64,000 bases of DNA from Callorhinchus milii (Eukaryota): the NCBI RefSeq assembly GCF_018977255.1, contig NW_024704742.1:112842001-112906000 (forward strand). The letters are read 5' to 3'. This document shows positions 1-64,000 of this stretch, piece by piece; the first letter of the stretch is position 1; each line of letters opens with the position of its first letter. A program made the translations under genes and the position numbers. The notes below the pieces were generated by a model. That model did no database searches. It was not told the DNA's origin and saw nothing but the letters and a program-made list of their open reading frames with translations.

Positions 1-326
1 CCTCCGCTCAGCGGGCTCCGGCCTGCTTCACGTCCCTCGCCTCGCTTGCCCCACTATTGGCAGGTGGACCTTCTACCACTCTGCCCCCTCCCTCTGGAAC
101 TCTGTCCCACAGTCAACCGCCTCGCCCCCTCGCTTGCCTCCTTCAAGACCTGTCTCAAAACCTTTCTCTTGGATATTTCTTTCGATCACCCTGCTTCCCC
201 CCCGATGCCCTCCACACTCCCCTATCCTGACCCCCAGCTCGGGTCAGAAATTTTGTCTGTCCAGCGCCTTGGGGCATCCTCCTGACGTGAAAGGCACTAT
301 ATAAATGGAATTTTGTTGTTGTTATT
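1..326 (+). mobile_element. L2 LINE 3' end
   Basis: SLASFKTCLKTFL ORF2 C-terminus, conserved tail, (TTG)n. Confidence 0.88.
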
Positions 327-902
327 GTACTCCCAGGCATGGTTGATGATAACTATCCATTAGCCAACATGACTTAACAGCAAGATTTTCAGTAGCAGAC
401 GAATCACTCTGGCAAGCATTTTTCCCACTCGGCTTCTGTTAGCTGTGAAAGCTAAAGCCTTAATGCAAAAATGGTCTTTGCTGGATAAGGAGCAGGAAGG
501 TTGTGAGTCAGTGTTCCCAATGCCAAGCTGTGTTGTTTTAACTGGTTAAATTCCTGCTCCACCCCAAAGCATACTGTAGGTTTCCTAAGTCTTCACTCTT
601 ACAAACCTGCACATAGACTCTAAGAAATTTTGGGAAGTGTGTCCTGCCAGGAAAAGAGTGTGCATTCCATTCCAGCTGCAGGATTTTTTCCATGAATATG
701 TGGAATTCTTAGTAGTTTTGTTTGGATACTCTTAAGCATGATGAAGGATTTCTGAATGTGTTACATACTCAAGTGACCAAAAAACATAATTTCCCACTGG
801 CTGATGATCAATGAATAAGGACATTGGCTGTGATGCTTCCAAGTGTTTCATAGCCCTGTCTGGGACACAGTCTAGGCTAACAGAAAAAAATATTATTTTA
901 GT

Positions 903-1190
903 AACAACAACCACAAATTGCTCTTATATAAGGCCTTCCACGCAGGGTAGCATCTCAGAGCGCTTAACAGTGGCGAAGCCTGACTCTGAGCCAGGGGTAG
1001 ACGGGAGGTAGTCGAAGAGGAAAGTTTTCAGGCGGGACTTGAAAGGGGGGAGAGAGGAGGCAAGGCGGAGGGATTGAGGGAGAGTGTTCCAGAGCATTGG
1101 AGCATAGTGGCTGAAAGAGTGACTTCCGATGGTGGGGTGGTGGGTGGGTGCGAGGGACAAGCAGAAGGCACTGTGGAACTGTGGAAATGA
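903..1190 (-). mobile_element. L2 LINE 3' end (second subfamily)
   Basis: FSHYAPMLWNTLPQSLR...FKSRLKTFLF; (CAA)n on + strand. Confidence 0.85.
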
Positions 1191-1249
1191 ACCATAGCTT
1201 GAGTCAGTGTGTACAGGAGAGCAGAGGAGAACATTGAAGATGAGAGACA

Positions 1250-1680
1250 AAGCTGAACATGCTTGGACTCTTTTCTCTTGAAAAGAGGAGGGTAAGAGGT
1301 AAACTGATAGAGGTATTTAAAATTATGAAAAGTTTTAATAGGGTAGACATAGGGAAGATGTTTCCATTTGTGGGGGAGACCAAAACCAGGGGCCATCAAT
1401 ATAAAATAGTCACAAATAGATCAAATAGAGAAGTTAGAAGAAATTTCGTCACACAGAAGGTAGTGGGAATGTGTAACCACTACCACAGGGAGTTGTTGAG
1501 GCAAATAGCATAGATGTATTTAAGGGAAAGCTAGATAGGTACATGAGGGAGAAATAAATAGAAGGTTATGCTTGAAGGCTTAGTTGAGGAAGGACAGGAG
1601 GAGGCTCATGCGGAGCATAAACACCGGCATAGACCAGTTGAGCCAAATGGCCTGTTTCTGTGCTGTATATTCTAATGTAT
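1250..1680 (+). mobile_element. CR1 LINE 3' end
   Basis: LGLFSLEKRRVRGKLIEVFKIM...TRGHQYK, a typical CR1 ORF2 C-terminus, followed by 3' UTR. Confidence 0.9.
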
Positions 1681-3304
1681 TCGAAAAATACAAAAATAAC
1701 GAAGTTTTTTTTTCATGAAGAAACACACATCTCTTGATCTGTGCACTTTTCATATGATCATTGCTTCAAGTCATTGAGACAACACCTTCAATGGCCAGAA
1801 ATCTCTTCTTTCATCATTTTTTAAATAGATATTTACTCTTTTGCGATCGCTTGCAATCCCACTCCATCTTCTTCACCAACTCTTGCCTTATACTCCATGC
1901 CAACTGCACCTCACCTTCTGCAGAAAATGGCTTTCAGTACGTTTGCCCCTGCTTTGCCGCCTCCTTTTCAAAATCTGTCTAAAGACGTAATTCTTTGACA
2001 ATGCTTTCAGCTACCTCAAGATTCTCTGACTAGCATTTGTGAATGCGAGTCTCAATTGATTTATCCCTCCCTAACCCTGGAGAAGACCAGGTAACTCAGC
2101 ACATGGAAGGATTTGCATTTGTAATCTTATGGCCAATGTTACATCAGTTGTTGTCTTAACTCAATAGATCAAAAGAGGAGTTTATCCCCAGAATACATTT
2201 AACTGGATCATTTTTCAATGCAGTTTTATTTATTCCTCCAGGGATACAAATGGCTTGTCGTGACCATGTAGTATGTCATCCTTGTATTGCACTTTGGTCT
2301 CAAAGCTCTGCCAGTGCTACTCTGAATCAGCCACAGGGAGGTGTATGACAGTGACCTTTCCATCTCATGTTACCTCCCCCATCGGTAGAGCTTGGCATTT
2401 GCTCAGTACATTCCTAAAGCAGCACAGCTGAGATCAAGTGGAGGATCTCAGACATAAACCCACAATTGACAACTGATAATGCATCAATGCCCCACCACTA
2501 GTTCCCATTAAAAACATTTGAAAAGCAAAGTTATTTACCGTGAGCTTAGAGCTTTGTTATTGGTCCAGAAAGTATAACTCTAAGAAAATCCAGCCTGCTC
2601 TGTAAAACCTGGTGGGAATACAATTATTTAATCACTGATATCATACCTTAAAGGGAATTAAATAACCTTGGATTTGATAAGCAAGGTTCTTCCTTTGATA
2701 TATGTCACTGTCGCTTAGTTAAACTGACACATGAGGCTTTCTTTTCTCATCAATACAATATTAAAAGAGAGAGATTTCTGAAGGCAACATCATTAAAAGG
2801 CAATTAATGAAACACATTCTATTCATTTGTAGAGTATGCCAGTTCCCAAGGAAGGTTATGTCTCATCTTATTAAACTTTCTGCTGTATTGGAAATCATTT
2901 CAAGATATTCTGTTCCAATTGCTTTATGTAGGTTATTGTTCATTTAGATGGACCAGTGTTCTGGGATTTTGGGGCTATGGAAGGTTAATAGGGATTTCTT
3001 TGCCTATGGGTAGGAAGACCTAAATGGAAAAGAAGTGTAACAGGAACAGGAGCACAAATGTATTAATTAGATGTGCAGATTGCTGTTTTTTTAAAAGCCT
3101 TATTCATTCAGTGAAGGGCAACAGTCAGGAGTGCAAAAATGCTTTTAATACACATGAAATATACTCGATTTCAGTGCACTTTGACCAAAAGAAGTAACTC
3201 TTCTCCAGGTATGGTTCCCTCTGGTAATAAGGTTTTCTCTGCTATAACCTCTATAGGACAACAAAATCTAACCAAATAACTTGTTCGTCTATGTGGTCCT
3301 GAAC

Positions 3305-3685
3305 AATCCAGAGTCTGAAACACTGATTTTCCAGCGATTTGGGACATTCTCCCGACATGAAAGGTGCTATACAAATGTAATATTTTTGTTGTTGTTGTTC
3401 CTATACACCCCACCATTGGTGGCAAGTTTTATCATATCTGCCTCCATTATCTAGAACGCCATCCTGGAGTACCTCCACTTTGTTCCTTCCCTCGCCTCCT
3501 TTAAGGTCCATCTCAAGAGTAAGACCTTCTTCTTTGACTGCACCTTTGGTTATTTCCGCCACCTATTGGTCTCCACCCCTTCTGAATCTAACCCTCAGCT
3601 CAGGTGCAAATCCTGGACTGTCCAGCACCTTGGGACATCCTCCCAATGTGAAAGGCGGTAATTAAATACCAATGATTATTGTTGT
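3305..3685 (+). mobile_element. Two tandem L2 3' fragments
   Basis: Two L2 tails ending near 3397 and 3685. Confidence 0.75.
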
Positions 3686-4029
3686 ACAGTCAGCTTGGCA
3701 ATAGACAAAATACATTTCAATCACCCATTCTAATAGGTGCACTCTTTAACCAAGAATCACCTTACCCTCAAGTGATGGTGCTCTTGAGGCAGATAGAACA
3801 TTTAGTCAGCCACTAACTCAATAAATGATCCAATTATTATTGTTTCTTATCTTGACTAATAATGATTTGGCCACAAAATACACAATCAATCCACTTTACA
3901 GTATATCCGATGAAGCACTTTGAGACATCTTGATGATGTAATAAAGTACTATATCAAAAGCAAAGACTATTATTATCATCATTCTATAATAACATTTGAT
4001 ATGCAATCCATCTAAACAGGCAGGCAAAA

Positions 4030-4185
4030 CCTTAATTTAAATCTCATCTAAAGGATGGCACCTCTGATAATGCAGTGCTCCACCTGCGCTACATTAGAGT
4101 ATCAACCAGGACCATGGACTAACGCTCTGATTTGAGGCTTGTACCCAAAACCTTCTGGCCCAGAGTTGAGAGTACTATCAGGCTA
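4030..4185 (-). mobile_element. Old tRNA-derived SINE fragment
   Basis: Similar to the older SINE copies at 24540 and 28550. Confidence 0.55.
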
Positions 4186-4964
4186 ATACTATGATTGAAG
4201 CAGGCTAAGTTTGTGGCATACCTTATTTGTATGATCTGTTTGGACTTGAGGCATTTGAGCAAATTGGTCATGTGCAAAAACCCAAAGGAAAATTGACCTA
4301 TGTCATTCAAGTGTAAGCAATGAGCAATCATTGTATGTAACACATGAATATTTACATCTTTGCATCTATTTCACTTATTCGTGCTGGACCGTCAATACAA
4401 CTGGTAGACCATAGGGCTTATTGTTGGTCAAGCAATTGCCCTGAACGAGTCTGTGAAAACTGCATGTTGATGGGAGAGACCTCACTTATATTTAAAGGAT
4501 TCATTTTTAGGTGGTTTTACTCTGACAATAAGTAGCATAGTAATCTAATTTACTCTATTATCTAATTTTATAATTTGGTTCATATTAGAGACTGGCAGCA
4601 ATCCATTGTTTATTTCTGCAGACAACATTTAACATTTTTTTCAGAACATTTCTCAGGTTGGCTACAAACACCCAGCTTTGGTATTTTCCATTTAGCACAC
4701 TAATAATAAAAACTTTTGGTGTTCTAGCAGTTTTCAAACTTTATTGTACTGTATTAAGGTAACAGCAATCGCATTGAAAGATCGGCATAAGAGAGTGCTG
4801 ATTTTAACGCAGTCCCTTCTGGTCTCAGCTGAGGTTGCATGGGAGGATAAGTTGGTCCAGGGCTTCTCTGGATTAGAGAGGGGAAACCTGGCTAGAATGG
4901 TTCCTGCTCCTGGTCTCTCTGAGGCATTCTCTATTGGTTGTATGTGTGTGAGGCAGCCGAATGA

Positions 4965-5282
4965 TTTCCAGCAGGGCGAAACGTTGGGCAAGTTTCCTTT
5001 CTCCATATGCCTCTGTTTACCTAGAAGTAAGTAGGAACCCAGTTTTTAAACTATTGGCGGATCATTTTTCGGTGGTAATAATTCCTTCAAAAACAATTAT
5101 AAATTGGTCACTTCAATCCACAACTGTTTGTAGGACACTGCTATGCACAATTGGCTGTCATGTTTTGCCCACAAAATTTACAGTCAATTCACTTTCCAGT
5201 ATGTTCTGTGAAGTGCTTTGAGATGTCTTAAAAACTTGATAAGGAGCTATATCAAATGTAAAGATTATTATTATTATTATAA
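4965..5282 (+). mobile_element. tRNA/Deu-like SINE, 5'-truncated, longer subfamily
   Basis: gggcgaaacgttgggcaag...(TAT)n. Confidence 0.8.
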
Positions 5283-5455
5283 TTACCTTAGAGCAACATG
5301 AAATGGACAATTATTTTGCCTTATCTTTACTGTGTGACCAGATGGTAGGACAGTGAGTGTTAGAAACTTGTTTCAGAATTGTAAAAAAAAACTGTTGTCA
5401 CCAATGTAAAGGATAAACCTTGAACTCTCACTTACTGGATAAGTGAAGTTTTGCT

Positions 5456-7070
5456 ACAACAACAACAACTTGGACTTATATAGCACCCTCCACACTGGAT
5501 GGAGTCTCACAGCGCTTCACAGTAACGGATACTAAGGCTGAGCCAGGGGGAGGGGGAGGAAGGTAACCAAAGGTGCGGTCGAAAAGAAAGATCTTCAGCC
5601 AAGATCTGAAAATAGGAAGGGAGGAGGCGAGGCGAAGGGAGTGAGGAAGGGAGTTCCAGAGCCTCGGGGTATAGTGGCTGAAGGCACGGCCGCCAAGGGT
5701 GGAGCGGAGGAATCGGAGGACAGGAGGAGGCCAGTCCTGGTGGAACGAAAGCAACGAGCACTATTGTGAGGAGAGAGGAGGTCAGAGAGATAGGGGAGGC
5801 AGAGGAGTGGAAGGATTTGAAGACAAGGGTGAGGATCTTGAAGTCGATCCTCTCTGGGAAAGGCAGCCAGTGCAGTCTGGCAAGGACTGGGGTAATCGGG
5901 GAGCGGAGTTTGGTGTGGGTAAGAATGTGGGCGGCAGAGTTTTGTATGACCTGGATTTTGTGAATGGTAGTGGAGGGGAGATCGGCGAGGAGGGCATTTG
6001 AATAGTCCAGCCGAGAAGTGACAAAGGCATGGACCAAGGTTTCAGCGGCTTTTGGATTGAGGTATTGGCGGAGACGGGCGATGCGTCAGACATGGAAGAA
6101 AGCGGTGCTGGTGAGGGACCGGATGTGGAGGAGGAAGGATAATTGGGGGTCGAACCTGATGCCTAGGTTGCATACGGTTTTGGAGAGTTTTAGTGGGAGG
6201 TAGGGTAGGTGGAGGAGGTGAGAACCGTGTGATTTTAGACGTTGACGAGAGCCAAAGAGTATGGCTTCCGTCTTGTCAACATTCAACTGAAGGAAATTTG
6301 TGTTCATCCAGCCCCTGAGATCTGACAGGCAGGCTGACAGAACATCAGAGGACTGGGGGTCGCAAAGTGAGGTGTAAAAATAGAGTTGGGTGTCATCGAC
6401 ATACATGTAGAAGTGTACCCCATATCTGCGGATGACATCCCCAAGAGGGAGCGTGTAGATCAGAAAGAGGAGGGGGCCAAGGATGGATCCTTGGGTACCC
6501 CGCAGGAGAGCGGGAGGAGAAGCTGTTTGTGCAGATGTACTGCTGGCGGTTCGTGAGTTAGGACTCGAACCAGTCGAGTGCAGTCCCACTGAGGTGGATG
6601 ATGGAGGAAAGGCATGGGAGGTGGGGGAGGATGGTGTGATCGACTGTGTCGAACATGGCAGAGAGGTCCAGGAGGACAAGGAGCCCTGGTCACAGATAGA
6701 GAGGATGTCGTTTGTGACTTTCACAAGCGCAGTCTCTGTGCTGTGGGCAGGGCGGAAACTGGACTGGAGGGGTTCGAAGAGGGAGTGTGACGAGAGGTGT
6801 GCGTGGAGTTGATTGGCAACAACGTGTTCTAGGACTTTTTCGAGGAAAGGCAGGTTTGAAATATGGCCTTAGTGGCCAGGGTTTGAGGGATCTAGGGAAG
6901 GTTTTTTGAGGAGGGGTGTGATGTTTTAAGGGGGGGCAGGGACTGCTCCAGAGGAGAGGGACTCGTTGATAACATCAGCCAGTAGTGGGCAGATGAGGGG
7001 GAGCTGGGTGACCAGTAAATTGGTGGGGAGGGCGTCGAGGCAGCAGCTTGTGGGTTTCATTGCTGCGATT
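5456..7070 (-). mobile_element. L2 LINE, 5'-truncated ORF2 (RT)
   Basis: QGSILGPLLFLIY, MYVDDTQLY, SRLDYSNALL; (CAA)n tail; degenerate TSD ttgct. Confidence 0.93.
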
Positions 7071-7839
7071 TATTGTCTTGGCACGTACCTTTTTTAAAAG
7101 TACTGAATTTTAAAAGTTCAGAATTTCGTGGACAAGCTCAAACAGCAGCTTTGACTTTTTTGCACTGACCTGGAACTATTTTTGAAACCCCATCAGTCCT
7201 TCATCATGTCCCCTCTGTAAGCAAATGACTTGACAAAATATAATATTTCATAAAATATTGAAGTTCTGATACTGTAGCATAAGAATGATACATTTCATAG
7301 ATTTTAAGATTTTATGCAAATTAGAAAAATACTTTATTGTTTGAAAGGCTATGATTTTCAGGCAGGATTATTATATGATTGATTGACTAATAATAAAATT
7401 TACAAGCACTGAAGTGGTAAACTCGTATATTCAATAAAGGTTTATTTCCTCTGCTGGCATTTTCCATTATTAGAAGCATAAGTGCCATAGTTTGAGGGAT
7501 AACATCGGTCTTTTCTCCTGTTCCTTCGGAGTTGTCAAAATTACTTCAGTAACGTATTCAAGTATAATTAAAGCATTCCACCTTTATATAACTAGGAGAG
7601 ATAGAATTTTAAATGTTAAGGAGCAGGGAATGAAGTAAAAGTCAAGCAGTGATAATATTATTGACTAACTCAAAAATAACTTACTGTCAGTAATTGATTA
7701 TAAAATTACAGACTGAAGTGAATACAATGTAGGAGGATCATGAAAAGCAATGAAATGACAGTAAATTACAAATAAACTGCATATTTAAAATAGGCACGGT
7801 GCATAATATTCAGGCTAAAAAAAATTATGTCAAAAATAA

Positions 7840-9022
7840 AATTACCTTTGTATAGCGCCTTTCACGTCGGGAGGATATCCCAAGGTGCTGGACAATCAGT
7901 GTTTTGGAACCAAGGTGGTGATCGGGATCGGGGAGGGTACGGTCGAAGAGGAGGGTCTTGAGATGTGTCTTGAATCATGCAAGGGAGTAGACGAGATAAA
8001 GGGGCTGCGAGATAGAGTTCCAGAGGGTGGGGGCAGAGTGGCTGAAGGCCTGCCCGCCAATGGTGGGGCAAGCGAGGCGGTGGAATACAAAGTAGATCGG
8101 AGCCTGGAAGTCACAATAGTAGGGGGAGCAAGGCCATGGAGGGCTTTGAAGGTGAGGACCAGGATCTTGAACTGTATCTTTGTATGATGGTAAGACAGAG
8201 GATGAGGGTGATAGGGTCACGAAGCCTGGTGCAGGAGAGGATAATCTGGATAATCTGCAGCCTATGGAGGGAGGAGTTGGGGAGTTTGCATAGTCAAGCA
8301 TGGATGAGGGTCTCTGCGGTCTGTGGTGTGAGACAGTGGCGGAGCCGGGTGATGTTGCAGAGGTGGGGAAAGGCAGAGCGAATCATGGCACGGACGTGGG
8401 GTAGAAAGGATATTTGAGGGTCAAACAAGACGCCAAGTTTCCAGACTGGCTAAGTGAGGTGGAGTGTGCATTCTTGGATTATAATGCTGTCAGCGCCTTA
8501 GGCATGGAGGTGTTGATGGGAGCAAATCAGGAGGGCCTCGTCCAACGAGGTCAACTGTGGAAAGTTAGCTCTCGTCCAGGACTTGATGTCTAACAGACAT
8601 TCTGTCAGGACAGCAGTGGTCCTGGTGTGTAGAGACAGTTGGTTGTCATCCGCATCCATGTGGAAATTGATCCCGTGTCTGCGGATTATGTCACCAAAAG
8701 GGAGCATATAGATATTGAAGAGGAGGGGAGCAAGGACAGAGCCCTGAGGAAAGCCGCACAAGACGGTGCATAGTCCAGAGGAGAACTGTTTGTGGAGATG
8801 AAGTGGAGACGGTGTGAGAGTAGGATCTGAACCATTCAAGGACAGAACCATGAAGGTGGAGGTAAGGGAAGAGACGGTGGAGGAGGATAGAGTGGTCAAT
8901 GATATCGAAGGCAACAGAGAGGTCAAGGAGGACAAGAGAGGCAGAGGAGCCCTGGTCACAGATGGACAAAATGTCATTTGTCACTTTGACCAAAGCTGTT
9001 TCTGTGCTGTGGGCGGCATGGA
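7840..9022 (-). mobile_element. L2 LINE, 5'-truncated, decayed
   Basis: [28 protein letters not shown] motifs; L2 tail. Confidence 0.9.
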
Positions 9023-9439
9023 AACACAATAAGAATCAAACAAGTTGCCAGGGTCACCAGTTTAACAATTGTCATAAATAAACATGTTCCGTATCTACTT
9101 TTATATTTTACCTACTTATGACTCAATATTCGATATGTATTTGTCACTCGCCATTCTGCAAAAATAACCTAACACCATTAACAAGGTTTATTTTCAGGGG
9201 ATAAAAGTCATGAAAATATACAGGTAGACAACATAACATTGAATCAAAACATTTCACATTCAGATGTATTTAACAAATATAGCCACAAATACATAGTTTA
9301 ATACCCTGGAGCAGGATTATACTTCTGAGACTCAAACTTTATCAATTTTAAATAATTTGTGCCATTGACACTGTTATTTTGTATGGTTATAATATCAAGT
9401 TTGCATTAAATGTTTAACCATTTAAATATTTTTAATTTC

Positions 9440-9700
9440 TCCCTTGCCTTCTTCAAGGCCCATCTGAAGACCTTCCTAATTGACATTGGTCACCTTCCCC
9501 ACTCCACCACCCTTGCCCTCCACCCCTCTCTGATCCCAACCTGCACCTTGGGCATCCTGCTGATGTGAAAGGCTCTATATAAATGTAATTTGTTATCATT
9601 GAGCATGAGCATGTGTCTCATGAGCACAAGTGCTCTGAGACGCCGTCTGGCGTGGAGGGCGCTATATAAATCCAATCTGTTATTGTTATTGTTGTTGTTG
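9440..9700 (+). mobile_element. Two short L2 3' fragments
   Basis: L2 tails with (TTG)n. Confidence 0.7.
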
Positions 9701-11379
9701 CGTACTGTAGCAACAAATTGAAAACTGTCTTGTCAATAAAAACATTATATTGTTGCTAATGATTTTTAAGCAAAAAAACCTATCCTCAATTCTACACCAT
9801 AGTAAATACACAGATATATTATTGTTCCCTAAATATCTTCAAAATTATTCCTTCACGAAGAAACAAAAACCCTTGTGAAAATGGTTCTTGTTTCATTTCA
9901 AGTACAATTCAACATGTCTCAGTAGTGTGTTCCAAAATCTAAATCATTGTGAGCTACCACCAATCAAGGGCGAAATGATGATCTGGAGGTAATCATATGC
10001 AAGACCGACCACTGGTTTGATGCTTCCCAGTTGGTAGCCCTTAGACGAGTAGTACAGACTCATGCCATCACCATACCTATACACAGGTGCTACCTATTTA
10101 ACATTCCTCCTCGCTTTCATCCCCATAGTTGACTAGCAATTCCAAGTTTCAATATAAAAAGATGTTGCCTCACTCATTCTTGCATGTTATCTTCAGGGAA
10201 GAACATGTCAATCTGTTTGGAAATACAAACTAACATCTTGTTTGGAGTGTTTGGCTTGAGGGTAATGGTAGTGAAGCAACCATGTGCAGAAAGCCACACA
10301 CACAATTTTACCTTACATATCACGCTGAGAACTGCATTTGTACGATTTAATGTCAGAAATCAACAACCATTGCTTTATTGCTTTTGTATCCCTTGCACAT
10401 TTTTATATTTTAGTTTTTCTATCTGCCAATTCCATTTCTTGGTTGCAGCTCACAGTTATTAATGATATATTTTGTCCAATCTTTTCGGTTCAGTTCTCCC
10501 ACAGCTGCTTTCCTCCACTAGAATGTCTCCTGCAGCCTCGAGGGCAGGATGATCTTAATAAGAAATATGACACATTTAATACAATATTCTTGTCATCTGT
10601 CTGTTAGTTTCTAATATGAAACTACAACTATTTTATTGTCTCATTTTTTGGAGGAAATAACAATGGGAGGAAAGGTCCCAAATGTGCCTCGCTATTGTCA
10701 GAGTCTCATAACTAACTCAGATATGTGTTAGACATTGGTTGAAGTTTGTCTCATGCTGCCATTCCAAGTTTTGGATTCAATATTTATTTCTACATTAAAT
10801 ACATGTTAGAGAAAATTCACACAGACTTACCAAATAACCAGCAGAGAAACTAATAATTCAATCATTCAGTTTTAGCACTCCTAGACGTTATCCTGCATGA
10901 AGATCGCTAGATAAATGCAAATTGTTGTGTTTGTTACATTGTTTACTGAGAGAAATCCCGATATGTTACATTGGTCATTCAATATTTATTGAATTTATTG
11001 TAGGATATATTTATTGTACACATTAAATCACAATAGAATTATATCAAACATAGTAACATGATCTTTAACTAGTACATTGGGTGAATTCCTTGTTTCGCAA
11101 TTTGGACAAAAATATCAAAACTTGACATGAATCGTCAGTACGATATGAGTTACACCAAAAGCCTTGTGCTAAAATTCTGGTCGGGATTAATAACAATAAT
11201 CCTTGTATTTGGTACAGCACCTTATCATCTCAAAGTGCTTCACAGAATATCCTGTATATATTGTATACTGTATGCATTACACATAGCATCTTTGACATCT
11301 GGACTCCAAGTGGGATTTCCCCCATTGCGAATCTCCAAAGAATCCACATAATTGTAGCCAGAATTTCAACAAATAGGAA

Positions 11380-11985
11380 TTTTTTTGGGGGGTCCACCAG
11401 GTGTCTGACACATGCAGAAACCCATCACCATGATTTAGAGTATCCAAACCAAGCTAAGATTTCCATGCATCCCACCTACACATGGAAGTCCCAGAGATAG
11501 ATTGTTGGAATGCAATGTGCACTCTCTCCCTGGAGGGATACATCCTGCTTACCTAATTACCGAAAGCATTAGGCACAGGATGGCAAGGGCCAAGGCTTGG
11601 GCTCCCCAGAATGTGTGTTGGGGTACCCCTGGAGTCTAGCCAGCTAAAACTGCCGAGCTTGCCATTGATATTGCTTTCCGGCAAGCTTTCCCGCTGTTTG
11701 TCCTGCTACGATCATCTTATCCATTAGGGTTTTGGCTTGCAAGATTAACAGTAGCTGAGTGGGATGACTCCCTACCCTCAGTAACTGGTTTGCCCTTCCA
11801 GGTCCTGCCAATGAGCCAGGCTGGCTGTGCTGTCATCAGCAGTTCCCTGGAATACTGCGGACCGGCCTGGCTGAGGAACTGAACTACCGAGACCACCACA
11901 GAGGACTGGCTCGATTCAGACAGTCCGTTGCCAGGCATGTCACCTGACAGCCAGTTCAGTTTCAAGGAGACACCGATTAAGCCCG
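11380..11985 (-). mobile_element. Unclassified ~600-nt poly(A)-tailed repeat, full-length copy
   Basis: Homologous to copies at 27834 and 42139; T-run at 11380-11386; direct repeat taggaa at 11374-11379 and 11986-11991. Confidence 0.8.
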
Positions 11986-12534
11986 TAGGAAGCATCAGTT
12001 AAATAAAACAGAATAGCAGTACACAAAAGGACATGCAGCTTTCAATTGTTATTTTATAAGATTTTTTGTGACAAGCCCGGTATTAAACCGTTTAGAGATG
12101 TTAATTGGGCCCCCATCTAACAATGCTTCCTGTTCAAAATCAATTGAAACTCACGTATAGTTAGGGGAGCTTCACCCTGGTATAATATCTGTTACATCAC
12201 TTCTGTGAGAGATTTATGGCTGAAAAAAAATCAATTGTGGTTCTAATTAACATTTTTTAGGAAAATATATAATTTTTTTAGGTCAAAACTGTGGATTGCA
12301 GCCTATATCCTATACGTTTCAAATGATTCAGATCATACTGTAATTCAAACTTTTGTTTATTTAGAAAAATCACAAGGGAAAGCAATCTTGTTTGAGATTG
12401 ACAGGTTCAGTGTTCCCAGACAAATGCTTTGGAATGAGATGTTGTAACTTACTTAAAACAAGTACAAAGTGCAGACATAAGGTAAGGCAACCAGATTAAC
12501 ACTGCACACCCACCTTATATATTATGCATAACTG

Positions 12535-12932
12535 ACAACAACAACAAAATTACACTTGTATAGCGCCTTTCACGTCGGGAGGACTTCCCAAGGCGCTGGT
12601 CAGACAGACTTACGGTCCCGAGCTGAGGGTCGGGGTGGGGGAGGGTAGAGGGCAGGGGGTGAAGCAGAGAGGTCGAAAGCACTGTCGAAGAGGAGGGTCT
12701 TGAGGTGGTCTTGAAGGTGGCGAGGGAGGGGGTGAGACGGAGGGACTGCGGGATGGAGTTCCAGAGAGTGGGTGCAGAGTGGCAGAAGGCTCGCTCGCCA
12801 ATAGTGGGGCGAGCAAAGCGGGGGACGTGAAGCAGGCCGGAGCCCGCTGAGCGGAGCGAGCGAACAGGGTGGTAGGGAGTTAGAAGGTAGGAGAGGTAGG
12901 GGTGAGCAAGACATTGGAGGGCTTTGAAGGTG
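12535..12932 (-). mobile_element. L2 LINE 3' end, relatively young
   Basis: (CAA)n, L2 tail, many retained CpGs. Confidence 0.88.
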
Positions 12933-13135
12933 AAAATTCAGAAAGCTGTTCTTGTTATTGCATTGTCAAGTACATTGCCTTCTCACAAGAACATGTGGAT
13001 TGGGAGTGGAGGGGGAAGGGGGCAAATATGTCTTACAAGGGGGCAGCCAAATAGGAAAACCATAGAAAATCAGTAATTTAAACTTTATTCCAGCTATAAT
13101 GTATTTCAAATTGCAAGGTGTCACATTGCATACTT

Positions 13136-13153
13136 CCTAACCCTAACCCTAAC
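13136..13153 (+). repeat. Short interstitial telomeric repeat (CCCTAA)~3
   Basis: cctaaccctaaccctaac. Confidence 0.55.
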
Positions 13154-13440
13154 ACTCTTCTTTTGTGAAGACAGATGCAAAGTACTCATTCAGTACATCA
13201 GCCATGCCCTCTGCCTCAACAAGAAGATTTCCTCTTTGGTCCCTGATTGGACCCACCCTACCTTTGACTAACCTTTTATTCTGCATATGCTTATAAAATA
13301 CCTTAGGGTTTCTTTTTGTGTTACCTGCTAATCTTTCTCATACAATCTCTTTGCCCCTCTTATTTCCTTTTTCAGTTCTCCTCTGTGCTTTCTATATTCT
13401 ATTTGATTATCTTCTGTATTTTGGTGCTGATATGGCTGTT
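13154..13440 (-). mobile_element. CR1 LINE internal ORF2 fragment
   Basis: YRKHRGELKKEIRGAKRLYEK, a CR1-type inter-domain sequence. Confidence 0.75.
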
Positions 13441-13479
13441 TCAGGTCGATATTAAAGGTGACATAATATTTTTCAATAT

Positions 13480-13740
13480 CAACAACAAATTTAACTTGAG
13501 ACAGCACCTTTAGCATTGGGAGGGTATCTCAAAATAATTGACCGAGCTGGCTGAGAGCCCATACTGGGGGTGATAAAGCCAAGGAAGGTGGGAGGAAGGG
13601 GAAGTGACAAAAAGCATGGTCAAAAAGAAAGGTCTTAAGGCTGCCTTTAAAGGTGAGGAGTGCTGGGGTGGGGGCTGAGGGACGGGGATAGTAAGGCAGA
13701 AGGACTCTGGAATGGAATTCCGACAAGCAGGGCATCTGAA
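13480..13740 (-). mobile_element. L2 3' fragment
   Basis: FKGSLKTFLFDHAF; degenerate tail. Confidence 0.7.
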
Positions 13741-13749
13741 TCATCACCA

Positions 13750-14712
13750 ATCTAATGGAGTCAACTTTGACATGTATGCGGATGACACCCAACTCTTTCT
13801 CTATCCCTCCACCCTCGACTCCAGTATCACTGTTGTCCTGACAGAATGTCTGTCAGATATCAAGTCCTGGATGAAAGCTAACTTTCTACAGTTGAATGTT
13901 AAGAGGACCGAGGCCCTCCTGATTGGCTCCCATCAGCACCTCTACACCTCAGGTACTGACAGCATCACCATCCATGGATGCATACTCCACGTCACTGAGC
14001 CAGTCCGGAAACTTGCCGTCTTATTTGATCCTTCATACTTCACATCCATGCCATGACCCATTCTGCCTTTCCCACCTCTACAACATCACCTGGCTCCACC
14101 AGTGCCTTCAACCCTCAGGCCGCCAAAACCCTCATTCATGCGTTAATCACATCTAGGCTTGACTAGGCCAACTCCCTGCCTTTTGGCCTTCCCAACTCTT
14201 CCCTCCACATGCTGCCGATCATCCAGAACTCCTTTCCAGCACCATGCTCCATGACCCCATCAACCCCAACCTCGCCCGACTCACTCAGAGGATAGAGTTC
14301 AAAATGCTCGTCCTTGCCTTCAAGACCTCCATGGCCTTGCGCCTTCCTACCTCTGTGACCTGCCAACTCCTGCTAACCTGTCTACACCCTCCAGTTAGCA
14401 TGCTCTGTTCTGCCCCATATCCCCCGACTGGCCCGCCCCACCATTGGAGGTCAGGCCTTCACCCTTTCTGCCCCCATCCTTTGGAACATCATCCCACAGT
14501 CCCTTCTCCTTGCTCTCTCCATTTCATCCTTCATGGCACATTTCAAGACCCACTTCTTTGACCGCGCCTTCAGCTACCCTCCTACCCTACCCGCTGTCTA
14601 TCCCCATTGATCCCAACCCCCTGCTCGGGTCCAAATCCCTGACTGTCCAGCGCCTTGGGACATCCTCCCAACGTGAAAGGCACCTTTCAAATGTAATTTA
14701 TTGTTGTTGTTT
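13750..14712 (+). mobile_element. L2 LINE from RT to 3' end
   Basis: [30 protein letters not shown]; tail with (TTG)n. Confidence 0.9.
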
Positions 14713-14752
14713 GTGGGACCTTCTGACAGCAAAATGAATGTTTTGCTGCCTG

Positions 14753-15072
14753 TAATAATAATAATAATAATCCTTGCATTTGATATACCGCTTTTCACAT
14801 CGGGAGGACATTCCAAAGCGCTTCACAGAATACACTGTAAAGTGAATTGACTGTATATTTGTGGGCGCACGTGGCAGCCAATTGCGCACAGCAATGTCCC
14901 ACAAACAGTCGTAGATTGAAAATGACCAATTTATTATTGTTTTGGGTTTTGGAGGGATTATTATTAGGCGTGTGGAGTAAGGAAACTTGCCGAAGGTTTC
15001 GCCCTGCCTGGAATTGAACTCAGGGCTCTCGCTTGCAAAGCGAGTGCTCTAACCACTGAGCTACAAGACTCC
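14753..15072 (-). mobile_element. Full-length young tRNA/Deu-like SINE
   Basis: tRNA-like A/B-box head, central ttgctgtgcgcaattggctgcc, L2-like tail, (TAT)n. Confidence 0.92.
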
Positions 15073-15661
15073 TAAGGTCATTATACTTGACCGTAATTAC
15101 TTGGGAGGGACATTGAGGCGTTTTGATGAAATAAACCATTGTAAAAACCCAAGATCTATATCTCTTATATAGTTAAATGGAACTACAATTTTCAACCACA
15201 TAAATGCTTTAAAATGCCAACCAAATGAATACACTTTAAGAAAACCTGCAAATTCACCTACAAAATACACAGTTATGTAAATTCTGTGCAGTGCTTTAAA
15301 ATGTTCTCCTGATATGAAGGCACTGTATCAAATGTAAGGATTATAGGATTATAATGTAACTGGAAAGCTAATGTCACCAATGATCTTGAAATAAATGGTG
15401 CCATATTAATATTTTATGATCAAGCCTGCCTTCATTAGAAAACAACACATTATTGAGTTTACATAGAGGAATACATGATTTGATTTGAATGTGTCACTAC
15501 TCTGTATTTTACTAGTTACTTTACACAGCATTTCATACATACATAATACAGAAGAATACAGTTGTAACTTGAGGGGCTGATTAAATATAAAAAAATAAGA
15601 TTTCATGTGTAATCTTATTGTGTTTTATTCTCAATTTATAGAAACATATCTAATAATATCA

Positions 15662-15845
15662 GTTATTATTAAATATATTTGGGTGCTGTGTTTGGAGCCC
15701 TGGACCACTGTCCTGACGAAGGGTCATGGACTCAAAATGTTGACTCGCTTTCCTTTCTCCATAGATGCTGCCTGACCTGCTGAGTGTTCCCAGCAACTTC
15801 TGTTTTTGTTTCAGATTTCCAGCATCTGCAATATTTTGCGTGTTG
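15662..15845 (+). mobile_element. Penelope-like element terminal fragment with decayed hammerhead motif
   Basis: ctgacga-a-gggtc-atg-gactc-aaaatgtt; 13-bp TSD tctaataatatca (15649-15661 and 15846-15858). Confidence 0.65.
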
Positions 15846-17179
15846 TCTAATAATATCATACTGGGCTTAATCTCAATATTACAAATTCACAAATGCCATC
15901 AAAGCAGATTTTCTAATCAAGGGTAAAGATTTTAAAAAAACATAATAATTTGTATGCATGATATCTGAGCCACATTCTCATGAGAATGCAGAATGGCAAT
16001 ATCTGTTACACAGTTCAAAAACAGTTCATTGCATTTTCCTTCAGAAACAAAAACATTAATGGGAGCACCTGATAGTATTTTGTCACTGTCATAGCTAGAA
16101 GGATTAATCTCTAGTTCTGCCCAGAAATGCTGTACAACACCTTCTGGGGGTGCAAATTGCATTTTTCTAACCTCAGGACCTTAATCAAAAACAATGCTGC
16201 CAGAACACGTATTGATCTGCTGATGTCTTTTTAGTTTTTTTTGGGAACACATCAACGACTTTTCGTTTTATAGTTTTTTTTGCAGGAGAGCCACTGGCAA
16301 ATAATCATTAAAACCGTATTCCACAACCTGTTGCCGCACATTATTTATCAAGGATCAATGCAACAGTGTATAATGGTGACAAAAAAATTATAAGCATTAC
16401 CACATAAATTACCTTTTCTTTCTCTGGTCTGACACTGTTATTCTGTGGCTGGCTCAGGCAGAGTTATTTTCTGCTGCTGCTTTGGAGGAAACAAAGGTTT
16501 TTTAATCAACAAGAACCCAATTTTATTTCATATTGTGGCAGATGATGTGTCACCTTTGCTCCAGGTTGGTGGTAGACAATGACAAAGTGAAGCAGTTTGC
16601 TTAATTTATGCTTCAGCGAGAGATCGATGGGATGAATACAATTTTCCCTGCTCAACCAGCCTGCAACTAACAATCTGCAAACACACCCCCACCAATCTAT
16701 TTCACTCTCTTCCCCCTCCCCAACACTCATGGGTGGGCAAGTTATCATTCTTAAAAGCCTGCAAAATACACATTCATCAGACAGTATTTCACAATAAATC
16801 TGCAAAGCGCTTTTAGACGTTCTCCTGATGTGAAAGGAGCTCGATCAAAAGTAAAGATGATTAGTATTATTATTATGATCCTCAACATCAAGGATAAAGA
16901 TAGGTTGTGAAATAAAGAATAATTATAGAAATAAATCAATCAATTAATAATAAATGCTATCAAAATCCTTGTTTGCTCTCTGTGACTTTTATTAATTTAC
17001 ACCCACACAGAAGAGTAATGATTCAATTGCTACATGATGTAATTTATTCAAGTAGAAAGTTACTTACAGAGCACAGCAAAGAAGAACTCGAGCAAGATGG
17101 AACATAGAGGTAAAGAGGGATTTGACCAGAGACAATGGTTGAAGAGAGAGATTTTTAGATTTTCAAATAGCTTACAAAT

Positions 17180-17335
17180 ACACAGACACTACAATTTATA
17201 AAAAATCCTGTGAAGCTTGCTCCTTGAGATGTTTTGATGACTTGATATGACTCTATATCAAATGCAAGAATTATTAATAATCCTTGCATTTGATATAGGG
17301 CCTTATCACATTTTCAAGACGTCTCAAAGCGCTTA
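17180..17335. mobile_element. Two SINE 3' ends, tail-to-tail
   Basis: ctatatcaaatgcaag...cttgcatttgatatag. Confidence 0.8.
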
Positions 17336-18331
17336 ATGTTCGCATTGCTGAATACATTACCTTGGATGTCTTGAAGATAATTATTGCAAATTGCCCCCAC
17401 AGTCATACGATTCCCATTTGTATCAAATGTTATTTAATGGTGTCTTAATTGGCAATGTTATCATTCTTGATTGAAATAAAAAACACAACAAAATGAAACT
17501 AACACATTTAATTGATGGAACACTTTTACCTATATTGATTTCACTGCTGCAGCCTATTTACACTTTTTCAGAATTTTCTAGGAATTCACAACTGTATTGA
17601 ATAGATACCAATAACAGCAGAAATACTACCGCAGCCTTGCTGACAATTTGGTAAATTCAAATGCAATAGACCAAATATATACTTAAAACAATTCCCATGA
17701 AACAATTATGAGTGAAAGCATTTTAATTGTACGTTATTATAATACTTTTAGCATTACTTTGTGAAATGCATTACAGTGAATCTATGATTCTAACTTAATT
17801 ATGCTCAACTTTCATTTTCATGAACAAAGCTACCAATTAAAGCTGTGTTTTTGGCTGTAAGCTGGGTGGTGAATCATTGCCAAGTGTTTAGTATAAATTG
17901 GAGTTGAGCCAGCATGAATCATGCTAGAGCACTACTCTTCCTGACACCATCGGGAGACATGCATTCACCAGCAGTCTGATTCACCTGATTGCTGTATAAA
18001 CAAATTGATGCTTGCCCCTATGATGATTTCAACTACCCAGGAAGTTGTAATGGACCATTTTTTAAAGTTATTAATAAGCCTATCACATAATAGACTTGTT
18101 TATTTAAACAAAAAATAACCCCCGTTTTTGTTATTCAACATCAGCTTGAAACGGCACATTGGATAAATCAGTTGTTAGATTTCTGACAGCACTGCCAACC
18201 TACACCTATTACTCTACAGAATTAAGTAAGCAGGTGAGTCCTTTCAGGGAAAAAGTGTGCGTTCCATTCCAGATATGAGAATTTGCAGGTGTAGGTGGCA
18301 TGCCTGGAACTCTGTGTGGTTGGATACTCTT

Positions 18332-18515
18332 TACAACAACAACAACAACAAGATTCCATTTATAGAGCGCCTTTCATGTCGGGAGGACGTCCCAAGGCGC
18401 TGTACAGTTGGGTCAGGACCCGAGCAGGGGGGAAATGGTCAGGGTGAGGGGAGGGAAGGGAGGGAGCGAGGAGGGGGTAGAGAGTCGAGAGGGGAGCTGA
18501 AGGCACGGTCAAAGA
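18332..18515 (-). mobile_element. L2 3' fragment inserted in a copy of the ~600-nt repeat
   Basis: Host repeat (ggatactcttta | agtatggtgatggg) resumes on both sides. Confidence 0.8.
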
Positions 18516-18604
18516 GAAGTATGGTGATGGGTTTCCACATGTATAAGACAACTGGCTGACCGGAAGAAACTTCTGTGGGGTAGGAAGTAAAAATTCCTCT
18601 GCAT

Positions 18605-18900
18605 TGCCAGAGATGACATCCTTCAGGTGAGATATTAAACCATGAGTTCCTATCTGTGAGTATTCATAACCCCATGGTGCTATTTTAAAACAAATGGGAG
18701 TTTCTCCTGGTGATCTGGACAACATTGCAACAGATAAAATCGATCATTCGCTTTGAGGCTGTTTGTGGGGCATTGCTATTTACAAATTGATTGTCAAACT
18801 TGCCTAAATATACAGTCACTGCACTTTACATAAACTGTGTGAAGTGCTTTAAGATATTCTAGATGTTAATAAGCATTATGGCAAATGCAAGAATTATTAT
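18605..18900 (+). mobile_element. Old Deu-like SINE
   Basis: ggctgtttgtggggcattgc core; tail aatgcaagaattatt. Confidence 0.6.
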
Positions 18901-19679
18901 GATAAACAGACCACAATTGATTTTAATGATTAGTTTGTGTCTTCCCAGATGCATTGCCTTCCTACAGAATCTGACTGCAAAACCATCGACATAAAAACAA
19001 CCTATAAAATTACAGAGATGTTCTGTTGGCCTTTGGTCCGCTTTTCAGCTGACTCGCCTTAGGACTGGGCTGGTAGCATGAGACAGGCAAAGAACATTAA
19101 TAATTTAATTTGCTGAATTTTATGTCAATTAAGGATGTGTTACACAGTTCTCAGTTGCATTACCTTCAGCTCAAACTCACTTGTATTTTATTCCTTTAAA
19201 GCTCTGGTGACTATCCACCTGGACACAAAGCCCAATGCACCCAGAAGCCCCAGTAGATAGATGGGGAAGTTAATTGTCAATATTAAACGTCCAGAGATAC
19301 TTGTGCTGTAATCTGGGATTTCACATTCTCTCCAACACACCCTTAACTGATCACAGACCTGAAACTTCTGATTGTAATTGCTTGAAGACCGTTATCTTAA
19401 CATTTAAGATTGCCCAACATTTTATAAAATTCTTACATTCAGTCTTAATTTTTTGCAGCTCGTGATTGTTTAAACGTTGTCTGGGCTGAATAGAACATGG
19501 ATTTTGCTCGGATTTAGCTCCACAAAGCCAGAAAAAATATATTAAAGAAATAAACACAAGACAAGACCCTAAAGACTAAAAATTCCATTTTAAAAACAAT
19601 GTTGATTTCAAAAAAAATGCATTGAGTGAACCAAAATACAGTTCCACTTACCTGGAAAAGTATAATAACAATAATCTGA

Positions 19680-20420
19680 AAATCCTTCACAGTGTTTTCA
19701 AAGGCAAATGCGCAGCCAATTTGCACACAACAAATAATAATAATTCTTGCATTTGATGTAGCGCCTTATCATGACATTGAGATGTCTCAAAGTGCTTCAC
19801 AGAATATACTGTAAAGTGAATTGACTGTTTTGACCACACTCTTGCCTTTGGATTAAAAGGTTCTCTGTGGAGTCCTGTAGGTTAGTGCTTAGAACACTCA
19901 CCTCGCAAGCGAGAGGACCTGGCTTTAATTGCCGGATGGAGCAAAACTTTAGGTAAGTTCCTTACTTCACATGCCTCAATTTACCAAGTAGTAAGTAGGA
20001 ACCCAGTTGTTAGTAGTTTGTCAGATCGCTTTTTTGGGGGTAAAAAAATTTTACAAATGTTTGTGGGACACTGCTGTGCGCAATTGGCTGCTGCAAGTCG
20101 GCCGCAAAATACACAGTCAATTCACTTTACAGTATATTCTGTGAAGCGCTTTGAAATGTCTTGAAGACGTGATAAGGCGCTACATGAAATGCAAGGATTA
20201 TTATTATAATATTTTGTGGGCAAACGTGTCAACCAATTGCACACAGCAGTGACTCACAAACAGTCATTTTTTTGAAGGGTTATTACCCCAGGAAAGCGAT
20301 CCACCAATCGACCAACAAGTGGGTTCCCACTTACTGCTAGGTAAATAGATACGTGTGGAGTAAGGAAACATGCCTAAGGTTTCGCCTTACCCTGGAATTG
20401 AACCGGGTCCTCTCGCTTCC
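19680..20420. mobile_element. Cluster of three or more SINE copies in both orientations
   Basis: Minus tail ~19735-19830; plus copy 19869-20208; minus copy ~20210-20420. Confidence 0.8.
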
Positions 20421-21386
20421 TGGACACTAACCAAACAGCCATGAAATGAAATGCCATTTTATCTGGTGGTCAGGACATTGGGTGAAACTCTGTACTCTTT
20501 ACAGATAGGCCCATGGGATCTTTAAAGTCGACTTAGACAGGCAGCTAATAGCCATCACACTGTAACAAACCTCCATTGTATTACAAATACATAGTAGTAG
20601 TCACTGTTAGCAGTATCTAATTGAAATTGATTTATAAATGGACAGGATGATTAGTGTTTTGAAGGCAAGAACCAGACAAAAAGTGATATTTTTTATTTAA
20701 GGTCAAACAATGTAGAGTCAAGAATGTTTATCACTGAAGAAGGGTTGAAAATCAAAGGAAAGAATGACAGCTGCTGAACTGAAGTGTTTCTTTGAAAATT
20801 TGAAAGTACATTTTTGTTCAATGCCCAGAATGCATGGGAGAGATCATCGTCTTGTTATTCAGTCATTTATTGTGAAAGCAATAAAAATTGTGAGGTTTTG
20901 TTGGATTTAAGTGGAATAGATTTTCATCTAAAACAGACCTTAAAATATCAATGCAAATCTTTAAATAGAGCTGAACAAAAATCTGGTTAGGATTTTGACT
21001 GCGGATAAGCATTTATAGATGACTCCTTGAACGACTCAAGCAAGTGGTATCAAGTCAAGGATGGGAATCACTCAAAACTGAATGGTACACAAAGGGGTCA
21101 ATTTTGCAATATTCGCAAACCTGATTTGTTGCATTAATTAAAATTTTCAGTTTGTGAAATTTGCATTAAAATGAAGGGCTAGCGAACTATGAATCTCAAT
21201 CCTGAAAAGCAAACAGCAAGCAAAACGCAACACGTATGATTTAGGAATGTTGCAAACTAGAACACAATATAGGTCACCTCCACTATAACTTGTACATTAA
21301 AGCACAAATTTCTTTATAACGCACTGTGGACCCTGTTTATTGTGCGTGCACACAACTGGCTAGCCTGTCTGATGTGCTGTTCATTT

Positions 21387-21651
21387 TAAAACAGCTGACT
21401 TCAAATAATAAGGTCATTGGCGAAGTGACTCCTCACTTTACTGTGCATGTGTGAACCAGGAAGTGATGGTGGTGGCAGCCCAATGACCCAGATATGGCCA
21501 TTTTAGGTTTCCATGCTAGAAAAAAAATGGCCGACTTCTAGGTCATCATGTCTCCACTAGTGATGCCTCTTTGTGCGCATGTGCAGAAATCAGGTAGTGA
21601 CAGGTGATGACTTACTAAACCAGAAGTCAGCTATATTTTTCTTTTAGCATG
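21387..21651. repeat. Two tandem imperfect palindromes (hairpin MITE-like)
   Basis: Arms catgctagaaaaaaaatggccgacttct / agaagtcagctatatttttcttttagcatg around tgcgcatgtgca; a related, more decayed unit lies upstream. Confidence 0.6.
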
Positions 21652-22159
21652 AGGAGAAATTGTTGCATTTCCTGTACTCCATCCAGTTATGCTCCGACAA
21701 AATATATTCACTATCCCACCTGACTATAACAGGTGTTGGGAATTTATGGATTCCAAGACTTACATTATAATGAGATTGTACTGCATAGTGCCACAAAAGA
21801 TACTAAAGGTATACAAGATACTAGCTATTAAATGGAACTGGAAAGGCCACTTGCCCCTTCAAGCTCATTCCAAACAATATAAAACTCAATCATCCCCCAT
21901 CCACTTTCTGAAGAAAAACTTTGCATAAAGATTTGCTGTATTTCAAAGTCCATCAAATGATATCCACAACATTCCTGCTTCCCCTTGTGTTTACCAGCAA
22001 AACTCATCCCTTCCCTTCACAGATAACATTTCTCACACTCCAGTCCTGACAATACAGAAGCCACCATGCTCCATGACGCATCTGTTCATCTCAATCCATA
22101 CCTAACTATATATGCTCTCATACTAGTCTCAAGCTCATATTTGAGACATTTTACATGAG

Positions 22160-22430
22160 CCTGATTCAGTGGTAGCACTTTCGTCTCTGAGTTAGGAGGT
22201 TGTGGGTTCAAGCCGCAAGGAGGTGGAATCATATAGTCTTAGCTGACACTCCAATGCAGTGGTGGGACTGTGTTGCATTGTCGGAGATGCCATCCTTCAG
22301 ATGAGACGTTTACGGGAACAGTAAAGATCCCGAGTTTCTCCCGATGTCCTGGCCAACAATCCCCCCAAATAAAATTGGTCACTTGCCCAATGGCTGTTTA
22401 TGGGATATTGCTGTGTGCAAACTGGCTGCC
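22160..22430 (+). mobile_element. Old tRNA/Deu-like SINE
   Basis: tcagtggtagcact...ggttgtgggttcaagcc head; Deu-like core. Confidence 0.7.
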
Positions 22431-22945
22431 TAATTCTGCCCTCCAAAAATTGCAGATTATTCAGAACCCTGCAGCTCGATGTTCTCCTGCACTAACCTCC
22501 ATGAGCCGGTCCCCCCCATCCTCATCCAGCTTCACTGTCACCCCATCCCCCAGAGAATCAAGTTCAAGCTCCTCACCTTGAAAGCCCTCCAGGGTCTTGC
22601 TCCTTCCTACCTCTGCGACCTACTAAAACTTTACCAACCTGCCCACTCCCTCCATTCGGCAGGCACTGACCTGCTCCATGTGTCTCCCCTCCGCCCACTC
22701 TACCATCAGTGAGTGGATCTACTGTCTTTCTGCCCCCATGGAACTCCATCATAGAATCCTTCCACATCACCCACTCCCTTGTCTCCTTCAAGGCCTGTCT
22801 CAAGACCTTTCTCTTTAACCATGCCTTCGGTCATCTTCACACTTCCACCCTCCTTGCCCTCCACAACTCTTGACTCTAACCACCAGTTGAGGTGTAAACC
22901 CTTCACTTTCCAGCACCTGGGAATGTCCTCCTGACATGAAAGGTT
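22430..22945 (+). mobile_element. L2 3' region
   Basis: LQIIQNPAAR, IPQRIKFKLL, APSYLCDLL. Confidence 0.85.
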
Positions 22946-23952
22946 CCTACGTACTGGGTAATCAGAGGCGTGTGGAGTAAGGCAACTTCCCCAAGAGATA
23001 GCTTCTCAAAGTGAAAAGACCTACATCAAATGCAAGGATTATTATATTATTATGTACTAAATGGACAGATATTACAACATTTATAGAAACCTGAGGCTCT
23101 GCCTTATTTACTGTGCAAGTTATCTCTTGATGAATCAGAGGGAGCAAAGAACAGTGTTCTGATGTTGTTAGAATATAAAGCTAATGAACCATAAACAGAT
23201 TCTTGGGCTCTCTCTCCGTGTTGTGGGAAAGAATGGCTGCTCAATCCTTCTGAGTGTAGGAATCTGAACAACCTCATGCTAAAGGACTCTGCTTTCATGA
23301 TTTAATGATTCTGTAGTTGTGTTTGCTTGCTTCTTAATGGTTTTCAGCATTGGATTTATACAGTTTGATATTGGCAGTGGAAGTTGCTGAGAGAGGTCAA
23401 ATTAAAACTGTTTTCAGAATGATCTTCACAGTTTTATCACCTGGACCCTGTAAGGTACCAGTGGCTTCAAGTTCCTCATAAGCCAAGTAATGAAAGCTCT
23501 TTCTTGGCAAGTAAGCTGGTGTTGTTTAAATGTGTTACTGTTTTATATGATGCACTTTACTGGTGCTGCTCCAAGATAGTCTGGACAGTTGTTAAATCCA
23601 GTTTGGATTTAAATGAAGCCTGAAACTATTCTATGAATGAGTCAGCTTCTTTATGCAAATTGCAAATGGTCAAGGAATAAAAGCTGTGAAAGATTGACCA
23701 TCACTAAAAACAATCTTAAAGTGATGCTTTCTCCAGTTATTTTCCATTATCACTGTTTCGAAAAAGAGTTTATTGAGAATACCTAGATCCTTTTACTGAT
23801 AGGCCATTAATTCACTTTTTGATACCTGAGCTAATCTATCCAACCAAGGACATCCTTTGGGGATTCAGTAAGTCCGGCATAACAACAACAAATTATATTT
23901 GTATAGCTCCTTTCATGTCAGGAGGACATTCCAAGGCCCTGGTCAGTCAGGG

Positions 23953-24465
23953 ATCATAGAATCATAGAATCATAGAATTTTACAGCACAGAAGGAGGCCA
24001 TTCGACCCATCGTACCTGTGCCGGTTCTTTGGAAGAGCTACCCAATCAGTCCCACTCCCCCACTCTTTCTCCATACCACTGCAAATTTATTCCTTTTCAA
24101 GTACCTATATAATTCCTTTTTGAAGCTTGTTATTGAATCTGTTTTCACTACCCTTTCAGGCAGTGCATTCCAAACCGTAACAACTATCTGTGTAAAAAAA
24201 ATGTCTCCTCATCTCCCCTCTGGTTCATTTATCAATTATTTTAAATCTATGTGCCCTGGTTACTGACACACCAGCCCCGGAAACAGTTTCTCCTTATCTA
24301 CTCTATCAAAACTCCTCGTAATATTGAACACCTCTATTAAATGTCTATTTAACCTTCTCTGCTCTAAGGAGAACAACCCCAAGCTTCTCTAGTCTCTCCA
24401 CATAACTAAAGCCCCTCATCCCTGGTACCATTCTGGTAAATCTCCTCTGCAAGCCTCTCCAAGAG
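23953..24465 (-). mobile_element. CR1 LINE 3' end
   Basis: (ATCATAGA)n octamer tail typical of CR1; ORF2 end on the minus strand. Confidence 0.9.
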
Positions 24466-24499
24466 TAGCTCTAGTAGAAGGACAACGTGTAGTTTTATA

Positions 24500-24885
24500 G
24501 CATTGTGTAGCTCAAACTAGCTCAAAGCACTTTACAGTAATTATGCTCAACAATTGCACAGACTATTATTGTCACCAAACATGGCAGCGATTTTGCATGA
24601 TGTAGCTCCCCAAAAAAGCCGTGAGAATTGGTGGTCAGTACACTGGAAAAAACTCTTCTCTTTTCAAATAATGTCATGGGATCTTTAATGTCCATCTGCA
24701 GAACAGGTAAATGGAATCTTGGTTTAACATCTCATCCAAAATGACTGCTCCTCCAACAATGTAACACTTCCCCAGTACAGCACTGTCATGTCATCATGGA
24801 CTATTCGCTCGAGTCAGGATGTCAGTATGTCAGGATCCCTCAACTTTCTGAGGCAAGAGTGTTACCAACTGAACCAAACTGAGAC
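24500..24885 (-). mobile_element. Old SINE
   Basis: gtcatgggatctttaatgtcca...ggtttaacatctcatcc. Confidence 0.6.
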
Positions 24886-25139
24886 CTAAAATATCCCTTT
24901 GACTCTGATGTCAAATACATCCCAGTGAGAAGATAATTGATTTACATTCTTGAGCCTTAAACAAATCCAACATGAATGTTTTGTTGACTTTTAGCTTGTA
25001 CTAAGGTTTATCAATATAAGTAATATTTTTAGACTTATTTTTGCTAAAAGAATTGATATATAGATGCATTACCTGATTTAGCAAATATAGCCTCATTTGT
25101 ATAGAAGGGCTTTACTGTGAGTTAATAAATAATAATAAA

Positions 25140-25435
25140 TAATAATAATAATCTTTAGATTTGATTTAGTGCCTTATTACATTGTAGAGAAGTGCTTCAC
25201 GGGACACTGTAAACTATACTGACTGCGGGTATTTTTTGCGGATGAATGTGGCAGACAATTTGTGCACAGCAATGTCTCACAAACAGCCATGAAATGAATG
25301 AACAATTTTATTTGGGGGATTACTGGCCAGTACAACGGGATAAACTCCCTTCTCTTTTCAAATAGTGTCATGGGATTGTTTACATCCACTTGAATAGGCA
25401 GATGGGACTTTGGTTTAACTTCTCCTCCAAAAGAC
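25140..25435 (-). mobile_element. Old Deu-like SINE 3' part
   Basis: cacagcaatgtctcacaaacagccat; (TAA)n. Confidence 0.65.
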
Positions 25436-27074
25436 AGAGTTATTACTACAATGACTATAATTGCTCTGAACTTCTTTGTACCATTGTATCCTTACTTGCT
25501 GAAAACTAAACTCAATACGTGCCCACAAATAATTTAGTGAATTACGAGTGAGGTTGGAAATGAGCTTGTCAGGAAAGCAGCAAAGCACATATTGCTTTGA
25601 TTAGGACCTATAGAGCGCTTCTCCAGGGAACCACATGTAGATCGCGCTGGCTTATAAGAACTCAGCATCGATACAAACTCAGACTGGAGTTGAGTTGTCC
25701 AGGGTTGTTATTTATATACTTGGGATATACTTGGATTTATATGCCAAGGTGCTTTTTGTGGTTCAAGCTCTATTTTTGCTGCTGTTTTTCTAATAAGCAC
25801 TTTTTCAACCCCAACGTCTCTATGTAACTTTATGTTTGTGGGAGAAGGACTCCACAAAGACATATATTTTCTTTCTTAGAAGTTAGTTGGCTTCTTGAAA
25901 GAAATGCTTTCTTATATGGTATTTTCATTAAGGATTTCTACCTGTTTGTATTCATATGGCGTTTTGTTTGCAACATTACAACAATGACAAAATATTTAGC
26001 TAGTGAACTTAGTAGCATTGTGACAAAGTGCCAGAGGAATGAGAAGAGCCACTACTGATAAAATTAATGAAAAGGTCAAGGTAAAGTGGAATGGAGAATT
26101 ACACAATGTGGCTGGAGGCACAAGTTAACAAATCTGTGAATCGTAAGAAACAAAAATGGTTAAAACGAAATGATTAAAAAAAACTGATTCAAAAAATGAA
26201 TCATGCACACATCACAGGATTTCTCAAAAGCTATAAGAACTGTGGTCTATGAGTTGCTTTAGGATACAATTCCTGTGTTGTAGTGTTTAGAGAAATAGCC
26301 CTAACAGGGAAATAGGTGCACTGTGTATTGGGCAACAGTGGCAATTCGTATAATGTGAGGAACTCTGATAACATTAGTACAAATTCAAAAAAGTAACTTT
26401 CTGAAAGCCAGAGATATGAACTAAATAATACATGTAATGCAACATATTAATGTGCATATGAAAAGGAAAGATAGGTTCATGTTTGCCAAGAAATACCCAG
26501 TCACTACACTTTGCAGTAAATCCTCTGATGCGCTTAAGAGATTTTTGAATGATGTGATCAGATGCTATATAAATACAAGAATTATTATTATTATTATTAT
26601 TATTTTCAGCTGGTGAGACTAGAATTTCCTACTTTTGCTGGTGTTGGATAACATGCTTTTACACAGCAGTTTCTAGGGTCTGGCAAAGAAAAAGGAATCA
26701 TATTTGATGATTGTTTTAATAACGATGCTAATAGAAGTGTCGCAAAAGCTATGTAAATATTAAAAAGAAATAATAATTAAAATGACAAACAACAGCATTC
26801 TGCATCCTTTGATTTGTGTGATAAGCAAACGGGGAGGTAGGGTGAGCATTCTGGAGGGATGAGATCAAATGGGCCGAAGGGTCATCTTCATCCAAGCTAA
26901 ACTTATTACCTTATGATTCCTATGTATGCTAGTTTACGATCAATGCAAACTCATAATGATGATCCTTACATTTCATGTAACACCTTTTACGTTGGGAGGA
27001 TGTCTCAAAGAGCTTCATAGGACTTTACTTTATATATATATTTTATATAGAGATGACTGTATATTTTAATAATG

Positions 27075-27322
27075 TTTCCTTACCCCACATGCCTGTTTAC
27101 CTAGCACCTAGCAGTAGGTGGGAACCCGGTTGTTAGTCGATTGCCACATTGCTTTTCCAGAGGTAATAATCCCTCAAAAAATAATAATAATAATTTGGTC
27201 ACTCAATCCATGACTGTTTGTGGGACTCTGCAGTCAATTCACTTCATAACATATTCTCTGAAGTGCTTTGAGACGTCTCAAAGACATGATAAGATACTAT
27301 ATCAAATGGAAGGATTATTATT
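27075..27322 (+). mobile_element. SINE, truncated
   Basis: Similarity to the longer SINE subfamily; tail. Confidence 0.7.
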
Positions 27323-27833
27323 AACAGGTGTGTTCAATGTACTTTACTCTTTTATTAAAAGACAAGGAAATTACACACACAAGAGGAAGAATTTCCCAAT
27401 GTGTTGTCATTCCAGATAGTTATCTTATTATCACTATTTTTGCTACTGCAGAGCATATCTTGTGAAATCCATCGCTGGCTGGAAATTTAATCTAGGTTTA
27501 GTTTGTATATCAATTTTATCTTAAAATTAATGATTTGTGTAAAATTATGGAAATTTCTTAATCCCTGTTTTAATTTGGAAGCCATCTTTCTGGAGTTAAT
27601 AATAGGAATCCTTGCATTTGATATAGTGTCTTATCATGTCATTGAGCTGTCTCAAAGCATCAGAAGGTTGTGCTTCACAGGACATACTGCAAACTGGATT
27701 GACTGTGTATTTTCTGGGTGAAATGCGACTGCCAGTTTGCGCACAGCAATGGAGTGAGTGACTAATTTTATTTGGGCTTGCTGGCCAAGACAGGACACCA
27801 GAAGAAACTCACTTCTGTTTTCGAATAGTTCCA

Positions 27834-28436
27834 TTTTTTTCTTGTGGGGGGCATCCGGGCGTCTTACACATGCAGAAACTCATCACCATGCTAAAGGGTA
27901 GCCAAACCAAGCCCTCTCTCCCTGGAGGGACACATTCTGTTTACCTAATTTCGGAAAGTATTCAGCACAGGTTGGCAAGAGCCAAGGCTTGGGGACCCCA
28001 GAGTGTGCATGGGAGTACTGCTGGAGTCTAACCAGCTAAAACTATATAGCTTGCCATTCAGCGCCTTGGGACGTCCTCCTAACGTGAAAGGCGCTCTATA
28101 AATGGAATCTTGTTGTTGTTGTTGTTGATATTGCTTCCGACAAGCTTTTCCGCTGCTTGTCCAGCTAGGACCACCCTACCCATTAGGGTTTGGCTTGAAG
28201 AGTTAACAGGAGCTGAGTGGGATGACTCCCTGCCCCCAGTGACTGGTCTGCCCTTCCATGTCCTGCCAATGAGCCAGGCTGACTGTGCTGTCATCAGCAG
28301 AGCCCTGGAATACTGCGGACCCGCCTGGCTCAGGTAGCAGACTACCGAGACTGCCGCAGAGGGTTGGCTCAATTCTGACATTCCTTGCCAGGCATGTCAC
28401 CTTGGAGCTAGTTCAGCTCCAAGGAGACCCCGCTTA
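27834..28436 (-). mobile_element. Copy of the ~600-nt repeat with a nested L2 tail (~28059-28125)
   Basis: Colinear with 11380-11985; terminal 10-bp hairpin. Confidence 0.8.
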
Positions 28437-28549
28437 CCTGTCCCCCACTCACTAGTTAGTCGTTTGACATTCGCCAAGCATGGATTTGAGCCCTAACTAA
28501 GTGGATTGTAGGTACAAGGGAATTAAATGCATGAGAGCACTGCCAGACT

Positions 28550-28745
28550 AGTGCTATGGGATCTTCAACGTACACCTGAACATGCAGACGGGACCTTGGT
28601 TTAAGTTCTCATCCGAAGGACGACAATGCAACACGCCACAGGACTGCATTCGTGTGTCAATTTGTGACAGTGTGATTCCAAGTCCTGGCGTGGAGCTTGA
28701 ACGCACAATCTTCTGTAGCAAGAGTGCTACCACTGAGCCAGGCTG
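28550..28745 (-). mobile_element. Old tRNA-derived SINE 5' half
   Basis: ggctcagtggtagcactcttgc head on the minus strand. Confidence 0.7.
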
Positions 28746-30224
28746 GAAAGACTGGGTTTGAGAATTTTCCACAGTTCTGTGCTATCTTAAATATTAAAAC
28801 AAAATAGTCTTACATCAATGATACCAATAACAATTTACAACTATACAGCACCTTTCACATAAGTGGAACATCTTAAAGTGCTTCACACAGCTGACTGGGA
28901 AGCTTACAAGCTAAGACTAGATAGAATTTTGGGCCTTATGTCCAGTAATCATGTCAAAAGCTGATACTACAGATTCCAATACTGTTGTCTTATCAGTTTA
29001 ACAAATGGCTAAGATGGAACAAGTACCACCACCCACTCACCCCTAAGACATCAGCATGGAGGTGCTGAGGCTGAGAAGTCCTACTTTAGAATCAGATCTA
29101 TTTTTGAATATCAATTAGATTGAATGCTACTGAAAAAGGCTGCTGAAATGCATTTTACTGTTCTCAAGGGGCATTATGTGTAGAAGCATCACATCTGAAA
29201 TGTTCCATTTATGTTCACATATTGCAGCCCATATGCTCAGAGACCTTTGTATTTAATCTGTCTAGTTGTGATTCACCAGAGACATCTTATCTTGCCTATT
29301 TATAAAATTGCAGATCCTCGATATGCTTATTTAGGTAAGTCAAGTCAAGTAAATAATTAAACAGCAACTTAAAGAATTAAATAGTAAACATTTTGCTTTT
29401 CCATGTCTTAAGTATATATTTATCACTTTTTGAGGCTGAGCAAGCAAACAATATCTTTCAACTTACCCCCAATTTACCCCCTCAATCCCTAACCGCTGCC
29501 TTGGAGTCCTCTGAACTCCTCTCCCGCTGGCCTTCAGAAATACACAAATAAGTGTTCCAGTTTTTATTTATTATGCTTTAAACACACTGAAGCAAAATTA
29601 TAAAAAATACTGCTTCGCTGGAGTCCGTATAACCCATCAAACTTAAACTGATGTTAGAATAATCATTGGAGCTACCTTCTCTAATCCCAAATCCCTACTC
29701 TATCTACATAACATTCATTTTGTTTTTTTCTCTTCAAATGTTTCACAATTCCCTTTGACATGCTGTTGTAGTGAAGTTTTGAGCCAATTCTTTATTCATT
29801 CTGCAAATTTTTCAACACTCAATGGGATCCAATGATATTCTGCTGAATCTGAAAATGAGCAAAGCTTAGCAACAAACTATTTCATGCCTCAATGAGGAAT
29901 AAACAGTTATATTTATAAGTTTTCTACACTCAGTAAGAATTATGTGCAGAAACCCTATGTACCTCCCAAGTTATTTTCCCTTCACACAGCTTTCCAATTC
30001 GACAAACTTTCTTGTTCTTTTAGCAATTCACAATGATTTTCTCACTCCTGAGGCTCATGCTGAAATGTGGGACAGAAACATTAATCTTTATGCAATTTTT
30101 GCAGTCTGTTTTTTTTGGTCAGCGTCCAATATTTTCTTATAAGATAACATGTTTTTTATTAAAATTGTTTCTTTTGGTGTTTTTTTTCCAAGGAATTAAT
30201 GTCAACAATTGTCATAACTTACCT

Positions 30225-32310
30225 CCATTAACTCGAGCATGTATTGTGCATCCTTGGATGCTGATGCCGTCAGTGCCTGAGGTGCGGAGACTCTGGTGTG
30301 AGCCAATCAGAAGAGCCTTGGTCTTGCTGACATTCAACTGTAAAAAGTTAGCTCTCATCCAGGAGTTGATGTCTGACAGGCAGTCTGACAGGACATCAGT
30401 GGTCCTGGAATCTAGCGTGAAGGCAGAGAGATAGAGTTGGGTGTCATCCGCATACATGTGGAAGTTGACCCCATGTCTGAGGATGATGTCACCAAGAGGA
30501 AACATTTACAGGTTGAAGAGGAGAGGACCAAGGACAGAGCCCTGAGGAACACCGCATGAGACGGTGCGGGGCCTGGAGGAGAAGCTGTTTGTGGAGACAA
30601 AGTGGAACCGATGTGAGAGATAGGACAGAACTTTGAAGGTTGAGGTGAGAGGAGAGGCAATGGAAGAGGATAGAGATCCACAGTGTCAAGGGCAGAAGAA
30701 AGGTTGAGGAGGAGAGAAGGAGCCGTGGTTACAGATAGACAGAATGTCATTTGTCACCTTTTGGAGGGGTTGGTAAAGGGAATGGCAGGAGAGGAAGGAG
30801 TGAAGGTGGGAAGCAACAAAGGAAAGGGAAGTTGGAGATGGGGTGATAGTTTGTGAGCAGAGATGAGTATAGGGAAGGTTCTTTTAGGATGGGGTGATGA
30901 CAGCTATTTTTAGGGGCGTAGGAATGGTGCCAGTTGACATAGAGAGGTTGACAACAACAACAGCAAAATTACATTTGTATAGCACCTTTCACGTTGGAGG
31001 ATGTCCCAAGGTGCTGGACAGTCAGTGTTTCAGTCCTGAGTTGGGGGTTCGGATCGGGGAGGATTGAGGGCAGGTGGGGCAGGAGGTTGATCAAAGGCAT
31101 GGTCATAGAGGAGGGTCTTAAGATGGATCTTGAAGGAGGCAAGCGAAGGGGCAAGGTGGAGTAACTGTGAGATAGAGTTCCAGAGGGTGGGGGCAGAGTG
31201 GCTGAAGGCTCACCCACCAACGGTGTGAGGCGGGTGATGCGGAGGACATGAAGCAGGCTGGAGCCTGCTGAGCGGAGGGAATACACAGATTGATAGGGGG
31301 TTAGGAGGTTGCATAGGTAAGGGGGAGCAAAGCCATGGATGGCTTTGAAGGTGAGGTCCAGGATCTTGACAACACCTGAGAGTAAATGAGTGAGGTAAGA
31401 AGTGGGGTAAAGTTGGGATCGAGGGAGCAGGTGGTGGGCTTCATGCGGGTAATATTGGTGGTGAGAGTGGAGGGGGAAACAGGTTCAAAGGTGTGGAGGG
31501 AGGAATGGGTAGGGGCCAGAGTGTGAGGGAGAGATGGTAGGGTGTGGTGGTTGGGAGGGCAGAGGCAACTGAACAGATACCCTCTATTTTGGTTGTGAGA
31601 AAATTCAGCATGTCCTCGCAGTTGGTGTTGGAGGAGAGATTGGGCAAGGCATGAGAAGGTGGATGGAGGAGCCGGTTGGTATTGGAGAAGAGGAGCCTGG
31701 GGTTGTCCTTGGTCACCAAAATTATATTGGGATAGGAGGATAATTTAGCAGAGGTGAGGGCAGAGCCGTACGTTTTGATGTGGTCCAGCCAGATGTGCCG
31801 GTGGACCGTTAAATCAGATTTGAGCCAGGTGTGTTTCACAGTACGCACCTGACCCTTGAGTGAGCAGAGGTGCCTGGTGTACGAGGGTGAGTTGAGTGAG
31901 TAGGAGGTGGTTCAGGAGGTGTAGTGGGCAAGAGCATCGATATTGGTGGATAAGGAGTTGTGGAGGAGAGTGACCAAGGAGCATAAGTCGGTGTGAGAGG
32001 TATGCCAGAGGGGGAGGAGATCAGACAAATCCAGGGCAGCAGAAAGGGAATGTGGGGAGATTCTTTTCCAAGGACAGTAGGAGATAGAGGTGGGTTGGGT
32101 GGCAGTTGGAAAAGGGATTGAGGAGTTAAGGGAGATGAAATGGTGATCTGAGATGGCTTTATCTGTGATTGTCAAGTCCAAAACACTGAAGCCCCGAGTA
32201 ACTTCCAGGTTGAGTGGGCGGCTATGAACATGGGTGGCAGAGTGGATGTGGAGGAAGAAGTCGTGAGAGGAAAGAAGAGAGAAGTCAGTGAAGATAGAGC
32301 AAGAGGGATG
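30225..32310 (-). mobile_element. Decayed L2 ORF2 (end of endonuclease to RT) with a nested L2
   Basis: ISDHHFISL (APE C-terminus), [16 protein letters not shown]. Confidence 0.88.
30957..31365 (-). mobile_element. L2 3' end nested in an older L2
   Basis: TSD ttgacaaca at 30948-30956 and 31366-31374. Confidence 0.85.
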
Positions 32311-35068
32311 AAGTAAATAACTCACCTCCTGTGGTCATCACATCCGATCCCCATCCCCCTGAAAAAGAATAATTTCCTTTTATTTACCAGGTGAGGAATA
32401 TTATCTTTAATAATGCAATTGAAAATGATTCATGATAAACCTGCATCTTACATTCCCTGAAATGAAGACTGACAATGAAGAGAATAGAACAATGTTTCCA
32501 TTTTACGTCTTGTAAGAGTACCAAAGGATTCCTGATGCATATTGTGCACGTTACTGGCAAATGCCGTGGTGAGCTCCAACAATGTGGTATGAACTACAGT
32601 TACAAAAGTATATTATTCACGGTAAAACTATCTTTGAGTGCTCATTCAGGTGAATGAAGACAGTTGCCGCAGAATGGAACATTTTTCCATTTTGCAACTG
32701 GCAACAATATATTCTTAAGTCATATCTGATGGTATCAGCAGCACTGGTGAGCTTCAGCAATCTCTGACCTCACCTTAGCCCCAGAAGGACAAACTCTTCT
32801 TGCAGCAAATAACGCTAACTTTGAATCCTAGTAATCTTACGACTACGGTGAAACAAAGGTTATTTAGTTTGGCATTCACTACTCTAATTGAAGGGTATAA
32901 TATGTAATCTATTTGCAATCCTTTACAACTACAATCAAGAGCAGTTCTCCATGTATTTTTCTAGGTTTAGGATCAAACACAGCAGGTCTCCAAAAATAAA
33001 ACTGAAATAAAGCTGTTGACTTTGTAAGATTGTATTGATAAGAAACAAGCTCAGGTTCATTTACAAAAGATAGTGCAGTTCTAACAGTATAAATAAAAAG
33101 TATAAATAAAACATATCCTTGCAGTTAGATACTTTTGAATAATGGAAGCATTATAGAAGTACAATGGAAGCATTCTGTCCCTCCAAACAAGAATTTGGCA
33201 AAAATTCACAGATTACTATTCCAACTGTGTACAGATTGTGAGCCTTACCAGCTAACTGACCTGTTTTAATAAGAAAACCTTTTGAAATATTTATACAGAC
33301 ATCCCTAATTACCAGATCCATTGCCTGAACTGGAGTTTAAACATTTGCTGTGTATGGAGCAACTAAGAGATGTCTACATGTCTTAGAGTTGTTTCTACTG
33401 AACAGTGCACTGCACGGACCTTGTGGTTCCAGCAGATACCTAATCAGTTTTCGTCTTAAATTTATAACATATTAGAATTTCTTGATATACAGATTATACC
33501 GCACACTGCTTAGTTTGGCCATTCGTTCCCAGACATGTTAATAAATTATAACCCGGCAAAGTGAATGTGCTGTATTCATGAATTTGAAGAACACAATAAA
33601 AGAACATGAGCGATGACTACATATTTTCTGCTGGCTCTACTGTGTGCTCTGCAGTCTTTGGACGATGCCACTAATGATGTCAAATGATACAGATCATTTT
33701 GCTTTAATGCAGTATAGATATTTGGGGAGGAAAATGAGTTACTCCTAACCGTAATTATCATAGGAAAAAATAGGAATGCTTTACTGAATGGACAGAACAT
33801 TCATCTGAAATATGCCCTTAATTAACGGGGTTGAGAATTATTCCCCTGTCTCCAGCTTCTAGACAATGGTTTCTCTCACAGATTTGCAGTGGCATTTTTC
33901 TTTTACCTAAAACCAATCTTAAGGGCTGACTCTATTTTCTGCTCCAGAGCATAATTTGGCTGCTTGGTTAGCTGGACTCAATTCTTTCATTACAGGTGAA
34001 GCTATTTGAAGGACCCAGATACAAGGAGACCAGGTCACTTTTCCCTATGGCAACAATACAAAATAGTGAGTTGAAGGTGTATCTGGGTATATCTGCTATT
34101 AGCTTGAAACAAAAGGTTGGCATAAACCTCCATAACAAGAGAGGGCTGCAAGCCCTGCTGTCATGCTCAACCCTGGAACTTATGTTGGAAGATTGTGTGA
34201 CATCAGAAAACCTTTTGCGTTTGTCCCTATTTTGGGAATTGATTATTTTGGTGCATTTCTGGGATTTAAGCCTGTTTCATGCATTTTGGAAGACAAGGGG
34301 AAATTACCCAAATAAAATGGATTTTATAACAAGAGAAAAACAAATATTTTGAAAGATGTACCTTACACATGGTCTATTTCTTATTAATTTAAAGTTAGAT
34401 GCCTATACGCCTACCTGACCAAAAAAAGTTGATGCATTTGTTCCCATGGCTATTTAATTGCTTACAGGTGCACTTGATGTCCTTGTTTTATATTTTGGTT
34501 AATATGATTCAAAAAAATCTTTCAATGTATTACAGTAGGCTGAAGTAAAATTGATTTATGAACTGCACTTTTCTTTCAGTTGCTATTAAAGTATTATACT
34601 ACAGTTAGCATTACCATTTTGGGACAAATAACTATGTGGCTCAATGAGCTGCACAGAGAATTCTATTATCATTGCTGAAATGTACACTTCTCAGCTGTTT
34701 TTATTATTTCCTCAACTATCAATTTATTCCCCAAACTTTTTCAGTTTAGTCTCCATTTTTTTATATACACAAAGATGTATTCAGAAATGGCTTGGAGAAG
34801 AGTTGTCTTATAATGTTATGAATGGTGTCAGCTTGGCTCTGTTAGTAGCACTCTTGCCTGTGAGTCAGAGGTTTGTGGGTTCATGTCCCACTTTGAGCCT
34901 TGGAACTCATATATCTTGGCTGACACATCAACCTAATGCTGGATTGGGGGAGGGCAGTAGCATTGTGGAGATTTTCAATCACATTTTGTGGCTTTCAGAA
35001 GATCACAAATCTTTTAGTCTTTGAATTGTAATAATAATCCTTACATTTGATACATTTGATTAAATTAA

Positions 35069-35396
35069 GGAGTCCTGTAGCTCAGTGGTTAGAGAATTCG
35101 CCTTGCAAGCAAGAGACCTGGATTCAATTCCCGGCCGGGTGAATCCTTGGGCAAGTTTCCTTACTCCACACACCTGATAATAAGCCCGAAAGAAAAAAAA
35201 ACACAATAATAATTTAGTGATTCAATCCATGACTGTTTGTGGGACACTGCTGTGCGCAATTTGGCTGCTGAGTTTCGCCCACAAATATGCAGTCAATTCA
35301 CTTTACAGTATATTCTGTGAAGACCTTTGAAACGTCTAGAAGACATGAAAAGTGCTATATCAAATGCAAGGATTATTATTGTTATTATTATTATTA
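35069..35396 (+). mobile_element. Full-length tRNA/Deu-like SINE, apparently nested in an older SINE (~34830-35690)
   Basis: ggagtcctgtagctcagtgg head, (TAT)n tail; older SINE sequence on both sides. Confidence 0.85.
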
Positions 35397-35759
35397 GATG
35401 CCGTCTTTCAGATGAGATGCTAAACTGAAGTCTCATCTGATATAAAATAAGTCCCTGTTCAGGAGGCATTAAAGATCCCATGCCCTAGTTGAAAAGAGAA
35501 GGGAGTTGCTCCTGGTGTCTTGGCCAATAACTCTCCCGCACCCCCCACCAAATAAAATTGGTCACTCACTTCATGGCTGTTTGTCGGACATTGCTGTGTC
35601 ACTTTACAATAATTCATGTTAAGTGCTTTGAGACATCCTCCCAATGTGAAAGGTACTGTATACCAAATTAAGGATCATTATTATTATACAATCTACTGCT
35701 CAAACCTAGCAATGTGACTGGTGAATAATAGGAAGATGAACAGCATTCAGGATGGTCAA

Positions 35760-36050
35760 GCAACCTGTAACTAAATGGGTTAAATGGGTGGAGGATTGGT
35801 TTTACTGAAAAAGGTGTAAGATAATGAATATTGTGAAACGTATGTGTCTGTAAAAATACAAGTGAGATCCATTAGCAGAGGTGGAAAAGGAAAAGGATTT
35901 CGGTTAGATTATTGATCATTCACTGATGGTTTCCTGTCAATACAAAATCGCTATCATCAGAGATACTTAAGTACATCTTGAGAGCATTCAACTATCAGCT
36001 GAAATAATCTGTTCTAACCTTGGTAGGTCAATGGTGAGGCCACAATTGTA
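35760..36050 (+). mobile_element. Highly decayed CR1 RT-region fragment
   Basis: Weak resemblance (aaggtgtaagataatgaat, gaaaaggatttcgg, ggtgaggccacaattg). Confidence 0.4.
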
Positions 36051-37519
36051 AAATAGGTTTTTTTTCTGCTGTTCACTAGGAATTATTTTGCTAACAAAAT
36101 ACACAGTTAATCTACTTTACAGTATATCCTGTGAAGCACTTTGAGACATCGCAACAATGTGAAAGGCGCAGTGTGATAAGGATTATTATTATTAATTCAG
36201 AGATGCTAAGAGATTTGTGATCTTCTGAAAGCCACAAAATGTGATTAAAATAATTGCCATTTCCCCATGGGTATCCAGTACACATTCCAGTCATTTTTCT
36301 TTGGTGGAAATTGTTGAGTTCCCCTCTCCCCCTTGGATGTTCAGGCTGACTGAGATTAACTCAAATTAAAGTTTCTCACTGCTTTCAGTCAGGGTTTAAG
36401 ATCCATATCACATCAGGTCATAGTTCTGGTGGATGGAAAAGATCCCATGAGTACAACAACTACAGCAACAACTTGCACTTACATAGCCCCCTCCACGTAG
36501 GGTAGGGTCTCAGAGCACTTAACTGTGGCAGAGCCTGAATCCAAGACGGGGGGAGGTGGCAGTAATCATGACTGTTCAAAAGGAGGAATTTTGCCTAGTG
36601 TTCTGACCACCAATCTTCTAGATTAACCGTCCATTCACCTCATGGCTGTTTACTCTTCACCTTGTTGCAGCAAATCACTGCTACAAGATTACAAAATTGG
36701 TTTGGGTAAAGAAAGCCCCTTTGGTTCATCTAATCTCATCCATCAAGAATACTCATGCAAATTATTTTGTTCTTGTAATTAATACAATTTAGACCAGAAT
36801 GTACAAAATGACCTTTTTATTCAATTCTACACTTCACAAATTAAATAGGATTTATTAAAATCATGATGTTATCATTTATTTATTAGTGGGGGAACCCATG
36901 CATTTCTCATCATTATCATAAAATTGATATCATACTGTGTTCACAGGTAGTTTTCAAACAAAAAAATTCCAGTGAAGGTCATTACTCATCTTTATTTAAT
37001 CACCTTGAGAAGCAAAATCATTTTTGAAATGACTGATATATTTTTAAACCGATACTGAACTATTGGTTCTGCCAAAAATACCTTGGCTGGGTAAAGCAAA
37101 CAGTGAGCTGCCTTTACGAGGTCAAATAAGAGAATGCGAAAGTGTATCATGTTTGATAACACTGCTGCTATCACAAAACCCTCTATTGTTGGAGACTGTC
37201 AGTTAGGAGACCAAGCTTTCCCCTAGTGTGGAGCAGACATCTGGCCCATTACAAACAGTGTCTCTGAGCAAATACAATGCTTGAGTAAATCAAAGATTTG
37301 TGAAGACAGTGTGATCGAAGCCTCTGTTAGAATTTTAAGGAAGAACAAAGCCAACAGAATACTGAACAAGTTTCACACACTATCACGCATCCCAGCTCAC
37401 TTGATGATTAAATCCTGCAGCCATCTTTCTTGAAGAAGGACATTTTAATTGTTCTGTGATGTATAATTTACATGCAATGTACACAATTGACTGCTACTTT
37501 CACCTACAAAATATGCAAC

Positions 37520-37845
37520 CTACCTATCCGATCTGCTTACCCCCTAGTCCACCACACACTGCCTCCGCTCGGCTGGCTCCAGCCTCCTGTTTGTCTCTCG
37601 TCCCCTCTGCTCCGCCATCGGCTGCCATGCCTTCACCCACAATGTCCCAAAACTCTGGAACTCTGTCCATCAATCCCTCCGCCTTAACCCCTCCCTCCCC
37701 ACCTTTAAATCCCACTCAAATACCTCCCTTTTTGATTGCGATTACGGTCACCTCCCTCCCCCCCTGGCTCGGCATCAAATTCAGCCACCGTCAAGTGCTC
37801 CAGGATGCTACCCTGTGTGAAGAACGCTATATAAATACAAGTTGT
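37520..37845 (+). mobile_element. L2 3' end
   Basis: Pyrimidine-rich ORF2 end and tail cgctatataaatacaagttg. Confidence 0.8.
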
Positions 37846-38164
37846 TATATACAGTCAATTCGCTTTACAGTGTATTCTATGAAGTGCTTTGAGGCCTCAA
37901 ATGACATGATTGGCCTTTATCAAATGCAAGGATGATTATTATTATGTGAAATGCAAGGAGAATTATTATTATAAATTCTCTGACAAACCAATTGTAAAGA
38001 TTTAACACAGTCAAGCTAGAAATTACTACACTGAAGGCAGAAAAAAATCAAGATCTTTTTGCAGCCTATCAATGTTGCAACATAAGCTTTGTTGTTCAAA
38101 GATCTGCTTTTAATCACTAAAAAAAAGTTACATATTTGGGTGAAATAATAAAAAAAAATGACTT

Positions 38165-38270
38165 AAACAAAAACAGAGAGAGCTGGGAAAACTCAGCAGG
38201 TCAGGCAGCATCTATGAAGAAAGGAAAGTGAGTCAAAGTTTCGGGCCCACAACCCTTCTTCAAAATAGCA
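38165..38270 (-). mobile_element. Second Penelope-like terminal fragment
   Basis: Reverse complement ttgaaga-a-gggtt-gtg-ggccc-gaaactttgac...gatgctgcctgacctgctgag; flanking aatgactt repeat at 38157 and 38280. Confidence 0.6.
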
Positions 38271-39149
38271 TTAAATAATAATGACTTGTTTTAATCACTT
38301 GTGTGCGTCTATCAATCTAACTTAATGATCTGGAATAAAAGTAAGGGTCGTTGACCATCAATTGTACACATGTTTAGGGCTTAATGAGACAATTTTCTAC
38401 AGGCCAGTAAATTTTTTTGTTAATTTACACTTATGTAGGTAATATTTGTTCAGACTTAAAAGTGCATTTGGACCACTATCTTTACTCGTTCAAGTTCCGA
38501 CGTAGTTTAACATGGTACTAAAGCCTTCAGTGCAATGGAGTAAAAACATTGATTAAGTTAATTGTAACTATACATCCTATTTTATTAATGCTGGGAAAGC
38601 TGACAGGTGATGGGTGGTGTGGTCAAGTTATATGACACACCTATGCCAGGCCTTAATCTGTGTGAAGGGGGGAAAATCAGCGTGACAAGAATTGAGATTT
38701 TACCTTGATTCACAATGGACCAGTGAAAAAATACTGCACACGTTATACGTCACATGTGGAGACATTGTATACTAAAAATTCTGTGTGATGAACTCAGAGA
38801 TGAACACTGGAGAATGAGCAGCAAGGCTTATTTGCTACAGATTATGATGGTACATTATCTGGTTGTTCATGTTAATTCATGTGTAACATATATGTGAAAT
38901 AAATAGTTCTACTATTGCAAACTGTACCATCCCAGATATGTAGCCCTCTAAGTAAATATTGTTGTCATCGTCAGTCTCAACAGAAAAGACACCTGACATA
39001 TCAGACTGAACATTTCATAAACTGTTGAGATTTCTATGTAGAATTCCGAACACCATAACTGTAGGGACTCTTCCTAGGAACTGGGATCAACAGACTGGTG
39101 TAAAGGAGAAAAAAAAGGCATTAAGAGAAAACATGTCAAAACATGTCAC

Positions 39150-39425
39150 AGGATTTATTGTAAAGTGCAGTGACTCTGTATTTTGTAGGCGAACTCAGCA
39201 GCCAACTTGCATACATCAGTGTCCCACAAACAGCCATGAAGTAAGTGACTAACTTTATCTGGGGAATTGTTGGCCAGGACATCAGAAGAAGTCCCTTCTC
39301 TTTTCAACGAGTGCCATGAGATCTTTAGTATCCATTTGATGAGACTGATGAGGCTGATGAGACCTTAGTTTAATGTTTCATCTGAAAATGCAGTGCATCC
39401 CCAGCATCACATTAGAGTGTCAATT
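39150..39425 (-). mobile_element. Old Deu-like SINE
   Basis: gtcccacaaacagccatgaagt. Confidence 0.65.
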
Positions 39426-39479
39426 TACGAAGCACATGTTTCAGAGATTTGAAGATTGTTATTACCATACAATAATACA

Positions 39480-40900
39480 ATACAAATTTACATTTATTTA
39501 GCACTTTTCACCTGGAGAGGACAGTCCAGGATTTGCATTCGAGCTGAGAACCAGGGAGGAGGTTGGCCAAAGACACAGTCAAAGAGGAAGGTCTTGAAGG
39601 TGGACCTTGAAGGAAGCAAGGAAAGAGGTGAGTCAAAGCAATTCCGGGATGGAGTTCCAGAGAGCAGGGACAGATACATTGAAAGCCTGTCTGTCGATAG
39701 TGGGGTGGATGGTGTGGGGGACGTGAAGCAGGCTCGCTGAGCGAAAGGAATGGCCAGTTTGGTAGGGATTGAGAACGTCACAGAGGTAGGGATAAACAAG
39801 ACTACAGAGGGATTTAAAGTTCGAGGATTTTGAACTCAATCCGCTATAGATGTGGAGCCAGTGGAGCCAAGCAAGGATGGGAGCGATAGGCTTGCATTGC
39901 CTAGTGGGGGAGAGGACATGAGCTGCAGAGTTCTGGATAAGTTGAGACTTGTGAAGTGAAGAATAAGTAGCCTGGCAAGCAGAGAGTTGGCAGAATCTAG
40001 CCTGAATATGATGAATGCTTGGAATAGGGTCTTGATGATCTGAGGGGAGAAGTAATAGTGGAGGCAAACAATGTGTTACAGAGGTGAGGGAAAGCTGAGC
40101 ATATTAGCGCATGGAATGAAGTTTAGTTGATTACAGTTGAGAGTTGAACAAGGTTCCACAAAGGCTCCATGAGGTAGAGCATGCATCCAGATAGTTAGAA
40201 ACTGTCAGTGTTTGTGATGAGAAGGCGCTGACAGGAGCCAAACAGGAGAGCCTCCTCCTCCTGTCAATGTTCAGCTGGAGAAAGTTGGAGCTCATCCAGG
40301 ACTTGTTGTCCAACAGGCAATCGGTCAGATCATTGGTGGTCCTGGAATCAAGGGTAGAGGCAGAGAGATAGAGTTGGGTGTCAGTCACATACATGTGGAA
40401 GTGAACCACATGCCTGCAGATGACATTACCGAATGAGAGATTATAGATATTAAAAAGAAGAGAACCAAGGATAGAGCCTTGAGGAATGCTGCACGTGATA
40501 GTACAGGTGCAGGAGGGGAATCACGGATGTGTGGATTTGTGGAGACAAACTGGAGATGTTGGGATAGGAAAGATTGAAACCAGGAGAAGACAGAATCATA
40601 AAGATGGAGCTGTGAGGTACGGCATTGGAGAAGGATAATATGATCAAAAATGTTAAAGGCAGCAGAGAAATCAAGAAGATCAGGGAGGCAGAGAGAGCCC
40701 TGGTCAGGGATAGAAAGGTTGTCATTGGTGACTTTCACCAGGGTAGGCTCAATGCTGTGGTTAGGGCAGACACCAGATCAGACAGACTCATGCACGGAGT
40801 GCCCGGAAAGGAAAGAGTGAAACTGGGAAGTAGTGACTTGTTCCAGTACCTTGGTCAGGAAAAGAAGGTTAGAGACAGGACATCAGTTAGGAAACATTCT
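39480..40900 (-). mobile_element. Decayed L2 ORF2 and 3' end
   Basis: KVTNDNL, LLDFSAAF, HMYVTDTQLY, IQNSAAHVL. Confidence 0.88.
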
Positions 40901-41111
40901 GTTTTAAATACAATTCATGCATAGTGCTTTCTGATTTCTGTTAGTCTGCTGGGAGATTATATAGAATGGAAAGATGCATTTTCAAATACTAAACATCTGG
41001 AACTTTGGAAATGGAGGGTTTCCCACTGAGACAAAAGTCAAATATTTTGAAACATTGACCCAATGTGAAAGGTGCTATATTAAATGCAAGGATTAATAAT
41101 AAATTACTATT

Positions 41112-41580
41112 AGTTCTGTAGCATAGTGGTTAGCGCACTCGCCTCGCAAGCGAGAGGATTCCTGGGCAGGGCAAAATCTTAGGTAGGTTTCCTTACTCCA
41201 CACACCTGTTTACCTAGCAGTAAATAGGAACCCAATTGTTAGTTGATTGGTGGATTGCTTAGGTCACTCAATCCGCAACTGTGGGACAATAGCTGTATAC
41301 AATTGGCTGCTGTGTTTTATGCGATCTTGCAAATGACTTCTGGGCAACCTTTCAAGGTTTCAATCACTATCCAGTGGATGCTATAAGATTATTGTTCAGT
41401 AGTACAAACTGGAGTTATCCCATTTCCATTATATGTGAGCCCCCTAATTTAGTTCTGATGAACAGCATGTGATGCATCTCCTTACCATTCTGCCCAGCTG
41501 GAACTACACAGATCCACAAAATACACACTTGATCCACTCCACTATATATTCTGTGAAGTGCTTTGAGACATCTCAATGAT
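41112..41580 (+). mobile_element. SINE interrupted by a ~190-bp inverted local copy
   Basis: SINE sequence stops at ~41318 and resumes at ~41514. Confidence 0.75.
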
Positions 41581-42138
41581 AATAATATATAATCCTTGCA
41601 TTTTATACTAATGCATTTTATAATCCTTGCATATTATAGTAATAATCCTTGCATTTGATATAGCCTTATTTTATTATTATAATCACCGACTATGTATATG
41701 GCAGTCCCACGAGAGCATGAGGTGCTATGTGGGATTTGCAGAATGCGCCTTCACTCTGAAAGCTAGAACAAACAATTTGATTTGGATAAATGTGGCTTCG
41801 TCTGTGCCATTCTGAACTCTGATTTGCAACTTCACCATCAGCAGTATCTGATGTAGATTGATTTGCATCGTTCAACATTTCTTAGCATGCATTAGCATAA
41901 TTAATATTTGTTTCAGATCGCAGATTTGAATAATACCAGCTAATTTCTGAGTGGGTGTTTGCTTATTGAATATGTTATTGTTCATGCTTTGGTGGTGATT
42001 GAAACAATTGACTGCACACATAACTCTGAAAAGTCTTATCCAAAAGTTGGAAAATTAGCCATAAATATCTTCAGGACACTTGAAGTAGATTAGGTAGATT
42101 CAAAAGGCGTGAAATTCCGCTCACCGTTTAATCTAGAT

Positions 42139-43024
42139 TTTAAGTGGGGTCTCCTTGGAGCTGAACTCTTGCCAAGGTGAAATGCTTGGCAACAGAATGT
42201 CAGAATCAATGTGGTCTCAGTTGTCCAGTTCCTGAACCTGGCGGGTCTGCAGTATTCCGGGGCACTCCTGATGGCAGCACAGCCAGTAGAACCTGGAAGG
42301 CTAGACCAGACACTGGGGGCATCTCATTCAGCTTCTGATAACCCTGCAAGACAAAGCTCTGAAGGGTAGGGTGATCCTAGCTGGACAAGCAGTGGAAAAG
42401 CTTGCCAGAGAGCGATATCAATGGTGAGCTATGCGGTTTTAGCTGGTTAGACTCCAGCAGTACCCCAATGCACACTCTGGGGTCCCCAAGCCTTGGTTCT
42501 TGCCATCCTGTGCCTAATACTTTCCGGAATTAGGTAAGCAGGGTGCGTGTTTCTAGGGAGAGATGGTGCATTCTATATCAACAATCTGTATTTGGAATTT
42601 CCATGTGTAGATGTGATGCATGAAATTATCAGTTTGGTTTGGATACTCTTAAACCTTTTGATGGGTTTCTGCATGTGGAGTCCTGTAGCTCAGTGGTTAG
42701 AGCACTCGCTTTGCAAGTGAGAGACCTGAGTTCAATTCCAGGCAGAGGGCGAAACCTTGGGCAAGTTTCCTTACTCCACACGCCTAATAATAATCCCTCC
42801 AAAAAAACAAAACAATAATAAATTGGTCATTTTCAATCTACGACTGTTTGTGGGACATTGCTGTGCGCAATTGGCTGCCGCGTTCGCCCACAAATATACA
42901 GTCAATTCACTTTACAGTGTGTTCTGTGAAGCGCTTTGGGACGTTCTCCCGACGTGAAAAGCGCTATATCAAATGCAAGGATTATTATTATTATTATGTA
43001 TCAGACACTCGGTTGATGAAAAAA
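42139..43024 (+). mobile_element. Copy of the ~600-nt repeat, interrupted near its 3' end by a young SINE
   Basis: Reverse-complement homologue of 11380-11985. Confidence 0.8.
42677..42997 (+). mobile_element. Full-length young tRNA/Deu-like SINE
   Basis: Near-identical to 62598-62920; short TSD atgt. Confidence 0.93.
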
Positions 43025-44261
43025 TTCAGATTTGAGGCAGAATTTAGCCATGAAAGATTTTCTTTTAGAATCACTTGTGTTCTGTGTCTGTACATTGTTT
43101 GGTTTTACTTGGAAGCAAGATATCATTAAAGTTAATGGTAAAATAGTAGCCAATGGGCCTCTTATAATGAATTTCTAACACAGTTTAATGATCTGAAAAA
43201 GTCATGAAGTGACGATACAATGTATTCTGGCAGATTCAGCTATGTAGATCCAGCTGTGCAGAATGGTAAAGAGATGCACCACATGCTGTTCATCAAAACT
43301 ATATCAGGTGGTCACATGGGATAATTCCAGTTTTTGCTACTGAACAACAAACTTATATCATCCAGTAGTTATTGATTGAAACCTTGAAAGGTTGCCCAGA
43401 AGTCATTTGCAAGATCACACGAAAAGTAACAATAAAGAAGGTCTTTCAGACCGTTTGATGCCAATCTTCCAATGTAATGATTTCCTATGGTAACAATTAT
43501 TACTTAACAGCTCAGTTAGACTGCAACAAAAGGCTGTACTTAAGTCAATTCATTACCAACAGCTGGGTTACCAGAACATTGTTAAGGTCGCCACAAACAT
43601 ACTACCCTCATGTTCTGGAACTGTTAATTTCAATGAATACCATTATTTCTATGCTGCTCTATGAATATTTCTGATTTTCTGCATCACTTTACATATGCTA
43701 ATCATGCTGTAATACTGGCCCCCATGGTTTCAAGGTAGTCTGGTATACACAGAAATACAGAGCTGGCAACAGTAAACAGTTCTGTCAGGTTAGTATAATG
43801 GAACAAGGCAGTACCTAAATGGCTATTCATTTGTCCTCATAATGTTCTCTCCTCTCTTCACAGAAGAAAGGAAGCACAGTGAACCATCTTACACACCACT
43901 GATCATCATTCCTTGGTAACGATACAGGCCCCAAACCTGTCTGCGACATATCAGCTAAAAGTTTAATTGGCCTTTCAGGATCATAGAATTTCACAAGTTG
44001 TTCTTACTTGAGCAATCTTTGATCTTTTCCATGTTCACGATTCGATTCCATTCAACATCTTCTCTAGCAGTAGTTTGTGGAGAGATATTTGCTGAGGCAC
44101 TTTGTATACTTCTGCTAGATGACTGACCATGTCTATAAGTCTCTTCATAACTTTTCTACACTGCGAAACTGACATATGCTCAATAGCTGTGACCTTTAAA
44201 ATATTAAGTTTAACACTTACTTTCATATTATCAAAGTCTAAAATTTGGGTTGGGTAATAAT

Positions 44262-44281
44262 CTGGGCCAATAGAAAAGTGC
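44262..44281 (+). repeat. Left terminal inverted repeat of the hAT element
   Basis: Exact reverse complement of 47269-47288. Confidence 0.95.
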
Positions 44282-45226
44282 AGAAATATTTGCCTCAAAT
44301 TGCAAAGCGAGTTCCAAATTCTGTGGGGCATTGCAGAGGCTTTTGCTAAATTTTGCGGGAGATTGCGCTGGTGGTGGGGGAGGGGTGGTTACTTGGTGCG
44401 ATTGAGAGATGTATTTCACATATCTTGGATTATTGGGGGAAAAAATATTTATGTTTTCTTTAACAAGAACAGAACATAACATCTTTCAAGAGATACAAAA
44501 GTACAGTTTCAAAACAGTTGCAGAGAAATTAAAATTTTCAAAATCAAATTTTCACAGAACCAAACAAAAAATTCAGAAGTTTAGTGCTGGTTAAATCTTA
44601 ACACGAGAAAAATCTTTATATTTTCTTCTGTTAGGCTTTGTCTATCTTTGAGGAGATTTAAATAAACATAAAATGACCTTTCAATGTCAGTTGTGCTCAC
44701 TGTAACAAATGTACATGTTTGCAATTTTAGCAAGTTTCACAAGTGGCTCAAGCTGAGCTCCCCATCAAGCTGCTATTTTGTGGTTAGGTGGGATATTTTG
44801 TCCAGCTACTATATAAGCAAGCCATTCGAAGTTTGAAATAGTTAAAAAGGACAGGAATCACTACATAAGTCTTTTTCTGCATCCATTGTTGCTAGATGGT
44901 AAGAATCAAAAATACAAACTACTTTATAGATAGCAATTGACGGATGTTTTTTCCAAATCAGTCCCAACTTTTCACTGCTGTCTTGCACATGATTCTCTGG
45001 AAAATGTTGAAACATATCTCTCTCACTCTCAGAACAGGCTGCTAACTTTTCCACTCCCTTTGGTCTGTACTCCTGTGCTCCAGCAATGGCACAGAAATCA
45101 ACAAACAAATGTAAATTTTGCACCCTTAAGTACAGATTGTGGCCCTGAGGCACAGGTGTTGCCTGATATTCTTCAATGAGTTTGATGAGCTCAGATGAGT
45201 GCTCTGTGTCAAAGGTTGCTTGAGCA

Positions 45227-45338
45227 AGGAAACTTGCCTAAGGTTTCGCCCTGCCGGGAATTGAACCCAGGTGTCTCGCTTGGAAGGCAAGTGCTCTAAC
45301 CACTGAGCTACAGGACTCCACTGAACTACAGGACTCCA
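45227..45338 (-). mobile_element. SINE head fragment with duplicated 5' end, 3'-truncated
   Basis: ggagtcctgtagttcagt-ggagtcctgtagctcagtgg... ending at caagtttcctt. Confidence 0.85.
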
Positions 45339-45419
45339 CATAAGGAAACAATCCCAACAGAATTGTGTTAAATGCTTTGATAATTAGTTTGCACTGTCTG
45401 TGGCAACTGCAAGCACTTT

Positions 45420-45733
45420 ATAATAATAATAATCCTTGCATTTAATATAGCGCTTTTCACGACGGAGAACGTCCCAAAGCGCTTCACAGAACACACTGTA
45501 AAGTGAATTAACTGTATATTTGTGGGCGAATGCGGCAGCCAATTGCGCACAGCAATGTCCCACAAACAGTTGTAGATTGAAAATGACCAATTTATTATTG
45601 TTTTTGGTTTTGGAGGGATTATTATTAGGCGTGTGGAGTAAGGAAACTTGCCCAAGGTTTCGCCCTGCCTGGAATTGAACTCAAGTCTCTCGCTTGCAAA
45701 GCGAGTGCTCTAACCACTGAGCTACAGGACTCC
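45420..45733 (-). mobile_element. Full-length young tRNA/Deu-like SINE inserted in the transposase
   Basis: Near-identical to copies at 42677, 55658 and 62598; (TAT)n tail. Confidence 0.92.
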
Positions 45734-46204
45734 ACTTATCAAAGTAAACCATTTTTCCTTTAAGACTCTTGGGAGAGCTTGTGCCACAGTGGGGTGGTTA
45801 GCTCACTGCAAGAATTCTACTCTAATATGAAAAGACTTCTCCCCAACTTTCTGCAGTGGCTATGCCGGAACTGCCAGAAAACTGCAGCCACTGGAATCGG
45901 TGGTCTCATCCAGGAACAAGTACACATCCATGTCCTCAACATGTTTCTTCAGAAATGCTTCATACTCAGGAAAAAACTCCTTCAAGTATGTACTACGAAG
46001 CTGTGATGGTGTTGGAATAGTCCCTCCCAATTTTAAGTACTTGCATAGAAACTCTTGGAAGGCAGGAGCTTTTTTCAAGCGGTATGTCTGCTCTAGTCAA
46101 ACACCACACAAAGTCCAGTATGAATTATTTTCTCTCCATTGATGATGCAGTGGCTCTAGAGAAGCTGGTTGTCAGAGCGAGTTGTCTTTGAGATCCAGAT
46201 CCAC

Positions 46205-46432
46205 CTTGAAAGGAAAAACTAAAAATTGATCTTGATGATGCATTTGTCATCAGAAATGTTCTGTCTATTTGTTTTTGTTTGCTGTGCTTGTTTTATGTGC
46301 TTTTAAAATCCAATCAAAAAGGTGGAAGATTAACTTTTGTAATCATACAAATTAAGATTTTTTTTCAAAATTAAAGTGAAAGCAAAAATGATACATTTTC
46401 ATTTAATATTATATGTATCAAAAGTATTTTAC
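46205..46432 (-). other. Intron 2 of the transposase gene (228 nt)
   Basis: Donor AAG|gtaaaa, acceptor tttttcctttcaag|GT, AT-rich interior; CGGBP1 similarity resumes across it (a 1-nt slip in the A-run must be assumed). Confidence 0.75.
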
Positions 46433-46589
46433 CTTTTTTTTCTTTATTGCCGCTGCCTTGTGTTCACAATGTTTCCAAGATTTCATGTGCTCATCACTGG
46501 TGAACTTGTGAACATGGTCAATTGTGTGACAGCAAACGCGACATAACAACTGTCCCCCTCTTTATAAAGGTCATCTAGATAGAGTACAA

Positions 46590-46786
46590 CAACAACAAAA
46601 TGACATTTATAGATTTCACGTCGGGAGGACGTTCCAAAGCGCTGAACAGTCAATGCCGGGGCCCGAGCATGGGGGAGGGGTGTTGTAGGGGTGAGGGAAG
46701 GCAGAGAGGTGGGAGGGAGGCCAAAGGCACGATCGAAGAGAAGGGTCTTGAGACCGGCCTTGAAGGAGGCAATGAAGAATCGGCCT
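46590..46786 (-). mobile_element. L2 LINE 3' fragment inserted in transposase exon 2
   Basis: L2 tail plus (CAA)n; TSD gagtacaa at 46582-46589 and 46787-46794. Confidence 0.9.
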
Positions 46787-46888
46787 GAGTACAATTCTAT
46801 CTGAGGGACAGATGGAAAATGGGATGTGTTGCCCCTTGGCTTCCTCACAGGATTTACAAAAACGTTTGGACATTTTGCATTGTACAAC

Positions 46889-47046
46889 CTAAAAGTGCAA
46901 GAGCCCTGATTAACACTAGGTGTATATTTCCTGAAAATGTAGTTATGTTTAAAATACTAAATATTTTAATTCCATTGGTACATCACTTACCAAGAATGTT
47001 GCAGTGGTGTGTGACTCAGCTGCTTTTCCTATCGAGGTTTACTCAC
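46889..47046 (-). other. Putative 5'-UTR intron 1 of the transposase gene (158 nt)
   Basis: Donor CTG|gtgagt; acceptor cttgcacttttag|G 15 nt upstream of the ATG at 46873. Confidence 0.6.
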
Positions 47047-47260
47047 CAGCGAAGTCGATTTCCCACACACGCCGCTTCCGCGGTCCAAAAATCCGCCGCG
47101 CATTCACCATCAGAGCCGCTCCAGCCATAGTAGCGGCATCTAGCAGACAGCATGAGAGGCCCGGGGCCTAACACGCTAAGTGTAAAAGTTAGTACCCGGG
47201 GGGCTGTTTGTAGCAGGTTTGTAGTAGATGAGGATCGTTGTAGCGGAAAATGCAGAGAAA
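47047..47260 (-). promoter_or_regulatory. CpG-rich putative promoter and first exon of the transposase
   Basis: Local CpG cluster (gccgcttccgcgg, tccgccgcg) in a CpG-poor window, lying between the TIR and a splice donor. Confidence 0.45.
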
Positions 47261-47268
47261 GTGCAGCC

Positions 47269-47288
47269 GCACTTTTCTATTGGCCCAG
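47269..47288 (-). repeat. Right terminal inverted repeat of the hAT element
   Basis: Exact reverse complement of 44262-44281. Confidence 0.95.
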
Positions 47289-47809
47289 GTAATAGCCCAT
47301 GGACTATTTATGTTCAAATGCACTTTGAACTGATACAAATGACTACAGACTTGCTTGTGACTCTTTTAGTTGTGGTTAATTCAAAATTGTCTATTCGCCC
47401 AACCTGCATTTTAAACCCTAGTATTACCAACAAATGTTAGCTTAGTAACTCCAAACACACATTTCTCCACATTAAATTCCAGCTTGGCTCTTTTAATAAC
47501 CTTGGCTACCTTTTGAAATTGGAATATTAGGTTCCTCTTTGGATGAAAATCAGATTAATATCTCATCAATGGACATGCTCATATATGCTAAGCATTTTTT
47601 TATGATATAATTCCATGCCAAAGGGAAGATTTAAGCACCTGTGGAATATTGAATTATATAACCTGGAACATCAAGATTAATTTGTCAGAAATTCGATGCA
47701 CATAACCTGCTAAAACATTTTCCATTAGCAAACTGTGTCATAATTTCCTCTAGAGTTGGATGTTCCCCTTTGTTTCCCTTGTTTAGTCTCTGAGATTCCA
47801 AGCAGATTA

Positions 47810-48045
47810 TATGCCAGCAGTATACTTCAGTGCACACTCTGGGACTCCCAAGCCTTGGCTCTTCCCATCTTGCACCTAAATTCTCCTTGATTTGGTAAAT
47901 ATGATGCATCCCTCCAGGGAAAGTGCGCAATTCATACGAGGCAAATGGAAACGATACATTTGGTATAGTTACCATACACCAACCATAAAACCAGTAGTTT
48001 TATTTGGAGACACTTAAGCACATTGATGCCTTTCTGCATGTTTCA
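47810..48045 (+). mobile_element. Decayed 3' part of the ~600-nt repeat
   Basis: gcacactctgggactcccaagccttggctct...ttctgcatgt. Confidence 0.6.
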
Positions 48046-48469
48046 GATTATAATCCTTTCATTTGATATAGCTTTTATCACGTTGTTGATACATCTTGAA
48101 GCTCTTCAGAGGATATTCTGTAGAACTGAATGACTGCAGATTTTGTGAGTTAACACAGCAGCCAATTTATGCGCAGCAATGTCCCACACACAGCCTTGAA
48201 GTGAGTAACCAATTTTATTTGGGAATTTGTTGTTTGTCTCGGGACAAAAAAAATCTTTTTTTAATATTTACAAAGTTTAAATAATGTTTTTTTTATTGGG
48301 GTGTGTTACTGGGGTAACTTGCTTGAATATTCCTATTTTATGTTTTCCTAGTCCTTGAAAAAGATTATTTTATTCCTCCATAAGGTTTAGATGCCTGGTC
48401 ATTTGAAGCTACCACTGCAAGTATCCTCTTGCTACAGATATATTGAATTTATCATAGCACTCAGACTAT

Positions 48470-48829
48470 TATAATAATATAATAATCATTGCAATTGATA
48501 TAGCGCCTTATCACATCTTCGAGACATTGCAAAGCACTTCACAAATATACTGTAAAGTGAACTAACTTTAAGGAGTATATCTTGTGGGTGAAACGTGGCA
48601 GCCAATTATGCACAGCAGTGTCCCATAAACAGTCATGGATTGAGTGACCAAATGATTTTTATTTATTTTGAAAACCAGAAAAGTGATCCGCCAATTGACT
48701 AACAACCGGGTTCCTATTTACTGCTAGGTAAACAGAGACGTGTGGAGTAAGGAAACCTGCCCAGCAAAATCAAACCCAGGTCCTCTCGGTTGCAAGATGA
48801 GTGCTCTAAATGCTAAGCTACAGGACTCC
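48470..48829 (-). mobile_element. SINE, longer subfamily
   Basis: Head and tail both recognisable. Confidence 0.82.
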
Positions 48830-49494
48830 TTAGTATTCAAATTGGATAGACCATTTTTTTATTCAGCCAGGTGTCTGACACATGTGAAAACCCATCAGCA
48901 TGCTTAAGAGAATTCAAACCAAACTGAGAGTTCCATACATCCCACCTAAACATGGAAATTCCAGAGATTTTTTAAAAATTGGATGGACAATTCATGGTTG
49001 TCATTCTTATATGCAGCATTGGAAACATACCTTCTGTTTAGTGCTGTATGTGTTCTCTAGAGTACCCAGTCACTTTTATCTGACGATTTTAGTCTCCACT
49101 GTAATCTCTTTAATCTTCTTCTGAAATAGCATTCACTCACTCGTCTATTCAATTTAAATAGTTTGATGCTTCAATTCGCCACTATTGAAAGCACCCGATT
49201 TTTCTCATTTCCTTTGACTTAAGAGCTACTTCATTGCATAAAGTTCCTACAGCAATCTTTCTTCCACAACATATAGTTGGTTTTGCCAATTCTGTGATTC
49301 TCAGGCTCTGACAGAGTATTTTTTTTTGCCACGTTTCTAACACATATTCTTAAAGACTGGACAATATTTTGGTTTGTGTTTTGCTGTTTTCCAAAGCGTC
49401 AGCAGAATTTTCTATTTACTGCCTCTACTATTTTTGTCACTGGTGGAATTTCAAATTTTGCATTTGTTTCCTTATCCCTTAATTCCCTAGCACT

Positions 49495-50165
49495 TTTATG
49501 AGCTGCTCATACCACATTCCTCTGGCCGCCTCCTTCGCTGAGCTGGCACAGGCTTCCTGTGCTTCCCGATTACACCATCGGCCACTACGTCCCCTAAGCT
49601 CTGGAATTCTCTGTCTCAATCTCTCCACCTCACCCTCTCTTCACCTATCTTGGAGTGAGTGATTAGAGTACTCGCCTCACAAGTGAGAGTCCTGGATTCA
49701 ATTTTCAGCAGGGCAAAATGTTGGGCAAGTTTCCTTACTCCATGCACCTCAGTTTATCTAGCAGTAAGTAGGAACCTGGTTGTTAGTCGATTGGCGGATC
49801 GCTTTTCCGGGAGTAATAATCCCTTGAAAAACAAAATAATGATGGTAAATTGGTCATTTCAATCCACAACTGTTCGTGGAATGCTGCTGTGCACAATTGG
49901 CTGCTGTGTTTCACCCACAAAATATACAGTCAATTAATTTAATATATTCTGTGAAGCACTTTGAAACGTCTCAAAAATGTGATAAGGCGCTATATCAAAT
50001 GCAAGGATAATTATTATCTTCAAAACACATCTGAAGGCTTACCTCTTCAAACTTTCCCCTCCCCTTCTTGCTTCTTACATATCCCGTGTCCAACTATGCC
50101 ACTGTACGGCTATCGGTGACATGATCCCACCTGAATAGCACAATATAAATACAAGTTGTTGTTAT
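49495..50165 (+). mobile_element. L2 3' end interrupted by a SINE (~49652-50018)
   Basis: L2 resumes at atcttcaaaacacatctgaag after the SINE tail. Confidence 0.78.
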
Positions 50166-50699
50166 TCACTATTATGTGAATAGTGTGATTTCTATCGTTG
50201 CATATCACTTGGCCTCTTTTTTTTATTTCTGTTCTGCATTTCTGTCCTGCTTCAACTAAAGTCAGATCTCGTTCCCTAAGCACACTTCCTCTCAGGAAAC
50301 TATCTGGCAATCCATAAACTTTCCTGTTTATGAGGATTTTGTCAGCTCACCAAATTCACAGCTTCTGGTGCAAATTCTAACTTCAGTTATATCTATCCTA
50401 ATGATCTATTTGTTACCCAGTTTTCTGCACATTTTACAAAAATGTGTCATTTGGGAATGCAAATTTTGAAGCTCATTCATTGTCATAGATATTCTCCTTC
50501 CTCAATGTGAAATTATTATTCAGCTCTGATGCTTTTTCACAGAACAATGGATGTTTCCATCTTCTCACTTATTATCTACTGCTACAGATACTAAATACAT
50601 CTCAGTTGTCCTGTTCGTGCCATGGAGGTCTGCTATATTCACTGTTGGTGACAGACTAGCCAACCTGGCTTATTAACAAGTCTAGGACAAGTCCTGCTT

Positions 50700-51062
50700 G
50701 GGAGATCTGTAGCTTAGTGGTTGGAGCACTAGCCTTGCAAACGAGAGGACCTGGGTTTGATTCCCAGGCAGGGCGAAACGTTAGGCAAGATTCTTTGCCT
50801 GGTTGTAGGAACCTGGTTGTTAGTCGATTGGCGGATCACTTTACCGGGGGTCATAATTCCTTCAAAAATGAATGAATCAGTCAATCAATCAATCAAATAA
50901 TAATTTGTTCACTCAATCCACACTTTTTGTGGGACACTGCTGTGTACAATTGGCTGATGTGTTTTGCCCACAAAATATACAGTCAATTTACTTTTCTGAG
51001 AAGCGCTTTGAGACATCTCAAAGACTTGATAAAGGGCTACATCAAATGTAAGGATTATTATA
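50700..51062 (+). mobile_element. SINE, longer subfamily
   Basis: tRNA-like head, core, tail; internal (AATC)n. Confidence 0.82.
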
Positions 51063-51214
51063 GTATGAGTAGATATTCAATGGGGGAAGGAAATCTTCAC
51101 CTCAACTCCTGTTAACCCTGCAACCCAATGCAATGGACAGAGTAGTCCTCGTCGGACAAACAATAGAAAGTTGCCAGACAATGTTTTTACAATGGAAAGC
51201 TACACAGTTTTTGA

Positions 51215-51810
51215 ACAACAACAAATTACATTTACATATGCTTTTCATATCAGGTGGATGTGTCAAAGCACTAGGCACAACTGCATTGGGGGAGAGCTAA
51301 GTAGTGGGGCAGAGCAGGAGAGGAACATGAAGCAAACTGGTATTTGCTTAACAGAGGATGCAGTGGGACAGTAGTGTCGCAGGAGATTGCAGAGGTAGGG
51401 TGGTGTAAGGAAATGGGGGAATACTTGAATTTGATCCACCGGGGGAATGGGAAGCCTAGTAAGGAGAAGGGTGATGGCTCACAGAACCCGGTGGGGTAGG
51501 AAATGGGCTGAAGAATTCTAGATCGATGGAAGCTTGTGTGGGAGGAGCTCGGAAGTAGAGTAAGTAGGTTATTTGAGCTATCAATCCTCAAAAAGATTAA
51601 CTCGTAGATGCGGGTCTCAATGGGGTGGGGGGGGGGGGAACTGTTGTTGAGGTAAGAAACTATAAGGTTTGAAGGATTGAACAAGACACTGAGGTTCTGA
51701 CCTGGCTCCATGCACCCTAATGCAGTCAGCGCCTGAGACGAGTAGGTGCTGACAGGAGTCAAGCAGGAGAGCCTCTACCTTAGAAATATTGAATTGTAGA
51801 AAGAAAGTTG
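51215..51810 (-). mobile_element. Highly decayed L2
   Basis: L2 tail and weak ORF2 similarity. Confidence 0.65.
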
Positions 51811-53324
51811 GAACTCAGTTGGTTAACTTTTAGTTGGTTAAACTCCAGCCATATCCCAGCATGTCCCCTGAGTTTCCCAAGTCTTGGGTCTTGTGAATTT
51901 GCACAAAGCTTTCCAGAATTATGTAAACATAGATAAAGGGAAATTTCAATCATATGTGGGACTCTCAGTCTGGTTTGAATAATATTTAAGCATGTTAATG
52001 AGATTAATGCATGTATCAGACATCCAACTGACTAAATGAAGCAATGCCCTCAGGATATAAATTCATATGTTCCAACCAAGAATTGTTGCATTCATTCATT
52101 CATACACATCATTTCTCTTTAGTGTTAATATACCATCTGGAAGTTGATTGTATAAAAGTTTTTGTAGTTGAGCTGTACAATTGGACTTGATATGGGTATC
52201 CAAATAACTGCAGGAGTGTGGGGGAAGCAATCTCGTGTGCAAGACATCTTAATATCGACTGACTTTGTTGACCTTGTTTATTGACAATATTATAATTAGT
52301 ACATGACAAATCACAATTTCGTTCCCTGACACACCATTTAGCAGTTTGGCTCAGGTTCGACCAATTTCACCTCTGATTCAGAAAACTAAGAGTTCAAGCC
52401 ACACATTAGGGGCTTGATATCAGAGTTTAGGCTACTACCTGGATAGAGTTTTCATGGAATGCATTTCAAATCTAATATTCGAAAAATAGAAATTGAAGTT
52501 AAGCAAGAAATGCAGTTTGTGAATATCACAAATTTGACGCTATTCTTTACACCATGACCAAAATTACCAATGTTAGCCTGTGACCACATAGAAATCCAAT
52601 ACTCTTGAAATGGTAATGCTCTGATCAAAAGTAGGCATGTCGAAACAAAGTCAGAGTTCACACAGAGATCAGTTAATAAGTGACCAATTGCTATCACATA
52701 CTTAAAAGCACTGTCCATTTGGTCTGAAGGCTTCTCAATGTCACATAAATAGTATGTAAATCCATGTGCACTGAAGTAGAATATGAATTCACTATTCTTT
52801 ACCCAATGAGATCAAACATAAAGTTTTTTGAGGGATTGTTAATTTGTATCCAGCTGACAAAAATAATTCCATGTTAGAACTGATGTCTAGCGTATTCCTC
52901 TAAATAGAATATGTTGAGCAAAGATTTAACCATAAATCTCAACGAGATCTTCTGGAAATTTGCTAGCAGAAACATCATAAATCTACACCCAATGGGTAAA
53001 TTCACCACATGCACAAATAAAAGGAATCCAGCTCCCCTGAGGCTGAACATTTGTTATGATCATGCTTCTAAAATTTATGATCCTGCAGAATTTTGCAAAA
53101 TTCTTCTATTCAATTTTATTTTGGGAGTCAGTTTAAAAACCGACTTCCAACTGAAGACTGAATTCAGATATTTTTCAAAATTTTCATTAATCTTCAATTT
53201 TAGGACAATATATATGACAGTATGAGCACTGTGAGGAATATCCCATGTCTGCTGGTGAAATCATTGTCTGGCATCGTATTTACCATACAGATCAGTAGGT
53301 TACAGATTATTTTCTCAATCTACG

Positions 53325-53560
53325 CTGAGGTGAGAGGGGTGATTGGTCTCAGTCCTCCAACTGAATTAAGGAGTTGAATATCAATTGGAGTTCTCTCTCC
53401 TGAATGAAATGCAATGATCCCTGGAAACTGAGAACAGGGTTCAGGTCAGCTGTGATGTCCTCTATGTTAGAATTGCCTAACAACCCTCACTGGCTATATA
53501 CACATGATGAACAGCCATTTGAGTGGAGTACAGGAGCAGCATACCCTGTGCAAAAGGTTA
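53325..53560 (+). repeat. Old interspersed repeat, family unassigned; related fragment near 4820-4960
   Basis: Resembles a common chondrichthyan repeat (tcagctgtgatg...gaatagcc...cacatga), recognised from memory only. Confidence 0.35.
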
Positions 53561-54884
53561 ACATCAAAGCAAAAGAGAGAAAAGAGAATATAACTGCAGA
53601 TGGAAAACAGGCAAACAATTAAAAAATGGATATCGATTTAGCTAAGAATACACTACAATATAATTTACATTGAGACACTACCTTTCATTTTGGGAGGACA
53701 TGTCAAAAAAGGGTTGATAACATAAGGAAAGCAAGAATGCTTACTCGCACAGGGCTAGTTAATACATTTTTCATCCTCACTTGGCTCTTAATGTTATCTA
53801 CAGTGTTAACAAATGCAATAATAAACCAATTGAATACACTTAGATACATTGCTACCATCTATGGTGTTCCAGCTATTGAAAGCTAACATTAAATGATTTG
53901 TTCAAATTGTCTTTTCTGGCTTTGGGATATAATCCAGATGTTCATTACAACAACCTATTTTTTTTTAATTGGCAATTGTTCTTCAGTTACTGTACATCAT
54001 CATGCATTGCTTTCACAGTGTGACAGTATCTATCGAAATTGAGGAGTGAGTTGCAGACAATGCTAGCACCTGGATAAATGGTCAACCTTTGGTATATATA
54101 CATATTTATCGATGCCTGGCATTGTTTTGGTCTGACAGTCAGTCATAACTTGTCAGTTTGTATTCAGTCGGTATTTTGAAATTCATTTCTCCAGTGTGGT
54201 GGGGGTGGGGGGAAATGGGAGAGTTGTGGAGTTATAGTTCTGTCAGTGTGTTTATAGCAGTAGTTGAACATTGCTCAGATCAGTGAATACGTGGCTTTTT
54301 CTTGTACATTGAACTGAGAGTCCCTAGTGCTTTGAATGTCTGGACAACTGGTTCTGTTGAAGTGATTATATAAGAAGTGATTGTTTTGCAGGTAATGCAA
54401 GCTGACTGCTGTCTACTTTGTGTGAATAACTGTCAGTCTGTCTCAATTGGTAGCACAAGGTTGTGGCCTTATGCTCTATACAGAAACTTTATTTTATAAT
54501 CCAGCCTGATACTCCAACACAGAAATGAGGAACTGTTGGAGTGGAGGTTCTGTTCATTGGATGAGAAATTTTCACAAAGTCTGTCTACCTCCCTGTGACT
54601 AGTCTATCCCTCCAAGTCCTGCTCATGATCCATGCTGGATGGTCTGTCATCAACAGAGACTTGGAGTACTGTGGACCTCCCTGGTTCAGGAACTAGAGAT
54701 TAACACAGAAAATAACCATGACTCTTTAACTATAAGTGTTAGTGTGCAACCCAACGTTAATTTTTGTGTAGACTTGCAATATTAGATATTAAAGCAATTA
54801 TGTCAGTCAGGTTTGTGAATGATGAATGATGAATCATTGCTTCAGCTCAGTGGGGGTTGCTGGAATAAATTATAAAATTCAAGA

Positions 54885-55105
54885 CCACAGGAGAACAGGA
54901 GAAGCCCATTCAGCCCATCAACCCTATTCCATCAGTTTATTTGGCAGATCTATTAATCTATTAATCCCAATGCCCTGCCCTTTCGTCATACCTCTTTATA
55001 TCTCTATCTCTTTTAAATATCCCTATTGATTTCACCTATACAGCTTTCTGGAGCATAACATTCCAAATCTTCATAACCCTCTGTGAAGAAATGCTTCCTG
55101 ACCAT
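54885..55105 (-). mobile_element. Old CR1 3' end
   Basis: gaacaggagaagcccattcagccc...ttccaaatcttcataaccctctgtgaagaaatgc. Confidence 0.65.
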
Positions 55106-55657
55106 TATTCGATTGAATCTGACATGAACCACATTTAACTATGTATATAGTGAATACAATACAAAATTACATTAGTACAGCCCCTTTCATGTCAGGAGGA
55201 TGCCCAGGCCACTGATTGGCATCATCTTTGAAATGTCCTCTGTTTACGCATTGCCTTACATAGTTTGTATCGTTCAAAACCCCAGAAAGACAAAAGAGTG
55301 ATAGTTGTACATTGTTCTTAAGAATCAAGGATGGATGAGATATGTCAGACCAGAATGGAAACTATCAACAAGCCTATTATGCACAACAAAGTGTGTGAAA
55401 TGCCACTGTAAGCTTGTGGTTAAAATGCATTATTGGATATTAAGCACATAAATCATAATGAGTGTGGATATCAGACACATGAAGCAGAAAAGCTGCTGGG
55501 CAACATTCATGTTTAAAAGCAGCATTATTCTTTAAAGTGATGATAAAATATTGCATATCTTTCAGAAGTCTTTGTAACAAAGCACAAGAACCAAATGAAA
55601 GATTTATCACCCTTTTGACCTCAGTCAAGATCTTTTCAGGATAAGAGTGAATAAGGT

Positions 55658-55973
55658 GGAGTCCTGCAGCTCAGTGGTTAGAGCACTTGCTTTGCAAGCG
55701 AGAGACCTGAGTTCAATTCCAGGCAGGGCGAAACCTTGGGCAAGTTTCCTTACTCCACACGCCTAATAATAATCCTTCCAAAACCAAAAACAATAATAAA
55801 TTGGTCATTTTCAATCTACAACTGTTTGTGGGACATTGCTGTGCGCAATTGGCTGCCGCGTTCGCCCACAAATATACAGTCAATTCACTTTACAGTGTGT
55901 TCTATGAAGCGCTTTGGGACGTCCTCCTGACGTGAAAAGCTCTATATCAAATGCAAGGATTATTATTATTATT
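55658..55973 (+). mobile_element. Full-length young tRNA/Deu-like SINE
   Basis: Near-identical to the other young copies. Confidence 0.93.
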
Positions 55974-56219
55974 GATCAAAAGGTTGTCAGTTCAAGCCCC
56001 ATGTCAGGACTTGATCACGTAAGACTAGTGACACTCCAATGCAATATTGAGGAATGCCGCATGATTGGAGACACATCCTTCAGATGAGACATTCTGCCAA
56101 CACAGACATGATGGACCAAATATGTATGTTCTTCTGTTCTAAATGTCTATGGTTCTATTGGATGGATTGCTTTTGACTTGAACCTACTTCATGTTCTCTT
56201 GCAAAGGAGGAATCCATAT

Positions 56220-56350
56220 TTGCTTTCAAAAGGGAGCTGGATAAATACCTTAAAAGGAGTCAACCACAGGGTTAATGGGGGAAGGGCAGGGAAATGGGAC
56301 TGAAAGTGTTGCTCTTAAAGGAGCTGGCACAGACGCGATGGGCTGAAACA
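56220..56350 (+). mobile_element. CR1 3' fragment
   Basis: ttcaaaagggagctggataaatac...gagctggcacagacgcgatgggctgaa. Confidence 0.7.
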
Positions 56351-57474
56351 TATCCTCTCTCGATCTTCTTTTTGTCAATAAACTAAGTGAAATTCTGTGA
56401 CCCCTCCAACCGAAGGTGCTAGAGCTAAAGGGGACTCACCCTCTCCCCTCCTGCCTATCTACCCTTTACCTCTTTAAGGGGAGCTAGGAGGGGAAAGCCC
56501 TGAGGAGGATCACAACCAGTCCTCCGAGCAGCCCCAATCCAGTGGCACCCATGGGCGCTATATCAAATGCAAGGATTATTATTATTATTATTATTATTAA
56601 GAGGATGGTTAAAAAGAATCAATGATGTTTATGCTATAGCTCAGCAAAGTAAAAAGAATCAGAGCTTGTATATAAAAAAGGGAATCTTGTCACACCAAAG
56701 CCAGCATTTGCTTTTTCTGCCAAATATTGTCATTCCAAAAAATTAAATACTATTTTTATCAAACCTGTACTAGTAACAAAGGATGAGAAATGTCTAGAGG
56801 GACTTCATTCCCTCTATGATATTCCTCTCGATATAGAGGTAAAAAGTATATTTAGAAGAGCAGTTTCCCTATAGAGAGGAATTTTCAGTATCCTCCAGTA
56901 CCTGAGATTGGCTTCCTCTGTACCAAGGTCATTCCACCAGTGCCATTGATGAATGTCACTTGTAGAAAATTTAACTTGTTTATCCATTATTTATCTCCTT
57001 TATAATGTTCTGATAATCATTGCTGACTGTATATATCTAGTTCAGAATTGCAGAAAAAAATTGTGTAATCTCCTGATGGCTGTCATACATTGCTTTAATC
57101 CTTGAGTGTCCAAATCACATTGAGCAAGATAAAAACATTTCACATCACCTTAACTTCAGAGCCTTAACACAACATAAATATGGAAGTCATTGCGTTAATT
57201 GAGACTTCTGCTCTGCAAATGTTGGATTCCTTGATTTGTTTCAGATTCACAAAAAAGTAAATTGTTAGACACAAGCCAGTAAAGTCCGGAATACTGTTTT
57301 GAAAAAATATCTTTTTGGTGGGATTCATTGACAATTCATTCTTTTGTCAATTTTATGTGAATTTCGCAATTTAACATGTGCAAACTGGATGTGCCAATTA
57401 ATGCAATAAATGCAATATGGGAATGTTGCATTTTAGATCCAAGAACATGGCTTTCAAATAAATCAAGAAATGGC

Positions 57475-57637
57475 CACTGGGATTCCCAGGAAAGGGTAGT
57501 TGAAGCCAGGACCCTGGATTCAATTAACATGCAGCTTGATACTGTGATGGACGGACAGTGGGGTAGGTATTCTGGAAGGATGAAATCAGATGGGCTGAGG
57601 GGCTTTCTTCATCCTAACCAATCTTGTGATCCTGTGT
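57475..57637 (+). mobile_element. Old CR1 3' fragment
   Basis: RVVEARTLDSINMQLD; gatgggctga 3' UTR. Confidence 0.55.
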
Positions 57638-59204
57638 GATACCCAACAAAATGTTTGTAAAATGTGATAATAAGGTAACATGCAAATTTAACAACCTAGT
57701 AGGATACTATTGAGGAGGAAGAACTGTAGGATCACCAAGTGGACATAAGATTCTAGTAGGAACGAAAGGAAACAGGGAAACAGTGTGTTATCCACCATAA
57801 CAAAGAAACAAAACCTGATCAACCTCAAAACTAATTAGCAAATAGTAATGCATAAGCACTGAAGGCCCTTATTGCTTCCTAGTGAATTGGTTAAGACAAT
57901 TACTGAAAACATGTTTGGAATTGATGACTTAACTTAGTATTCGTATTGGGCATGAATATGGAAAATACTATACTTAATGTGTGGTATTTGCAAAAATGAA
58001 AAAAAAACCTAGCAGCGGAAGGGTTGTGCAACAATGTTTCCTTTATTTTTATTGCTGCAGCAAAAATGTAGAGCAATCTAGTGTGATAAAATCCTACTTA
58101 AAACTAAGTTCCCTCTGGCGAGTAAGAATTGAACGTATTATACCTCTACGGTAGATCACTGGTCTCAGGCACACAATTTTCAGATGACTCGCCTGACAGG
58201 CACAAACATCTCATTACATTAGTTCAATTGGACAGTTTAGCATTTGTCATGTTTGATTAGAAATCAGGTGATCCTTAAACACTGCAATCAGAAAACATTA
58301 AATGAAAATTCGGGCAATAAGACTGCCAGTCACCTTGTAACAAGATCACCGCAGCAAATTGCAAAGCAAATTAAAGAAAATCAATAGTTTGACATGTGAA
58401 GAGGAACAGTTTTCTCCCCCTAACTAGTGGATCTTTTTCCAGAAGTCATGCTGACTTCTGCTCTATTAAAAGCAATGTGTGCTGTTTATTTTCTCCCAAT
58501 GAACAATCTACTGTGGACCTGACTGATGACAACTTAACTTTTTTCATTCCAGAACCTGTTAATACTAACTTTTAACCCTCCATGCCTTCTACACTTTTGT
58601 TATTTCTCACTGTTTATCCTGATGGATCCTCTGCAATAAAAAAAGTCAATTTTGAGACATTTTGCTCTGAAAATGTAAGTTCCTTCCTTCTTCTACTGTA
58701 CCAACAGTTCAAGACTGAACACTTGCACACTGCAGTGTCTCCCTGGCATACATTGCAGAAGCCATCAATACTGACTTCTGATGGTATGCCTTTTGCTTCA
58801 GAGCTATTTTATAGCTGGAATAAAACCTGAAGATTCAGAGTAAAGTTGGCATGGAAGAGTGTGTGAAGTGGTGGGGGTGGAAGGAAAATGAATCTCAAAA
58901 TCGTGTAAGACAAAGAGGAAGTTGCTGTTAGGATCTTGCAAATTAGCACAACAAATAATGAATGCAGTTTGAGAATCTTGTAAATTAGACCCCAATGATT
59001 GATTCTATTAGCCGTGCTAACACCCTTTAATGCTGACTGATTTCCCTGAAGGGCTTAGTAAGCGTTGGCTATTTTTTCCCCAGGAAAACTTCAAGATTGA
59101 TTATGTCTCAAAAATCCAAATTCCATCTTGTCTTCAACTGTAAGAAAACTTTGTTTTAAAATGAAGAGATCACTATTCCTGAAAAGTTGTCTGGAGGGGA
59201 ACTA

Positions 59205-59535
59205 AACTGGATATCCTCAAGGTTGAGCTGGCTCCAAGGTGAGCTGTTTAGTAACACAAAGCAGATTCAAGTCAACCCTTTGTGGTAGTCATGATAGCCT
59301 TGACCCAGGCAGGTCCATAGAAATCCAACTGCTGATAATGCAACACCAGCCTGGCTGATCAGTAGAAAATTGGGAGGCAAAGCAGTCACTGGTAGGAGCC
59401 AAGTTTATAGGCTCCCACTCCGCTCCGGTCAGTCAAAGCTTCAATGGGCAGGGTGGTCCCACCTGGACAAGCATCAGGACAGATAGTGCTCTCAACGGAA
59501 AGCAATCTGGTTTTAGCTAGGTAGTGCACATCTGA
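59205..59535 (+). mobile_element. Decayed 5' part of the ~600-nt repeat
   Basis: ggctccaaggtga...ctggacaagca...ggttttagctag. Confidence 0.6.
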
Positions 59536-59559
59536 CTGCTACCTCCAACCCAAGCGACT

Positions 59560-60665
59560 ATCCCCCAACAAACCCCCTCTCCTGTTCCCTATCCTTCACT
59601 ACTGTTTGCTCCTCCTGTCCTACTTTGCTCCCCACCTCCTTTCCAGTTGGACTCACCCACAGCTTCCCTCTATTCCAGCCTTAGATTTCTCCACTGGTCT
59701 CAATGTTGGCTGTCCAACAGCAGCCACCCTGACTGCCCCATCCTCCATTTTCACCACAAGCCCCATCAGTCCCAGCGCATGGTGTCAATTTCCACATATA
59801 TGCAGATGACACCCAACTCTATCTCGCCGCCTCCACCTTCAACTCCAGGACCATTGAAGGCCTGGCTTATTGTCTGTCTGACATCAAGTCCTGGATGAAA
59901 GCCAACTTTCTCCAGCTCTGGTGATACAGAGGCCTTATTGCTTGGCTCCCGTCAGCGCCTCCTCACCTCAGTCACCGACATTATCACCATTCATGGCTGC
60001 ACTCTTCACCTCACCTAGCCAATCCGAAACCTCGGGGTCATTTTTGACTCTCAGCTATCCTTCAAACACCACATTTGTGCCATGACCCGTTCCGCCTTCT
60101 CACACCTCTGCAACATTGTCCACTTCCGCCATTGCCTCTCACCGCAGGTCGCCGAGATCTGATCCACACTTTCATTACATCCCGGTTGACTATGCCAACT
60201 GCCTGCTTACTGGATTTCTCATCTTCCTCCACAAGCTGCAGATTGTTCAGAACTTTGCAACTCGTGTCCCCTCCCAGCAACCTATGACTCCAGTTCTTGC
60301 CCGTTCTCACTGGCTCCCCATTCCTCAGAGAATCAAATTCAAAACCCTCGTTCTTACCTTCAAGGCCCTCCACAGTCTTAATCCCCCTACCTTTCCAAAC
60401 TCATAATCCCATATCAGCCTGTCCACTCCCTCCACTTGGTGGACACTGACCTGCTTCAGGTCCCCCAGAGTTCTGGAACTCTATCCCACAATCCCTCCGC
60501 CTAACCCCTCTCTTGCCTCCTTCAAGTTGTTTCTGAGGATTTTCCTCTTCGACTGTGCCTTTGGCCATCATCCCACCCGCACCCCACATCCCTTCTGACC
60601 CCAACTCCCAGCTCAGGTCCAAAACCCATGATTGTCCAGTGCCCTGGACGTCTTTCCAACGTGAA
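59560..60665 (+). mobile_element. Decayed L2 from RT to 3' end
   Basis: tatgcagatgacacccaactc (YADDTQL), HWLPIPQRIKFK. Confidence 0.87.
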
Positions 60666-60689
60666 GTCTTACAGTAACAGTATCAAAGG

Positions 60690-61168
60690 ATATCAAAGCC
60701 TTGGAGAGTGTGCAGAGGAGATTTAGTTGTGTGGAGAGACTAGAGAAGCTGGGATGTTCTCCTTAGAGCAGAGGAGATTAAGCGGAGATTTAATGGAGGT
60801 GTTCAAAATTATGAGGAGTTTTCATCGAGTAGATAGGGAGAAACTGTTTCCACTTGCAGGTGGGTCAGTAACCAGGACACATAGATTTAAGATAATTGGC
60901 AAAAGAACCAGAGGGGAGATGAGAATTTTTTTTACACAGTTTTACACAGAGAGTTGTTATGGTCTGGAATGCACTGCTGAAAGGATGGTTGAAACAGATT
61001 CAATAACAACTTTCAAAAAGGAATTAGATAGGCACTTGAAAAGAAAAAAAATTGCAAGGATATGGGGAAAGCAGGGTTGGAGTGGGACTGATTGGGTAGC
61101 TCTTCTGAAGAGCCAGCGTAGGCACGATCGGACGGTTAGCTTCCTTCTGTGCTGTAATATTCTATGAT
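60690..61168 (+). mobile_element. CR1 3' end
   Basis: MFSLEQRRLSGDLMEVFKIM...FKKELDRHL; attctatga tail. Confidence 0.9.
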
Positions 61169-61189
61169 CACAACACATACGCTGGATCC

Positions 61190-61400
61190 CTAATCCTTGG
61201 CTCATGCCAACCTGTGCCTAATGCTCTCCAGGATTAGTTGAGCAGGGTGTGTCCATCTGGGGAAAGTGTATATTCCACTCTGGATACAGACAATTTTTTA
61301 TATGTAGGTGGCATGCAGATGTAAAACTCTCAGCCTAGTTTGGATAATCTTAAACTTGGCGATCAGTTCCTGCATGTCTCAGAGAATCTGAACCAAAAAA
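61190..61400 (+). mobile_element. Decayed 3' part of the ~600-nt repeat
   Basis: ccttggctcatgccaacctgtgcctaat...ctgcatgtc followed by an A-run. Confidence 0.6.
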
Positions 61401-61636
61401 ACCTCCAAAACATTATTTTTGCCCACACTGCTGTGGCAATTGGCTGCCCCATTTCGCCCACAAATATACGGTCAATTCACCTTACAGTCTATTCTGTGAA
61501 GCGCTTTGAGATGTGGACTATTTAATACTATTATTAATTTCAGTTCTAATCATATTATTTTTAGGAACTGCAAGAAACTGATTTGAATTTAAGTATTTTC
61601 TATAATTTTATGGCACTTCAATTAAAAGGTCTCACA

Positions 61637-62100
61637 ATAACAACTTGGATCGATATAGTGCCCTCCACGTCAGACGGCTTCTCAGAGCGCTTCACACTAA
61701 CAGATCCTGGGGCCGTGCCAGGGGGAAGGGGAAGAAGGTGACCAAAGGCGCGGTTGAAAAGAAAGGTCTTTAGCCGTGACCTGAAAATAGGAAGAGAGGG
61801 GTTGAGGCAAAGGGAGTGAGGAAGGGATTTCCAGAGCCTCGGGGCGTAGTGGCTGAAGGCACGGCCGCCGATGGTGGAGCGATGGACTTGGGGGACAAGG
61901 AGGAGGCCAGACCCAGTGGAGCAAAGGCAATGGGCACTGTTGAGAGGAGAGAGGAGGTCAGAGAGGTAGGGGGCTGCAGAGGAGTGGAGGGATTTGAAGA
62001 CAAGACTGAGGATCTTGAAGTCAATCGTCTCTGGGACAGGCAGCCAGTGCAGTCTGGCAAAGACTGGGGTAATCGGGGAGCGGAGTTTGGTGCGGGTAAG
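61637..62100 (-). mobile_element. L2 3' fragment with 17-bp TSD
   Basis: aattaaaaggtctcaca at 61620-61636 and 62101-62117; same subfamily as 5456-7070. Confidence 0.92.
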
Positions 62101-62459
62101 AATTAAAAGGTCTCACAGACTCACTAGGCATATTGTTCTCAACCAACATTCCACAATTATCAGCTCTTTGGTGAATGGCGGCATGATAAACCTAATCCCC
62201 AACAAGACATCTTTTGAATGAAGTTGCAACAGCAGAGAACATTAATGTAAAATTGAAAATACAAAATAACTTGTCTGAGATCAGCACTCGCAAATGCTGA
62301 ATGAAGCTTTATTTTTTACCTCGCAATGTTTCTGTCAGTTTGTCTATCAGGAGGGATGAGTGCACCCAGCGATAAAAATCAAAATGTCTTTATTGCTGCT
62401 TTTCACCACTTCAATAAAAGGGAATGAAGAAAAACACTTCCATTCTACAGCACGGTGAA

Positions 62460-63940
62460 TACAACAACAACAACAATATTACATTTATAGAGCACCTTTC
62501 ACGTTGAGAGGATGTCCCAAGATGCTGGACAGTTGGGTCGGGACCCCAGAAAGGGGGAAATGGTCAGGGTGAGGGGAGGGAAGTCCTGTAGAGTCCTGGA
62601 GTCCTGTAGCTCAGTGGTTAGAGCACTCGCTTTGCAAGCGAGAGACCTGAGTTCAATTCCAGGCAGGGCGAAACCTTGGGCAAGTTTCCTTACTCCACAC
62701 GCCTAATAATAATCCCTCCAAAACCAAAAACAATAATAAATTGGTCATTTTCAATCTACGACTGTTTGTGGGACATTGCTGTGCGCAATTGGCTGCCGCG
62801 TTCGCCCACAAATATACAGTCAATTCACTTTACAGTATATTCTGTGAAGCGCTTTGGGACGTCCTCCCGACGTGAAAAGCGCTATATCAAATGCAAGGAT
62901 TATTATTATTATTATTATTAGGGAAGGGAGGGAGCGAGGAGGGGGTAGAGTCGAGAGGGGAGCTGAAGGCACGGTTGAAGAGAAAGGTCTTGAGACCGGC
63001 CTTGAAGGAGGAAAGGGAGGAGGCGGTGAAGGCATTGAGGGATGGAGTTCCAGAGCCCAGGGACTGAGAGGCTGAAAGCCCGGCCACCGATGGTAGGGCG
63101 GTTGGGGCGGGGGATGTGGAGCAGACCGGAGCCAGAGGAACGGAGGGTACGGGCAGGTAAGTAGGGGGATAGTAGGTCGGAGAGGTAGGAGGGAGCAAGG
63201 CCGTGAATGGCCTTGTAGGTGAGGATGAGGATCTTGAATTCGATCCTCTGGGGGATGGGAATCCAGTGGAGGCGAGCGAGGGTGGGAGTGATGTGGTCGC
63301 GAAGCCTGGTGCGGGACAGTACACGAGCTGCAGAGTTCTGAATGACCTGCAGCTTGTGGAGGGAGGTGCCGGGAAGGCCGACGAGGAGAGAGTTCCCATA
63401 GTCCAGCCTTGAGGTGATAAAGGCGTGGACCAGGGTTTCAGCAGCGTGAGGGGTGAGGTAGTGCCGTAGTCTGGCGATGTTCCGGAGGTGGTGGAAGGCG
63501 GTGCCAGTTGTGGCGCAGATGTGGGGAAGAAAGGACAGCTCAGGGTCGAACAGAACCCCGAGGTTCCTGACTGGCTTTGAGAGGTGGAGAGTGCAGCCTT
63601 GGATGCTGATGCTGTCAGCGCCTGAGGTGCGGAGGCGCTGACGTGAGCCAATCAGGAGGGCCTCAGTTTTGCACACGTTGAGCTGAAGAAAGTTGTCTCT
63701 CGTCCACGACTCGATGTCGGACAGGCAGGCTGTCAGGACATCGGTGGTCGTGGAGTTGAGGGTAGAGGAGGAAAGGTAGAGTTGGGTGTCATCCGCATAC
63801 ATGTGGAAGTTAACCCCATGTCTGCGGATGATGTCACCAAGGGGGAGCATATAGAGGGTGAAGAGGAGGGGACCGAGGACAGAGCCTTGAGGGGCACCGC
63901 ACGAGACAGTGCGGGGGCTGGAGGAAAAGCCGTTAGCGAA
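62460..63940 (-). mobile_element. Young L2 LINE (5'-truncated RT plus 3' end) interrupted by a SINE
   Basis: 310-aa ORF 62918-63850 with [34 protein letters not shown]. Confidence 0.95.
62598..62920 (+). mobile_element. Full-length young tRNA/Deu-like SINE in the L2 3' UTR
   Basis: TSD-like agggaag; stuttered 5' end. Confidence 0.93.
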
Positions 63941-64000
63941 GAATATATCTTAGGCAATGTTTTTTCTAGTTTGGGAAAAAAATCACACTCTTATTTTCTG

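Follow-up and report, generated by a model that had tools for sequence, protein, structure and literature searches.

Is the stretch at 44262-47288 of the window (the whole 64-kb stretch of elephant shark, Callorhinchus milii, DNA that was analysed) the remnant of a hAT transposon, and, if so, how does it stand to the mammalian host protein CGGBP1, which its coding remnants resemble? We consider it highly probable, for the explanation as a whole, that the locus is one dead copy of an old hAT-superfamily DNA transposon family of this genome. The reading of a fossil hAT with a CGGBP1-like N-terminus is supported by the features collected in Table 1 and by the comparisons below.

Table 1. Parts of the element, its inserts and its flanking duplications, in coordinates of the window
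Feature	Position	Strand	Details
Left TSD copy	44254..44261	.	GTAATAAT; agrees with 47289-47296 at 6/8 positions
TIR at the element's 3' end (gene sense)	44262..44281	+	CTGGGCCAATAGAAAAGTGC
3' untranslated and subterminal region	44282..44580	-	Aligns with other copies; between TAA stop and TIR
C-terminal half of transposase gene	44581..45225	-	Stop TAA 44581-44583; P0003 residues 297-511 against 45225-44590, tblastn E 2.6e-15
tRNA-derived SINE head fragment in place of element DNA	45226..45342	-	Rfam tRNA 59.8 bits at 45246-45317
Short coding remnant	45343..45416	-	Second catalytic D 45396-45398 ('ATDSA') and 'KAFNTILLGLFP'
Full-length tRNA-headed SINE in transposase gene	45417..45734	-	Boundaries within ~3 nt; no counterpart in 7 other copies
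Main exon, 5' part	45735..46204	-	Second half of CGGBP-like DNA-binding region and start of catalytic domain; P0003 tblastn E 4.6e-26
Intron B, 228 bp, GT...AG	46205..46432	-	Donor AAG/GTAAAATAC, acceptor AG/GTGGATCTGG, kept in most of 8 copies
Zinc-finger exon, 3' part	46433..46589	-	C-x2-C ... H-x5-H, 'LCRVCCHTIDHVHKFTSDEHMKSWKH'; P0018 tblastn E 4.5e-6
High-copy SINE-like repeat, ~197 bp, with second copy of 8-bp duplication GAGTACAA	46590..46794	-	No counterpart in 7 other copies
Zinc-finger exon, 5' part	46795..46888	-	Likely start codon 46871-46873 ('MSKRFCKSCEEAKGQHIPFSICPSDRIVL'); model P0008 has the same N-terminus
Intron A, 158 bp, GT...AG, placed in 5' leader (putative)	46889..47046	-	Donor CTG/GTGAGTAA, acceptor TTTTAG/GTTGTAC
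First exon and 5' subterminal region	47047..47268	-	CpG- and CGG-rich
TIR at the element's 5' end (gene sense)	47269..47288	-	
Right TSD copy	47289..47296	.	GTAATAGC

The ends of the element bear out the original prediction, which had named perfect 20-bp terminal inverted repeats (TIRs) and a target-site duplication (TSD) agreeing at 6/8 positions. The two TIRs are exact reverse complements (20/20), and such an agreement of the TSD, or a better one, is expected by chance at p ~0.004 (binomial, equal base frequencies). Within the 64-kb window the TIR 20-mer was found at these two sites only, allowing up to 3 mismatches, and its shuffled control gave a match in 0 of 100 shuffles; across the 991-Mb genome it matched 1,548 times (797 + 751) when up to 2 mismatches were allowed, while the reversed TIR gave 0 matches. 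Chance as the source of the ends is ruled out by the shuffles and by this genome-wide count set against the reversed control. The TIR length falls within the short class of about 10-25 bp typical of hATs. One point against a hAT is that most hAT TIRs begin with CAG or TAG, unlike those of this family, which begin with CTG.

Other copies, short elements and 8-bp duplications, for which a genome-wide TIR search had been proposed, do exist. In seven long elements the TSD copies agreed at 6, 7, 8, 7, 6 and 7 of 8 positions and, in the seventh, at 1/8 (the window copy: 6/8), and in four short elements of 614-1,342 bp, selected visually among the first 100 TIR sites listed, at 8/8, 7/8, 8/8 and 8/8, so that an 8-bp TSD of 6/8 or better flanks 10 of the 11 elements checked. 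The ten good TSDs carry T at position 2 in every case and A at position 7 in 6-7, as in the hAT target consensus nTnnnnAn; in addition, positions 4-5 read AT in 9-10 of them. A paralogous empty site was not found in the genome because the 300-bp left flank of the element is single-copy. The mobility of the family is shown by its many copies, which are scattered over separate sites and flanked by individual 8-bp TSDs. DNA and protein pieces of the element match many loci (59, 41, 56, 61 and 125 matches), the family counts hundreds of copies in the genome, and eight copies differ by a mean pairwise K2P of 0.174 (0.149-0.225) in a star-like pattern. It is an old, multi-copy, cut-and-paste hAT family, now extinct.

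The assignment to hAT, another claim of the original prediction, is supported by the TIRs and TSDs, by the dimerisation domain of relatives and by the match to the Hermes transposase. Taken singly, 15 ORF pieces of the window gave no relevant Pfam family and only matches at chance level, while sister copies stayed below threshold, at 13.1 bits against a cut-off of 21.4 for Dimer_Tnp_hAT in one piece and at 23.6 against 34.7 for DUF659 in L029. The case for membership is therefore made stepwise, by way of relatives that are better preserved. One sister copy has an open frame of 224 aa that is 48-50% identical (E 3e-56 to 2e-50) to four intact proteins of 488-520 aa, all with Dimer_Tnp_hAT (PF05699) at 41.9-47.5 bits against the cut-off of 21.4, and their dimerisation region aligns to 44709-44590 of the window. 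P0003, the only one of the four searched against PDB, returned the Hermes transposase in 4 of 4 matches (E 4e-6 to 1e-5); the open frame of L029 returned nothing relevant from PDB. DUF659 lies above its cut-off in P0032, P0027 and P0034, and full-length relatives join a CGGBP-type N-terminus to DUF659 and Dimer_Tnp_hAT, both above cut-offs. On this homology the PF05699 domain may be assigned to the family, rather than to the window copy alone.

The alignment to hAT transposases, recommended as a check, succeeded on the window DNA as well: intact hAT proteins match it at E 4.6e-26 and 2.6e-15, and P0032 matches the C-terminal half of the gene at E 1.1e-4 and 0.001. The D, D and E codons of the window align with P0003, P0032 and Hermes and sit exactly where they had been placed, the first D at 45908-45910 in DETTD (45910-45896), the second in TDSA (45398-45396) and E at 44680-44682 in ERSF, the last within a hAT dimerisation/catalytic-E region at 44590-44709. 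The window has lost the C-x-AH-LLNL and RW region, which is present in L029. Other transposon superfamilies were considered as well and are ruled out by three things: TSDs of 8 bp, the hAT domain and the matches to Hermes.

The gene on the minus strand had been predicted to contain two introns. Their GT-AG sites are indeed conserved in most of eight copies, the donor of intron A in 6 and its acceptor in 7, the eighth (L039) retaining AG, and intron B is spliced in the public models P0002 and P0010; intron B, however, is out of phase in the window and in phase in copy L038, alone among the four copies with a readable junction. Downstream, an open stretch of 131 aa remains at 44842-45237, and the terminal stop TAA (44581-44583) is kept across copies. 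The first 250 nt hold 13 CGG/CCG trinucleotides and the last 250 nt hold 1 (mean 2.6 per 250 nt), a bias toward the 5' end that is present in all eight copies. The segment 47047-47268 is probably a promoter or leader, and possibly holds putative transposase-binding sites.

Three retroelement inserts had been proposed, whose excision would restore the gene. Two of them hold, since 46590-46794 and 45417-45734 are absent from seven other full copies. The former is flanked by the GAGTACAA duplication (46582-46589 and 46787-46794) and is 90-93% identical to 40 scored of 3,823 candidates; the latter carries a tRNA head (Rfam tRNA, 50.2 bits at 45660-45731) and is 96-97% identical to 40 scored of 2,692 candidates, each DNA end search having been scored for 40 candidates only. 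A 26-nt core (D4) is common to the two. The third, at 45226-45342, is not a clean insertion but a substitution for ~300 bp: copies L037, L042, L036 and L044 have 285-346 bp in its place (L035, with no alignable piece on one side, was left out of this measurement), P0003 residues ~183-296 find no match in the window by tblastn, and excision leaves ~114 codons missing, including the C-x-AH-LLNL and RW motif region. The fragment repeats 45636-45736 in direct orientation at 91%. From the nested SINEs a sequence of events can be read: first the hAT burst, next the older repeat (90-93% identity), last the young SINE (96-97%).

Beyond the damage named in the original prediction, the reading frame shows two stops, an in-frame TAA at 46125-46127 and a TAG at 45860-45862, as well as a frameshift near 46075-46096 and more frameshifts between ~44710 and 44890. 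The window copy thus lacks the uninterrupted transposase gene of an autonomous element, and of the 177 candidate matches to P0003 in the genome, none of the 84 that were scored is free of stops over most of its length.

Was the copy, then, already disabled when it landed? It might instead have been complete and autonomous at insertion, with all defects, the TAA included, arising later in place. That the copy is built at full length, with its two ends, its two introns and the complete set of DDE codons, fits such a history, and so do the codon at 46125-46127, which is GAA in 7 and AAA in 1 of the 19 readable copies, and the star-like copy tree, on which the TAA label needs 4 changes. The remaining 11 copies, however, share the identical G-to-T change in the same codon, and at ~9% divergence per copy (half of the K2P of 0.174) an 11-fold recurrence is very unlikely; moreover, the label clusters beyond chance, as low a count being reached in 19 of 500 shuffles, and the starred branches force only 1 change and so permit one origin. 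We therefore regard an autonomous arrival as unlikely. The shared TAA likely arose once, although this is not proven, because the tree of copies is almost without resolution; and since this nonsense codon is common to 10 other copies, the window copy was probably unable to make transposase already on landing.

What, then, is the kinship with CGGBP1? The spliced model of a sister copy (P0002) matched 206 proteins at E <= 1e-3 among 1.84 billion representatives, with the mammalian-CGGBP1 cluster in 15th place (E 2.7e-14, 44% identity), whereas most of the full-length hAT matches show 26-40% identity; against shrew CGGBP1 (XP_054981099.1, i.e., P0172) it reached 39% identity over 137 aa (E 3e-24). 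The CGGBP1 strings quoted in the original prediction stand letter for letter in this shrew protein, and the CGGBP1-like nature claimed for the N-terminal half was recovered from the DNA itself: shrew CGGBP1 gave three colinear matches in the 64-kb window, all within the element, two in the 5' part of the main exon (45735-46204; E 3.6e-6 and 0.007) and one in the 3' part of the zinc-finger exon (46433-46589; E 0.003), against E 1.9 for the next-best match. Pfam, which has no CGGBP model, gave 0 families for P0002 and for the sturgeon 'CGGBP1' P0039, and PDB gave P0039 no CGGBP1 structure and only a weak U1-type zinc-finger match (WBP4, E 0.28). The zinc-finger exon of L034 met with low recognition in the ESM Atlas, where the top clusters were unnamed, zf-C2H2_12 (0.90) and a zf-BED cluster (0.89), to be taken as leads only.

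The rank of CGGBP1 among those matches, its 44% identity and the pairwise E value would all suit a closer tie, in which the shark family is the nearest surviving transposon kin, a sister lineage, of the element domesticated as amniote CGGBP1. The trees of the N-terminal domain (a quick one of 90 rows and a careful one of 28) speak against it. They place the shark family in a separate clade (100/98) and group amniote CGGBP1 with the coelacanth protein P0054 (95/84) and with P0087 (97/94), and forcing the shark family and amniote CGGBP1 together in the 28-row set costs 44.9 log-likelihood units (p-AU 0.01), a figure obtained on 156 columns without an outgroup and for a group named after the first tree was seen. 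A sister relationship is accordingly very unlikely. The original prediction of a formerly mobile relative of CGGBP1's lineage thus survives as to mobility and broad kinship, but amniote CGGBP1 sits on another branch, and the phylogeny that had been called for rejected the joint grouping; its kinship with the source of CGGBP1 is a broad one only.

It is most improbable that the locus is, or was, a CGGBP gene domesticated by the shark and not the debris of a transposon. In favour of such a gene are the protein models which public pipelines placed on sister copies, one bearing the name 'CGG triplet repeat-binding...'. Against it, the locus is bounded by TIRs and a TSD and belongs to a family of hundreds of copies, its frame is interrupted by a pair of stops, by frameshifts, by two SINE insertions and by a ~114-codon deletion, and the RefSeq model is flagged LOW QUALITY; a host gene would show an intact ORF, single or low copy number and neither TIRs nor TSD. 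At least seven public protein records, six in UniRef (Callorhinchus milii) and one in RefSeq, are gene models on dead copies of the family, and none of these should be taken for a shark CGGBP gene. It is the RefSeq model, of another copy, that carries the CGG triplet repeat-binding protein name.

Returning to the dead hAT copy, the family's transposase would have begun with a zinc finger joined to a DNA-binding region like that of Hermes (the 'CGGBP' domain); an RNase-H-like DDE catalytic domain would have come next, and the dimerisation region of hATs would have formed the C-terminus. Its gene was presumably read from three exons. By analogy with Hermes and other studied hATs, the N-terminus would have bound the 20-bp TIRs and subterminal DNA, and the DDE site would have excised the element and pasted it into a staggered 8-bp target, producing the 8-bp duplication. 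The same transposase may also have mobilised the many short non-coding derivatives with the same ends. The copy under study would have landed at GTAATAAT, probably already without a full-length transposase, as the TAA common to many sisters suggests; it later received two SINE insertions, and then lost ~300 bp in a SINE-linked deletion and gained more stops and frameshifts. Today it is without evident function.

We suggest tentatively, with somewhat more doubt than belief, that the family is new to print and to repeat libraries; it would then widen the range of CGGBP-type (hAT-19-like) transposons to take in cartilaginous fishes, and would count ~1,500 termini, those of MITE-like derivatives among them. 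If so, this hAT subgroup was either already active in an early lineage of jawed vertebrates or acquired by it horizontally, independently of CGGBP1's branch. CGGBP-type hATs did at one time multiply in the genome of a chimaera, both as coding copies and as many short derivatives, and the shark family offers a data point for the patchy distribution of such hATs that Yellan et al. discuss (PMC8097297). The find is sound but ordinary and of modest value: the link between CGGBP1 and an origin of hAT-19 type is already in print (PMC8097297, PMC9004415), and the picture of CGGBP1's origin is unchanged.

How does the family compare with known systems? Hermes of Musca domestica (PDB 2BW3, 4D1Q, 6DWW, 8EDG) makes 8-bp TSDs too. 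It resembles the catalytic-E region of P0003 (E 4e-6 to 1e-5), with 'SERTFS' against 'VERVFS' and 'IERSF' in the window, and D..TD and C-x-SHLL line up in the weak first domain. It is nevertheless very distant, the C-terminal 65-80 aa alone scoring, and the N-terminal domain of the shark family is CGGBP-type, without a Pfam zf-BED match. The coelacanth LOC102354807 (P0054/P0171, 634-649 aa) likewise has a CGGBP-type N-terminus (E 9.7e-10 to P0002) and a weak DUF659, yet Dimer_Tnp_hAT was not detected in it at E <= 0.01, and among long proteins it, unlike the shark family, lies closest to amniote CGGBP1 on the tree. With amniote CGGBP1 itself, the likeness to P0002 spans the zinc finger and the second DNA-binding half, and the motifs are colinear in the window. 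CGGBP1, however, is a single host protein, 167 aa long, and stops behind its DNA-binding region, whereas the shark element continues into a DDE transposase, has TIRs and TSDs, and is multi-copy, dead and on another branch of the tree.

Another close system is hAT-19, a RepeatMasker/Repbase subclass recognised by a CGGBP1 domain model (Yellan et al. 2021, PMC8097297). In its main text that paper speaks of bony fish, lamprey, insects and fungi and makes 0 mentions of Callorhinchus or shark. The shark family differs in being extinct and in its CTG-initial TIR, and its subclass label is inferred. As in hAT-19-type elements, its N-terminal zinc finger and Hermes-like DNA-binding region are significantly similar to CGGBP1 and are followed, in intact relatives, by a hAT catalytic and dimerisation region, and its CGG-rich leader is in line with the binding motifs that PMC8097297 reports in subterminal regions.

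The element at 44262-47288 is a dead copy of an extinct CGGBP-type hAT family, and the original prediction of a fossil hAT transposon with a CGGBP1-like transposase proved to be a correct and careful reading of an ordinary object. The 20-bp terminal inverted repeats (TIRs) are indeed perfect, with 44262-44281 being the exact reverse complement of 47269-47288, and the octamers flanking the element, GTAATAAT and GTAATAGC, are identical at six of eight positions, as expected of the proposed target-site duplication (TSD). Allowing up to 3 mismatches, the TIR 20-mer occurs at these two ends and at no third site in the 64-kb window, and it was matched in 0 of 100 shuffles. The window (G000:C1:112842001-112906000) is part of a 991-Mb assembly, and the 64 kb around the element are repeat-rich, including remains of LINE-type retroelements (table).

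With regard to the superfamily, Pfam searches of the window's own pieces alone gave no match, and the pieces of sister copies reached DUF659 and Dimer_Tnp_hAT only with scores below the Pfam threshold. A 224-aa open frame of the sister copy L029, however, retrieved, at 48-50% identity (E 3e-56 to 2e-50), four intact proteins 488-520 aa long, in which Dimer_Tnp_hAT scored 41.9-47.5 bits vs a cut-off of 21.4. One of these four, P0003, matched only Hermes transposase in PDB (4/4 hits, E 4.4e-6 to 1.3e-5) and bore out the expected alignment of the window to hAT transposases (E 4.6e-26 at 46196-45752 and E 2.6e-15 at 45225-44590). Taken together, the Dimer_Tnp_hAT domain of the relatives, the Hermes match, the P0003 alignment and the 8-bp duplications place the family, as judged by sequence, in the hAT superfamily.

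Comparison of the window copy with seven other full copies upheld two of the three retroelement inserts that had been proposed as removable (46590-46794 and 45417-45734) as clean insertions, the first flanked by an 8-bp duplication in our own reading of the sequence, but the third was not clean. At that third place about 114 codons are gone, corresponding to P0003 residues ~183-296 and including the C-x-AH-LLNL motif, and the window copy is incomplete even once the inserts are taken out. The three inserts represent two SINE-type repeat families with a common 26-nt core, one young, with at least 2,692 candidates at 96-97% identity, the other older, with at least 3,823 at 90-93%; their tRNA-like heads exceed the Rfam tRNA threshold and might be mistaken for tRNA genes in annotation. 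The gene lies on the minus strand. Its two predicted introns, GT...AG at 46889-47046 and 46205-46432, have splice sites that are conserved across most of the 8 copies in the alignment, and the three DDE codons are in place as predicted. The frame across one junction (intron B) is continuous in the sister copy L038 but shifted by one nucleotide in the window copy, and a second copy, L064, reads through it by a different route, so that splicing of the element's gene is putative; the frames in which public gene models join the two exons differ.

Repeat insertions, damage and neighbouring retroelement remains in the window
Feature	Position	Strand	Evidence
Repeat insertion	46590-46794		90-93% identity to 40 scored of at least 3,823 first-look candidates
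Full tRNA-headed SINE	45417-45734		Rfam tRNA 50.2 bits; 96-97% identity to 40 scored of 2,692 candidates
Third 'insert', tRNA head	45226-45342		Rfam tRNA 59.8 bits; occupies the place of 285-346 bp in four other copies
Stop TAG	45860-45862		damage in window copy
Frameshift	near 46075-46096		damage in window copy
Frameshifts	between 44710 and 44890		damage in window copy
In-frame TAA	46125-46127		damage in window copy
RVT_1 open frame (LINE-type remains)	6086-6868	minus	Pfam 53.1 bits, above cut-off
RVT_1 open frame (LINE-type remains)	8498-8980	minus	Pfam 31.8 bits, above cut-off
RVT_1 open frame (LINE-type remains)	62918-63949	minus	Pfam 55.8 bits, above cut-off

The element is by no means alone in the genome. 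Each query (left end, right end, three protein pieces) matched dozens of other loci, the matches per query being 59 (40 of 395 candidates scored), 41 (40 of 405), 56 (65 of 65), 61 (76 of 76) and 125 (150 of 214), and the genome-wide check of the TIR returned 797 + 751 occurrences at up to 2 mismatches vs 0 + 0 for the reversed control. Six of the seven long two-ended elements examined carry 8-bp duplications whose two copies agree at 6-8 of 8 positions, the exception being L039 (1/8). Four short elements, picked for close plus/minus TIR pairs among the first 100 listed places (614, 1,022, 1,342 and 869 bp), end in perfect TIRs, and their duplications agree at 8/8, 7/8, 8/8 and 8/8 positions, respectively; their likeness to the window element is restricted to the terminal 20-100 bp, and they are MITE-like derivatives. 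The ten good duplications show T at position 2 (10/10), AT at 4-5 (9-10/10) and A at 7 (6-7/10), a T2/A7 pattern that fits nTnnnnAn, the target preference of hAT elements.

The star-like divergence among the eight full copies (mean K2P 0.174, range 0.149-0.225) indicates one old burst. The family is extinct: when an intact copy was sought with P0003, the matches spanning most of the protein all had 6-9 stops (84 scored of 177 candidates). The closest relative of the window copy, L040 (G000:C1:114234893-114236516; 98 SH-aLRT, 93% identity over 567 columns), is an internally deleted element of 1,624 bp with its own 7/8 TSD, found on the same contig at a distance of 1.35 Mb; local hopping is known for hAT elements, and this proximity fits it. 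Outside the window, two adjoining frames without stops (one of 263 or 261 aa, the other of 277 aa; 37% and 25% identity to P0003) were seen on two small unplaced contigs (G000:C400:62044-63715 and G000:C429:5086-6750); these are parts of another, more distantly related hAT-like gene, which may be intact, as an active element or a domesticated gene.

The in-frame TAA is shared. Among 22 copies, 3 of them unreadable at this codon, it reads TAA in 11/19, GAA in 7/19 and AAA in 1/19, and the corresponding residue of the intact relatives is E. On the nearly unresolved tree of copies the TAA label takes 4 changes vs a shuffled mean of 6.6 (19 of 500 shuffles were as low), with only one change forced by the starred branches. 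The likeliest scenario is that the source lineage was defective and moved in trans, and the window copy was probably non-autonomous from the start.

The predicted CGGBP1-like N-terminus was recovered as well: shrew CGGBP1 against the whole window gave three colinear minus-strand hits within the element (E 3.6e-6, 0.003 and 0.007), the next best hit having E 1.9. P0002, a 147-aa UniRef model joining the zinc-finger exon and main exon of a sister copy, obtained 206 hits at E <= 1e-3 among 1.84 billion representatives; the 15th, P0020 (E 2.7e-14, 44% identity), stands for a cluster including mammalian CGGBP1 (shrew, yak, possum, marmot, baboon). Its 90%-identity cluster also holds a 167-aa record labelled Ixodes ricinus ('putative cgg triplet repeat-binding protein 1'), which was probably carried into a tick transcriptome with the blood meal from a host. 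P0002 was 39% identical to shrew CGGBP1 across 137 aa (E 3e-24), and P0008, another model on a sister copy, was 34% identical (E 7e-23). Furthermore, in long relatives (sea-urchin P0032, and P0027, P0034, P0077, P0086, P0126) a CGGBP-like N-terminus is combined with DUF659 and Dimer_Tnp_hAT matches that exceed their cut-offs. In gene sense, the window element has 13 CGG/CCG in its first 250 nt vs 1 in its last 250 nt; this 5' end (window 47047-47288) is CpG/CGG-rich in 8/8 copies (4-17 CGG/CCG vs 1-4 at the other end) despite the family's age. The triplets may be binding sites or may simply reflect a leader rich in CpG.

UniRef C. milii proteins are 100% identical to sister-locus translations, and at least seven public 'proteins' are models on dead copies (P0001, P0002, P0007, P0008, P0010, P0011, plus P0009), one titled 'DUF4371 domain-containing protein' and one 'CGG triplet repeat-binding...'. 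As the name of RefSeq XP_007903228.1 (P0009, 'LOW QUALITY PROTEIN: CGG triplet repeat-binding...', 69% identical to P0002) tells, an annotation pipeline had noticed the CGGBP likeness before. Literature searches for CGGBP1 with Callorhinchus, or hAT-19 with transposon, found no paper on the C. milii family, which may be new, and neither Callorhinchus nor shark is mentioned in the main text of Yellan et al. (2021, PMC8097297).

The element had also been taken for a relative of the lineage that gave rise to CGGBP1. The CGGBP-type character stands, but special closeness does not. In unrooted trees of the short N-terminal alignment (quick, 90 rows; careful, 28 rows; no outgroup), five shark models form a single clade (99 in the quick tree, 100/98 in the careful one), and amniote CGGBP1 joins the coelacanth P0054 (95/84) and P0087 (97/94). 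A constraint uniting the shark family with amniote CGGBP1, a group chosen with the first tree already in view, cost 44.9 log-likelihood units (p-AU 0.01); on these alignments the family is not especially close to the source of CGGBP1. That source is stated by Frith (2022, PMC9004415) to be hAT19, and the model of the CGGBP1 domain picks out 29 of 824 RepeatMasker hATs, mainly hAT-19 (13/16) (Yellan et al. 2021, PMC8097297), within a superfamily present in all vertebrate lineages (Chalopin et al. 2015, PMC4350176).
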